Below, piece after piece: positions 1 through 64,000 of a stretch of 64,000 nt of DNA. Both the position numbers and the translations under genes were made by a program. Source of the DNA: Octopus sinensis (Eukaryota); NCBI RefSeq assembly GCF_006345805.1, contig NC_043016.1:18476001-18540000 (forward strand), read 5' to 3'. The stretch's first letter is position 1. Each line of letters opens with the position of its first letter. Under the pieces are notes generated by a model. The model was not told the origin of the DNA. It worked only from the letters and a program-made list of their open reading frames with translations, and searched no databases.

Positions 1-1172
1 TAAGATATTTAATTTTCAGTGGTTTCGTTCACGCGGCTGCAAGTGTTAACTACGGGTCAGATGCAACTCAATTGTAAACAGCGCGAGCGCCAACAATCTA
101 CCATGTGCACAAGCATGGCCGTCAGATTAAGGAGTTCGCTTTTCAACTGGGACGATTCAGAATCGGTGCGACTGCGCGATACCAGACTAAAGCTCTATGA
201 ATCAGATTTGGTGGAAAGGAACAATGTGGAATACTATTGAAGGGATTGGAAATGTCCTTGGTTGCTTTAAGAGGAGTACCCATTAATGCAAGACTTGAAC
301 CTAGATTGCTAGCCTGAGAATAACTTCCTACCTTCCGTCGATAGTGTGGAAGGTAATGAAAATTACCATGGGCGCTATCATTTCTTCTCTGACTAAATTC
401 CCTATTTTGTTTTTGCTCAGTGCTCCGTTCAATACTTCCTAAATTTCTAAATGTAACACGAAACTATTGGAGTAACGGATGTCTTTACAATCTCACAGAA
501 GCTCCCATTTACTAAGCGATCAATTCCTTCCATAGTAATGTATATATTGCGAAAATATGATTGCATAATTTTAAACTTTCCTTCACATATTTGAAGAAGG
601 AGAAAAAAAATCTCTTCTCATTAGTCGTTATATTTCGTTACAGTTTTCTAGCTCCTATGTTCAAAACAAAAATTAAAATAATAGTCATAATAAAGAGAAA
701 CCTCTAGGTTTTATCTTCGGGAAGAAATAACTTTTGTAGCAGTTGTTTATGATATTGGTTTCATTGTAGATAAGGATGTGGTTTTTTGTTGTCATAAGGC
801 TTTATATAAATTTTCTCGGATCGTTGACACCAAGTCAAGAAAGCAGTTATGAAGGCTTCCTCGTTCGCGCTAAGTTACTTTTGGTATAATTTTCATACGG
901 AAATTCCCAACATTTTTAAAATTGTTCATTCTATTTATTTATTTATTTATCTATCTATTGTTGCTGTGGTTATTCTATTTAACTTTGTGGTTGTTATAGG
1001 ACAACAGAGAGGAATTTGTGGTCAATATGTGTACAAGGAAAATGTCAAACTGACAAGGAACGTGGTATAAAATTAGATCACAGCTTTTGTTCCGACTCTC
1101 TATTTTGACAGAAACACTTTCGTCAACACAGGTACAAACTGTACTACCCGAGTCGGTGGCCTTCGCTTAGAT

Positions 1173-1492
1173 CAGGGGTTCTCAACCATTTTTTTACCCA
1201 TGGGCCCTTTTGATTACTATTCCATTCAGGTGAACCCACATACCTATTCGATGTTTAAAAGCTAGTTTTATAGAAACCTCTTTCTAAATTCGTGTTTTGT
1301 TGTTCACACATTAGCTTGTACAGGTGAAACTATGTAAAACGTTTGAGAAAGACACCTGTTTCTTGCAATACATTCCAATACTTACATCTAAAGCAAAACT
1401 TGTGGATCCTCAATTTACTACGATGTTGCGTTGTTCCTCCAAATCTTATATAAATCCTCAAGAGCCATATGAACTCCGGTCGAGAACCATTG
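1173..1492. mobile_element. hAT-type MITE
   Basis: TIRs CAGGGGTTCTCAACC / GGTCGAGAACCATTG. The body is the reverse complement of the copy at 50850-51196. Flanks gcttagat/ccttcgac look like a decayed 8-bp TSD. Confidence 0.75.
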
Positions 1493-1584
1493 CCTTCGAC
1501 GAACGATCTACTTAAAACTCTTCTGTTTAATCCCTCTCTCAGCGTCACACACACAGAATGTATATATATATATATATATATATA

Positions 1585-1790
1585 GTTAATCCAAACATGA
1601 ACAAAGAGAAAAACACAACAACGCGGGTACTTAGAGCAAGTATAGTGTTATTGGACGCTCAGGAAAGGAAAAGAAAGGATGATTTAACGTTTCGAGCGGA
1701 GCTCTTCGTCAGAAACATAGAAAAATGAAAGGTCCAAGGAAGGGAAGACGGAGAAAGAAAATCGCCAACGATACACACTCGGTCACAATA
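1585..1790 (-). mobile_element. Short Penelope-like/retrozyme-like fragment carrying a hammerhead, abutting (TA)n
   Basis: Contains the motif at 1682-1716 and shares ACGCTCAGGAA...ACGTTTCGAGC...GCTCTTC..CAGAAA with 54965-55102. Confidence 0.55.
1682..1716 (-). ncRNA. Minimal type I hammerhead ribozyme motif, canonical core
   Basis: Minus strand reads GUUU CUGACGA A GAG-CUCCG-CUC GAAA CG U U AAAU: 4-bp helix I, 3-bp helix II, palindromic ACGU helix III, one extra A after A9. Confidence 0.7.
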
Positions 1791-1804
1791 ATTTAGAGAC
1801 AAAC

Positions 1805-1986
1805 CGCTATATAGTTATTCCATCAATAGTGAAAAGATATTATCTATATTAACCACATAGAAATTAATTAAATACTTATAATTATTATTCTAAAAATCTC
1901 ATAACAAATCAAACATTAAATTGACTACGCGCGTTTCATGACTATAAATAATATCTTTTCACTATTCATGGAATAACTATATAGCG
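1805..1986. repeat. Fold-back element, 39-bp arms
   Basis: 1805-1843 is the reverse complement of 1948-1986 with one mismatch. Confidence 0.85.
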
Positions 1987-2606
1987 AACATATATATGAC
2001 GAACTAACTGTTACTTTCTCAGATGCAGCACAGATTTTTGTCAGTGAACAGGTCGCGGTCTGAAAGCGACGAAAATATTTTGACAAATTAAACTTAAATG
2101 TTGAAGTGAATCGAACGGTTTTTGTGTGTTTCTTAAATGGCTTATAAACACCTTCCACGCTGCAATTGTTTGCGTTCCAGCACACGATCTCAGATCAAAT
2201 CACTTGCAATGCGAGTACATCTCCGTAAAACTATATAGCGGTTTGTCTCTAAATAATATATATATATATAATGTGAATTTTGATTTAGTTGTGCGAAATT
2301 TAAATTTTTCCCTTGTTAGCTTGGAATTATTACATTCCCTAACTATTAATATATATATATGTATGTATATATATATATAATAGAAATATTAAAATTACTA
2401 AGTCTCTCTAAAAGAGAACAACGGCAGCGTTTCCGGAAAATAATAGTTATCGCCAACTAATATGGCATTCTTATAAAATAAGAATAAAGCTGTCCGCTTA
2501 TTAGCTCCATGAGGCCATCGCCTTAAGTTAGCTATTTGATACACAAACTGTATCCATATAACCTTCGAACAAGGGAGGTCAGTCGCTCCACACTACTTGA
2601 CCGGCA

Positions 2607-2648
2607 GCTACAGACGCGTTTCGGGGTATTGCCCCTTTTCAATGCAGC
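2607..2648 (-). ncRNA. Minimal type I hammerhead ribozyme, U3-A8 variant
   Basis: Minus strand reads GCUGCA UUGAAAA GGGG-CAAUA-CCCC GAAA CGCG U C UGUAGC: 6-bp helix I (one G-U), GUC site, palindromic ACGCGU. Confidence 0.85.
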
Positions 2649-3035
2649 GTAGCCAGACCAGTAGGTGTCGCTTCTGACAATCTCTGTTCGAAGGTTTTAT
2701 TTACCTAGCTTCGGTGGAATACATCCACTTGTTTTCAATAATAGAAATATTAAAATTACTAAGTCTCTCTAAAAGAGAACAACGGCAGCGTTTCCGGAAA
2801 ATAATAGTTATCGCCATACTAATATTGCATTCTTATAAAAATATTTTTATAAGAATGCCATATTAGTATGGCGATAACTATTATTTTCCGGAAACGCTGC
2901 CGTTGTTCTCTTTTGGAGAGACTTAGTAATTTTATATTTCTATTATTGAAAACAAGTGGATGTATTCCACCGAAGCTAGGTAAATAAAACCTTCGAACAG
3001 AGATTGTCAGAAGCGACACCTACTGGTCTGGCTAC

Positions 3036-3076
3036 GCTGCATTGAAAAGGGCAATACCCCGAAACGCGTCTGTAGC
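3036..3076 (+). ncRNA. Minimal type I hammerhead ribozyme, U3-A8 variant
   Basis: GCUGCA UUGAAAA GGG-CAAUAC-CCC GAAA CGCG U C UGUAGC, predicted cut after C3070. One G shorter in helix II than its mirror copy. Confidence 0.83.
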
Positions 3077-4352
3077 TGCCGGTCAAGTAGTGTGGAGCGA
3101 CTGACCTCCCTTGTTCGAAGGTTATATGGATACAGTTTGTGTATCAAATAGCTAACTTAAGGCGATGGCCTCATGGAGCTAATAAGCGGACAGCTTTATT
3201 CTTATTTTTATAAGAATGCCATATTAGTATGGCGATAACTATTATTTATATATATATTATATATATATATTATATATATATGACGAAAGGTTTCAGACAA
3301 AGGACTCAAAATAAGAATGATAACAAAGCTGAAGTGAAGAGCAAATATATAAAGTGATTGTCTTTATTTGGCAAAAAAATATATAAAGAGACCAGCTGAA
3401 ATATAACAAATATAAGATGTGTGTATGTGTGTATTGGAAATCTGTAGATCATTGTTGTTGATTTCATACGTTATACGAGTTTCGTTTGTTGTTTGGAAAA
3501 CAATGTTTAATTATATGACTTTCGTTTTTAACTTCCCGGAAACAGGAGGTAGCAGCATATCTTGTGGCAACATTACATTTTCTAGAGGTATACTTTATAG
3601 TAACAAGGTTCATCTCTAAGTCCTTAATGCTATTAATCTTTACACAAAAGTTCTTTCTATAAGCACTTTTTTTTTTTTTTATTGTTGCCCTTTTTTTCTC
3701 TCTCTAGCGGAAACGTTTACATACACATACACACACACACACAATACGCACACCTATATGACATTTTTGCTTCTTTTAAACACTTGCCTTCAGTGATAGG
3801 GGGGATTTTGATATATTTAAATAAAGCTTTAATGCCAGTTCCTGTGCTTAAATGTCTATATGTTTTCACATATAGACATCTCTCTCTCTCTCTTTCTCCA
3901 TCTCTTTCTTTCTTTCTTTCTCTCTCTCACACACATACACATACACACACCTGTACATCTTTAAGTAGCGTCTTTATGTGTCAAGGACTATCTGGGTGAG
4001 ATGCATGCTAACATATATCAACTAACATTGCTTGTGACCATTGTATGAGCGGTAATAATAATAATTGTAGGTGGTTGCGTTTCACTCATATTTTTTTAAT
4101 CCACCAATTCAGTCCAGTCTACTTAAAGCACTCTCTCTCCGTTTTACTTCTTGCTCTCTCTCGCCTTCTCTTTAATCTCTTTTTATTATCAGTCCCGTTT
4201 CATAATTGTTTATCTTCCTATCGTTGTCCTTCTGTTTCTAGTGTTTCCTTATGGTCATATGTTTGTGGAAAGCAATCGACGAAAAAAGCCCCACTTCAAC
4301 CTGTCTCTGTTTTTATTGCATTATGCAATGTCTCGTAAATTATACAATAGTT

Positions 4353-5158
4353 ATAGATGGGGTATAAAAAATGTGTGTAGGTTTGTATGTGCAAACGAAA
4401 GAAAGAAGCTCTTGATACATTGTGTAAAAATATATTGGTTTCAAATTTTGGCACAAGGCCAGCAATTTTGGGAAAGCGTCTCTGTTGATCACATCAACCC
4501 CAGTGCCCAACTGGAACTTATATTATCGATCCGAAAGAATGAAAGGCAAAGTCGACCTCGGCGGAGTTTGAACTCAGAACGTAACGGCAGACGAAATACT
4601 GCTAAGCATTTCGCTCGGCGTGCTAACGATTCTGCCAGCTCGCCGCCTTTGGTATTCAATAGAGGGGTATAAAAATGTGTGTAGGTTTGTATGTGTAAAC
4701 GAAAAAAAGAAGCTCTTGATACATTGTGTAAAAATATATTGGTTTCAAATTTTGGCACAAGGCCAGCAATTTTGGGATGGGAAAAGGTCTCTGTTGATCA
4801 CATCAACCCCAGTGTGCCCAACTGGAACTTATATTATCGATCGCGAAAGGATGAAAGGTAAAGTCGACCTCGGCGGAGTTTGAACTCAGAGTTTAACGGC
4901 AGACGAAATACTTATTTCTTTATTACCCACAAGGGGCTAAACATAGAGGGGACAAACAAGGACAGACATAGGTATTAAGTCGATTACATCGACCCCAGTG
5001 CGTAACTGGTACTTAATTTATCGACCCCGAAAGGATGAAAGGAAAAGTCGACCTCGGCGGAGTTTGAACTCAGAACGTAACGGCAGACGAAATACTGCTA
5101 AGCATTTCGCTCGGCGTGCTAACGATTCTGCCAGCTCGCCGCCTTTGGTATTCAATAC
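4353..5158 (-). repeat. Local tandem duplication (~305 bp unit) containing family B SINE copies
   Basis: GGGGTATAAAAA(A)TGTGTGTAGG... recurs near 4358 and 4664. The second unit carries an extra SINE 3' part joined at 4911. Confidence 0.85.
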
Positions 5159-6086
5159 ATCTCATAGATTTAGTTTTGCGTACAAGATTCCCTGAAAGGA
5201 ATACTTCTTGGTTGCAAATGTGGTTCTTGCATTTGGTTTCTCACTTAGAAACCTAAATCCATTAATGTGTGTCTGTGAGCAGGTGTCAAAAATTTGTGCG
5301 TCTCAAGAAATAAATAACGCAAAATAAAGTGGGGTTTTTTTGTATTTTTTTAAATTTTATTTTCCAAAGTTATTAATAAAGAATATTTATAACTTTTCTA
5401 AGCGGAAATAAGTTTTAATTTACACTATTTCATTCATCTTAATCTAAAAACGTATTGCGATATCACTTCTCTGATGCATGTGTTAATCTGTTGGATATTT
5501 CATTTATATCATTTGACTTCATTCAGTTTTTATCTTTTCCTTCTTTGCAAAATTTGTTCTCCCGACTCCAACGCGTTCAAAACTAACGCAGTTATACCTA
5601 GTGTGTATCGTGTATGTATCGTGTGTGTGTGTGTGAGTGTGTGTGCGCGCTGACACACGCCACAGTAGGCTCTTAATCCTTCAGTGAACATGATCACAAG
5701 CAATATGTAATGCGCGATGACAGAGAAATGAAGAGAGGGAAGAAACGGATGAGAAAAGCGAAATTTTGTTCCACCATACTAAATACCAAAACCTGGTGTG
5801 TGTGTGTCTGTGTGTGTGTGTGTGTGTTCATAGAAGGAATTCCTAAGGAAAACCACGAAACGCTCTATAACAAAGAAATGATAAAGAGGATGAAGAACTA
5901 AGGGATACTGGTCCCATACGCCTTTTTTTTCTTTCCTCTAAAATATGAAAAAAAAGACAAAATTCTGTCACAAGTGAGCAATGGGTCACAGCATGTGGTA
6001 AAGTATGTTCTGCACAACTTTCCCCACGAATTATTACTTCTGTGTGTGTGTGTGTGTGTGTCTTTGTGTATGTATAATATATATTA

Positions 6087-6477
6087 TACTCTTTTACTTG
6101 TTTCAGTCATTTGACTGCGGCCATGCTGGAGCACCGCCTTTAGTCGAGCAAATCGACCCCGGGACTTATTCTTTTGTAAGCCCAGTACTTATTCTATCGG
6201 TCTCTTTTTGCCGAACCGCTAAGTTACGGGGACGTAAACACACCAGCATCGGTTGTCAAGCAATGCTAGGGGGACAAACACAGACACACAAACACATACA
6301 CATATATATATATACATATATACGACAGGCTTCTTTCAGTTTCCGTCTACAAAATCCACTCATAAGGCATTGGTCGGCCCGGGGCTATAGCAGAAGACAC
6401 TTGCCCAAGATGCCACGCAATGGGACTGAACCCGGAACCATGTGGTTGGTTAGCAAGCTACTTACCACACAGCCACT
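6087..6477 (-). mobile_element. tRNA-derived SINE family A (CORE-like CCTTGGGCAAGT, internal TA/TG microsatellite)
   Basis: A-box TGGCTGTGTGG and B-box GGTTCAGTCC on the minus strand, (AAGAGT)-type tail. Near-identical copies occur across the window. Confidence 0.92.
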
Positions 6478-6719
6478 GTATATAAAAATCTATTGTTGCT
6501 GGTTTCTTAAATGCTAGTATCTGTAGATTTTTAAATGTATTCTAGTAGTCACAAAACTAAAGACTACACACATATATAAGTAATGGCTAATATGAAATAA
6601 ATTAACCATCATTCAGACCAAGTTGTTCTAATCTGTTCGTTTAATAAAATACTGAAATGACGCTGAATAACTGGCGTTCGTAGAGTATTTAATTTATATC
6701 TCACAGCTATTTTTTTTCG

Positions 6720-7015
6720 ACAGTCCCACTGCGTGGCATCTTGGACAAGTGTTATCTACTATAACCTCGGGTCGACCAAAGTCTTGTGAGAGGATTTGGT
6801 GGACGGAAATTGTGTGTGTCTTTGTGTCGGTGTTTGTCTTTCTGCCACTGCTTGACAAACGGTGTGTCTACGTCCCCGTAACTTAGCGGTGCTGCAAGAG
6901 AGACCGACAGAATATGTACTAGGCTTACACAGAATAAGTCCTGAGGTCGATTTGTTCAACTAAATGCGGTGCTCCAGCATGGCATCAGTTAAATGACTGA
7001 AACAAATAAAAGAAT
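6720..7015 (+). mobile_element. SINE family A, diverged and 5'-truncated
   Basis: Aligns by eye to family A from CAGTCCCACTGCGTGGC to the tail. Confidence 0.85.
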
Positions 7016-9463
7016 TGCTAATAATATTTTATCAAAATATAACGGAATTTTTAAATATTGAATGGCTGTGAATGTCCACCCAAGGAAATTAGAAAAAAAA
7101 ACAAAGGGGCCCGTTAATAAAAGTAGGAACCCCTGATCTGAATGGATTTTAAGAGATGTCAAATAGGAAACAGTGGTTTATGAAGTAGATACTGCGTGAG
7201 GTGTGTTATTACACTATGATTTGGAAAAATCTTAGAGAAAAATCGTTTTAACTCGCCGAAATGTTAATAATTCAAAATGAAGGGGGGGGGGATATGTGCT
7301 GTAATTCACCCCACTAAAATACGATGTAGGTTTTCAGCCGAAGTATCGAATAGTCAGTCACAATCCGTTATTGGTTCAGTAGGTTGCCATTTGCAAATGG
7401 ACATCGTCAGCTGTAAATCGTTTCAGCTATGGAGTATTTTACTGGAAAGGACGCAGCAAGGATCATGTTTAATTAACTTGCAGTAATTAGTTCAAATTGC
7501 CTTTCTGAATTAGTGTGTAATATGCCACAGATAATGTAATTATTTAGTAAAAGAAAAAAAAAATTCTGCATAACAAGATATGAACTCGTGACTTAATCTA
7601 AAGAGACTGACAGTAACTGTACTGTGTTATAAGGGAGAGAGAGAAAGTGAATGATGTGAGATTTACACAACTATTACAAGCATTCATAGCTTCAGGCAGG
7701 AATCGAAACTTTACGGCTGGTATTGAAGAGACAAAAACTAATAAATCCTGACGATAGTTTTGTATTGAGAGCTTATTAATAGCATACGTTTTCCTTGACA
7801 TTTCATTCAACCAGAAATAGTGGAGGTTTCAATTTCCCAAAATGCGGATGTGGAAAGATCATTCTATACGTCTAAAAATTATTTTGATATTTGTACTTCC
7901 TTGCTAGGGTTAAAACTTGATTAGAAATAGAAACAGTGACACTTCACATTAAATTATTATACTTCACATTACTACATTGAAATACTTACAAAAATAAGTT
8001 ATTTTCCCTATGTTTGGTTTGCGATATATTACTTAACTGACATTCATGTATTTTCCTGTAATTCAGTTAACACGTAGCTAGACTGAGCAATATCCTGAGC
8101 ATTATTAATGAGGCGGAATTGATGCGGAATTTTAGAATGTGGCAGGGTTTTGATTGAACATATATTTCCAGCATATGTTGTTTTCCCTATAGTTTTTTTT
8201 TTTTTATCTTACATTTATTTCTAAGGGGTGTCCTTGCAGTAGATGTTGTGTACCGAAGCTTATCCCAGTGTTAGTGATTGACAGATGTGTTTTATCACGT
8301 GGATATGAATTAGCTTTTGTCAGGAAGAGAATTTGATCAGAGTAGTGCTTCAAATTCTTTTCTTTTTCTCTTTTCTTTTGACAGAATATCTCTTTTCGTT
8401 TTCAATCTTCACGATTCGTTTCTGTTTTTCTCATTCTGACGCGTTTTTATCCATTCTTAAGTCGTTTATACGCACTCAAGTTTGGCTTTATTCTTCTTTC
8501 CTGTCCATTTTCGTAATTATTCACACATTCGTTGCCAGGATATTTTTGTGTGCAGAAAAAAGAACAAAATGAAAGCCAAAAAAAACAAAAAAAAAAACAA
8601 ACAAAAAACAGAAACAAATTATATAATTATATAATAAAAGTGTACCAGAGGAAATACAAATATACAAGAAAATGGTCCCCACTAGCTTACCTAAGTAGCA
8701 ATAACAACAACAACAACAACAACAACAATAAACACACACCTACAACTATAAAGCCGCTCATCCCCACCTCTGCTGATTCTTTTCTAAGCACCTGGCTCAA
8801 ATGGATTTAAAGCGGATTACATGTGAACAGAAGGCATCCAAGTCCAGAAAGCGAACTTTACTTAATTTTTTTAGCTGGGACAGAGGGTGGGAAGTACTAT
8901 TTTCTTTGGAGTGTCTCGTTTTATGTTTGGGTTTTAATCGTTCCTTTTTTTTTTTGTGTTGTGTGTGTGTGTGGTGTGTGTGTGTAGGTATTAGGGAGTG
9001 AAGTATTTTGTTTTGTTTTACTCACAGAAAACATTCTTATGTACCTAGGCGGTCAGCTGACGTAATTTGTATAGATTCCACCAAACGCAAACTGACTTGA
9101 CGCCAGGTAAACACATGCTCATAGGATAGTGAAAGATACATACACACATTGGTTTATGTGGGATGAATGAGACAGGAGTGCTTGATGTGTACTGTGAACG
9201 CGCTACCTTAATTGTAAGATAGTTGCGCTCACGATTGCAAGATCGAGGTTTCGATTCCACATTTCTCCAGTCCACTCTGCAGTAAATGGATAACCATACG
9301 ACGGATTGGTGTTCAGGGATAAAATTGGCCTGCGTACTTGACTTGCGGTATGGTATCTTCCGAAAGTTAGAAGAATGCAGGGATGCGTACGGTGACCAGC
9401 GACATATAACAGCCAGCCATAATCTGGTTGGTACAGTGATTATGCACACAAATTACAAATACT

Positions 9464-9516
<53 letters not shown>

Positions 9517-11184
9517 AAACGCTTGCTCAGATAGATAGGTATCGCATCACAGAAAGACAATGGAGTAGGCTGCCTCTTCCATCATCAGTGGTGGGGAGAC
9601 ATTGGCATGTAAAACATTGCAAGAAATAACAGTCAATGTATTAAAATATACACGAATGAAGTTAACATTGGCGTGCAAATTAATATTTTAAAGCTATGAA
9701 CAAACAAACCAACAGGAGTTGCTAGAAATAACAGTCAAAACATTGTTTAAAACAGACATTTATTAGTTTTAAAAAGTTCAAGCACAAAAGTTTGCAATAC
9801 ACTCTAGGATTTTATAAAATAAACTAGCTGTCCCCATACCGTCAAAATGGCGCTTAATTGTAGTATTCTGACAATGTTATCTAGTGGTTGCCCCTTGAGA
9901 TGTGACATCGTTTGTTACTGAAAGAACGCTGGTTTACACATACAAGCATTCATATTTTCCAGCGTTGAATGTTCACCATCCCACTTCCTTTGCACGCACA
10001 CACATTCGCATACCTCCCTTTTACATACACATATACTTACACAGAGTATATGTGTGTGTATACGGTCCCACTACCAGTTTGCCATCACCCCTTCCTTCCT
10101 TATTCATCTATCATCCCTTCCTTTCTCATTCATATGTTGTGATGGAGAAAAACACAAAAGTATTATTATAGTAGATCATCTTTCTCGTATCTCCTTCTTG
10201 TGACATGCGCAGCATCTTTGGTTACTAAGGAAACAGTTTTTTTTTTGCCACGGTGAAGTGTAAAATACTCGCTTCTGATTGGCTAAAATACCCAAATTTT
10301 GCAAATTTTAAAGGTTAATAATTTTTTAAATCATGGAGTTATATGGAAAATGAATTTCATTTTCATAGTTAGTATACAAAACTTAATCCACACACCAAAT
10401 TTGAAAACAATTGGAGCAAAATTTTAAACAGTGACGAAAACCACGAGGTACGCCTTTTCATAAAGTGAATGGCGTTGAAACTAAATACCCACCATTTTAT
10501 TTTATTTAAGCTTTTCTTCAAATTATGATCACATTAAATGCGTCAGCCTTTTCTTATACATAAGAAATTCTTCACATACATCGAATTCATTCATCATACA
10601 TCATTTATATATAAATGAGTAGCAAATGTTTATTTCATGAAATATTTATTTTTCTTTTGTGGGATGGATTTCGAGTTTTAAAGCTGATTTATGCATATCA
10701 ATGAAATTCTTATACCAATCTGTAATATATTTTCGTTCATCCTCATACTATATTAGAATACATTAACTTAGTTTTTCGGCTGAGAACAAAATTCAACGAC
10801 TGAAGAAACAATGAGATGTGAGAAATTTTGAGGATAAAAACTACCTCAGCTTTTCCCTTTTCTCATGAGTTATATAAACCAGAGAGGCTGAGGTTTTTAA
10901 ATTCGTATTATGAAGCTATCTTCTTCTTTTTTATATTTTACGTAACTGCCTCGAGTTTGTACATTAAAAAATTAGACCGGTAGATTGAGTGAAAGATAAT
11001 GAAGATTTGGCCGACGCAAATTACTTACGAATTACTCAGAGGAAGAGGAGCAGCGATTACATACAATATAGGTTTACAAAGATTGGGGGCGATTTTAGTG
11101 AGGGTGAATTTCAGTAGGTCAACACAAATAGGTAAAAATACGTGATTAGTGTATGCAATCCAGGGGCCAACATTCTCTTTTTCC

Positions 11185-11579
11185 CTTTTACTTGTTTCAG
11201 TCATTTGACTGCGGCCATGCTGGAGCACCGCCTTTAGTCGAGCAAATCGACACCAAGACATTTCTTAAGCTAAGTACTTATTCTATCGGTCTCTTTTGCC
11301 GAACCGTTAAGTTAGGGGACGTACACATACCAGCATCAGTTGTCAAGCGATGTTTGGGGGGACAAACATAGACACACAAACGTACACACACACACATACA
11401 TACACACACATATATATATATATACGACGGGCTTCCTTCAGTTTCTGTCTACCAAATCCACTCACAAGGCTTTGGTCGGCCCGAGGCTATAGTAGAAGAC
11501 ACTTACCCAAGGTGCCACGCAGAGGGAACCATGTGGTTGGTAAGCAAGCTACTTATCACACAGCCACTCCTGCGCCTAT
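11185..11579 (-). mobile_element. SINE family A, full length
   Basis: Same consensus, ending at CCTGCGCCTAT. Confidence 0.92.
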
Positions 11580-11699
11580 GAAAGAGAATTAAATGGAAAG
11601 TGTTTATCGCGTGCTGAATCTGTTGTTTGAAGGTGAGATATGGACCGGAGTAGACGAGGTAGATCTCTTGCTAGTTTAAAAAGTAGCTATATTCTTTTC

Positions 11700-11850
11700 T
11701 ACTCTAGGCACAAGGCCCGAAATTTTTGGATAGGGAGCCAGTCGATTAGATTGACTCAATACGCAACTGGCACTTAATTTATCGAACCCGAAAGGATGAA
11801 AAGCAATGTCGACTCCGGCGGAATTTGAACTCAGAACGTAAAGACAGATG
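11700..11850 (-). mobile_element. SINE family B, older copy
   Basis: CGAAAGGATGAAA..GTCGAC..CGGCGGAATTTGAACTCAGAACGTAA core. Confidence 0.8.
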
Positions 11851-13204
11851 ATAAAAGGTAGCTATATTATCGATGAAAGAGGCAGAGAAAAACGCTAATG
11901 AGTCAGAAGTGATGGTATGTTAGTGGAGGAGATTCTGGCTGCCGATATTGGAATTTCAACCTCACCACACAACAAATATATATGCTTCTGCGTAAGGTGA
12001 CCGTGTCGTCTGTTGTTAAATTATGCGCTATACTGATGGGATGAAGTTTTAGAGAATGTACACTAAGATGACACAAAACCTCCAAAAAAGGATAGTCATA
12101 ACTGATTCAAGCCATGTCTTTGTGTATGCACCAGTCTTGTGTTTAAGTACCTCTACATGTATGTGCATTTTATATCCTAGATCTCCATGACCAGGTTTGA
12201 TCCTAGATTAAGCAACAACAAAAATTTAGGATATACCGTAGTGACATTAATTCTTATTCATCTGCAGTTTTCGGATATGATCAATTTTTTAAAGTATTTA
12301 TGATGGCGCTAAGGCAGTGGAATGGCCGTCATTATGGCAGATAAAAATATCTTGCGATATTCGTTATGGCTCTCAACATTCTGACTACAAATTCCGCCAT
12401 TTTTTATCATTAATATAATAAATTACCAGTTTAGCACTTGGATTGATTCTTCTTTCTCGCTTCTCTGTACAAAAGTTTCTGTTGGGAGAGTAGCACTTTT
12501 GTCGGGTTAATGAAATGCTCAGGACTCTCCAATTTTTACAAGAATCTATGATGGTGCTGAGGTAGTGAATTGGCCGTCGTATTGTCGAATAAAAATTTTT
12601 TACGATATTCGTTACGGCTCTCTGCACTCTGATTTCAAATCCTGTCATCATCTATGATCAATGTCACAACGGCCCTCTTCGGCTCGCTTACAAGTTGCAG
12701 CTTCAGTTCAAAACAAACAATTAAGGATCATATTCTATAGTAAGAGAGTAATAGAGCCAAGAACAATATTCAATAAGTTCATTGTATTTTATACGTTGTA
12801 GTTAGACACCGTATATAAATCACGTGTATCAGTTGCAACAGGGTGTAAGTATACAATGTTAAGTGATATAGGATGCGGGAAGGTAACTATGTTATCTTAG
12901 ATCGTTGCCATTTTCTGCAGGTGTAACATTGTAAACAGTGTACCACAAAGGTATATAATAAGCACTTTTAATTTTGCAGTAGTTATATCTCAGATACACA
13001 CACACACACAGACACATTGATTAGTTTTACTTGTTTCTTTAATACATGATCGGATCATTGCCAACGAGTTTCGACCCAGTCCCTCTCTCCAAAGTATTGA
13101 TAACAGCCGGAAATCCGGAGTACTTTTAAGTAATTGAGGAGAACCATTTCAATTTATACGCGAACAATGTATCTCAAATACAACTCGCCAGGTGCGCAAC
13201 CCAC

Positions 13205-13209
<5 letters not shown>

Positions 13210-13245
<36 letters not shown>

Positions 13246-14045
13246 ATATGGCTCAAACATACTTTCACACACATAGTGAAGTAATGATTATCTCATATCT
13301 TCCATTTTAGTCACCTGTTAAGAAATTAAATACCTCTTGGCATGCAAATATTCTTTCGGTGAAAATGACTAATCTAATCCTGCGTGTTTGCCTACCTGCC
13401 TGCCTTCCCGTGTGTAGCTTATGCGTCCGCATCTATGTTTGTCTTCTTTTATTTATTTATTTATTTATTTATTTATCTATTTGTATTCCTTATATATTTA
13501 TTTATGAAGCTATCGTATTGTTTCGAATAGAAGTGTCTATATTATTATTATTACGGGTAAAGAGACGCGAGTTTGAGTACGCTTACTTGAATATGAGAGT
13601 ATGTATGTTAAATCTTGTTTGTATCGTATCCATGCGAGATTTTTTACTCTTAAGTAGTGTGTGTGTGTGTGTGTGTGTGCACGTGTGCGTTCATATGTGT
13701 GCACGCACGTTTATACTCTCGACTGTTTTGAGTGCCTCTGTTTGCCTGTCGGCCTGTCTGAATTTCTATGAATGTGCCTGCAGTGGTGATGTATTGGAAC
13801 TTCACAATTAGGGATTTTTTTTTTTTCTTTTTCTTCTTTTTCGTTGAAAATCCTTTACAGTTTTTTTTCATGCTTTTCGTCTCTGATCTGACACACACAC
13901 TATATATAATACGCCGTACGCACTCTATAACCACATCATTCCATACACCCAACACATCACCACGCTCCAACCGCCACCACAACACCACCACCCACCACCC
14001 ACACCTCCACCTCTACCTCTCTCACTCTCTCTCTCTCTCATCTCT

Positions 14046-14119
<74 letters not shown>

Positions 14120-14879
14120 ATATGGCTCAAAAATACTTCACACACATAGTGAAGTAATGATTATCTCATATCTTCCATTTTAGTCACCTGTTAAGAAATT
14201 AAATACCTTGGCATGCAAATATTCTTTCGGTGAAAATGACTAATCTAATCTGCGTGGTGGCCTACCTGCCTGCCTTCCCGTGTGTAGCTTATGCGTCCGC
14301 ATCTATGTTTGTCTTCTTTTATTTATTTATTTATTTATTTATTTATCTATTTGTATTCCTATATATTTATTTATGAAGCTATCGTATCTGTGTTTCGAAT
14401 AGAAGTGTCTATATTATATTATTAGGGGTAAAGAGACGCGAGTTTGAGTACGCTTACTTGAATATGAGAGTATGTATGTAAAATCTTGTTTGTATCGTAT
14501 CCATGCGAGATTTTTTACTCTTAAGTAGTAGTGTGTGTGTGTGTGGTGTGTGCACGTGTGCGTTCATATGTGTGCACAGCCGTTTATACTCTCGACTGTT
14601 TTTGAGTGCCTCTGTTTGCCTGTCGGCCTGTCTGAATTTCTATGAATGTGCCTGCAGTGGTGATGTATTGGAACTTCACAATTAGGGATTTTTTTTTTTT
14701 CTTTTTCTTCTTTTTCGTTGAAAATCCTTTACAGTTTTTTTTCCATGCTTTTCGTCTCTGATCTGACACACACACTATATATAATACGCCGTACCACTCT
14801 ATACCACATCATTCCATACACCCAACACATCACCACGCTCCAACCGCCACTACCAACACCACCACCACCACCTCCACCT

Positions 14880-14916
<37 letters not shown>

Positions 14917-14960
14917 ATCTCTCTCTCCTCTCTCTCTCTCTCTCTCTATTCTCCTCCTCT
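13210..14960. repeat. Tandem duplication, ~875 bp unit, bounded by (CT)n tracts
   Basis: CTAATATGGCTCAAA... recurs near 13244 and 14117. The copies are colinear with many 1-2 nt indels. Confidence 0.9.
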
Positions 14961-15123
14961 CTCTTTCCTTCTTTAAATCTTCAGTGACCCGGTTCTGGTT
15001 ATACCATCTGTTTACAAAGTGATAAAACCTAGCTGGACAGATACTCACACCAGCAGGTATACTCACACATACGAATTGACACACGGACGACGCAGTCGCA
15101 TACATTACATACAGATGTGCACA

Positions 15124-15166
<43 letters not shown>

Positions 15167-15289
15167 CACATACCACACATGCATATACTCCCGCCCTTTT
15201 TTCTATGTCCTTTCTAGATTTTTTTCACTCTATTTCTTTCTATTTTCCTCTTTCTTCATTTCCCTTTCTCTATCTCTAACGATTTTACA

Positions 15290-15780
15290 TTTCTCTGTTT
15301 CTCTCTCTCTCTCTTTCTATCTCTCTCTCTCTCTTTCTATCTATCTATCTCTCTCTTTCTATCTATCTATCTCTCTCTTTCTATCTATCTCTCTCTTTCT
15401 ATCTATCTCTCTCTTTCTATCTATCTCTTTCTATCTATCTCTCTCTTTCTATCTATCTCTCTCTTTCTATCTCTCTCTTTCTATCTCTCTCTCTTTCTAT
15501 CTATCTCTCTCTTTCTATCTATCTCTCTCTTTCTATCTATCTCTCTCTTCTATCTCTCTCTTTCTATCTCTCTCCTTTTCTCATCTTCTTCTCTCTCTCT
15601 CTCTTCTCTTTCTATTCTCTATCTCTCTCTCTTTCTATTCTATCTCTCTCTCTTTCTTTCTATCTCTATCTCTCACTCTCTCTCTTTCTCTCACTCTCTC
15701 TATCTCTCTTTCTATCTCTCTTTCTCGCTTGCTCTCTCGCGCACCCGTCTCTCTTTGTCCTCTCCTCCCTGATTATCTCT
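15290..15780. repeat. (CT)n/(CTAT)n compound minisatellite
   Basis: Repeated CTCTCTCTTTCTATCTAT-type units. Confidence 0.9.
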
Positions 15781-15866
15781 ATTTGTCACTCTTTGTGTCC
15801 ATCTGATTAGTTTTACACACACACACACATCTCACTCTCTCTCTCTCTCTGTATATATGTATATAT

Positions 15867-15908
<42 letters not shown>

Positions 15909-16384
15909 CAGTCAAATGACAAAGAAGTGATAGATAGATAGATAGATAGATACACAATGCACAGTGTGTGCGCGTGTGTAAGAGAGAGAGGAGAATACAT
16001 ATCCTACAATAATGGCTGTATTGTGTGTGCCCCTGTAAAGTCTCTGCTGCTGTTTTAGCTATCAAGTATGTGGTGTTAACGAGCGGGTAAAACTGTTATT
16101 ATAATTACTGCTGCTGTTGTTAACATCTTTTCTTCTCTTTGTCATCATTGTTATGAAACATTGCTATTTATTTCGATCATAAATACCAATTACATTCCCT
16201 CAAATTTACAAACGTTTTGGTTTGTCTCAAAGCAAAACAAAAAACAAACAAAAACAAAAATAACAAAACAAAAAAATTAAACTACTTCTCTCATTCATAT
16301 TTCAGCAGATTATTATAGGTTTAGACCATTTAGCAGAGCAGATAATCCTATTTAATAAACTGGGTTTATCTTTTGCTGTGTGAA

Positions 16385-16388
<4 letters not shown>

Positions 16389-16424
<36 letters not shown>

Positions 16425-16590
16425 CGCACACACACACACGCACACACGCACACACGCACACGCACACGCACACGCACACGCACACACACAGACACACTCA
16501 CACACACACACTCACACACACACACTCACACAACACACACTCACACACACACACTCACACACATACATACAATACATACATAATACACAC

Positions 16591-16622
<32 letters not shown>

Positions 16623-16672
16623 CATATATACACACACACACACACACCATACACACACACACACACACACAC
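16389..16672. repeat. (CA)n compound microsatellite
   Basis: Seen directly. Confidence 0.95.
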
Positions 16673-17071
16673 GTGCATAATTATACAGGCACGGCTACAA
16701 TGGTGATTGCTCCATCTTTACCGATGGTTTCCGTCTCATTGTGCTTCCTCGTTGTCGATGGCATTTCTAAACTTTCCATCCATGACCTCTCAGATGAATA
16801 TTCAGTCCCGTTGCAGATCTGCATCGTTTGTAGCATAGATAACAGACGAAAGTTGTAAATAATTGGGCGGTTCCAACTGGTTAGGTCGAGCCACGTTACT
16901 CACCGTCCTTCCATCGCCATGGCACCTTCTGCAGATGGGACGATAAATGAGGTCACCCACCATAAAGAGACATCTGTCCCTGGGTACTATTCAAAGAGGC
17001 TCAAAGTGTGGTACTCCTGCTGCATAAATATTTATCACTATAATCCACATACATAAAATACACACAAACCA

Positions 17072-17336
17072 CAGGAGGTGGTGTGTGGCAAGAAGCTTGC
17101 TTCCAAACCACATGGTTCCGGGTCAGTCCCACTGCGTGGCACCTTGGGTCCCACTGCGTAGCTTCTACTACAGCTTCCGGTCAACCAAAGCCTTGTTCCC
17201 GTCTAACTCACAAGGCTTTGGTCGGCCCGAGGCTATAGTAGAAGACACTTGCCAAAGGTGCCACGCAGTGGAAATGAACCTGGAACCATGTGGTTCGTAA
17301 GCAAGCTACTTACCACACAGCCACTCCTGCGCCTAT
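17072..17336. mobile_element. Two family A SINE 5' halves in inverted orientation
   Basis: A plus-strand half (17072-17196) and a minus-strand half (17210-17336) meet at AAAGCCTTGT..ACAAGGCTTT. Confidence 0.85.
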
Positions 17337-17734
17337 TTTCGTTGTGCCTTGTATTCATTCACTCATAAAGGGCACAGCAAGATGGGATTCTTTCGCAGTG
17401 TCTCGCAACCAGATAAGATCAGAACTCGGTATTGGATGTTGCTCCAAAGCTGTTTAGCAATAACCCATAAAGCGTGGGGTTTTTTCGTACTTTTCCCATT
17501 CCATATCGGTGTTTCTGCAAATATCATGTCTACTACGCTTTTTCCTTATGTGCTTATGTGAGCGCACGCGTGTGTGTGTGCGCGCATATGTATGTGTTTG
17601 CGTGTGTGTGTGTGTGTGTGTGTTTGAATACTTCGTAGTAGATGTTGGCATACAAAACATTTGACGAGCCCTCCGCAACGAAACTTCGTAGTCAACTCTT
17701 TTAAGATATTTTCTCTAAATCGTGCAATTAAGTA

Positions 17735-17860
17735 AAGTTTTTCAGGGGCCCTTAAAATATCATTGTGGATCTCCAATTTATTATTTTGTTGCGTGGACCC
17801 CTCCCCCCCAATCTTATAAGGACCCTCAGGGGCCATATGGACCCCAGTTAAGAACCACTG
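17735..17860. mobile_element. hAT MITE terminal fragment
   Basis: CAGGGGCCCTTAAAAT..GTGGA.C.C and terminal GTTAAGAACCACTG match the 50850-51196 family. Confidence 0.65.
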
Positions 17861-17933
17861 GTTTAGATGCATAAATATAATCCGGCAGATATGTAGTTCA
17901 GGCAATATATGATAAAGCCCTACACCTCGTTAC

Positions 17934-17969
<36 letters not shown>

Positions 17970-17995
17970 ATATATATACAAATTGAGATAGGGGT

Positions 17996-18036
<41 letters not shown>

Positions 18037-18347
18037 ATAATATAAATATCTACGTATTCAAAGACAGTGTGGTTCAAAAACAAGATGAAGGGAGGTGAAA
18101 TGAAAAATAAAACACAGAAAGTAAAAAGACTAGCAGAAAGACATTCTCTAAATAAATATGTCTCCTGTCGCTTAGGATTGTCAATAGTACAAGAATTTAT
18201 AGTCCAAAGCTGATAGCAGTGCGACAGGGTTTTCTTTTTTCTTTTTTTTTTTTTTTTGCGGCGGGGAAAGAACGTAGAGGAAGGTTTAAAGAAGGTAGTT
18301 TGAAAAAGTGAACAAGGGATTAGAGGAGAAAGTTACTTACGTATGAA

Positions 18348-18392
<45 letters not shown>

Positions 18393-18925
18393 TGAGTGAG
18401 TGAGTGAGTGTTAGTAGGTGTATGAGAAAAAGGAAGAGAGTAATTTCTTATTGTAAGGAAAAAGAACAGCGACTACGTAAGGAAGAAAAACAAACTGTAA
18501 AGTTGTTGCTTTTTAGCTTCAGTTCAACCCTGATCGAACAGATCCCAAGATCAAAGGAATTTATAGTCAAGGGCCAATACTGCCCTTTATCTGAGAGAGT
18601 AAGATTGACTGAGTGAGGGAGTGTAGTCTGTAGTCCAGGATCAACTTTCTCTCTCTCTCTCTCTCTCCTTCCAATTTCAAGAAGATAGTGGGGAGTTTCA
18701 AAACATTTAGCTTTTTTTGACAGTTTACAGGCAAATATGTAGAAAATCACACGTTGACAGAAAAAAGATGGTGGGAATAAGAAAGAAAAGTGGCTGAAAT
18801 AATGGTGATATTTCGGAGGGAAAACGACGGAATTGTGTGTGTGTGTGAGTGAGTGAGTGAGACAGAGAGACAAACAGACAGAGAGTTTCCGAGAATGAAA
18901 TTATCATTATTGTTGACTAGTGTTT

Positions 18926-19340
18926 ATAGGCGTAGGAGTGGCTGTGTGGTAAGTAGCTTGTTTACCAACCACATGGTTCTGGGTTCAGTCCCACTGCGTG
19001 GCACCTTGGGCAAGTGTCTTCTACTATAGCCTCGGACCGACCAAAGCCTTGTGAGTGGATTTGGTAGACGGAAACTGAAAGAAGCCCGTCGTATATATGT
19101 ATATGTGTGTGTGTATATGTTTGTGTGTCTGTGTTTGTCCCCCTAGCATTGCTTGACAACCGATGCTGGTGTGTTTACGTCCTCGTAACTTAGCGGTTCG
19201 GCAAAAGAGACCGATAGAATAAGTACTGGGCTTTCAAAAGAATAAGTCCCGGAGTCGATTTGCTCGACTAAAGGCGGTGCTCCAGCATGGCCGCAGTCAA
19301 ATGACTGAAACAAGTAAAATAGTAAAAAGAGTAAAGAGAG
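18926..19340 (+). mobile_element. SINE family A, full length
   Basis: ATAGGCGTAGGAGTGGCTGTGTGG head through the tail. Confidence 0.92.
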
Positions 19341-20722
19341 TATATTAGAACCAGTATCCAAAGTTTTTCGGAGTTACCTTTTAGTCTTCTTCAGATACTT
19401 TTAGAATTAAAGATAGATCATAGCATTTACTATTAACATCGTTTCTGCCAACAAATCTATGAATTCTTTATGAAGAAGTGGATATTTATTAGGGAGCAGT
19501 GTATATAAAAAAAATTTTTTTAATGAGTGGAAATTTTATGTAATTCCATGGATTAAGAGATAAATTTCTTAATCATGTTCATCATTCTGTGAAGATCCAT
19601 ATCCCATTCTATGTAACATCTTTTACTCGGGGGACATAAGAACGAGCGTTTTCTCATTGAGAAAGTTATTAATGATAGCACGAAACGATTTTTTCTTTTT
19701 TCCTTTTTGTCTTTTATTTTCCTCTTACTGTTAATACCGATTTTTTTTAATTGTATTTTTCTAAACTCTGCCTTTAAGTTTCGTTATGGTTCAGTGCAGA
19801 GCTAACGAGAAAAGGTACTTCCCCTTTTACATAGGCTCTTCTGCTAGTGAAACCGGATATAAGGTCGGGCATAGAGAGATAGATAGATAGATGAAACGAA
19901 AGGGCAATATATATATATCAGGGAGTTTAACTAAAATGAAGCTTCTCAAAGCAGACAGAAGATTCCTTGTTCTTTCCTTTCGGCAAACAGAAGGACGTCT
20001 GAACGTTGAAAGCGTAACATGGAAAATAAGGATAAGGTTTGTGAGAAGGAGTGGGATTGGGGGACGGGGGCGCATTTCTTACAATTTGAGTAGAAACAAT
20101 AGATACTGGTCGCCTGAGAAAACTTTTCAGATAAAAATCGTTGCTGTGGGATGTTAGCTTTAGTAAGGGTTAGCTATGTCTAAGAAAGGAATGATAAAAA
20201 TTAAACTGCCCACGCGAAATAATAATAAACATCTTTTCTACTACAACTTAGACAGGTTTCGGCCAGTTAAAGGCCCAGGTCATGTCTAACTTAATAGCAC
20301 CACCTGGTGAAGTCTTTTAGATCGTGATTCACTCCCCATATATGAGGAACCATGGCCCACTCCAGCAAAGAGTTATTATTGTTGGAGACAGATTCGAGTC
20401 TGGGATTTTATTTGGAGGAATTTGTCCTGGGAACTTTTGAATTTTATGGGATCTGTGTCTGTTCTGATGTATTTTGTTATAGACGCAAGGTCTGAAATTT
20501 CGCCGCTGGAGAGAGCTAATCGATTATATTGACTTCAGTGCTCAACTGGTATTTATTTTATTGGCCGCCAAAAGGATGAAAGGTAAAGTCGACCTCAGCG
20601 TAATTTGAACTCAGAACGTAAAGACGGACGAAATGGTGCTAAGCATTTTATACGACGTGCTATCCATTCTGCCACCTCAATAGTAATATTCTTGTGCATG
20701 TGACACACATACAAGCATAATA

Positions 20723-20991
20723 GCGTCGACTGCAGGGTCATTCCGAAAAGCTCTACCTGCGACGATTTCATCTCAATCGAAGGAGAAGAGCTTTCTCCGT
20801 CCAGGTTGCGGATCCGTGGAACAAACTGCCAGACGAGATGGTGAAGATGCCGACGACCGCTTTGTTCAAAGCCTCCCTGGACCTCAGGTGGCCTGAACTC
20901 TTTACATGAACACCACCCTGTACTTAACTCCATGTCCCCCTACATGGCCTTGCTTTTTGCTTTTGAACCAAAAAATTAACTAACTAACTAA
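20723..20991 (+). mobile_element. CR1/L2-clade LINE 3' end (ORF2 C-terminus, 3' UTR, (CTAA)n tail)
   Basis: 20733-20909 reads QGHSEKLYLRRFHLNRRRRAFSVQVADPWNKLPDEMVKMPTTALFKASLDLRWPELFT*, matching the CR1 RGHxxKL...FSxRVxxxWNxLP...FKxxLD motif. Confidence 0.88.
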
Positions 20992-21403
20992 TTATTCGTA
21001 TGAGTTATTATTTAATCGTAACTCATTTGTTTTGTAGAACTGATTTCTTGTGAGGTTTCTGTGGTGATTCTATGATTCAGAGAGACTCTTAGAATTCTCT
21101 AAAATCTTGTGAGTGTGTGTGTGAGTGAGTGAGTGAGTGAGAGAGAGAGAGCATAAGCCTTTAGCAAGAAAAAAACTAAAGATATCAAAGAAACAACAAA
21201 ATTACGTGAAATAGTGAAATAAGACAACAAAAAGCTGTTTCGACTTTTAGCGGCGTATTCTTGCCCATGTGACACACACATACAAGCATAATCAATCAGA
21301 CATTTTCTTTTCCCCTCTATCACCTGAAATCGTAAGAGACAAAATACTTATTCCTTTAGTAGTGTGTTCCCAGTTGCTAGCCGGCTCGCTTCATAAAAGA
21401 TTA

Positions 21404-21571
21404 ATAGGCGCAGGAGTGGCTGTGTGGTAAGTAGCTTGCTAACCAACCACATGGTTCCGGGTTCAGTCCCACTGCGTGGCATCTTGGGCAAGTGTCTTCT
21501 GCTATAGCTCCGGGCCGACCAATGCCTTGTGAGTGGATTTGGTAGACGGAAACTGAAAGAAGCCCGTCGTA

Positions 21572-21629
<58 letters not shown>

Positions 21630-21866
21630 GTGTGTGTATGTGTTTGTGTGTCTGTGGTTGTCCCCCCAACATCGCTTGACAACCGATGCTGGTGTGTGTA
21701 CGTCCCCGTCACTTAGCGGTTCGGCAAAAGAGACCGATAGAATAAGTACTGGGCTTACAAAGAATAAGTCCCGGGGTCGATTTGCTCGACTAAAAGGCGG
21801 TGCTCCAGCATGGCCGCAGTCAAATGACTGAAACAAGTAAAAAGAGAAAAAGAGAAAAAAGAGTAA
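21404..21866 (+). mobile_element. SINE family A, full length
   Basis: Consensus match with an expanded internal (TA)n. Confidence 0.92.
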
Positions 21867-22197
21867 ACTAAATGGGGGCAATCTCTGCTTGGTCACTCGC
21901 CTGCTAAAAATAACCACCAAATTGTACGCAAATCACACCTCACTAACTCTGAAGAAAAGGCTATATTCGATAATGTTGTTCTGGACATCTCATTCCTGAA
22001 AATAAAGATAGGACAATGATGGTAGTAATGCAATAATCATAGTTCTGTTTGAAAGAAGCTAAGCAGCAATAAAAGTTTTAGAGATGGAATTTCTAAATCA
22101 CTAGTAATTCTAATTTTGACACAAATTCAGCCATTTTGCGGAGAGAGGACAAATCGACATCGACCCCAGTACTCAAGTGGTACTTGTTTTATCATGA

Positions 22198-22429
22198 AGG
22201 CGGCAAACTGGCAGAATCGTTAGCACGCCGGGCGAAATGCTTAGCGGTATTTAGTCTGCTGCTACGTTCTGAGTTCAAATTCCGCCGAGGTCGACTTTTC
22301 CTTTCATCCTTTCGGGGTCGATTAAATAAGTACCAGTTACACACTGGGGTCAATGTAATCGACTTAATCCGTTTGTCTGTCCTTGTTTGTCTTCTCTGTG
22401 TTTAGCCCCTTGTGGGTAGTAAAGAAATA
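22198..22429 (+). mobile_element. SINE family B nested in an older family B copy
   Basis: tRNA-like head GGCGGC..TGGCAGAATCGTTAGC and B-box GTTCAAATTCC. 15-bp duplication GGTACTTGTTTTATC at 22179 and 22430. Confidence 0.88.
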
Positions 22430-22782
22430 GGTACTTGTTTTATCGACCGTAAGAGGTTCAAAGGCAAGGACGAATCTAAAGCCGGAAGAAATGCCGCGAA
22501 CGGGCATACGATTCTGTCAGCCCGTTGCCTTCTCAGCCTCTGTTAATAGTTTTTTCTATTCTTTGATACAAGGGCAGCAGTTTTGAAGGGATGGAGCAGT
22601 CGATGACATCGACCCAAGTACCGACAGGATCAAAGGCAAAGTCAACCTCGGCGATTTTTGAACAGTAGCTATTGATAATGAATATTATTTACTCTCTCTC
22701 TGAACAGTGTATGAATTCTTCATTCAGAGCAATTACACAAAGCTATGTATTAACACACACACACATACACACACACAAGCGT

Positions 22783-22943
22783 GAGTGTCTGGTATGAAGC
22801 TAGCTTTCCAACCACATGGTTCCGGGTTCGGTCCCACTTTATGACACCTTGGGCAAGTGTCTTATACTATAACCTCGAGGCGACCAAAACCTTGCGTTGA
22901 AGATTTGGTGGACGGAACTGAAAGAAACCCGTCACGTGTATGT

Positions 22944-22994
<51 letters not shown>

Positions 22995-23486
22995 TTTCTT
23001 TATTTGTGAATTAAAGCTACCATTGGTTTCATGTTAAGAAAAGTAGGAGAATATCCTAGTGTCTTAATTTTTCAAGCCGGTCAAAATGGAGGCGAATACC
23101 TCTCTGCATGCAATCGGCTTGAAAAGTTAAGACACTAGGATATTCTCCTACTTTTATGAGCATAAAACTAATGGTAGCCTTAATTCACAAATAGAAATTA
23201 TATCCACCAATGTGGTGTCGAGCATTCATTTTCATCGTTTGACTTTTACGTCTGTATATATATATATGTGTGTGTGTGTGTGCGTGCGCGCGTGTTTGTC
23301 CATCACCACCGCTTGACAACCTGCGTTGGTATGTTTATGTTTCTGTAACTTAGCGGTTCGGCAAAAAAACAACGATAGAATAAATACTAGGTTTTAGTCC
23401 TGGGATCGATTTGTTCGTCTAAAACCCTTCAAGACGGTGCCCCAGCATGGCCGCAGTGAAATGACTGAAACAAGTAAAAGATAAAA
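22783..23486 (+). mobile_element. Diverged SINE family A split at its internal (TA)n by a fold-back insertion
   Basis: The 5' half ends near 22940 and the 3' half resumes near 23260. Confidence 0.75.
22992..23200. repeat. Fold-back element, ~87-bp imperfect arms, 35-bp spacer
   Basis: ...AAAAGTAGGAGAATATCCTAGTGTCTTAATTTTTCAAGCCG / CGGCTTGAAAAGTTAAGACACTAGGATATTCTCCTACTTTT... Confidence 0.88.
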
Positions 23487-24029
23487 TACATACATACATA
23501 CATACAGAGTACAACACACACACACTCACACATACAACGCACGTTTATTTATTTTTAGGGGACATTATGAATGATAGCATTTAAGGAAAACTCTTATCAC
23601 AACGAATCAAAAACTCAATACAATGCCTACTTCAGCGTAATTACTTATCACCGACTTCACTGAACCCGTCACAAAATACAAATCACCACCATGGCTGCCA
23701 TTGCCTTTATTGAAGCAATCACCTTCTTTATAATAACCACACATATCAAGGTGATAAAATCAGTCATACCTTCAGCCTAAATATATAAAAGATGAATTAT
23801 ATCTAGAACACTCCTTTTGAGATTTTAGGGGTTTTTTTGTTTTTTTGTTTTTCGTTTGGCTGTTTTTTTTTTCTGCTTTTTTCCCCCTCTACGCTGTTTG
23901 CTTTCTTCTTATCAGTGATCCCTTACTTAGCTCTAATATCGTTTTCCCGTTTAAACAGTATCATGCCGTTGTACGTACATCACTATTGTCAAACTGTTAC
24001 AGTAGTAAGCTGCTGTAATAACAACTATA

Positions 24030-24246
24030 TACTCTTTACTCTTTTACTTGTTTCAGTCATTTGACTGCGGCCATACTGGAGCACCGCCTTTAATCGAGAA
24101 ACTCGACCCCGGGACTTATTCTTTTGTAAGCCCATTACTTATGCTATCGGTCTCGTTTGCCGAACCGCTAAGTAACGGGGACATAAACACACCAGCTTCG
24201 GTTGTCAAGCAATGCTAGGGGGACAAACACAGACACACAAACACAT

Positions 24247-24295
<49 letters not shown>

Positions 24296-24463
24296 TACGA
24301 CAGGCTTCTTTCAGTTTCCGTCTACCAAATCCACTCACAAGGCATTGGTCGGCCCGGGGCTATGGCAGAAGACACTTGCCCAAGATGCCACGCAGTGGGA
24401 CTGAACCCGGAACCATGTGGTTGGTTAGCAAGCTACTTACCACACAGCCACTCCTGCGCCTAT
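24030..24463 (-). mobile_element. SINE family A, full length
   Basis: Consensus match. Confidence 0.92.
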
Positions 24464-25407
24464 TAATATATATATTAATAAATAAAACATATGCATATAT
24501 ATATACATATATGTACGTACCAACCTCTACATGTATATATACACGCATATATGAGTGCAGGACACCAAAAAAACGTCCAACACAATGAGAAACGAAAACA
24601 TAGACACAAACCCAAGGAACTGGACATTTTTTTAAACAACAAAAAAAAATAGAGTACAGGACAATTAACACAAAGAAAAAAACCCCTTCTTCAGTCGCCA
24701 TGGTTTCATCTACTCTACGTTTATATATATACACATATACACGTTTATATATATACACATATACACAGAGAAAAAGAGAGTTGTATATAGGCTAACAAAA
24801 TGTAAGGATCCAAATCAAAATAAAATGTTTAATTGAAATAGCATTTGTAGAAAAAAAATCAGACGTGTAAATAATTTTTATCAAAACTGACAAGGGAAAG
24901 AACTTTGAAATTTAAATTGATTAAAAATGAAAATGGTCATGCAGCGGATCATTTCTGAAAACGATTGTTACCACCATTAATTGTTTTCATGGTAAGTTTA
25001 ATAACACTGAACTGGACGTTCTTTGGGCTCACAGTTTTCTTAGTCTGGGCAAATGTACATTTAGGAACCTTTCCAGTTTTAACCAGGCCGGTATAATAGT
25101 TTATAGTAGAAGCTGTGATCGAAGACGTTTCAGTGGTCTCTATATCAACATTTTTGCGTGGGGATGACCTTCTACAATGAGCTTGTCCTCTTTTTAGGCA
25201 GTAAAGTACTATTTGAAGAATATTTGGTCGCTATCTCCAGCAGGCCTATCGACTCTGAAGTGTGCCCTTTCCCTGTTGTTGTTCAGCCCCTGTTTAGCTC
25301 TGATTTTGCAAACTTACGATTACAGGCATTCTAGAAAATTACCATTTTTTACTCACAATGAGAGATATTCAGCAACAGTATTTTGTAGTAAAGAGTATTT
25401 GCCAGCA

Positions 25408-25688
25408 TAACATGGCAGTCCTGGTTTAGGACGAATGTTGCTGTAATTTAGCCCCAGGAGACATCGTCTCCAGCTGGCTGTACAACACGTTCTGTGTCCT
25501 TATATTTTCGAATAAAGGAATCTAGCACCCCCACACAGCTAAAAACAATACCTGTGTATCGCGATTTCTGGGTTATTTCCTTGTTCGAAAATATATGGAT
25601 ACAGATCGTGTCGTATAGCCAGCTGGAGACGATGTCTCCTGGGGCTAAATTACAGTAACATTAGTCCTAAACCACAACTGCCATGTTA
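25408..25688. mobile_element. Fold-back/MITE-like element, ~110-bp arms, homologous to the 361-nt ribozyme monomer
   Basis: TAACATGGCAG...CTGCCATGTTA termini. 25577-25650 aligns by eye with 3108-3185. Confidence 0.8.
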
Positions 25689-26810
25689 TTTATGTAGGCA
25701 AACAATCTTTACAACAGGCATTCTAGTTATGATTATCCTGTATTTTGAAGAGTATCTGGTACTATGTTGTGAATTGTCATTTCCTTCAAAGCAATAAAGG
25801 CGTGTTTTGAAGAAGATTGAATCGCTATCCCTAGTTCGCCGAGCGACCTCGGAGAAGCTCCCTCGCCAATTTTGGCATTGCTGATGGTGGTCTCTCTCCA
25901 GGTCAAACAAAACTATGATCAAAACATCCCAGTTGTGCCCCTTCCCTTTTTATGTTTCAGACAAAGTGTTCAAAGTTGACCCTTTTTAAATACAGCAGCA
26001 TATAAATATGAGGGATATTTAGCTGTTATATCTCACATATCTAGCACCATGTGGTGTTCCGCCTCATTAAATCATACATACAGTTTACTTTAAAAGGACA
26101 ACAGGATGTCAATTGAAGGAAAATATGACAGATATTTCTAGCAGATCTTGATACCACGTAATGGTTCCCTGTTGGGTCATGGCGATTGTAGTCGCTGATG
26201 TTGGTTATGGGCGATTGATGGTCTAAACTGTTTTTGGAATAAAGATATATTAATCAGATATTGATTTCATATGATGTAGACCCAATATTTTGCTATGCAG
26301 TAGTTCCAATACCTTTCCTTAATTTAAATATATGAATAAAAAACCAGGTCGAAACCAGGTCACTAATTTAGCTTACGATATGTTATCTGTTGTATTAATG
26401 GTTTCTTTGAAAGAATTAGTGAAATATGATCGCTATGAGATACTGCAGTGTTTATTTACTTTGTGTAATACACAGAGGCAGGAAAAGACAGAAAAAGTTG
26501 GTAGTAATAGGTCTGGGCCAGATTTGAATTACAAGCCACATTTCAAATAATTGTTTTCAGTAATTAGTGTTAAACACAAATTTTAGTCACAATCGAACAC
26601 ACAAACACAAGGTATTTGTGTGTGTTGTTCGTGGGTTGACCTTGTTTATGCGTGTTCCTCGAGTTGCTTCTAATCCATATACAAATTTTAGTATACAGAT
26701 GCGTGTATGTGGATGTGTGTGTGTGTATGTTCTGTGTATATTACAAGTGTATTGTATATGCATTTATACTTGTATTTATTTATTTATGTATAATATGTGT
26801 GTACCTTAAG

Positions 26811-27022
26811 GCAAAGAGCTAGCAGAAACGTTAGCACGCCGGGCGAAATGCTTAGCTGTATTTCGTCTGTCTTGACGTTCTGAGTTCAAATTCCGCCGAG
26901 GTTGACTTTGTCTTTTATCCTTTCAGGGTCGGTAAATTAAGTACCCGTTACGTACTGGGGTCGATCTAATCGACTGGCCCTCTCCTCCAAAATTTCTGGC
27001 CTTGTCCCTAGAGTAGAAAGAA
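26811..27022 (+). mobile_element. SINE family B
   Basis: GCAGAAACGTTAGCACGCCGGGCGAAATGC head. Confidence 0.85.
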
Positions 27023-27352
27023 TATGCGGGTACGAGCATCTGTGTATACATGTATGTATGTAAATACATGTGCATATATATGTGTGTGCATATATGCATG
27101 TACGTATGCATACATATATATATATACAAGGTGTATAAGTATACACATGTATGTGTTTGAAGTGTACTTGGGATGCAAATATTAGAACGATTTTTAGAGG
27201 TAGTTTTTGTTAGTCTTCTTTGACTCTAACGAAAAAGGAGAAATGGGCCCCTCAGAATGGTGGAGATCAATACCAATTGGTCCATCTGCTTCTTCACTTT
27301 CTCGTTCGGGCAGAAATGCATGAAGCTAATTGAATATCTTCAATTGGAATCT

Positions 27353-27386
<34 letters not shown>

Positions 27387-27493
27387 TTTCTCTCCTATGT
27401 TTGGTATTATTCTTCTCCTTCTTTGTTTTCCCATTGTTTTTCTTGCTTCTATGATCTTTTCTTTTTATTCCTCTTTCGGAATTATTTAATATT

Positions 27494-27723
27494 TATTTCT
27501 TTACTGCCCACAAGAGGCTAAACATAGAGCGGACAGATAAGGACAAACGGATAAAGTCGATTACATCGATCCCAGTTGGAAACTGGTACTTTATTTAATC
27601 GACCTCCGAAAGGATGAAAGGTAAAGTCGACCTCGGCGGAATTTGAACTCAGACCGTAACGACAGACGAAATACGGCTACGCATTTCGCCCGGCGTGCTA
27701 ACGTTTCTGCCAGCTCGCCGCCT
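27494..27723 (-). mobile_element. SINE family B with 16-bp TSD
   Basis: GGAATTATTTAATATT at 27478-27493 and 27724-27739. Confidence 0.93.
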
Positions 27724-28427
27724 GGAATTATTTAATATTATTTAACACAGTTACGTACCGCAAGAGGTAAAAGAGTAACGTTAACAATACAAGGCTATTG
27801 TTAATAACTTTTGTTCGGCGGTTTGTGTTGCTGTGGTTGATTGAGAAGGTTTGTGTTAGTTAGTGGCTGAGCTGTAATATTATAGTAACTTACCTTCTCG
27901 TATATTACAATTTGAACGTTTCTTAAAAAGACAAAAACAAACAATAGAAAAAAATACTAAATGTGTATTCCACCACGCAAGTTTGGACTTGATATTCTTC
28001 TGATAAGCAAGCAAGCTAGCTCAGTTAAAGTATGCCACAGTAGGGGAGAGAGAGAGCTAAATATACAGCCTTCAGAATGGTAAACATAAAGAGGTCACTA
28101 GCCATATCAGAAAATGAATTCATGGGGAACAAATAATAAATGGGACACGCGTTTTGACCTTTCCAACAATTGTTTTTATTCTTTTCCTGCGCAATGAAAC
28201 AAAAAAAAAAAAAAAAATGCTATTTATTATCGCATATTTTATCGCTTGTTAGTATTTTTTTTTTCTTTTAATTTCTTTTTTTTGCTTTCAATATTTGCTT
28301 CTTACTCTTGTTATTCTTTTGGAATTCACACTTCTACAAATCTGTGTATCTTACCTTGTGGATTTTTCCTCTCTGTGTTAGATGTACACATATACACTAT
28401 ACAGATATGCACTCGTAAATGTATTCA

Positions 28428-28460
<33 letters not shown>

Positions 28461-28725
28461 ACTCACACATATATCGAGAGAGAGAGAGAGAGAGAGAGCG
28501 AAAGAGACGAGTGCCAGAGTATCAACGTTTCCATGTGGTAGGTTTGAGATTACTCTCTTTGAAGTCATTAGTGACCTTGTTGGCCTACAAACAAAATATA
28601 TATACATATATGCAAATTCATAAACATATACATATAAATATGCATTTATATATGCGTGTGTGCGTGTATGAGTGGACAAACGGAAGAAAAGGGCACTCAA
28701 CACATTTATTAGGATTTACATGTAC

Positions 28726-29067
28726 TATTTAAAACAGTTTGATTTGAAATCCGTGCTAGTTTCGCAGGCCCCTAATGGAACCCGTCTCCTAAGGCTCTGG
28801 AAAAGCCGAAAGAAGAGGTCCAGGGAGTACATGATGCCTGCCACATGATGAGCTGTTATTGGTCAAATAGGGTCACATGGTATTACTGTAGATAATATCG
28901 CTTCGTAAGCGACACCAGTTCCACCAGAAAAAAAAAGAGAGTTTCTTTGACCGCAAGGGTTTCCTGGATCTCTTCATTCGGCTTTTCCTGAGCCCGAAGA
29001 GAAGGGCTCCGTTAGGGGCCTGCGAAATTTGAAGTATCATGGAAACCGAATCAAACTGTTCTAAATA
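28726..29067. repeat. Fold-back/MITE-like element, ~100-bp imperfect arms
   Basis: TATTTAAAACAGTTTGATT..TTTCGCAGGCCCCTAA..GGAAAAGCCGAA mirrored at the right end. Confidence 0.8.
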
Positions 29068-29456
29068 ATATATTCATGGGTGTGAATGCATCCGGACCGA
29101 CGTATGTTTGATGTCACTGTAGATGCCCACATGGCCATTTCCTCTCCAAGACACGAGTCTTGACAAGACTTTTGTGACACATGCTAAAAATCTCTTCCCG
29201 CCGTATCACTAATTCAGAGACAAACACAGCTCGGAAGCAGCGTAATTGCTGTGGCATCTCCGTATAATACAGGCGTAACAGATATCAGAAAATCAGCCTG
29301 TTCCACACTGCAAAACAATTTCTCCAATTCACAATTCTGGACTGTTACGTTATTTATCGATCCGAAACGGTGAGCGGCAAAGTTGACCTCAGCAGAGTCT
29401 GCACTTAGTTGCATTCACCGCATGCACTCGCAACAAACACACAGATATATGCATGT

Positions 29457-29514
<58 letters not shown>

Positions 29515-29549
29515 TTCAGTATCCACTGTATTTAAATAAAAGCTACTAA

Positions 29550-29955
29550 TCTTTATATATAAAAGAGAAGTTGTGTGTCTGTCTCCTACGATTTAGATTC
29601 CTAACTACTCCCACATTTTGCGGTGCAGTTTAACCAAAACCGGGTATCTTATAGTCGTGATTCATATCGAGCCCTTCTGGGTATTAGCGCGCGTCTACGA
29701 TGAGTCTACGATTTAAAAAAAAATTACCATAATTTTTTTCCATTTTAATGCATTTTTTCGCTATTATATAAGGGAAGTAACGCTCTAAAAATGTCTACGA
29801 TGAGTCAACGATTTAAAAAAAAAATTACCATCATTTTTTTTCCATTTTCAATGCATTTTTTTGGGGTTTTTTTTGGGGGGGGGCTACAACTCTCTAAAAA
29901 CGCTTATATAGTTATTTCCCTTACAAACCCGAGCAACGCCGGGCGATACTGCTAG
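29550..29955 (+). mobile_element. Non-autonomous Helitron
   Basis: 5' TC, 3' hairpin CCCGAGCAACGCCGGG then CTAG, inserted between A and T, no TSD. Confidence 0.9.
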
Positions 29956-30406
29956 TATTTAATAGTATGGAAACACGATAATTCAGCAGATTTATATAGC
30001 GTGTCTTGTGTCTCAAAGCAACAATTATGCCTCAATGCACATGGTTGATCATATGATTTTTGTTTACCCTTTGTCTTTTCGTTTCAGTTTTTGTATCAAC
30101 CTTCTCGGTTTTGTTTTTTGCTTTTTCTTTTCCTCTCGTGTTTTCTCATGGATCAGTGTCCATGTGCATTGAGCCTGAAGGATGATTTTGCTCCGAGACA
30201 CAAGGCATCTTATAGAAATCTGCTGAATTATCGTGTTCGCAAGGCACAAAAAACCATTATTATTAGCTCGTATTTAAATACTGTATACATTAAATGATAT
30301 TTATTTCTCATTAGCTGGAGTACTTTTTTGTCGATTCCACATATAAACGGAACAGTAAATTCGTTCTCTCTCCCCCTCTCTCTCTCTCCCCCCCCCCCCC
30401 ACACAC

Positions 30407-30437
<31 letters not shown>

Positions 30438-31548
30438 TGTATAATGTAACCCACATGTGAGTCGTTGGCGATTTTCATCCACCGTCTTCCAACATCAGGT
30501 GTCCAGCGATGGCGTGGGAGGACAAATGCAGACACAAAGACACACACATAAATATGCACATATATACACGACGAGCTTCTTTCAGTTTCCGTCAAACAAA
30601 TCGGCTCACAAGGCTCTGGTCGACACGAGTCTATAGTAGACGACACTTACCCAAGGTCCCTATTTACACTTCTTAAATTTATCCGTACATATTCTTGTCT
30701 GTGTATCATCTCCGTAAACAACCTGTAGCCCTCGTGCGGCTGTCGGGCAGCTGTAACCCCGCCCTTGTCAAGAACTCAATGATGACACATTGCTTGTATT
30801 TGGAAATCATTATTAACATGTAAAGAACTGATAGAGACACTACAAAAGAAGAAGAGTACTCTTCCAGCATTTGCCATTTGAACGACCTCTATCAGTTAAT
30901 AAAACAGGTATGCCAACCAACTTTAGTATTAGTTTTTTGTCATAACCCTTGTATTTATCACTAAAATGTTTACACCATTCTCTCTCTGTCATTTAATTGT
31001 CTTTTTTATCAGCTTTAATCTGAAGACATTAAAGGTGAAGAAGGGCGGGTCTGTTTCTGCTTATAACAAGGACGATTATTCAAGTTACTTCAACTACTGA
31101 GATTGTAAAATCAGAGATAACGATTACTTGCGTTTGTAAAATGTTTGTTTTTATTTTGGGGTTGTTGTTTTTTTTTTCGTTTATTGTTTACTGACATAAA
31201 CAAGTGATGATGACTCACTTAAAACAACTGATTAAGTTGAATTTGTCAGTATTTATTTTATCTTATGTTTTAAGCGCGGTACATTTTATATGAGCTGCTC
31301 TGATCATCTTTCGTCTACACAACTTGCAGATGAGTCAGGTATGATGGCAGTCACACAGTTATCTTTGTCCTACATTTATCAATTACTGCCACACAATAAC
31401 TTTTGTGAGGGCCTCGACCAGTATTTTAGAAGGACATTCATCTTCCTGTATAAATAGATAGGCTCTCAGAGAACGACTTATTGACTGTCAAACCTTGAGG
31501 TAGTTTACAGAGTTGTGTATCACAACATACGGAATTTAGTAGAATACC

Positions 31549-31773
31549 TATTTCTTTATTACTCACAAGGGGCTAAACACAGAGGGGACAAACAGGGACA
31601 GACATAGGTATTAAGTCGATTACATCGACCCCAGTGCGTAACTGGTACTTAATTTATCGACCCCGAAAGGATGAAAGGCAAAATCGACCTCGGCGGAATT
31701 TGAACTCACAACGTAACGGCAGACGAAATACGGCTACGCATTTCGCCCAACGTGCTAACGTTTCTGCCAGCTC
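31549..31773 (-). mobile_element. SINE family B
   Basis: Consensus match to 35244-35475. Confidence 0.9.
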
Positions 31774-32384
31774 ATACCACTTTATCACAGGCCCAGGCTT
31801 GGTCAACCTAGGTCGAGTCCCTTGGATTGGGCGGTATGTTGTAAGACTCGAAGCACCCAGGGACATTCAGGATGCAATGTTTTAAACTAATGATACTGGT
31901 TACTTTTGACATGTCTGAATTGGATCCTTTTTATCTAAGCTCTATGACGTACAGTTTGCATATTAATTATATACTTTTGATCTCTCACTCGGTCCCAATA
32001 TGGCTACATAATGGCAACGGGAATTCAAAAGAATTCAAAACTTACATTGAACCTAATACTTGGGAGACACTTATTTTTATTAATATTGAAATGTTCGCTT
32101 TAGTGGGATTTTACCTCATAACGTTCACTTCACTACACTCCTCAATAAGTAACATTCTTAGGAGTATATATTATTGGTTTCTGATTTTGGTTAAAGGCCA
32201 ACAAGTTTACAGAAGGGGTTAAGTCGATTACATCGATCCCAGTGTTCGACTGGTACTTATTTTATCGACCTCGAAGGAATAAAAGGCAAAGTCGACCTCA
32301 GGAGAATTTGAACTCAGAATGCAATGACGGACAAAATGCCGTTAAACATTTTGCCCTCTGTGCTAACGATATTAGAAATATATA

Positions 32385-32757
32385 ACTTGTTTCAGTCGGC
32401 CATGCTGGGGCACCGCTTTTTGTCGAGCAAATCGATCCCATGACTTATACTTTGTAAGCCTAGTACTTATTCTATCGGTCTCTTTTGCCGAACCGCTAAA
32501 TTACGTGGACGTAAACACACCAGCATCGGTTGTCAAGCGATGTTGGGGGCGGGGGAGACAAACACAGACACACACACACACACAACATATATATACATAT
32601 ATACGACGGGCTTCTTTCAGTTTCCGCCTACCAAATCTACTCACAAGGCTTTGGTCGGCCCGAGGCTATAGTAGAAGACACTTGCTCAAGTTGCCACGTA
32701 GTGGGACTGAACCCGGAACCATGCGGTTGGTAAGCAAGCTACTTACCACACAGCCAT
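32385..32757 (-). mobile_element. SINE family A
   Basis: Consensus match. Confidence 0.9.
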
Positions 32758-33400
32758 TCATTGGACTATTGATAAAATAATAGGATAAAAATGTGTGTGT
32801 GTACGTGCTTATGTATATTCGTGTGTGTGTGTTTTATTTATCCATGATGGTCAAATATTTTAGATTTTATGGTATTCATCAATGGTTGATTAGATTTAAA
32901 ACTCAAGGACACATCCAATCTGTGATGTCCACGATTTATCTATAAATGATAGCAGAAAAAAATATAGTATATCAGCTAGTTTTACAGATACTGATTAAAA
33001 ATATAAAAAAAGAACTTACACATACATACTATGTCTAAACATGTATATGGTTGGTGTAGGAGTCGTTTGGGTTATCGATGACCTATATTTCCATCTTTAT
33101 GGCTACGATTATCAGTTTTGTTAAATAAGTAGTTATTCTCCTGTTAACAAGATAAAGGACCTTTTTGTTCAATAGCGTAGAGATGAGTTTCAAAACCTTG
33201 AATTCGCTATGCAGAGAGTCACTACACCCACAGAGACCGGAAGGGGTATAAACGGAATGTCATTAGTTAGGGAAGTTGATTTTGCAACTAAAACATTTTT
33301 CTTTGAGTCATGGATCCAATAGAAAATCATAAAATTGTCGTAAATTTCTTTTCTTTATTTAAAATTTTTTTTAAAGCGTTTCTAAACAAAATGAAAATAT

Positions 33401-33818
33401 ATAGACGCAGGAGTGGCTGTGTGGTAAGTAGCTTGCTAACCAGCCACATGGTTCCGGGTTCAGTCCCACTGCGTGGCATCTTGGTCAAGTGTCTTCTGCT
33501 ATAGCCCCGGGCCGACCAATGCCTTGTGAGTGGATTTGGTAGATAGAAACTGAAAGAAGCCCGTCGTATATATGTATATATATATATATGTATGTGTGTG
33601 TGTGCTTGTGTGTCTGTGTTTGTCCCCCTAGCATTGCTTGACAACCGATGCTGGTGTGTTTACGTCCCCGTCACTTAGCGGTTCGGCAAAAGAGACCGAT
33701 AGAATAAGTACTGGGCTTACAAAGAATAAGTCCCGGGGTCGAGTTGCTCGACTAAAGGCGGTGCTCTAGCATGGTCGCAGTCAAATGACTGAAACAAGTA
33801 GAAGAGTAAAAAAGAGTA
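33401..33818 (+). mobile_element. SINE family A, full length
   Basis: Consensus match. Confidence 0.92.
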
Positions 33819-34051
33819 TAAAGACAAAATCTCGTGAAAAAATATATTTTACGAGAAAACAAATATACTAAAAAGCAATATTTGTTGAACATCAGAGAAA
33901 GGACTAAATGAAAACTTATTTGTAAAAGCGAGAATATCATACAAGTAACAATAATATGTCAATCAAGTCCGAAAAATAAGAACATACAAAATGGCCGTAA
34001 GCCTAACTGTCCTCGTCAAACTGCCATTCGCCATAAGTAAGCCATTATAAT

Positions 34052-34442
34052 GGATGATGGAAGCACTCCGTCGGTTCCGACGACGAGGGTTCCGGTTGAT
34101 CCGATCAACGGAACAGCCTGCTCGTGAAATTAACGTGTAAGTGGCTGAGCACTCCACAGACACGTGTACCCTTAACGTAGTACTCGGGGATATTCAGCGC
34201 GGCACAGAGAGTGACAAGGCCGGCCCTTTGAAATACAGGTACAACAGAAACAGAAAGTAAGAGTGAGAGAAAGTTGTGGTGAAAGAGTACAGCAGGGATC
34301 ACCACCATCCCCTGCCGGAGCCTCGTGGAGCTTTTAGGTGTTTTCGCTCAATAAACACTCACAACGCCCGGTCTGGGAATGGAAACCGCGATCCTACGAC
34401 CGCGAGTCCGCTGCCCTAACCACTGGGCCATTGCGCCTCCAC
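34052..34442 (-). mobile_element. tRNA-derived SINE (third family) with 14-bp TSD
   Basis: Head TGGCCCAGTGGTTAGGGCAGCGGAC..GGTTTCCATTCC on the minus strand. TAAGCCATTATAAT at 34038-34051 and 34443-34456. Confidence 0.88.
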
Positions 34443-35243
34443 TAAGCCATTATAATAAGTGTATCACGAACGAGAAGAGACAAAAAGATAAATACTTGAA
34501 AAGTATTTTCAATAAAATGTTCCAAGAGAAGATTAATTCGTTGGACGGTTGCACAACATATTTAACTAAAATTGATAAGGGACTTCCGGTTCTGATGATG
34601 GCAGTGATTAAAAATATAAGGAGGGAATATTTACAACAATGCAATGTCCTCATTATGGCAAATGCATATTTATTTATAATTCCTTTCAGCAACTAATAAA
34701 CTGTATCTTGAACATATTAAAGTAAGCAAAGGCAAAAGATTTGGGGTGAAAAAACAGTAAAATACAATGTTTTAAAAATAAAACAATAAAAGAAAAATAT
34801 TGACTAAGTTTTGTGACAATACTTAAACACATGAAGATCTACTCTTCACACTAATAAAAACTGAAAATACCATAAAGAGCGATTGGGAGATGGAAGAAAA
34901 AATATTGGTTCTAATTTGATCACTTATAAATTGATCACCAACATTACTAGAGATATAGATATTGAGGAATTCTGTCAACAAAAGAATAATTAACAAGAAA
35001 TTTTGTTGCAAGCAATTATCGGTCAGCAGAGTCGAGGGTATGTCCAGTTACAAAATATAAATTTGATACTCCTTCTTTGAAAAATTTGTATACTTTTCTT
35101 GAGAAAAATCTGGAGAAAGAATAAGCTGCTTAACCAGAATATGAGCTTAACCAATATATAAGAATTCCGAAGAAGTATTGACTTTGTATCTTGAACGTTA
35201 CCTCCGTACAATTCAGGAACAAGAAATTTCCATTGAGTATACC

Positions 35244-35475
35244 TATTTCTTTATTACCCACAAGGGGCTAAACACAGAGGGGACAAACAAGGACAGACAT
35301 AGGTATTAAGTCGATTACATCGACCCCAGTGCGTAACTGGTACTTAAATTTATCGACCCCGAAAGGATGAAAGGCAAAGTCGACCTCGGTGGAATTTGAA
35401 CTCACAACGTAACGGCAGACGAAATACTGCTAAGCATTTCGCCCGGCGTGCTAACGTTTCTGCCAGCTCGCCGCC
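35244..35475 (-). mobile_element. SINE family B, full length, 17-bp TSD
   Basis: TTTCCATTGAGTATACC at 35227-35243 and 35476-35492. Confidence 0.95.
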
Positions 35476-35866
35476 TTTCCATTGAGTATACCATAAGTCA
35501 AAAGATAGAAAACAGCAGCAAACCACGATTTCTTGCTGTGCTGAACCAAACTTGGAGATGTAGAACATATTGCGATCTGCGAGGTATTGTGTGATATAGC
35601 CAGAGTAATCCGGAATAGAATAACAGATAAAAATAACAAATACAAACGAACACTCGCAGATCAAAAGGATGTTCGCGGAACTTAATAATAAAAACACAGC
35701 CAACTTGATATCTGAGACCATGAAATAAAAACATGTCCTATTATTTTATCGCACGTGAACAGCAGAATTTCTTCGATACAGCACTGTGGTTGATAAAATC
35801 AACGTTAACCGTTGATGACAGCATTTTTCTCACCAGCTATGGTAGTATTCTAATGATTTAAACTAG

Positions 35867-35914
<48 letters not shown>

Positions 35915-36263
35915 TATATATTTTTATATATATATATTACTATCTTATTTTTGTTTGTAACTGAGCAGAAAACATAAGGGTATTGGATAAAATCTTTGAC
36001 AGAAACAGATGGAAAAAACTATACTGTGAGTTCAAGTCCCGTTACGGTTACCTTACACTTTTACTCATCAAGAGTCGGCAAAGTAATCAATATTCGGATT
36101 GATTACACAGCTTGCCATTTGAAACATTGCTCTCACCACCTCCCTAACGAAAGGTTCCTGGACTGTTTGGAAAAGTGTAAACTATTTTTGTGTGTGTTTA
36201 TATATGGCTACATTTTGGTTTCGGACTCTCTCTCTCTCCTCTCTCTCTCTCTATCTCTATATA

Positions 36264-36365
<102 letters not shown>

Positions 36366-36929
36366 TTCCCAAACTGAAGTGTAGTCATTTCCATCATCGA
36401 ACGTGTTACTTCTAGCTACTATTACTGCAGGTGCTCCCGCAGCTGTTCCCTGCTGTCATTAGAAAAAAACCAGATAGCTTTGGACTCAGTTCAGATTTAA
36501 TGGTATCTGGCTAAAAGCGTCAACATTTGATACCTCACAGGTTATTTCTTTAAAAGCCATGAAGTAAAGACATGGTTAAAATGTTTGGAATTTGATTGCC
36601 ATAAACTAAGTTTGACTCTTAGTTTATATATTCACCCGTGTTTGTCACTAATGTCTACATTAACGTGTGTTGGCGTATGTATGTAGATTTTCTGTGTATA
36701 TGAGTATCCCTGTGTACGCAAGCTTGTGAATGTGTGTATACCTATATGTAGTGTCAATATTATTATTATTATTATTATTATCATTATTATTGAGTGAGAG
36801 AGCAGTTCATGCCATCAAAGTGACTATTATTATTATTATTATTATTATTTGCGGGACGTATGGTAGTTAATACATGTACTAATCAATGTATATCCCTTTT
36901 GTGTGTGTGTGTTTTTTTATATATGTAAT

Positions 36930-37570
36930 GAGAGGAAATTGTGGCTGTATGGTAAAAAAGCTTTCTTCCCAATGACATGGTTCCGGGTTCAGTCCTACTG
37001 CGTGGCACCTTGGGCAAGTGCCCTCTACTATAGCCTCGGGCCGACCAAAGCATTGTGAGTTGATTTGGTAGACGGAAACTGAAAGAAACCCGCTATGTTT
37101 ATATATATATATATATATAGTGCGTGTGTGTGTGTGTGTGTGTGTGTGAGTGTCTGTTTGTCCCCCCACGGTTACCGCTTGACAACCGATGTTGGTGTGT
37201 TTTTTTCAACTATATATATATATATATATAATGTTTATCTGAATAAGCATTGGTACAGTTGTGGTTGTGTGGTAAGCAGTTTGCTTCCCAATCCCATGGT
37301 TCCGAGTTCAACCCCACAGCGTGGCACCTCGGTCTTGTGAATGTGCTTTCTTCACTGAATCTGAAAAGCCAGTCGTATGTGTATGAGCGCGAGCGCGCGT
37401 TTCTCTCCTCTGCTTAAAACCGGTGCTGGTTTGTTTACATCCCCGTATCTGAACGACACCGGTACAGTCTTTAAAAAAAATAAATAAATGCTGGAGTAAA
37501 TTTGTTCAACAAGGCAGTGCTCCAGTATTGGCTGCCATTCAATGGATAAAAAACAAGTAAATGATAAAAG
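36930..37570 (+). mobile_element. Two diverged family A SINE copies
   Basis: Heads near 36935 and 37258 with partial bodies. Confidence 0.7.
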
Positions 37571-37711
37571 GAGATATAGATTTTGTATGTAGGTCTGGCT
37601 GAATTTATATGCGTATATAAATATTGGTTTTTTATGTACGAATGTGTGATCTTGTGTGAAATATTTTTTTTAGAAAATGTTAGAATTAATATATGTTTCT
37701 CTTTTTTCTAG

Positions 37712-37871
37712 AATGAAAAGAAATTGCGATATCGCTTCGCTGCAATCGTTGACGAATTGCGAAATTCCAGTGACGCTGTATATAGCAGGGCGCTTTTTTC
37801 TTTCGTCAACTGTATTATCATCTACAAAAAAGAAGATCTAGAACGAGTTAGAATCAGAAATGAATTCATCG
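37712..37871 (+). CDS. INF2: Formin exon, DID region (NEKKLRYRFAAIVDELRNSSDAVYSRALFSFVNCIIIYKKEDLERVRIRNEFI-G)
   Basis: Acceptor ttttttctag, donor G|gtacgt, 160 nt. Resembles the INF2 segment YRFSIVMNEL...RTQLRNEFIG (from memory). Confidence 0.92.
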
Positions 37872-38115
37872 GTACGTGCCTCTTTATTATTATTATTATT
37901 ATGTTTTTTCTTCTTTCTTCAAATTTTCTTCCGTTTCTCACCGGGTGTTTTCCATACACCTAGGGCAGAGAAGCTCATTGTATGCATTCCAGATTACACA
38001 CGCAAATTCACAGATAAAATATGTATTTAAAAATTAATAAATAAATTCATGGATGGATGTTGTTTTCACAGCGGTAATGCTCTTCTCAGTACATGAGCCG
38101 TTCCAGTTAATACGA

Positions 38116-38174
<59 letters not shown>

Positions 38175-39361
38175 GCAGCGAGCGGCAAAACCGTTCACAC
38201 AGGTGGTTATAAAGCTTAGCCACATTTCGTCCTCTTTACGACCTGAGATTGAATCTATCAATGACGACTTTCATCATTTCGGGGTCGATAACATAAAGAG
38301 CAGTCAAGTACTGGGGTCGACGTAATCGGCTTACCCCGTCTCCCAAGTTGCTGACCTTCAGTCAAAATTTGAAATTATTATTATTATTTACCCATCATGA
38401 CTACCCGTCTGATAAGGGTACACCAGGCACATGCATCACAACTATATGTGTGCGATATGGTGATTTCATATCAAGATAAGCAGCGCATGACCATGTTGGT
38501 GGGGCCCAGTTAGAATTTTCTTCAGGTCGAGTAGCGCATCCCGCTCAAAAGTCTCCTGAATGAGGGCTGTTTAAGGAAGATGAACAAAATACATGTTTAC
38601 AGAGGTGAATTATTCAAACCCCAACGAATTTTCTTCAATACATGGCTATGGCACTTCTCATGGGCGGACGAGTGTAGCGGTACCATCGATCTTACGTTGT
38701 GGCTGGTTTTGTTTCATTGACCCGGGAAGAATGAAAGGTAACTGTAGCCTCGATGAGATTTGAATTTAGAGGAAACACCAAAAGGGAGACATTCTGTCTG
38801 AGGCTCTTACGAATTAAAATACCCCTAATAGTATTAATAGTTACTGTAATAAAAGCTATAGTAGTAAGAGTAAACATTTAAGCTCCTTGTTACCCAGTTG
38901 AGTGACAGCGAACAGTTGACAAAAATCAACAAGAAATGCTTTGCCCCGTGCAGAAACTGCAGGAACCTGTCAGAGGTTTTGCAAGCTCTTCTAAATCTAT
39001 TACTGTATTGGAAGCACTTGTGTATTGCTAGCAGGTATCTCAGGGTCACAACCGTTTCGCCTCCTTTTGTCGGCATACTTCGCCTGAGTGGGAAAGCGAG
39101 GACTATTTGCGGTTTCTACTTGCGGTCTCTTATCGAACTACTGATAAATTACTTTCACCGACATGACGCCGTACAAGATTTACTAATGAGCAAGAGAAAG
39201 CTTCGACGACCACTAATAATAACTTAGTAACAGCAAATAAACTTTACGGTATCAAGAAAATTAATAATAGCATTAAGAACATTTGACTAATGCGAAACTT
39301 AATTCTTAATAGCCAAGACTCCTTCGAGTTGATTAAATCTGCCCTTCATAGCAGAAACAAA

Positions 39362-39364
<3 letters not shown>

Positions 39365-39401
<37 letters not shown>

Positions 39402-39690
39402 ATTATAAATACACACATACACCACACTTGCATGTCTGGACGCACGCGAACATTGTACAAATATAAATACATGTAAGCGCGCACACATAAGCACTTGTAT
39501 ACGTACGTACACACATACACATACACACACACACATACATACACACACATACACACACACATACACACACATACACACACACATACACACATGCATACAC
39601 ACACATGCATACACACATACATACACATACACACACACATACATACACACACACATACATACATAAGCACTCACACACACACATACATTC
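39365..39690. repeat. (TG)n and (CACACATA)n microsatellites
   Basis: Seen directly. Confidence 0.92.
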
Positions 39691-40329
39691 AAATCACGCT
39701 TTCATACACAAAACGCGTACACATATATACACAATTACACATCTACCGCACGCGCTCACACACACATATTTACACATTCACACACAGACCTTTCGTACAC
39801 TACTTGACAGGGGTGGGAGGTTCCAGACACCTATAGTAACATCTATAACGAGAATGTGAAAGATTGATAACAAGAATATCTGCGAAACGACAGTAGTAAA
39901 CACCCTGACAGCTTGAGTTTTACATAAATTTATCATTGTATCATAAAGACGTCTACAGGAACCCTGCTGAGCATTTTATAAATATCTATTTCCTTCTACA
40001 AATGTGTTTCTGCCTGTGTGTTTTATATATAAGTTCTTGTGTGTCTCTCTGTTCTTGTTTGTTTCTTTGTTTGTACATAGTAAATACATAGTTTGGAATT
40101 TGAAATGAATTAATATGAACTCGGTGATACGTAAGCAAATACAGTACTGAAAAATCCAATGTGAATCGAACCGTGTACTTTCCAGCTGTGTTTTTTAAAA
40201 GAGATTGGTGATCTTTGGTTGTTGTGCGTAAAAACCACCCTCTTAATTTTTTTTATTTTATTTTATTCTATTCTATGTATATATATCAGCTATCATTGTT
40301 TTTCAAGGAGCAAATATTATCTTTATAAA

Positions 40330-40705
40330 TATATATATATTTGTGTGTGTGTGTGTATTTGTGTATATATATATATAATAATTATGTGTATATATATGTG
40401 TGTGTGTTGTATTTGTGTATAATATATAAATAATTATGTGTATATATATGTGTGTGTGTGTGTATATATATATAAATAATTATGTGTATATATATATATA
40501 TATAATTATGTGTATATATATGTATATATAATATAATTATATGTGTATATATATGTATATAATATAATTATATGTGTATATATATGTGTATATATATATA
40601 ATTATATGTGTATATATGTATATATATATAATTATATGTGTATATATATGTGTATATATATATAATTATATGTATATATATGTGTATATATATATAATTA
40701 TGTGT

Positions 40706-40737
<32 letters not shown>

Positions 40738-40758
40738 GTATATATATCTATATCTATC

Positions 40759-40792
<34 letters not shown>
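40330..40792. repeat. AT-rich minisatellite (~30 bp, TATAATTATGTGTATATATATG-type units)
   Basis: The ATAATTAT(A)TGTG motif recurs about every 25-35 bp. Confidence 0.85.
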
Positions 40793-40797
<5 letters not shown>

Positions 40798-41146
40798 ATC
40801 TTTAAGATAAATACTTTACGCCCGTTCTCCGTAATGTAGACTATATCCTTTTGTTGGCTTGAGCATAGACTTGAAGGTAATTAATTATACAGTAGAGATT
40901 TCTATGTAAATTGATATTATCAGATAAGAGAGCTTCTGCATGACCTATTTGAAATAACAGCCAAATCACGAACAATTTCATATTCTAGTCTTAATGAAGC
41001 TGTAAGCCGTAATTGTTAAAATATTGTCTAAAGGAAAACAGATTTTTAAGAATAAAGGGGTCGTAACGTTAATACCCTTATAGCGGCACAAGTAGGTAGT
41101 GCCATATTGGATGAGATCTCGCGGCAGCCATTGCCATCTTCGAGAC

Positions 41147-41485
41147 TGTAGCGAGACCTCACATGCATTCCATTTGACATGCGCGAGATCACAACGAGGC
41201 TCGTGATGGAAAACTCTCTATAAAGGGAAAACTCGATTCAAATCTCTTTCTTTTTGGCCCCCACTTTGTGAACACCACCACTGGCTGGACCTGTCTATAT
41301 ATTGTATCTCCAGAGGCAATGTGCCCGCATTAACGGAGCTACATAACACAATGCACACAGCTAAAGATGGTTGCTGAGAGCAATACACTTCACCTATCCT
41401 GTAAAAACCTGTAAATAAACCAGTTGTAAATAGCATTTATACCTGAAGTCTTTTCTCTCTTCGACTAAAGGAAGTTTGAATTACA
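41147..41485 (+). mobile_element. Possible solo LTR
   Basis: TGTAG...TTACA ends, TATAAA-like at ~41218, AATAAA at ~41415. No clean TSD. Confidence 0.35.
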
Positions 41486-43057
41486 CGAAGAACAAAAAGA
41501 TGATGGAAGGAGATGATATTCTTCCGATATCGTAAACCTTGCCTTCCATTACAAAACCCTTGATCAAAAGGTTTCTGGCTTTTCAGATTGACCGAAATTA
41601 GGAAACACTCAAATGCCTTCCAGCAGTAACCATCCTTTCTCTTTTTATGTCATACACTGCTATGTCCATTTACCTTTTAAGACAGTAGGATGTGATTTGA
41701 GAATTTTGTCTGTTGTCTTAGCAGGTCGACGGATAGAACAACGAATCATTCGCTGGTGTATTGAATGGAAGGATGTAATACGAAATTTTCATGAGATTTA
41801 GCTGCTATTTCAATTACATCTATTTAAGAACATCCTTATGGTGTAACTTGAGGGAGATTCGACTGCCACTTTTTTGCTGTCAGGACCGCACAGAGGCTCT
41901 TTACCTGAGTAAATGTGGTGGACTTGAAACTGCTGAAGCTTCTGTGCTGTGTGTATATGTGTAGGTGTGTGCATGAGTGTGTACCCCGGTTTCTCTTACT
42001 GCTCGACAAAGGAGTTGATTTATCTTAACATAGCGGTTTGACAAAAATTTTGTGTGTGTGTGAGTTTATTCTTAGACAAAAATATTGTTGCGGTAAAATA
42101 TAGTTTGGTATGCATCAAGACCATAAAACACAATCAAAGTCATAGCATCTAATCAAGTAGACGTTACCATCTGCACCAGTTGCTTCCATTTGGCCTGCTA
42201 CCATCAACGTCGGTGCTGTGGAGATCGCTACTTATTTCTTCCACGCTTCACTTGAATGAAATGCTGACATGCCACCACCTGAACATATTCGCACTTAACT
42301 TGTGTATATACAATTTATTGGTAATCCAAATACTTCCTTGAAGTCTATCCGCCCTATGACAGGCTTTGTTTTTCATCATACAGGATGCCCAAAATAATCT
42401 CCCTCGCTGAGCAAACCTTTTGTCAAGCTGCCAGTTTAGTCGCCGACGTCCCAACTATGAAACAGGTTGTACTAGGTTACATATCACCTGTAGTGCGCAC
42501 TCTACTCGCACACACCCATATATACAATGTGTATGCTACAAACAAACAACATTGTAGGGAAAACACTTCATAACTAGCAAGTGAGAAGCAGCGCTGTCGT
42601 TTTTTTGACACCTCTATGTACGTCAGTTGACCTAGCCATACGTCAAAATCTGTATCATTCTTGTCAGGAAAAAAAAATTAATATTTCGCTAATAATCCAT
42701 CATGCAAATTATATTAAATATTTTGCATTCTTTTGGTTTTCATATAACATGGGTTGTTTGCACTGAAAAATGTTTTTACGTTATTTATGTCAAAGAGAGG
42801 ACATCGACGTGGTCGTTCTGTCCGCTAGAAATAACGGCGAAATATACTTCAAATATGTCTCTAACATATTAAACGCAGGCTTGACAGATTGAATAATGAA
42901 GTATGAGGCACACTGTAGCTCCTGAGAACAAAACAAGAAAGAAATGATGGAATGCTCCTATTTGAAATGTCAGTTAGGGCAGGGCCGATGTTGTTTTAGG
43001 GATTAAACAACCTATATCTACTTCGAAACAGCTTACTCTTTCTCTCTTTTTTTTTTT

Positions 43058-43465
43058 ACTCTTTTTACTTGTTTCAGTCATTTGACTGCGGCCATGCTGG
43101 AGCACCGCCTTTAGTCGAGCGAATCGACCCCGGGACTTATTCTTTGTAAGCCCAGTACTTATTCTATCGGTCTCTTTTGCCGAACCGCTAAGTGACGGGG
43201 ACGCAAACACACCAGCATCGGTTGTCAAGCAATGCTAGGGGGACAAACACAGACACACAAACATACACGCACACACATATATACATATATATACATATAT
43301 ATGACAGGCTTCTTTCAGTTTCCGTCTACCAAATCCACTCACAAGGCATTGGTCGGCCGGGCTATAGCAGAAGACACTTGCCCAAGATGCCACGCAGTGG
43401 GACTGAACCCGGAACCATGTTGCTGGTTAGCAAGCTACTTACCACACAGCCACTCCTGCGCCTAT
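43058..43465 (-). mobile_element. SINE family A, full length
   Basis: Consensus match. Confidence 0.92.
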
Positions 43466-43520
43466 GCATTATGCATTATGCAAAAATATCAAAAACACAC
43501 ACACACAACACACACACACA

Positions 43521-43566
<46 letters not shown>

Positions 43567-44684
43567 AACACACACACACACACATATATATATATTATAT
43601 ATTATAATATATATATATATATATATACATACATGCATACACACGATTCAGTAAAATACACGGGTTCGATTGCGGGTATGGTTTCACTGAATAATTTGTT
43701 CTTATGTTCTCTATACTTATGAAAAGATGAGATAACTGGAATGAATGCTTTTATCGTTGTTTTGCTCAGTACAAAACAATTTGTGTAGATTCGACCGAAC
43801 GAGCCCCCACCCCCACCCTACCTCCACCACTACCATCACTCCCTTTTGGTTTTGCTCAACATGCTAAAATCGCTAACACTCATCTCTCAGATCATAAATT
43901 CTTATCTTAAAATAATGTACTTACATACATAAATAAAGAAAGAAAAAAGAGATGGGATAGTCTTTGATGGAACACCTGTGTTCATATTGTCCGCTCCATT
44001 GGAACTGACCTGGAGGGCTAAGCGATAGCGAAAAGAAGAAATAACAAATGCAAATTTAAACTTATTTGACAAAAAAAAAAAAACAGACCTGTGTGAGAAC
44101 ATATTTTTCTGTAACAACACTGTGACAACATCTGTTCGTTTGGAGAAAGCAGACGACACTGTCAGTCCATGTATTGGTTATATTTATAATGAAAATTTAC
44201 GTTTGTTTTGAGTAAGTATATTGTTATCTCAAATTTACCAATTTAAAAGGAAAGTAATATATTTAGCAGAAAGTTAGATGGGGTGTTTATAAATAAACCA
44301 TGCGTGTATGCAAGGAAAAACATTTGAAGACAAGCGAAGAGCCATGTTGGTTAATGAAACTTTCGAGATCTATTAGGCTTCAAAGGTGCTGTAGAGCATT
44401 TTAGAGTAGACTAATTAACTAAGTAAAGTCTGTAATGACTTTATTCTGATTTTCTGTGTTTAGGTTATTGGCTCTCGTTGTGATCTACTTTAACGATGCT
44501 AGAAAAAGTGATTGGATAATTTGCTGCATTAGGATTAGACCAGACACAGGATTTTTGTATTTTTAATCAAACTACTTGGTCAAACTATTTGTGTATATGC
44601 ATGTATATAGTGTGTGTATATGTGTGTTTGTGATATATGTGTATGTAATATGTATCTGTGTAATATATATGAGTGTGTGTGTTT

Positions 44685-45040
44685 GTCGTCCGTTTTTTGT
44701 TCTGAGTTCAAATGCCACCGGGGTTGACTTTGCCTTTCTTTCTTTCTTTCTGCCTTTCTTTCTTTTTGCCTTTCTTTCTTTCTGCCTTTCTTTCTCTTTT
44801 TCTTTCTGCCTTTCTTTCTCTCTTTCTTTCTTTCTTTCTCTCTCTTTCTCTCTTTCTTTCTCTCTTTCTTTCTGCCTTTCTGCCTTTCTTTCTCTCTTTC
44901 TTTCTTTCTTTCTTTCTTTCTGTCCTTCTTTCTTTCTCTCTTTCTTTCTTTCTCTCTTTCTTTCTTTCTCTCTTTCTTTCTTGCTTTCTTTCTTTCTTTC
45001 TTGGTCGATAAAATGAGTACCAGTCAAGCACTGGCGTCAG
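44685..45040 (+). repeat. Family B SINE remnant split by a ~270-bp (CTTT)n-type expansion
   Basis: GTTCTGAGTTCAAAT..GACTTTGCCTTTC-[CTTT tract]-GGTCGATAAAATGAGTACCAG. Confidence 0.85.
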
Positions 45041-45255
45041 GAAAATGATTTATTCCCCACCACCACCACCATCACACACCAATTTTATGCCAAAATTTGA
45101 AGCCAATATATATATGTGTATATAACATATCTGTATTTAACACGTGTGTGTATGTACCGCATATGCGAGGTGTATGTAACATGGTGCATAATATTGTTTT
45201 GTGTGTATATGAGGCTTGTGTAAATATGTATATATATGTATGCATATATGTATGC

Positions 45256-45421
45256 ATAGACGCAGGAGTGGCTGTGTGGTAAGTAGCTTGCTAACCAACC
45301 ACATGGTTCCAGGTTCAGTCCCACTGCGTGGCACCTTGGGCAAGTGTCTTCTGCTATAGCTCCGGGCCGACCAATGCCTTGTGAGTGGATTTGGTAGACG
45401 GAAACTGAAAGAAGCCTGTTC

Positions 45422-45467
<46 letters not shown>

Positions 45468-45684
45468 ATATGTTTGTGTGTCTGTGTTTGTACTCCTAGC
45501 ATTGCTTGGCAACCGATGCGGGTGTGCTTACGTCCCCGTCACCTAGCGGTTCGGCAAAAAGAGAACGATAGAATAAGTACTGGGTTTTAAAAAAAGAATA
45601 AGTTCCGGGTCGATTTGCTCGACTAAAGGCGGTGCTCCAGCATGGCCGCAGTCAAATGACTGAAACAAGTAAAAGAGTAAAGAG
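45256..45684 (+). mobile_element. SINE family A, full length
   Basis: Consensus match. Confidence 0.92.
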
Positions 45685-46507
45685 TATATGTTTGTATGGC
45701 TGGATGGATTCAAAAACAAGATATTTTATCCCAGATGATTAAATCTAGTCAATGACGTCCAACGTACTTGAAAATATAGTATTATGAAGCAGAAATTATT
45801 AAGTTCTATCTTATCAGTTACGTTTACTTAAATCTTCAGGGTTACGTTCATGTTAAAGCATATGTGGAGCACTTGATAATTGAATTCGATTTCTTTTTTC
45901 TTTGCCGATGACGTCTTCTTTACAGCACGCTTTTCATTTCTTTCCGCCCTTTTTAGTTACACATATATGTATCTGTATAAAGAAAGAACTATTTTGTAAA
46001 GCGAATAAAGAGCAAGAGAATGAGGATTTGAGTTTCTAAGTGTCCGTGCATTCTCTCGCATTACTGCTTTTAACAATATTATAACCGACCTTCAAAACAT
46101 ATGCTTTGCCTCGGTGATAAATTACCACCGAAGCATAGCGTATGGCCTCAGAAAATATTAATATACGATTGCTTATGCTAATTATGTACATGGCGACGTA
46201 TCTTTATGTGTATATTAATATTCATAATATTGTTTTGTATATAAGTTAATGTTTATAATATTCTTATGTATATGTTAAATATTTATAATACGGTTATGCA
46301 TATGTTAATGAAGAGAATAACTATTGGGTATTGTTCATAAATTCCTTATTGCCACAAAGATAGCAAAAGAATAATTATACTGTAGCACAAAAGATGCCCT
46401 TGAACAAGTAGTTATGGAATTAAGGTGTGTGTCTTTGTGAAAGAGAGAGAGAGAGCATGAAATTTATTTAAGAATGAACATGCAAATTCCTCCGAGCAAC
46501 CTCAACC

Positions 46508-46914
46508 CTGGCAGAAACGTTAGCACGCCGGGCGAAATGCTTAGCGGTATTTCGTCTGCGTTACGTTGTGAGTTCAAATTCTGCCGAGGTCGACTTTGCC
46601 TTTCATCCTTTCGGGGTCGATAAATTAAGTACCAGTTACGAACTGGGGTCGATGTAATCGACTTAATACGTTTGTCTGTCCTTGTTTGTTCCCTCTGTGT
46701 TTAGCCCCTTGTGGGTAATAAAGAAATAGGTATTTCGTCTGCGTTACGTTGTGAGTTCAAATTCTGCCGAGGTCGACTTTGCCTTTCATCCTTTCGGGGT
46801 CGATAAATTAAGTACCAGTTACGAACTGGGGTCGATGTAACCGACTTAATACGTTTGTCTGTCCTTGTTTGTTCCCTCTGTGTTTAGCCCCTTGTGGGTA
46901 ATAAAGAAATAAGT
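46508..46914 (+). mobile_element. SINE family B with tandem 183-bp body repeat
   Basis: (G/A)GTATTTC at 46546, 46729 and 46912; the two units are almost identical. Confidence 0.92.
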
Positions 46915-47339
46915 ATTTCTTCCGGTTCTAGATTCGAAGAAAAACTAAAAGATTGAATTCTTTATGCATCTGTCTTTTAAGAAGCTACCTGCGGTCGGAA
47001 CCTGCTTGTCAGCTTCATCTTTTATCGTTAGCCACCAGACGAGACGAGACGAAGAATTATTAACGTCTTTATCACAGGAAGTAGCAAAGCGATTTTCGTA
47101 ATGGATTCAGTTGATAGTCAGGCCGGCTCTTAATATGACAGTCGCTGTCTGGTCTAATCCTTTAAGTAGACATTTCGTCAGACTAATTGCATACCAAAGA
47201 CTTGTTTATCCTAAACACATGCCAACAAAGGAGCGTCCACGTCGTCACTCGATTTACTAGAAATATCAGCCAAATCTCTATCGGAACCTATACTACCAAC
47301 CGTGGTTCTCACTCGTGCTTAACCATTCAACACAGTGTA

Positions 47340-47700
47340 GTTAGTTAGTTAGTTAGTTAGTTAATTGGCTCAAAAGCACAATAGCAAGGCCATGTAGGGG
47401 GAATGGAGTTAAGTACAGGGTGGTGGTCATGTAAAGAGTTAGGCCACTTGAGGTCAATGGAGACTTTGAACAAAGCGGTCGTCGGCATATCTTCACCATC
47501 TCGTCTGGCAGCTTGTTCCACGGATCCGCAACCCGGACGGAGAAAGCTCTCTCCTTCGATTGAGATGAAATCGTCGCAGGTAGTAGAGCTTTTCGGAATG
47601 ACCCGCAGCCGACGCTCCGGAGCAGGAGTGAAGAACAGCTCTTTCGAGAGGGTACACTTCCGCTTATGATGTTGTGAGCGAGAATGAGACACCACGGCGG
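47340..47700 (-). mobile_element. CR1/L2-clade LINE 3' end, frameshifted
   Basis: Reverse-complement match to 20723-20991 with an (TTAG)n tail. Extends further 5' (..FFTPAPERRL..). Confidence 0.88.
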
Positions 47701-48009
47701 CGGCGGCGTTTTTCTAGAGAATAAAGGTCGAGCGTCCTCAGCCTTTCTTCATAAGACAAATTTTGAGACCATGAACCATGCGGGTAGCCAGCTACTGGAC
47801 TCTTTCGAGATGCTGTATGTCTTTGAGGAGATAAGAACTATACATATCCCCTATGATGGTTAAGTATACGAATCACCAATGCTGTCTAAACTGTCTTGAC
47901 ACTGAAGAAACTTTTAATTTAGATCATTTGTTATTTCCATGAAGATATGCCACATGAAACACGTTTTAATTATTTGGCATTTTTATGAAAATATTAAAGT
48001 GGTGACCCA

Positions 48010-48500
48010 ATGAAATCGTTAGCACGCCAAACAAAATGCTTAGCAAAATGCTCTGCGTTCAAACCACATTGAGGTCAGCTTTGCTTTTCATCTTTTTGGG
48101 TCGATAAAATACCGTCAGAGTACTGAACCCAATGTAAATTGGCTAATAAGTTCCCCTAAAATTTGAAAGCAAAATTATAAAAAGGGACGAGCTGCCAGGA
48201 TTGTTAGCTCGTTCGGGAAAATGCTTAGTGGCATCTCATCTACTGAGGTCGAATTTGCCTTTCATTTTTCAGAGGTCGATAAAACAAGTACCAGTTGAAT
48301 ATTGGGGTCCATGTAATCGAGTAATATTCTCCTCCGAAATTACTGATCATGCGCCAAAATTTGAATCCATTATTAGAATTAAGGCGGAATGCTGGCAAAA
48401 TGGTTCGCATGTCGGGTGAAATGCTTAGCAGCATTTCATCTGTCCTCGTGTTCTGGGTTCAAATTCTCCTAAGGACGACCTTGCCTTTCATCCTTCCGGA
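48010..48500 (+). mobile_element. Cluster of decayed family B SINEs
   Basis: Several GTTAGC..AAATGCTTAG / GAGGTC..TTTGCCTTTCAT remnants. Confidence 0.65.
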
Positions 48501-49281
48501 GTCGATTCTAACACTTATATTATTCCCTGAAATCATCTTTCTGTTACGCTGGAATCTACGGCTACTTTTCAATAGACTTCAGAATAAATATGAACCATAT
48601 AAAAATATTCACATCTAAAATATCGAACCTTCAAAACAATATTTATAAATACCGTCTACTTTGATGACAAGCTGTCTTCAGATAATGAAAATCTGCTGAA
48701 TATACTGAGATGAATTCACTTCAGCTATACAATCCGACATACATTTCTTAGTTTCTTGACAAAATCGTTGGAGTGCATAGAAAACCTTGCAGTATTTATT
48801 CGGTTTAAAATCTTACCGATTTTATCTTGACCAATCGTCCATCTTCTTTCCAGTTTAAATGACGATTTATCTTATCAACTAGCTCCTTCTCACCAAATTT
48901 GTGGAATTTTCCCAACATTAGAAAAACTTATGGGCGGTATTTCTTCATGCCTTTAAGCGTTCAAATCTCGACTGTTTTTTTTCCATCCTTCTGAGGTTGA
49001 TAAAATAAAACACCAGCTACGCAGTGGACCAAACCCCTGCCATGTGAATTTCTGACGCAAAAAGTTCCTTTGTCGGCACATGTTTAGAATAAGCTTGTCT
49101 TCGGTGTTCAGTTAGTCTGAAATTATGATTTATGAGTTACTATTTATGACTTATTTATTTTGAAAATGCATAATAAAATAACTGTCTCTTTTTGTTATAC
49201 TTTTTTCTTTCGTTTCTTTTACGTTTTAATTTTTCAGTCTTAATTTTTTTTAAATCACAATTTTTATTTATTTATTGGCAG

Positions 49282-49315
49282 GTCTTAAACTTCAGGAGAT
49301 AATAAATGAAATCAA
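49282..49315 (+). CDS. INF2: Formin 34-nt micro-exon (GLKLQEIINEIK)
   Basis: Acceptor ttattggcag, donor AA|gtatgt. Bridges phase 1 to phase 2 exactly and corresponds to INF2 GLQLLDVLARLR. Confidence 0.88.
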
Positions 49316-49508
49316 GTATGTACACCGCTCATTTATATTTTAATTATTCTGTTTTTATTTCTCGAAATATGTTCCGTTATATATTTACCCTCCTTGTTAC
49401 CGGTGAAATTAAAGAGTCACGTGAAATCCGTAATTAGTTTCGTTCTCAATTTTAGTTAACCAGGTTAGCATCAATGTCTTTTGGATGAAAGATTAAAAAA
49501 AAAAAACA

Positions 49509-50520
49509 TTGGCTGTGTGGTAAGTAGCTTGCTAACCAACCACATGGTTCCGGGTTCAGTCCCACTGCGTGGCATCTTGGTCAAGTGTCTTCTGCTATAG
49601 CCCCGGGTCGACCAATGCCTTGTGAGTGGATTTGGTAGACGGAAACTGAAAGAATCCTGTCGTATATTTTATATATATATATATGTATGTGTGTGTGCTT
49701 GTGTGTTGTGTGTGTCCCCTAGCATTGCTTGACAACCGATGCTGGTGTGTTACTCCCCCGTCACTTAGCGGTTCGGCAAAAGAGACCGATAGAATAAGTA
49801 CTGGGCTTACAAAGAATAAGTCCCGGGGTCGATTTGCTCGACTAAAGGCGGTGCTCCAGCATGGCCGCAGTCAAATGACTGAAACAAGTAAAAAGTAAAA
49901 GAGAAATATGGTCCCGTGTCCTACTATAGCCTCGGGCTGACCAAAGCCTTATGAGGCTCGTCATATATATACGTCCCCGTAACTAAGCGATTAGGCACAA
50001 GAGACCGATAGAATAAGTACTAGGCTTACAAAGAATAAGTCCTAGGGTCGATTTGTTCGCCTGAAGGTGGTGCTCCAGAATGGCCGCAGTCAAATGACTG
50101 AAACAAAAGAATAAAAGACTATATTTCCCAAAGTCGTAGATGTGGTTTTGTGGTAAGAAGCTTGCTTCCCAACCTCATGGATCTGGGTTCGGTCCCACTG
50201 CGTGGTACCTTGAGCACCTTGGGCCGACCAAAGCCTTGTGAGTAGATTTGGTAGACGGAAACTGAATGAAGCTCATTGTATATATATATATATGTGTTTG
50301 TGTGTGTGTGTGTGTGTGTGTAACAACTGGCGTTGGTTTGTTTACGTTCCCATAACTTAGCAGTCTGGCTAAAAGTCAGCCGGCAGAATAAGAACCAGGC
50401 TGAGGAAACAAATAATTGCTTGGGTTGACTCGTTCGACTTAACCCATCAAAGTGATTCCCCGGCATGGCTGCAGTCAAAATGGCTGCAGTCAAAATGACT
50501 GAAACGGGTAAGAGATAACA
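49509..50520 (+). mobile_element. SINE family A copy followed by two rearranged or decayed copies
   Basis: Full body 49509-49903, partial 49910-50120, diverged 50139-50520. Confidence 0.85.
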
Positions 50521-50849
50521 TAGCCTTCTCATATGGACGTAATATTAGGCTACGACACGATCCCAGATAACAGTAGAGATTGGCCGCTGTTATCTTGTCA
50601 CCGTTTCTGTAAAAAGTATAAAGCAGTTACTCTAGCAGCAAGGAGTGACAGAGCTTTAGAATAGCCATGTGGCTTTAAGATATCTCAAATTAAGGCGATA
50701 ATCCGCTACTACTGCTTCATCTCATTCGTTAATTATTTATATATCTACTAGCAACTTCTTTGTTTTCTACAGATGTGTGTACGCTTGTAAATGCCTCAAT
50801 ATAAGTTTTCGAAACGCATGGTTGTGATAATTTACATTATGCTCTAGAC

Positions 50850-51196
50850 AAGTGGTTCTCAACCGGGTTGATATGGCACCTAGGGGTCCACATAAGATTT
50901 TTGGGTGTGCACGTAACAAAATAGTAAACTGGGGATCCACAATAGTATCTTAAGGGCCCCTGAAAAAAATTGTTTTAGATGTATGTGTTGGTATGTATTG
51001 CAGGAAACAGCGAGGTTTCTTTCTCTAACATTTTACATTGTTCAACTTACACAAGTTAATGTGTGAAAAACAAAAGAGGAATTTTGAAAGAAGTTTCTCT
51101 AAAACTAGTTTTTAAATATAGAATGGCTATGGAGGTCCACCAGAATAAAATAGTAATCGAAGGGGCCCATTGATAAAAAATGGTTGAGAACCCTTT
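50850..51196. mobile_element. hAT (Charlie-like) MITE with 8-bp TSD
   Basis: TIRs (A)AGTGGTTCTCAACC / GGTTGAGAACCCTTT. CTCTAGAC at 50842-50849 and 51197-51204. Confidence 0.88.
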
Positions 51197-51618
51197 CTCT
51201 AGACCTGTGTGATATTACGGGTTGCTAAAATTATATAAAAATTGCTTTCTTTACATTTTTGCTCTGTACTCAGAACTTTGCATATAATCACACTCAAAGC
51301 TATTCAAAACAGGAGTTGGGGTTTAGTTGGAAAACTTGACCTTAATATATTACAAGTACGATTTTCGTATAAGCAAGGTGAATTTGCGCTAGTAATATAA
51401 GCATGAACCATATAGAAATGCCCACGTCTAAAATATTGAAGCTTCCAAACAATATTTATAAATATCGTCAACTTTGACGACAATGTCTTGAGATAATGAA
51501 AATCTACTGAAACATACTGAGATGAATTCACTTAAGCGATACAATCCGACGTACATTTCTTAGTTTCTTAATTCCTAGGAAAGCTTCCTCGTCTCCGCCG
51601 TTTAATTTTGATTATATA

Positions 51619-52005
51619 CTATCAGTATCGCCCGGCGTTGCTCGGGTTTGTAAGTGAAATAACTATATAAGCATTTTTAGAGAGTTATAGCCAAAAAAAT
51701 GCATTAAAAATGGGAAAAAAATTATGGTAAATTTTTTTTTTAAATCGTTGACTCATCGTAGACATTTTTAGAGAGTTACTTCCCTTATATAATAGCGAAA
51801 AAATGCATTAAAATGGAAAAAAATGATGGTAAATTATTTTAAAAATCGTAGACTCATCGTAGACGCGCGCTAATACCCAGAAGGGCTCGATATGAATCAC
51901 GACTATAAGATACCTGGTTTTGGTTAAACTGCACCGCAAAATGTGGGAGTAGTTAGGAATCTAAATCGTAGGAGACACACACAGCTTCACTTTTATATAT
52001 AAAGA
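51619..52005 (-). mobile_element. Non-autonomous Helitron, same family as 29550-29955
   Basis: Reverse-complement match with the 5' TC and 3' hairpin. The terminal CTAG reads ATAG. Confidence 0.88.
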
Positions 52006-52119
52006 TTTCATCTACCTATCTACATAGTAAATATGTCTAATATTTTCTTTGCTTACACGCTTTGTTTATGATTTACATTCATTTATCATTTCATATATTT
52101 AACTAATGAAAAATTAAAG

Positions 52120-52264
52120 AGAGGACAAGAATGCAGATAATGATGTGTTGGTACAAATTGAGCTGTTTTTGGAAAATTTAGCGAAGGATGATGAACTGTT
52201 GCCAGGAACCAAACAGGTGGATCTTAACAGTGCCTTGGATATTTTCTATGCCATCTATAAACAG
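52120..52264 (+). CDS. INF2: Formin exon, DID (EDKNADNDVLVQIELFLENLAKDDELLPGTKQVDLNSALDIFYAIYKQ)
   Basis: Donor CAG|gtacgt. Acceptor ttaaag|A supplies the 1 nt needed after the micro-exon. Resembles INF2 DLLIQLEAFEE...VDMSSHQEVF. Confidence 0.88.
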
Positions 52265-52295
52265 GTACGTTGTTTTCTAAATTATATGTATGTAT

Positions 52296-52443
52296 ACATG
52301 GCGTTAGGAAGGGCATCCAGCCGTAGAAACATTGCCAGATCCAACTGGGCCTGGTGCAGCCTTCTGGCTTCCCAGACTCCAGTTGAACCGTCCAACCCAT
52401 GCTAGCATGGAAAGCGGACGCTAAACGATGATGATGATGATGA
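52296..52443 (+). mobile_element. 3' end of a non-LTR retroposon with (GAT)n tail
   Basis: GC-rich block ending ...GGACGCTAAACGATGATGATGATGATGA. Family not established from a single copy. Confidence 0.55.
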
Positions 52444-52856
52444 CATACACACATACACTGTCGGGAAACCAAGCCACTCTCGTAGAAGCTGCTAACACAA
52501 TTTTCTATTCTCTTCACTTCATTTATGATAGTTCGTATATCTGGAGAAGGCATTAGATTTTCAGTTAAATGTCATATTGCTAAGTTAGGCTTAGTTCTTA
52601 GTTCCCAACTCTCATCTAAAGGTGAGGTGTTAGTAAAGGTAACCGATAAAAAAAAAAAACAAAAAAAAACAGAAAATACGTACACAATTCAAATGTGAAA
52701 CTCACAGTCTCCATGATTACCCTAACTGTCAAAAGTATGTGTCACCCAACTATCTGTCGTAGCTCTTGACGACAAAATAGAAAATAAGATAGATACTCAA
52801 TACATTTTTGTAGTCTATCATCTATTTTCAGGGGTCTAGTTATTGCTTGTTTTAGG

Positions 52857-52894
<38 letters not shown>

Positions 52895-53723
52895 TTCTTT
52901 TCCAAGAAAGTAACAAAGACTTTGTATTTTGATACTGAATATCACTTTTTTTCTTTTTACGTATAGCATATCGTATCAGAACGACTTTGATGTACCCACC
53001 GCTCATACAAAGCCATTTTGATTTTATCAAGTAAAAATAAACTTAGTCTCTGAAACTTAATACATTAATATAAAGTGTGTGAAGGCATACAACCTGTGGG
53101 TGTTGACTCTTTTGTTCTGCCCTTTGACCTGATATAGGGGTGGACGTTATTTTTTCCCACTCATATGGATTCTACATGTCGTACTACTATTACAGGTATT
53201 TAAGTTACCGACTCTTTAAGAGCGAAAGCTATTAAATTTAACTATAATAAGATCTGGACTGTGAGTTCGAATTCCTTTTTCAAAGCAATTTATCCTCTTT
53301 TACTATGATTATAACAATTACCCTTCTTATTTATTTTCTTCGGTGTCTCGTAACAATTGAAATAGGATATGATTTAAGGTTAACAATCTCATCAATTATA
53401 AAGTACCCCGAGTCCCATGTTAGCTAGTGTAACCTGATCGAGCAGTCAATCCAATGATCAAAGGTGTTTAAACTGTAGTATTCTTATTTTTTCCTAAGGC
53501 TATCTAAGAGTACATCACTCAATGTGCTTTACCTCTGCGACGGAATATTTTGAAAGACATCTGCCTAGCTTTTCTAATTGTTCGAGAGATCGCCTTGACC
53601 AAGGGTTCGTACGCATCACCGGCTCACTGACCAGCATCAGGCCGTGGATTATTTGGTACCGGGCGGCAGAAAAAGAATACATTTTAAAAATTTCAGTTCT
53701 ATTTTATTGACTATCGCAGCTGT

Positions 53724-53860
53724 ACAAGGTGTGCTTGCGCGTGACCTAGTGGTTAGGGTGTTGCATGCGCGATCACTAGATCATAGATTCGATCCACGGA
53801 CCGGGCGACGTGTTATGTTCTTAAACAAAACATTTCATTTCCGGTTGCTCTGCAGGTGGG
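53724..53860 (+). mobile_element. Diverged tRNA-derived SINE head (related piece at 56790-57050)
   Basis: CCTAGTGGTTAGGG A-box, ATTCGATCC B-box, shared (GA/AA)CAAAACA(C/T)TTCAT(C/T)TC. Confidence 0.6.
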
Positions 53861-53907
53861 AAATGGCTCAATCGTTGACGCCTCGGCAGAGATGCTTTAC
53901 GGTATAT

Positions 53908-54115
53908 CTATTTCTTTACTACCCACAAGGGGCTAAACACAGAGAGGACAAACAAGGATAGGCAAACGGATTAAACTGGTACTTATTTAATCGACCCCGA
54001 AAGGATGAAAGGCAAAGTCAACCTCGGCGGAATTTGAACTCAGAATGTAGCAGCAGAAGAAATACTGCTAAGCATTTCGCCCGGCGTGCTAACGTTTCTG
54101 TCAGCTCTCCGCCTT
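53908..54115 (-). mobile_element. SINE family B
   Basis: Consensus match. Confidence 0.88.
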
Positions 54116-54930
54116 TAACCCCAACCTTCTTGGAGAAGGCAACAATAAACCACTCCAGTATTTATTCCAAGTCTAGTCATGGTAGCCAAAGTTCCAGTAA
54201 TCTACTTAACAGCGGCAGTGAAGGACACGGTCCCTCCTAGGTGTATAGAGAGAGAGAGTGCTGGAGAAAATTATCATGTACAGTGGTGGTTTGCCCTTGG
54301 CAGACCACTACTAGTCTGTATAAATTGATAGATAAATACTAATTAAATTATATATTACGCACTTGTTTTGATATGCAAATGACAGCGTCCCTATCCCCAC
54401 CCGGACCGTGATACAAAAACAGGTTGGGAACTGCTGGCATGGAGGTTGACATGCATTGTTAAAAAAAAACGTTGTCTTTTAATATATCGTTTCTAAACAT
54501 GTCTTTTTTCCCTTATCCAGGAACTAACTCGATATATCGTTGGTGAAATGAAAAAAAACATCGAATAAAACTACATTATATCTTTCATACTTTCCTTTAA
54601 AAATATAGTTGAATTTAAAAGTATGAACCCAGAAGAAATCTACAGCAATTTGCATAGTTTATATTGCTCAAAATATCGATCAACACATATCGAACAACAC
54701 ATTATTGAAACTACCTCATTTGTTTATTGATTCTAGATTTTAAATACTTACTACAAGAAACCTTATCAAATAATTACATAATCTTAGTTGAGCTCTTTTC
54801 AATTTACTGTATTATGAATGTGAAACATAACAGTTTTTGTATTTAGCATGGAGAACATTGAGTTTTTTCCCGCATCCATTTTGCTAATATTCATAATCTC
54901 CACTATATTCCTACTTGATACTGATATATA

Positions 54931-54963
<33 letters not shown>

Positions 54964-55048
54964 AGTTAGAATTTACAAAAAAAAGACGAAGGCGGCTGTG
55001 TAAACAACAAACAGATGTATTAGTTTAACGCTCAGGAAGTGAGAAAGT

Positions 55049-55084
55049 CTTTTACGTTTCGAGCCTACGCTCTTCAACAGAAAG
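55049..55084 (-). ncRNA. Hammerhead-like motif with CUGUUGA core (A6U)
   Basis: Minus strand reads CUUU CUGUUGA A GAG-CGUAGG-CUC GAAA CG U A AAAG. Same architecture as 1682-1716 with compensatory helix I; A6 is non-canonical. Confidence 0.55.
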
Positions 55085-55176
55085 GAACACAGAAATAAGC
55101 AGATATATATATATATATATATCACATCAAGGACCAAATATTCCCTTGAATTAATATACTAAGGAAATAAAAAAGA

Positions 55177-55210
<34 letters not shown>

Positions 55211-55284
55211 TGTAAACTTGTATGTCTTTAATTCCACAACCTATTAATGTATTTTTTTCTTTTCTCTTCATTTCTAATATCCAG

Positions 55285-56319
55285 ATCTGTCACAGTCCAA
55301 TACAAGCAAATTTTCTCTCAATTCTCCGCAGCTTATTACAAATCGATCCAAATGATAAGCTGTGTGAAGAAATGTGGGGAACCATAGAAAAGCTAGTGGC
55401 AAAAGTCGTTGTGATAGAAAAAGTTGAAGATTCTCAGAAACTCCTAATTAAAACTGGCAAACGACTCCAAGAAATTGTTGAAAACAAATACGTATATGCT
55501 GGTCATATGAAACATGAATCTTATCGCATATACGAGAAGACACGGAGACGAAGTTCGACGATACCAACTACTCCCGGGTCTAATGCTGTTACGCCAGATG
55601 ACTTCACAGGCGCCTTGTCACCTTCATCAGCGTTTTCTTCACATAATTCTTCAGCTTCATCTCGGACTAGCACGCCTACCACGCCAACCGCATCGGCGGT
55701 ATGTGGTGGGTCCACGCCAAACAAGAACAACCGATCTTTTCCGGGTTCGCCCCAAAACGCTACATCACCTTCCACAACTCCTGTCCAAACGCCGTCATCT
55801 GCTTCGGCAGCACCTCCGCCTCCTCCTCCTCCGCCACCTCCCCCGCCACCGCCGCCGCCACCACCACCACCACCACCACCTGCATTTGCTTCTGGAAGCG
55901 CATTTGCGACGACAGGTATACCATGTCCTCCTCCAGCACCAGCTCCACCAGCACCTCCCCCTCCCCCTGGGAAGATTCCGTTGCCACCAAAATTTGGTGG
56001 TGGCGGATCAGCCCCTCAACCACCAAAAACACTCGGAATTAACACGAACCATGGAAACATGTTGCCGCAACTAAATGTGCCTAAGCCAAGAAACAAATTA
56101 AAACCTCTACAATGGCAGAAAATTCCTGCAAATAAAGTGATGAAAGGTCTCAACTTGTGGGCTCAAGCGGCCAAGCTTTTCAACGGGGTTAAGGTTGATT
56201 ACGAAGCTATAGATGAACTGTTTTGTATAGAACAATTCCATCCTGACAATGATAAGACGTATGGTAAAGGCTCAAGGAATGGAAAAGCATCCAAAACTGT
56301 TAAGAAAGAAAGCACAGAG
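55285..56319 (+). CDS. INF2: Formin large exon: DID end, Ser/Thr-rich linker, FH1 poly-Pro, start of FH2
   Basis: Acceptor tttctaatatccag, donor GAG|gtaatt, 1035 nt open. Contains a 23-Pro run (55813-55881) and the FH2 lasso motifs KLKPLQWQKIP, NLW, VDYEAIDELF. Confidence 0.96.
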
Positions 56320-56477
56320 GTAATTATGACCAAAACTTTTGACTTTTCTTCATTTTTTTTTAATACAGCTCTGTGTTCTTTAACTCCAGGTTAGCCTTAA
56401 AGAAGAGACTCTATGACTAGCGGTATCTAACTGCGAGCACCCATTTTTTTCCTCGTCAGCCTATTCTTATCTTTTTT

Positions 56478-56790
56478 CTTTTTCCTTGTTTCAGTCATTT
56501 TGACTGCGGCCATGCTGGTGCACCGCCTTTAGTCGAGCAAATCGACCCCCGGGACTTATTCTTTTGTAAGCCCAGTACTTATTCTATCGGTCTCTTTTGC
56601 CGAACCGCTAAGTAACGGGGACATAAACACACCAGCATCGGTTGTCAAGCAATGCTAGGGGGACAAACACAGACACACAAACACACACACACATATATAT
56701 ATATATACATATATACGACGGGCTTCTTTCAGTTTCCGTCTACCAATCCACTCACAAGGCTTTGGTCGGCCCGAGGCTATAGTAGAAGAC
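56478..56790 (-). mobile_element. SINE family A, 5'-truncated
   Basis: Consensus match from the tail to GCTATAGTAGAAGAC. Confidence 0.9.
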
Positions 56791-57060
56791 TATCGGGAGA
56801 TCGTGATTTCAATTCCTAGGTGTATTGTGTTTTTGAGCAAAACACTTCATCTCACGTTGCTATGCAATCACCTTGACACCTGACACGTGGCACACCTGTG
56901 TGCACCTGTTCAGACAACGTCGATTTGATGGAGTGAGGTGAGTTAATGTGCGGCACGAACATTTGATCATTATAAACGAATCATTTGTACAGGTCATTCG
57001 ACGAAAAAGCTGGACATTCATACATCGTCTTCGATGGAAAAGTCCATCATCATTATCGTG

Positions 57061-57420
57061 AGTAGTTAGCACGCTGGACGAAATGCTTAGCGGTATTTCG
57101 CCTGTCGTTACATTCTGAGCTCAAAATTCCGCCGAGGTCGACTTTGCCTTCCATCCATTGAAATCGATAAATTAAATACCAGTGAAATTCTGGGGTCAAT
57201 GTAATCGAATAGTCCCCTCCACCTCAAAATTTCAGCCTTTGTGCCTACAGTGGAAAGGATTATTATTATTATTTTGTCTGCCGCTACGTTCTGAGTTCAA
57301 ATTTTGCGGGATCGACTTTGCCTTTCATCCTTTCGGGGTCGATTAAACAGCCACCAGTTACGCACTAGTAATCGACTGAATCCTTTATCCCAAATTTGAG
57401 GCCTTGTGCTTCCAGTAGCA
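57061..57420 (+). mobile_element. Two diverged family B SINE copies
   Basis: Repeated GTCGACTTTGCCTT(T/C)CATCC cores. Confidence 0.75.
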
Positions 57421-57449
57421 AAGATTATTATTATTAATGCCCAAAAATA

Positions 57450-57493
57450 AGCCCGTTGTGTTTGTATATATATATATATAATATATATATATA

Positions 57494-57533
<40 letters not shown>

Positions 57534-58068
57534 ATGCATGCATGTGTGTGTGTGTGTGTATGCATGCATGTGTGTGTGTGTGTGTGTGTGTATGCATGCA
57601 TGCATGTGGTGTGTGTGGGTGTGGTGTGTATGCATGCATGCATGTATGTGTGTGTGGTGTGTGTGTATGAATGCATGCATGTATGTGTGTGTGGTGTGTG
57701 TGTGTGTGTATGCATGCATGCATGTATGTGTGTGTGTTGTGTGTGTATGCATGCATGCATGTATGTATGTGCATATATATGTGTGTATATATGTATATAT
57801 ATGTGTGTATATATATGTATGTGTATATATATATGTGTGTATATGTATGTATTTGTTATCTGTATCTGTATTTGACCACTCCGCCACCATTGCTTGACAA
57901 CCTATGTTGGTGTGTTTACGTCCCCGCCACTTAACGCGGTTCAGCAAAAAGAGACCGATACAATAAGTACTAGGTTTACAAAGAATAAGTCTTGGGGGTC
58001 GATTTGTTCGACTAAAAGTTATGCTCCAGCATGGCTGCAGTCAAATGACTGAAACAAGTAAAAGAATA
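57450..58068 (+). repeat. Family A SINE 3' half with internal microsatellite expanded to a ~400-bp (TG)n/(TGCA)n tract
   Basis: AAGCCCGTTGTG precedes the tract; CATTGCTTGACAACC..tail follows it. Confidence 0.8.
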
Positions 58069-58939
58069 ACAACGAAAAGGAAACTGACAAATTGACCTGA
58101 TTTTTTTAATACAGATTTAGTCATTAACTCTGCTTTTCTAAACTTTATGAATTTATTGATTACCTGATAAAGTTTTTTGCTTTTGTGTATGCCTAACCAG
58201 ATGAACGGCCGGCTTATCTCTTTGACCAATATTGTCCACCTTAGGAAAATTTATTGCATCAACAATACTCTGTTTTGTTTCAGTGTCGAATTCCAAGTTT
58301 GCAAATACCAGTTTGGTCTTCATGATTGCTTCAATTCTTTTTCGTAATCTTTCGTGGGGAACCCCTCTAACATCAAAAGAAATTTAATGGAGTTTAGCAT
58401 TTATCACATAAACACTGGGACAGCGTTGAATACAATTTGCAAAGCGCAATTCTTAAGTAAAAAAAAAAGAAATTGACTTTGATTTGTGCTTTCGCTATCT
58501 CAGCTTGTAGACGAGAAGTGTTGTTAATTCTCCATCCAGATATCACGGCCAGAAATTCCTGACAGAAGCTGGCGAAAGTTAGGTATGGTAGTGAGCTATA
58601 GGTGAAGGAACTATGTAGTTTCTGGTCGCCAAAAATATCATCCTTATCATGATAAACAATGATACAACCTTTACACTTCCCCTGCGCTGTCAGGTCTAAG
58701 AACTGTGGTACTTTTGAGACTTCGTTAATGAGAAGTTTCAAATTTGAATACGTGCTGAATTTACGTACGCCATTGCTTTTAGCGCGTACACACCTCTGTG
58801 AGTGTGTGTTTGCGTCTGTGTCTGACTGATTGATTGAGATTTGTATGATATTAGCGGAATTAAGTGACACCAGAGGGACATTTCGTTGGCAATAAATTAA
58901 TTGTAGTTACAAAATCTGTTTCTTCTATTTTCTTTTCAG

Positions 58940-59104
58940 ATAAATCTAATTGAGAGCAGACGAAGTTTAAATGTAAATATTTTCTTAAAGCAATTTAAAA
59001 TGTCACTCGATGAATTTTTTCTACACTTACACAATGGATCTTCTGAGAAGTTCAGTACTGAACAGTTAAAGGCCTTACTGAAGATTCTTCCTAATACTGT
59101 CGAG
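58940..59104 (+). CDS. INF2: Formin FH2 exon (INLIESRRSLNVNIFLKQFKMSLDEFFLHLHNGSSEKFSTEQLKALLKILPNTVE)
   Basis: Acceptor ttcttttcag, donor GAG|gtatct, 165 nt. Not in the ORF track; translated by hand. Confidence 0.95.
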
Positions 59105-59422
59105 GTATCTATCGAAACCATCTTTCTTACAATATTCCCACTCATTCATCCATCAATTACCGAAATGGATTCTTAATAACCACTTGGGTAATTGACGAAT
59201 TCTTATTTATCCAAATTTTTGCCAGTGGCTAATTTGTGTAATTATCCCAAGGCTCGGTTTATTTATTTGAATTAATTATTTAATAGTTAATGATTCTAGA
59301 TTAATTTATGGTAGAAAGTGAATGTCCATAGCGTTGACTGTAAGTGGTGCACCGAATATGTTTAGAGTAAATTTATATAAATCTTCAAATTCATCAGAAC
59401 AAACGTAATCTTTACACCTTTA

Positions 59423-59640
59423 ATTCGGTTGTGTCTGGGGAGAGCCATTCTCTTTTAGTATCTTATTATTTAACACACTCACTGGAAAATAACGGACAGA
59501 GTCAAGACTATTGAAAAGGTTGCAAGACGCAACGAAAATTTTAGAAAATAAAGAGTAAGAAATAAGTGGAAATTTTACCGGTGAGTGTGTTAAATAATAA
59601 GGCACTAAGAGAGAATGACTCTCCCCAGACACAACAGAAT
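59423..59640. mobile_element. Fold-back element, ~66-bp arms, hammerhead-like motif in the loop
   Basis: ATTCGGTTGTGTCTGGGGAGAG..TTTAACACACTCAC mirrored at 59575-59640. Confidence 0.85.
59508..59544 (+). ncRNA. Minimal hammerhead-like motif, U3-A8 variant
   Basis: CUA UUGAAAA G GUUGC-AAGAC-GCAAC GAAA A U U U UAG: 5-bp helix II, palindromic AAUU, UUU site, helix I only 3 bp. Confidence 0.55.
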
Positions 59641-59928
59641 ATGCTTCAACACACGAACTCATATAAAGAATCTTGCAAACCAAATCCAAAAACGAAATAT
59701 AATAAGCTTACACCTTTAAGTTTTTTGCTTTAGGAAAAGTAAAATTGAAGAATCCTTTGTATTCTTTTGATTTTTACAAGTTTCATGCCATTGTTTTAAA
59801 CATTGCAATAATAAACTTAGATCTAACCAAATGTAAAAAATCATTATATATATATATATATAATATATATATATATAAGGGATAAAATGAATGGTACTTA
59901 TATCGTGTCTGATGCTTTTTAATTACAG

Positions 59929-60014
59929 ATTGAAATGTTAAAAAGTTATGAAGGGGACAAAAAGAAGCTTGGAAACGCCGAACAATTTTTCCTGCGACTG
60001 ATCGAATTACCAAA
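59929..60014 (+). CDS. INF2: Formin FH2 exon (IEMLKSYEGDKKKLGNAEQFFLRLIELP-N)
   Basis: Acceptor tttaattacag, donor AA|gtatat, 86 nt. Carries the FH2 L(G/A)xAE/DxF motif. Confidence 0.95.
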
Positions 60015-60377
60015 GTATATTTATTTTCTTTTTTCAATATTCTGAGTATGGATGGATATGTATAAAAGGAATCGTTTAGTTTGATTTATATTATATGCTT
60101 ACAAGTTTGATTGTGCAAAGGAACGAAAATGTGTGTTTGTTTTGTATAGTGATGAAAGAAAAAAGAAAAGCGACAGGAGAAATTTTGTTTGTAGATGAAT
60201 TTGTAGTTTTATGAAGCATAGATTGAATGTTTTAGTGTAAAATGAATAGCGTTGAAAAGTAGGGCTTAATCTCTCACATAAACGATCGGCTTTTATGCCG
60301 TTTGCTCTTTTCATTTTAAGAACGCCATTTCCCTGTCTTTGGGGGTGTCTTTACATTTTTTTCTTATTTATTAACCA

Positions 60378-60776
60378 CTAGCAGTATCGCCCGGCGTTGC
60401 TCGGGTTTGTAAGGGAAATAACTATATAAACATTTTTAGAGATGTAAAGTATAATAGCCATCGCAATATGGCTAACCACAAAGGGGGGTGGTGTTACTGT
60501 AGCATTTTACGTTCTGAGATTTAATAATAAATTTTTAGAGAGTTACTTCCCTAACATATGCCAAAAATGCATTAAAAATGGGAAAAATTGATGGTAATTT
60601 TTTTTTTTAAATCGTAGACTCATCGTAGACGCGCGCTAATACCCAGAAGGGCTCGATATGAATCACGACTATAAGATAACTGGTTTTGGTTAAACTGCAC
60701 CGCAAAATGTGTGAGTAGTTAGGAATCTAAATCGTAGGAGACAGACAGCACACAACCTCTCTTTTATATATAAAGA
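60378..60776 (-). mobile_element. Non-autonomous Helitron, same family
   Basis: A|TC ... hairpin-CTAG|T on the minus strand. Confidence 0.9.
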
Positions 60777-60999
60777 TATGCATAAAGACATATTTCCCCA
60801 GCCATTGTCGATCAGTGTTGATTTGTTTACATTTTTCGTGATCTAGTAGTTCGTCAAAAGAATTGGATTTTATCAGCACCACACTACAGACAAGTACCAG
60901 AATCGGTTTACTTCAAAACTGTGCGATAGCATGGCCGCAGTACAATGACTGCAGCAAATAAAATAATACACACACCACACACACACACACACACACCAC

Positions 61000-61034
<35 letters not shown>

Positions 61035-61372
61035 CACACACACCACACAACACATACATACACCGTATTTGCCATCGTAAAAAGGCAATCTCCCATAAGA
61101 CGCACCCTTATTTTACAAGTATATTTTGTGGGGGAGAAAAATATTTTTAATATGTTTCATTATACACCTCTTGGAAGCTATTTTAAAGTGGTTTTCTATA
61201 GAGAAATGTATAATTCTGTACATGTAACACAATATTGTAATAGTATACTGAAATGAAAGTATCGAACGATAATTTCATCGTAAATGAGCCACGTTATACT
61301 AGTACCGCCCCAGTTTTATCTTCTTTCAGATCAATTATATAATTATTTATATTTTTCGTCATGAAAATTGTC

Positions 61373-62110
61373 ATAGGCGCAGGAGTGGTGTGTGTGGTAA
61401 GTAGCTTGTTTACCAACCACATGGTTCCGGGTTCAGTCCCACTGCGTGGCACCTTGGGCAAGTGTCTTCTACTATAGCCTCGGGCCGACCAAAGCCTTGT
61501 GAGTGGATTTGGTAGACGGAAACTGAAAGAAGCCCGTCGTATATATGTAGATATATATATATGTATGTGTGTGGTTTAATATAGGCATAGGAGTGGCTGT
61601 GTGGTAAGTAGCTTGTTTACCAACCACATGGTTCCGGGTTCAGTCCCACTGCGTGGCACCTTGGGCAAGTGTCTCCTGTTATAGCCTCGGGCCGACCAAA
61701 GCCTTGTGAGTGAATTTGGTAGACGGAAACTGAAAGAAGCCCGTCGTATATATGTAGATTTATATATATATGCATGTGTGTGGTTTAATATAGGCATAGG
61801 AGTGGCTGTTGTAGTAAGTAGTGTTTACCAACCACATGGTTCCGGGTTCAGTCCCACGCGTGGCACCTTGGGCAAGTGTCTCCTGCTATAGCCTAGGGCC
61901 GACCAAAGCCTTGTGAGTGAATTTGATAGGACGGAAACTGAAAGAAGCCCGTCGTATATATATTATATATATAAAATATATATATATAATATATATATAT
62001 ATATATTATATATATATGTATGCGTGTGTGTGTTTGTGTGTCTGTGTTTGTCCCCCTAGCATGGCTTGATAACCGATGCTGATATGTTTATGTCGGCAAA
62101 GAGACCGAAA
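61373..62110 (+). mobile_element. Head-to-tail trimer of family A SINE 5' halves
   Basis: ATAGGC heads at 61373, 61581 and 61790 (208-209 bp period). Only the last unit continues into a deleted 3' half. Confidence 0.92.
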
Positions 62111-62210
62111 TACGCAAGAGAAATACGGTGCAAGCACACACGCACACGTGCACAAGTACGCAAACACGCATTGCACATGCACACATACACACACATGCAT
62201 ATGCATACAT

Positions 62211-62259
<49 letters not shown>

Positions 62260-62317
62260 AACATATACATACATGTGTGTGTGGTATAATGGTAGTATAT
62301 GAACTGGTAAAGGCGAC

Positions 62318-62510
62318 GAACTGGCAGTATCGTTAACAAGTCGGGCAAAATAATTAGCGGCATTTCGTCAATCTTAACAATCTGAGTTCAAATTCCGCCG
62401 AGGTTGACTTTGCCCTTAATCCTTTCGAGGGCGATTCAATATATGTGTACAGGTGTCGATATAATCTACCTACACTCCTCCGCGAACTTGCTGTCCTTGT
62501 GTCAAAATTT
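62318..62510 (+). mobile_element. Diverged SINE family B
   Basis: GAACTGGCAGTATCGTTA..CTGAGTTCAAATTCCGCCGAGGTTGACTTTGCC. Confidence 0.75.
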
Positions 62511-63257
62511 GAAAGAGTTTTCCATGAAGATTTTTGCTCGTAGACATACCAAATATTAGGTTGGCACCAGAGGGCTTGCAAATGACGTTGGTGTGAAGGT
62601 TGGATTTTGGATAGTATGAATTACTTTTGTTTCAACGGGATTCTGGCACCAAAGTGATTTAACGAAGTATCAAGCGAGATTCTAGTCTATAACATTCTTT
62701 CTCTGTCGTGAGGCATTTTACCAGAATAGAACCTATTACTAAAATACTGCACAAGGAAAATTATTGATTTAAAAATCTCTCGCAAAAGCATACTACCGTG
62801 TTGTCAGTGCGGTTATCTGAAATGTAGGACAGATAGCAATACTGGTCAAAACTAATGTTATGAATTTCTCTTCATTTAAGTTCATCAAAATTCCTTTACA
62901 ATTAATTATAATAATACCGAATAGCATAAATAAGCCGCTAATAAATTTTTCTGTAATATAAGGATGTTCTGCCCTATTCATCCTTTTCGGTATTATTATT
63001 ATTATTATTATTTTTATTATTCGTTTGAAAATAAAACATTTCCATATCTGTATATTTCAATACAACTCGACGCTTCTAAAAAAAGCAAACTTTGTTTGTT
63101 TACATATATCGTAATTCCTTTAAAATTGTTCAATCTTTTTCTTTATTTTATATTATTTACCTTTTAGTAAAATTGTCGCAAATTTCAGATGTTTTAAAAC
63201 TATTTATTTATCTTTCTGTCTCTCCCTCCCTCTCTTTCTTTCTCACTAAACTTGAAG

Positions 63258-63358
63258 TTATCGAATTCGGATAGAAGGAATTTTAATACGTCAAGAATTT
63301 GGTACCGAGATGGAATGTGTGAAACCATCTTTAGGCTCAATTATACGAACAGCTACTG
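63258..63358 (+). CDS. INF2: Formin FH2 exon (YRIRIEGILIRQEFGTEMECVKPSLGSIIRTAT)
   Basis: Acceptor after a pyrimidine tract, cttgaag|T; donor G|gtaagt; 101 nt. Carries the FH2 YxxRIE...EF motif. Confidence 0.93.
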
Positions 63359-64000
63359 GTAAGTCCCTTTTTCTTTTTTCCGAATATTGATATTCTGTGT
63401 CAGTAAAAAACTAAATGGATATTTATGTTTTAGATGTTTTTGCACCCTGTAAAAGATATAGACTTAGAAAAATATACTCCGAAAATCTAGTCCAGTATCC
63501 CTCAGCTGAACTAATTCCATTAGCTACACTCAAGATTTCTCCATTCCTTCACAAAGCTTCTACACTTTATCTAGACTGTTAAAGCCGGAATAAGACCACT
63601 GGGCGCAGCTACTTGGACGTTGATGCTTTGGCATGGCTTGTTTTGGTGGTAGTACTTTTTGGCACTAGAGGCAGACAAACAAATGCACAGAACTGTACAT
63701 ATACAGATAGAGAAAGAGAGATGCTACATCTTATTAACTGAACCCAAGTGACATAAACACGTCCCTTTTACTCACACAAAGAGAAATAGATTCACACGAA
63801 TAAAAAGAGAGAACGACTGAAACATTGCAATGTTTAATGCCAATTAAGTATGCCAAAATATGTGCCAGAACGTCTCATACACTTCTATATTTAAGAGATG
63901 AAGAATTATGTACATTATTTATATTATTTACATTTGACGGATATTTGTCTTCATCTTGTTTCTTGTTAACCACAAGGCCATATTCCCTTGGACAAATGGC

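Follow-up and report, generated by a model that had tools for sequence, protein, structure and literature searches.

Hammerhead-bearing repeats in animal genomes

Metazoan non-LTR retrozymes, such as the 350-390 bp repeats of mussels, are non-coding units, some hundreds of base pairs long, that carry one type I hammerhead ribozyme each, recur head to tail, have a GC content below 50%, lack an LTR, a PBS and a PPT, and give rise to RNAs that are highly self-paired (Cervera and de la Pena, 2020; PMC7229834). A retrozyme in the strict sense has many tandem copies and a circular RNA. Animal retrozymes are related to the pLTRs of Penelope-like elements (PLEs). Insertions of PLEs are marked by partial tandems, by a copy in inverted orientation that is 5'-truncated and lies at the 5' end, by a bias toward (TA)n targets and by target site duplications (TSDs) that cannot be discerned, and the non-autonomous derivatives of PLEs are arranged as head-to-tail copies (Craig et al., 2021; PMC8557442). 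The hammerheads of metazoans and PLEs have helices of 6/4/1-2 bp, a palindromic loop 3 and a dependence on dimers, and dual hammerheads occur on opposite strands, 100-700 bp apart (Cervera and de la Pena, 2014; PMC4209133). The same work documents a covariation of the core, U3-A8, in the hammerheads of the Schistosoma mansoni PLE Cercyon, which are of a "minimal" form in which helix II has 7-8 bp, helix I has 4-5 bp and helix II is preceded by an extra nucleotide. Newt satellite 2 and Schistosoma Sm-alpha consist of long direct arrays of ~330-nt tandem units with a type I hammerhead that has a C3-G8 core and a short helix III working as a dimer (in part, Cervera and de la Pena, 2014; PMC4209133).

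The locus described here lies in a 64,000-nt window (the whole stretch of DNA that was analysed) of the Octopus sinensis genome, and consists of a near-perfect palindrome of 871 bp (window positions 2377-3247) built from a 361-nt unit. The palindrome is probably a young insertion that was dead on arrival, made by a small non-autonomous retroelement with a non-coding 361-nt unit and one predicted type I, dimer-dependent hammerhead. The element would belong to the class of metazoan non-LTR retrozymes and PLE-derived hammerhead repeats, and the insertion would have formed by twin priming on a linear RNA of more than one unit. Judged from its sequence, this would be a kind of element that is already known, and the palindrome a clean example of it, the footprint expected of a small PLE passenger.

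The likeness to the metazoan non-LTR retrozymes extends to the size and non-coding nature of the unit, the single type I hammerhead per unit, the head-to-tail periodicity, the low GC content, the lack of an LTR, PBS and PPT, and the highly self-paired unit RNA (Cervera and de la Pena, 2020; PMC7229834). In contrast to these elements, the locus has just 1.1-1.3 units per arm, arranged as an inverted pair and not as a direct array, and its predicted core is U3-A8 instead of C3-G8. Each strand of the locus carries a single ribozyme and a single cut site, so that the locus would be unable to release a monomer or to process itself to one. With PLE insertions (Craig et al., 2021; PMC8557442) it shares the partial tandem, the head-to-head inverted copy, the (TA)n target, the undiscernible TSD and the position of the hammerhead within the repeated part. 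However, its arms abut directly, with an RT/GIY-YIG ORF neither between nor beside the repeats, and the 30-40 bp "tail" of PLE insertions is not recognised at the palindrome. Since the 361-nt repeat closes on itself, the template would not have been a PLE of 3-4 kb. The Cercyon hammerheads (Cervera and de la Pena, 2014; PMC4209133) show the same U3-A8 covariation, likewise stand in a retroelement context and often come as pairs on the two strands, but the present motif has the canonical metazoan layout of 6/4/2 bp and a loop 3 that is palindromic. Newt satellite 2 and Sm-alpha resemble the octopus unit in approximate unit length, in hammerhead type and in the short helix III, and differ from it in core and in array structure.

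Structure of the palindrome and its 361-nt unit

The features of the locus are collected in Table 1. The ribozyme-sense strands of the two arms diverge from the centre (AAAAAT/ATTTTT), so that the copies are joined 5'-to-5' with their 3' ends outward, that is, head-to-head. The arms are 98.5% identical and differ at six positions, namely four 1-nt indels (L2455/R3229, L2474/R3209, L2632/R3052 and L2750/R2935, for left-arm and right-arm positions), which may be consensus errors, and two substitutions (L2770 T / R2915 C and L2826 T / R2859 G). They are offset by 61 nt, leaving the leftmost 61 nt unpaired and the ends asymmetric. The period of the repeat is exactly 361 nt, as positions 2377-2455 equal 2738-2816 (79 nt, 100%) and positions 2842-2886 equal 3203-3247 (45 nt, 100%).

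Table 1. Coordinates of the palindrome and associated features, in window positions.
Feature	Position	Strand	Description
Left half of split (TA)n target microsatellite	2349-2376	.	TRF period 2 over 2349-2379; sequence read directly
Left arm	2377-2842	- (ribozyme-sense)	466 nt, 1.29 units of the 361-nt repeat; 5' end at centre, 3' end at 2377
3' terminus of left copy	2377-2383	-	Heptamer CUAUUAU (ATAATAG on + strand) abutting (TA)n; 3-nt ATA overlap with microsatellite register
Predicted hammerhead, left arm	2607-2648	-	Cut site between 2613 and 2612; descriptor match, pattern match, fold, dimer cofold
Second-turn overlap, left arm	2738-2840	-	Direct repeat of 2377-2478 at 361-nt spacing; 103 nt at 98%
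Palindrome centre	2829-2856	.	Two identical copy ends (...AAAAATA) fused on a 2-nt TA overlap at 2842-2843; no spacer
Right arm	2843-3247	+ (ribozyme-sense)	405 nt, 1.12 units of the 361-nt repeat; 5' end at centre, 3' end at 3247
Predicted hammerhead, right arm	3036-3076	+	Cut site between 3070 and 3071; one G fewer (indel L2632/R3052)
Second-turn overlap, right arm	3203-3247	+	Direct repeat of 2842-2886; 45 nt at 100%
Right half of split TA-rich microsatellite, (TATTATATATATA)n/(TA)n	3248-3281	.	Repeat tract 3243-3281

Both copies begin at one identical 5' nucleotide, sense position ~133 of the unit, which is 228 nt upstream of the ribozyme cut site, and the point of fusion sits within a short hairpin native to the 361-nt unit (UUCUUAU-UUUUU-AUAAGAA). 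At its 3' end the right copy has CUAUUAU at 3239-3245, followed by UU. This heptamer occurs only twice per 361-nt unit, at sense 167 and 230, and both 3' ends lie at one of these occurrences or no more than 2 nt from it, although a 7-bp terminal inverted repeat would be an equally good reading of the two heptamers at the ends. Perfect (TA)n tracts of at least six repeats make up only 1.6% of the window, and the chance of both ends adjoining such tracts is ~3e-4. No TSD is discernible at the ends of the palindrome.

The unit has a GC content of 41%, and its length falls inside the 150-450 bp range of metazoan non-LTR retrozymes. It contains no LTR, and ARAGORN found no tRNA-like part in it, which excludes a tRNA-derived SINE. 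The longest ORF in the palindrome has 66 amino acids and crosses the centre. An initial sequence-only reading of this DNA had described a palindrome centred at 2842/2843 with about six differences between the arms, arms of more than one turn with repeats of ~100 nt on the left and ~44 nt on the right, a (TA)n setting and the absence of a long ORF, and the values given here and in Table 1 bear out this description throughout.

As a linear RNA, the 361-nt unit is predicted to form a very stable branched rod (-124.1 kcal/mol, z -7.4). In circular form the sense strand reaches -119.1 kcal/mol (z -6.9) against -102.3 kcal/mol for the antisense strand, a difference of 17 kcal/mol in favour of sense. 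These models support the view that the unit RNA would fold like retrozyme RNA, which is highly self-paired (Cervera and de la Pena, 2020; PMC7229834).

The predicted hammerhead and its core

The left-arm motif reads GCUGCA-UUGAAAA-GGGG-CAAUA-CCCC-GAAAC-GC-GUC↓UGUAGC, where the arrow marks the cut site. Helix I (GCUGCA/UGUAGC) has 6 bp including one G-U pair, helix II (GGGG/CCCC) has 4 bp, and helix III has 2 bp with a 2-nt loop, which together form the palindrome ACGCGU. In the right arm, helix II is weakened to 3 bp by the missing G. The invariant positions are all present (U4 G5 A6, A9, G12 A13 A14, A15.1-U16.1, C17 and G10.1-C11.1), and the pair at core positions 3 and 8 is U3-A8, replacing C3-G8, within UUGAAAA...GAAA...GUC↓. 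The canonical CUGANGA box is absent from the motif. The literal CUGCAUUGA was considered as such a box and rejected because it needs two insertions, and the in-register U3-A8 reading was taken instead. In a dimer cofold, two motifs form the 6-bp ACGCGU duplex, at -31.9 kcal/mol compared to 2 x -12.9 kcal/mol for the separate molecules.

The Rfam hammerhead models gave no match at the gathering score, at E<=10 in the 1-kb locus or at E<=0.5 in the whole window. The only Rfam matches were miRNA-like, and were rejected as hairpin-shape artefacts of the palindrome or of TA-rich DNA. The hammerhead is therefore counted under a relaxed descriptor that allows U3-A8, a reading picked after the sequence had been seen; under this descriptor the window holds two matches, both at these sites, where 0.013 would be expected per 128 kb, and none of 300 simulations was as good. 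These results support a predicted type I, dimer-type hammerhead in the 361-nt unit. By its architecture, as far as this can be judged from sequence, the predicted hammerhead is real, though non-canonical. The initial reading had placed one hammerhead in each unit, read seamlessly through its cut site. This holds in that each arm has one motif and GUC↓UGUAGC is uninterrupted, but the motif is a hammerhead only under a U3-A8 core, lacking both the CUGANGA box and an Rfam match. It is not a plain minimal canonical hammerhead, and the initial reading did not mention its U3-A8 core.

Formation of the inverted copies

The following series of events could have produced the palindrome. A source locus with tandem units would be transcribed from a start inside the unit, at sense ~133, to give a linear RNA of more than one unit. 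There is no independent sign of transcription starting at this position; a TAATAA lies at -23 to -18 relative to it, too close for a convincing TATA box. Carrying a single hammerhead, the linear RNA would stay uncut, as the 6-bp ACGCGU duplex arises only when the 2-bp helix III meets that of a second copy. An endonuclease and a reverse transcriptase of PLE type, acting in trans, could then nick both strands of a (TA)n microsatellite, upon which each TA-rich 3' end would anneal to one of the two CUAUUAU heptamers, which are A/U-rich, and prime reverse transcription. Both cDNAs would run off at one RNA 5' terminus, and their ends (...AAAAATA-3') would pair via the self-complementary TA and be filled in, leaving two copies fused 5'-to-5' with their 3' ends facing out. 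In the twin priming of LINE-1, both nicked target strands likewise prime reverse transcription, and the inverted segments are joined at microhomology; there, each of the two cDNAs is copied from its own part of a single mRNA, resulting in an inversion with a deletion or duplication. The octopus locus differs in this respect, as L1 gives no near-perfect palindrome of two full run-off copies. The Penelope-type inverted arrangement that the sequence-only reading had proposed finds its counterpart in published PLE anatomy, in which a partial tandem is combined with an inverted copy in (TA)n (Craig et al., 2021; PMC8557442).

That reading had also taken the permuted ends and the more than one turn of each arm to fit a circular or tandem template, of which the circular one is not favoured. 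A ribozyme-processed, religated 361-nt RNA circle would have to be reverse-transcribed twice, in opposite orientations, each time in rolling-circle fashion and past one full turn. The arms are indeed longer than one unit and uninterrupted across the cut site, the unit is predicted to be a stable rod in circular form, and circular retrozyme RNAs have been proposed as templates for more-than-unit reverse transcription (Cervera and de la Pena, 2014, 2020; PMC4209133, PMC7229834). However, an uncut linear multimer accounts for the read-through of the cut site equally well, and a circle gives no cause for two independent cDNAs to stop at one nucleotide, let alone at one this far from the cut site. 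A shared 5' end is what run-off would give on a linear RNA whose 5' end is defined, and is unexpected from a circle or from ribozyme-cleaved RNA. Because both copies start at one nucleotide that is not the cut site and end at CUAUUAU, a linear template is preferred, and a circular one appears unlikely.

Priming on a linear RNA could be taken a step further. The locus would then be an unusually clean footprint of PLE-type inverted insertion, in which both nicked (TA)n strands prime on CUAUUAU of one linear, uncut transcript species of more than one unit and the run-off cDNAs fuse at a 2-nt palindromic overlap, and each such insertion would yield a ~400-bp hairpin-RNA gene, a possible source for the small-RNA silencing of the family it belongs to. 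Read-through transcription of the palindrome would give a ~400-bp hairpin RNA, yet as a whole this extended account is doubtful.

Rearrangement at the DNA level is a rather improbable source of the inversion. A single retro-insertion or short tandem array, represented by the left arm, could later have been partly duplicated in inverted orientation, through a switch of template during replication or through the repair of a break, at TA microhomology. The unequal arms (466 and 405 nt) and the spacer-less junction on a 2-nt TA overlap, inside an AT-rich native hairpin of the sort prone to switching, can be cited for this. However, the outer end of the right arm lies at the second CUAUUAU beside a TA tract, mirroring the left end, which resembles a second priming event and not a random switch-back. 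PLE insertion, moreover, regularly gives rise to head-to-head copies (Craig et al., 2021; PMC8557442), and another, older head-to-head fold-back with a common 75-nt module is present at 25353-25748.

It is very improbable that the palindrome is a DNA transposon of the TA-targeting fold-back or MITE type, with a hammerhead-like motif present by coincidence or as a relic. Its palindromic form, TA flanks and 7-bp inverted terminal heptamer (ATAATAG...CTATTAT) would suit such an element, as would the inverted-repeat elements nearby and the failure of Rfam to recognise the ribozyme. On the other hand, the 61-nt offset leaves the left 61 nt without a partner and the ends asymmetric, arms of more than one tandem turn are a hallmark of replicative copying from a tandem or circular template and not of cut-and-paste movement, and a full hammerhead architecture is improbable by chance. 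A Helitron origin, considered for its AT/TA insertion and rolling-circle tandems, was dropped because of the absence of 5'-TC/3'-CTRR ends and in view of the ribozyme and RNA-fold evidence. Least probable of all is an assembly artefact, in which reads from a tandem array would have been collapsed or joined into a chimera. Assemblies are known to have difficulty with the tandem and inverted structures of PLEs (Craig et al., 2021; PMC8557442), and 1-nt indels, typical of consensus error, make up four of the six differences between the arms. However, the palindrome is short and lies between two different unique flanks, where a read-level fold-back chimera would have inverted the flank too, and both outer junctions are clean and of the same microsatellite type.

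Confirmation of the family across the genome would add to the class of retrozymes and PLE passengers a host lineage and a new hammerhead flavour, in which the rare U3-A8 core comes with the canonical 6/4/2-bp layout and which the standard Rfam models miss. The locus also cautions that core-covariant ribozymes are undercounted where hammerheads in animal genomes are tallied with Rfam. As a very young, small and fully readable insertion with defined 3' priming sites, with a 5' end that both copies share at a distance from the cut site, and with a TA junction free of any spacer, the palindrome bears on two questions, namely whether circles or linear multimers serve as template and how the head-to-head copies of PLEs originate.

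Related sequences and neighbouring features

A six-frame pseudo-protein of the 361-nt unit had no match among 5.8 billion proteins, the pattern of the unit had no matches in metagenomes, and an exact look-up of the ORFs of the window found nothing. Two pattern matches in viral contigs were dismissed as chance, since they lie inside phage coding sequence and the hammerhead context is absent. Among the window's 20 longest open segments, none gave a Pfam match to RT (RVT) or GIY-YIG, which is a weak test.

Within the window, the unit is confined to the palindrome, apart from the related 75-nt module of the older fold-back at 25.6 kb. A 13-bp direct repeat that seemingly flanks this second fold-back lies inside its arms, and thus is not a TSD. 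Further inverted-repeat elements are found close to the palindrome. The only recognisable exon in the window is a formin exon, whose best database relatives are 31-54% identical.

Structure of the palindrome

The palindromic structure is real. Direct reading and a repeat search place its centre between nucleotides 2842 and 2843 (AAAAAT/ATTTTT), with no spacer. Aligned by MAFFT, the left arm and the reverse-complemented right arm differ at six positions (four single-base indels and two substitutions). The 361-nt period is exact in both arms: 2738-2816 repeats 2377-2455 in the left arm (79 nt, 100%), where BLASTN reports an overlap of 103 nt at 98%, and 3203-3247 repeats 2842-2886 in the right arm (45 nt, 100%). 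The longest ORF touching the region, which spans the centre, has 66 aa. The sequence-only reading had described the palindrome, its 361-nt period, the lack of a long ORF and the (TA)n setting, all of it correctly.

Features of the window (nucleotide positions)
Feature	Position	Strand	Remarks
MITE-like element	1788-2257		~470 bp; inner inverted repeat 1805-1848/1943-1986
(TA)n	2349-2379		TRF
Left arm	2377-2842		466 nt, 1.29 turns of the 361-nt unit
Right arm	2843-3247		405 nt, 1.12 turns of the 361-nt unit
TA-rich tract	3243-3281		TRF
Peptide-like string	4400-5300	+	three occurrences
Microsatellite block	14017-16672		~2.7 kb; CT, TC, TCTC, CA, AC
Older fold-back element	25353-25748		core arms 25407-25521 / 25575-25689, 53-nt spacer
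'mir-297'-type matches (examples)	27051-27123, 39366-39566, 57498-57815
Formin FH1/FH2 exon	55216-56391	+	392 open codons

Hammerhead motif

Each arm carries, in register, the motif 5'-GCUGCA UUGAAAA GGGG CAAUA CCCC GAAAC GC GUC/UGUAGC-3' (right arm, + strand; left arm, - strand; the slash marks the cut site). It comprises a helix I of 6 bp, the core U3 U4 G5 A6 A7 A8 A9, a helix II of 4 bp with G10.1-C11.1, the residues G12 A13 A14, a helix III made of A15.1-U16.1 and a C-G pair closing a 2-nt loop (the palindromic ACGCGU), and C17 directly before the cut site. The sole deviation from the canonical core is U3-A8, which replaces the C3-G8 pair. Helix II of the right-arm copy is short of one G, either through a genuine lesion or through a consensus error in the homopolymer.

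A descriptor was run on both strands of the 64-kb window. It accepts U3-A8 or C3-G8, requires 5 bp or more in helix I and 3 bp or more in helix II, and lets helix III be either palindromic or a hairpin; it matches only the two palindrome sites. The expectation from first-order Markov simulations is 0.013 matches per 128 kb, and in 300 such simulations no match was as good as the observed one. No Rfam family reached its gathering score anywhere in the window, and permissive searches (E<=10 at the locus, E<=0.5 across the whole window) returned only miRNA-like matches, which mirror the hairpin shape, and no hammerhead. The CUGANGA box is absent from both strands. The hammerhead of the sequence-only reading holds only when the motif is read with a U3-A8 core; under that reading the two sites, one per arm, are not expected by chance. 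Many sub-threshold 'mir-297'-type matches also lie on TA/TG-rich simple repeats window-wide; as genes they were rejected, being low-complexity hairpin artefacts.

Metazoan type I hammerheads have a helix I of 6 bp, a helix II of 4 bp and a helix III of 1-2 bp closed by a palindromic loop of 2-4 nt, and are active as dimers (Cervera and de la Pena, 2014, PMC4209133). The same study reports U3-A8 covariation in ~1,300 motifs linked to Schistosoma Cercyon Penelope-like elements (PLEs), as well as hammerhead pairs on opposite strands, 100-700 bp apart, a layout matched by the two sites described here, ~400 bp apart. The in-register U3-A8 reading is supported because both layout and covariation are documented there. 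In a two-copy cofold the intermolecular ACGCGU duplex forms (-31.9 vs. 2 x -12.9 kcal/mol). Overall, the motif makes a credible type I hammerhead with a covariant core. A genome paper on the giant squid counts 235 loci of Rfam hammerhead_1 and reports Penelope elements with recent activity (PMC6962438).

Predicted fold of the unit RNA

For the sense RNA of one unit (361 nt between successive cut sites), the predicted folding energy is -124.1 kcal/mol (z = -7.4 relative to dinucleotide shuffles); in circular form the values are -119.1 (z -6.9) for the sense strand and -102.3 (z -5.9) for the antisense. The predicted structure is a branched rod: sequence following the cut site pairs with sequence preceding the ribozyme. 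UGUAGC may pair either with GCUGCA (active helix I) or with the neighbouring GCUAC of the rod, which suggests a conformational switch. This fold, the GC content of 41% and the absence of a tRNA-like part from the unit fit the properties listed for animal non-LTR retrozymes (PMC7229834).

Insertion anatomy and proposed template

The sense strands run outward from the centre, so that the 5' ends of the two copies meet there and the 3' ends lie outside. As perfect (TA)>=6 makes up 1.6% of the window, the chance of both boundaries adjoining such tracts is p ~3e-4. PLE insertions are partial tandems, often with an inverted 5'-truncated copy at the 5' end; they favour microsatellites including (TA)n, lack discernible target site duplications, and their non-autonomous derivatives make head-to-tail copies (Craig et al., 2021, PMC8557442). 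Animal retrozymes are related to PLE pLTRs (2026 preprint). The anatomy at this locus matches that of a non-autonomous element mobilised by a PLE. Of the window's open segments, the 20 longest contain no RT or GIY-YIG domain. Because the unit closes after 361 nt without an intervening ORF, the template would have been a short RNA, non-coding and either tandem or circular, rather than a 3-4 kb PLE. The locus is a further example of an already known element class, not a new one.

The left copy ends at its 3' side exactly at a CUAUUAU heptamer (2377-2383) and the right copy 2 nt beyond another (3239-3245); the unit has only these two heptamers, at sense 167 and 230, and each terminal one adjoins a TA tract. 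These ends fit a TA-rich nicked target end annealing to an A/U-rich RNA site. The two copies share one start nucleotide, sense ~133, 228 nt upstream of the cut site, and the overlap between the arms is a self-complementary TA. Run-off on a linear RNA whose 5' end is defined predicts such a common stop of two independently primed cDNAs. We therefore favour, on sequence grounds, twin priming on an uncut linear transcript longer than one unit, since both cDNAs would have stopped at a shared nucleotide that is not the cut site; the two identical cDNA ends would then pair and be filled in. A ~1.3-unit RNA has one hammerhead and no partner for helix III, which would explain its being copied uncut.

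The most likely rival is a circular RNA template, one of the two (circular or tandem) that the sequence-only reading proposed. It is less favoured, as a circle gives no stop at a common nucleotide; from a ribozyme-cleaved RNA, a start at UGUAGC would be expected. Less likely still is a later inverted duplication at the DNA level, and after it a fold-back transposon that targets TA; least likely of all is an assembly artefact. As a source of unit-length RNA, the palindrome copy itself is probably inert. It is of use chiefly as a clean footprint on which the templating and insertion of such elements can be tested.

Related and neighbouring sequences

Searches for other copies of the unit's family gave no match in exact ORF look-ups or in a six-frame pseudo-protein search, and none in either of two metagenome scans; a viral scan gave two, both chance matches within phage genes. 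The older fold-back element has arms of ~190-200 nt, 78% alike overall, with core arms 90% complementary. In each arm, the inner ~75 nt share 76% identity with unit sense 37-112, and the 5' sides face the centre, as in the palindrome; a hammerhead is absent. The element may represent an older relative or a shared module.

The MITE-like element, 120 bp upstream of the palindrome, is bounded by terminal inverted repeats of 29 nt (97%) and extends up to an (AT)7 tract. In frame translations of the sequence just downstream of the palindrome, a ~35-residue peptide-like string (…STSAEFELR…RQTKY…) occurs three times, suggesting that a short interspersed or tandem repeat is present there in three copies. 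The microsatellite block accounts for the extreme skew in strand composition at 14017-16672 (GC skew -0.47). The one clear exon of the window encodes FH1, as a long poly-proline stretch, and the first part of a formin FH2 domain (Pfam PF02181, below gathering score), and its closest relatives in a 5.8-billion-protein collection show only 31-54% identity.
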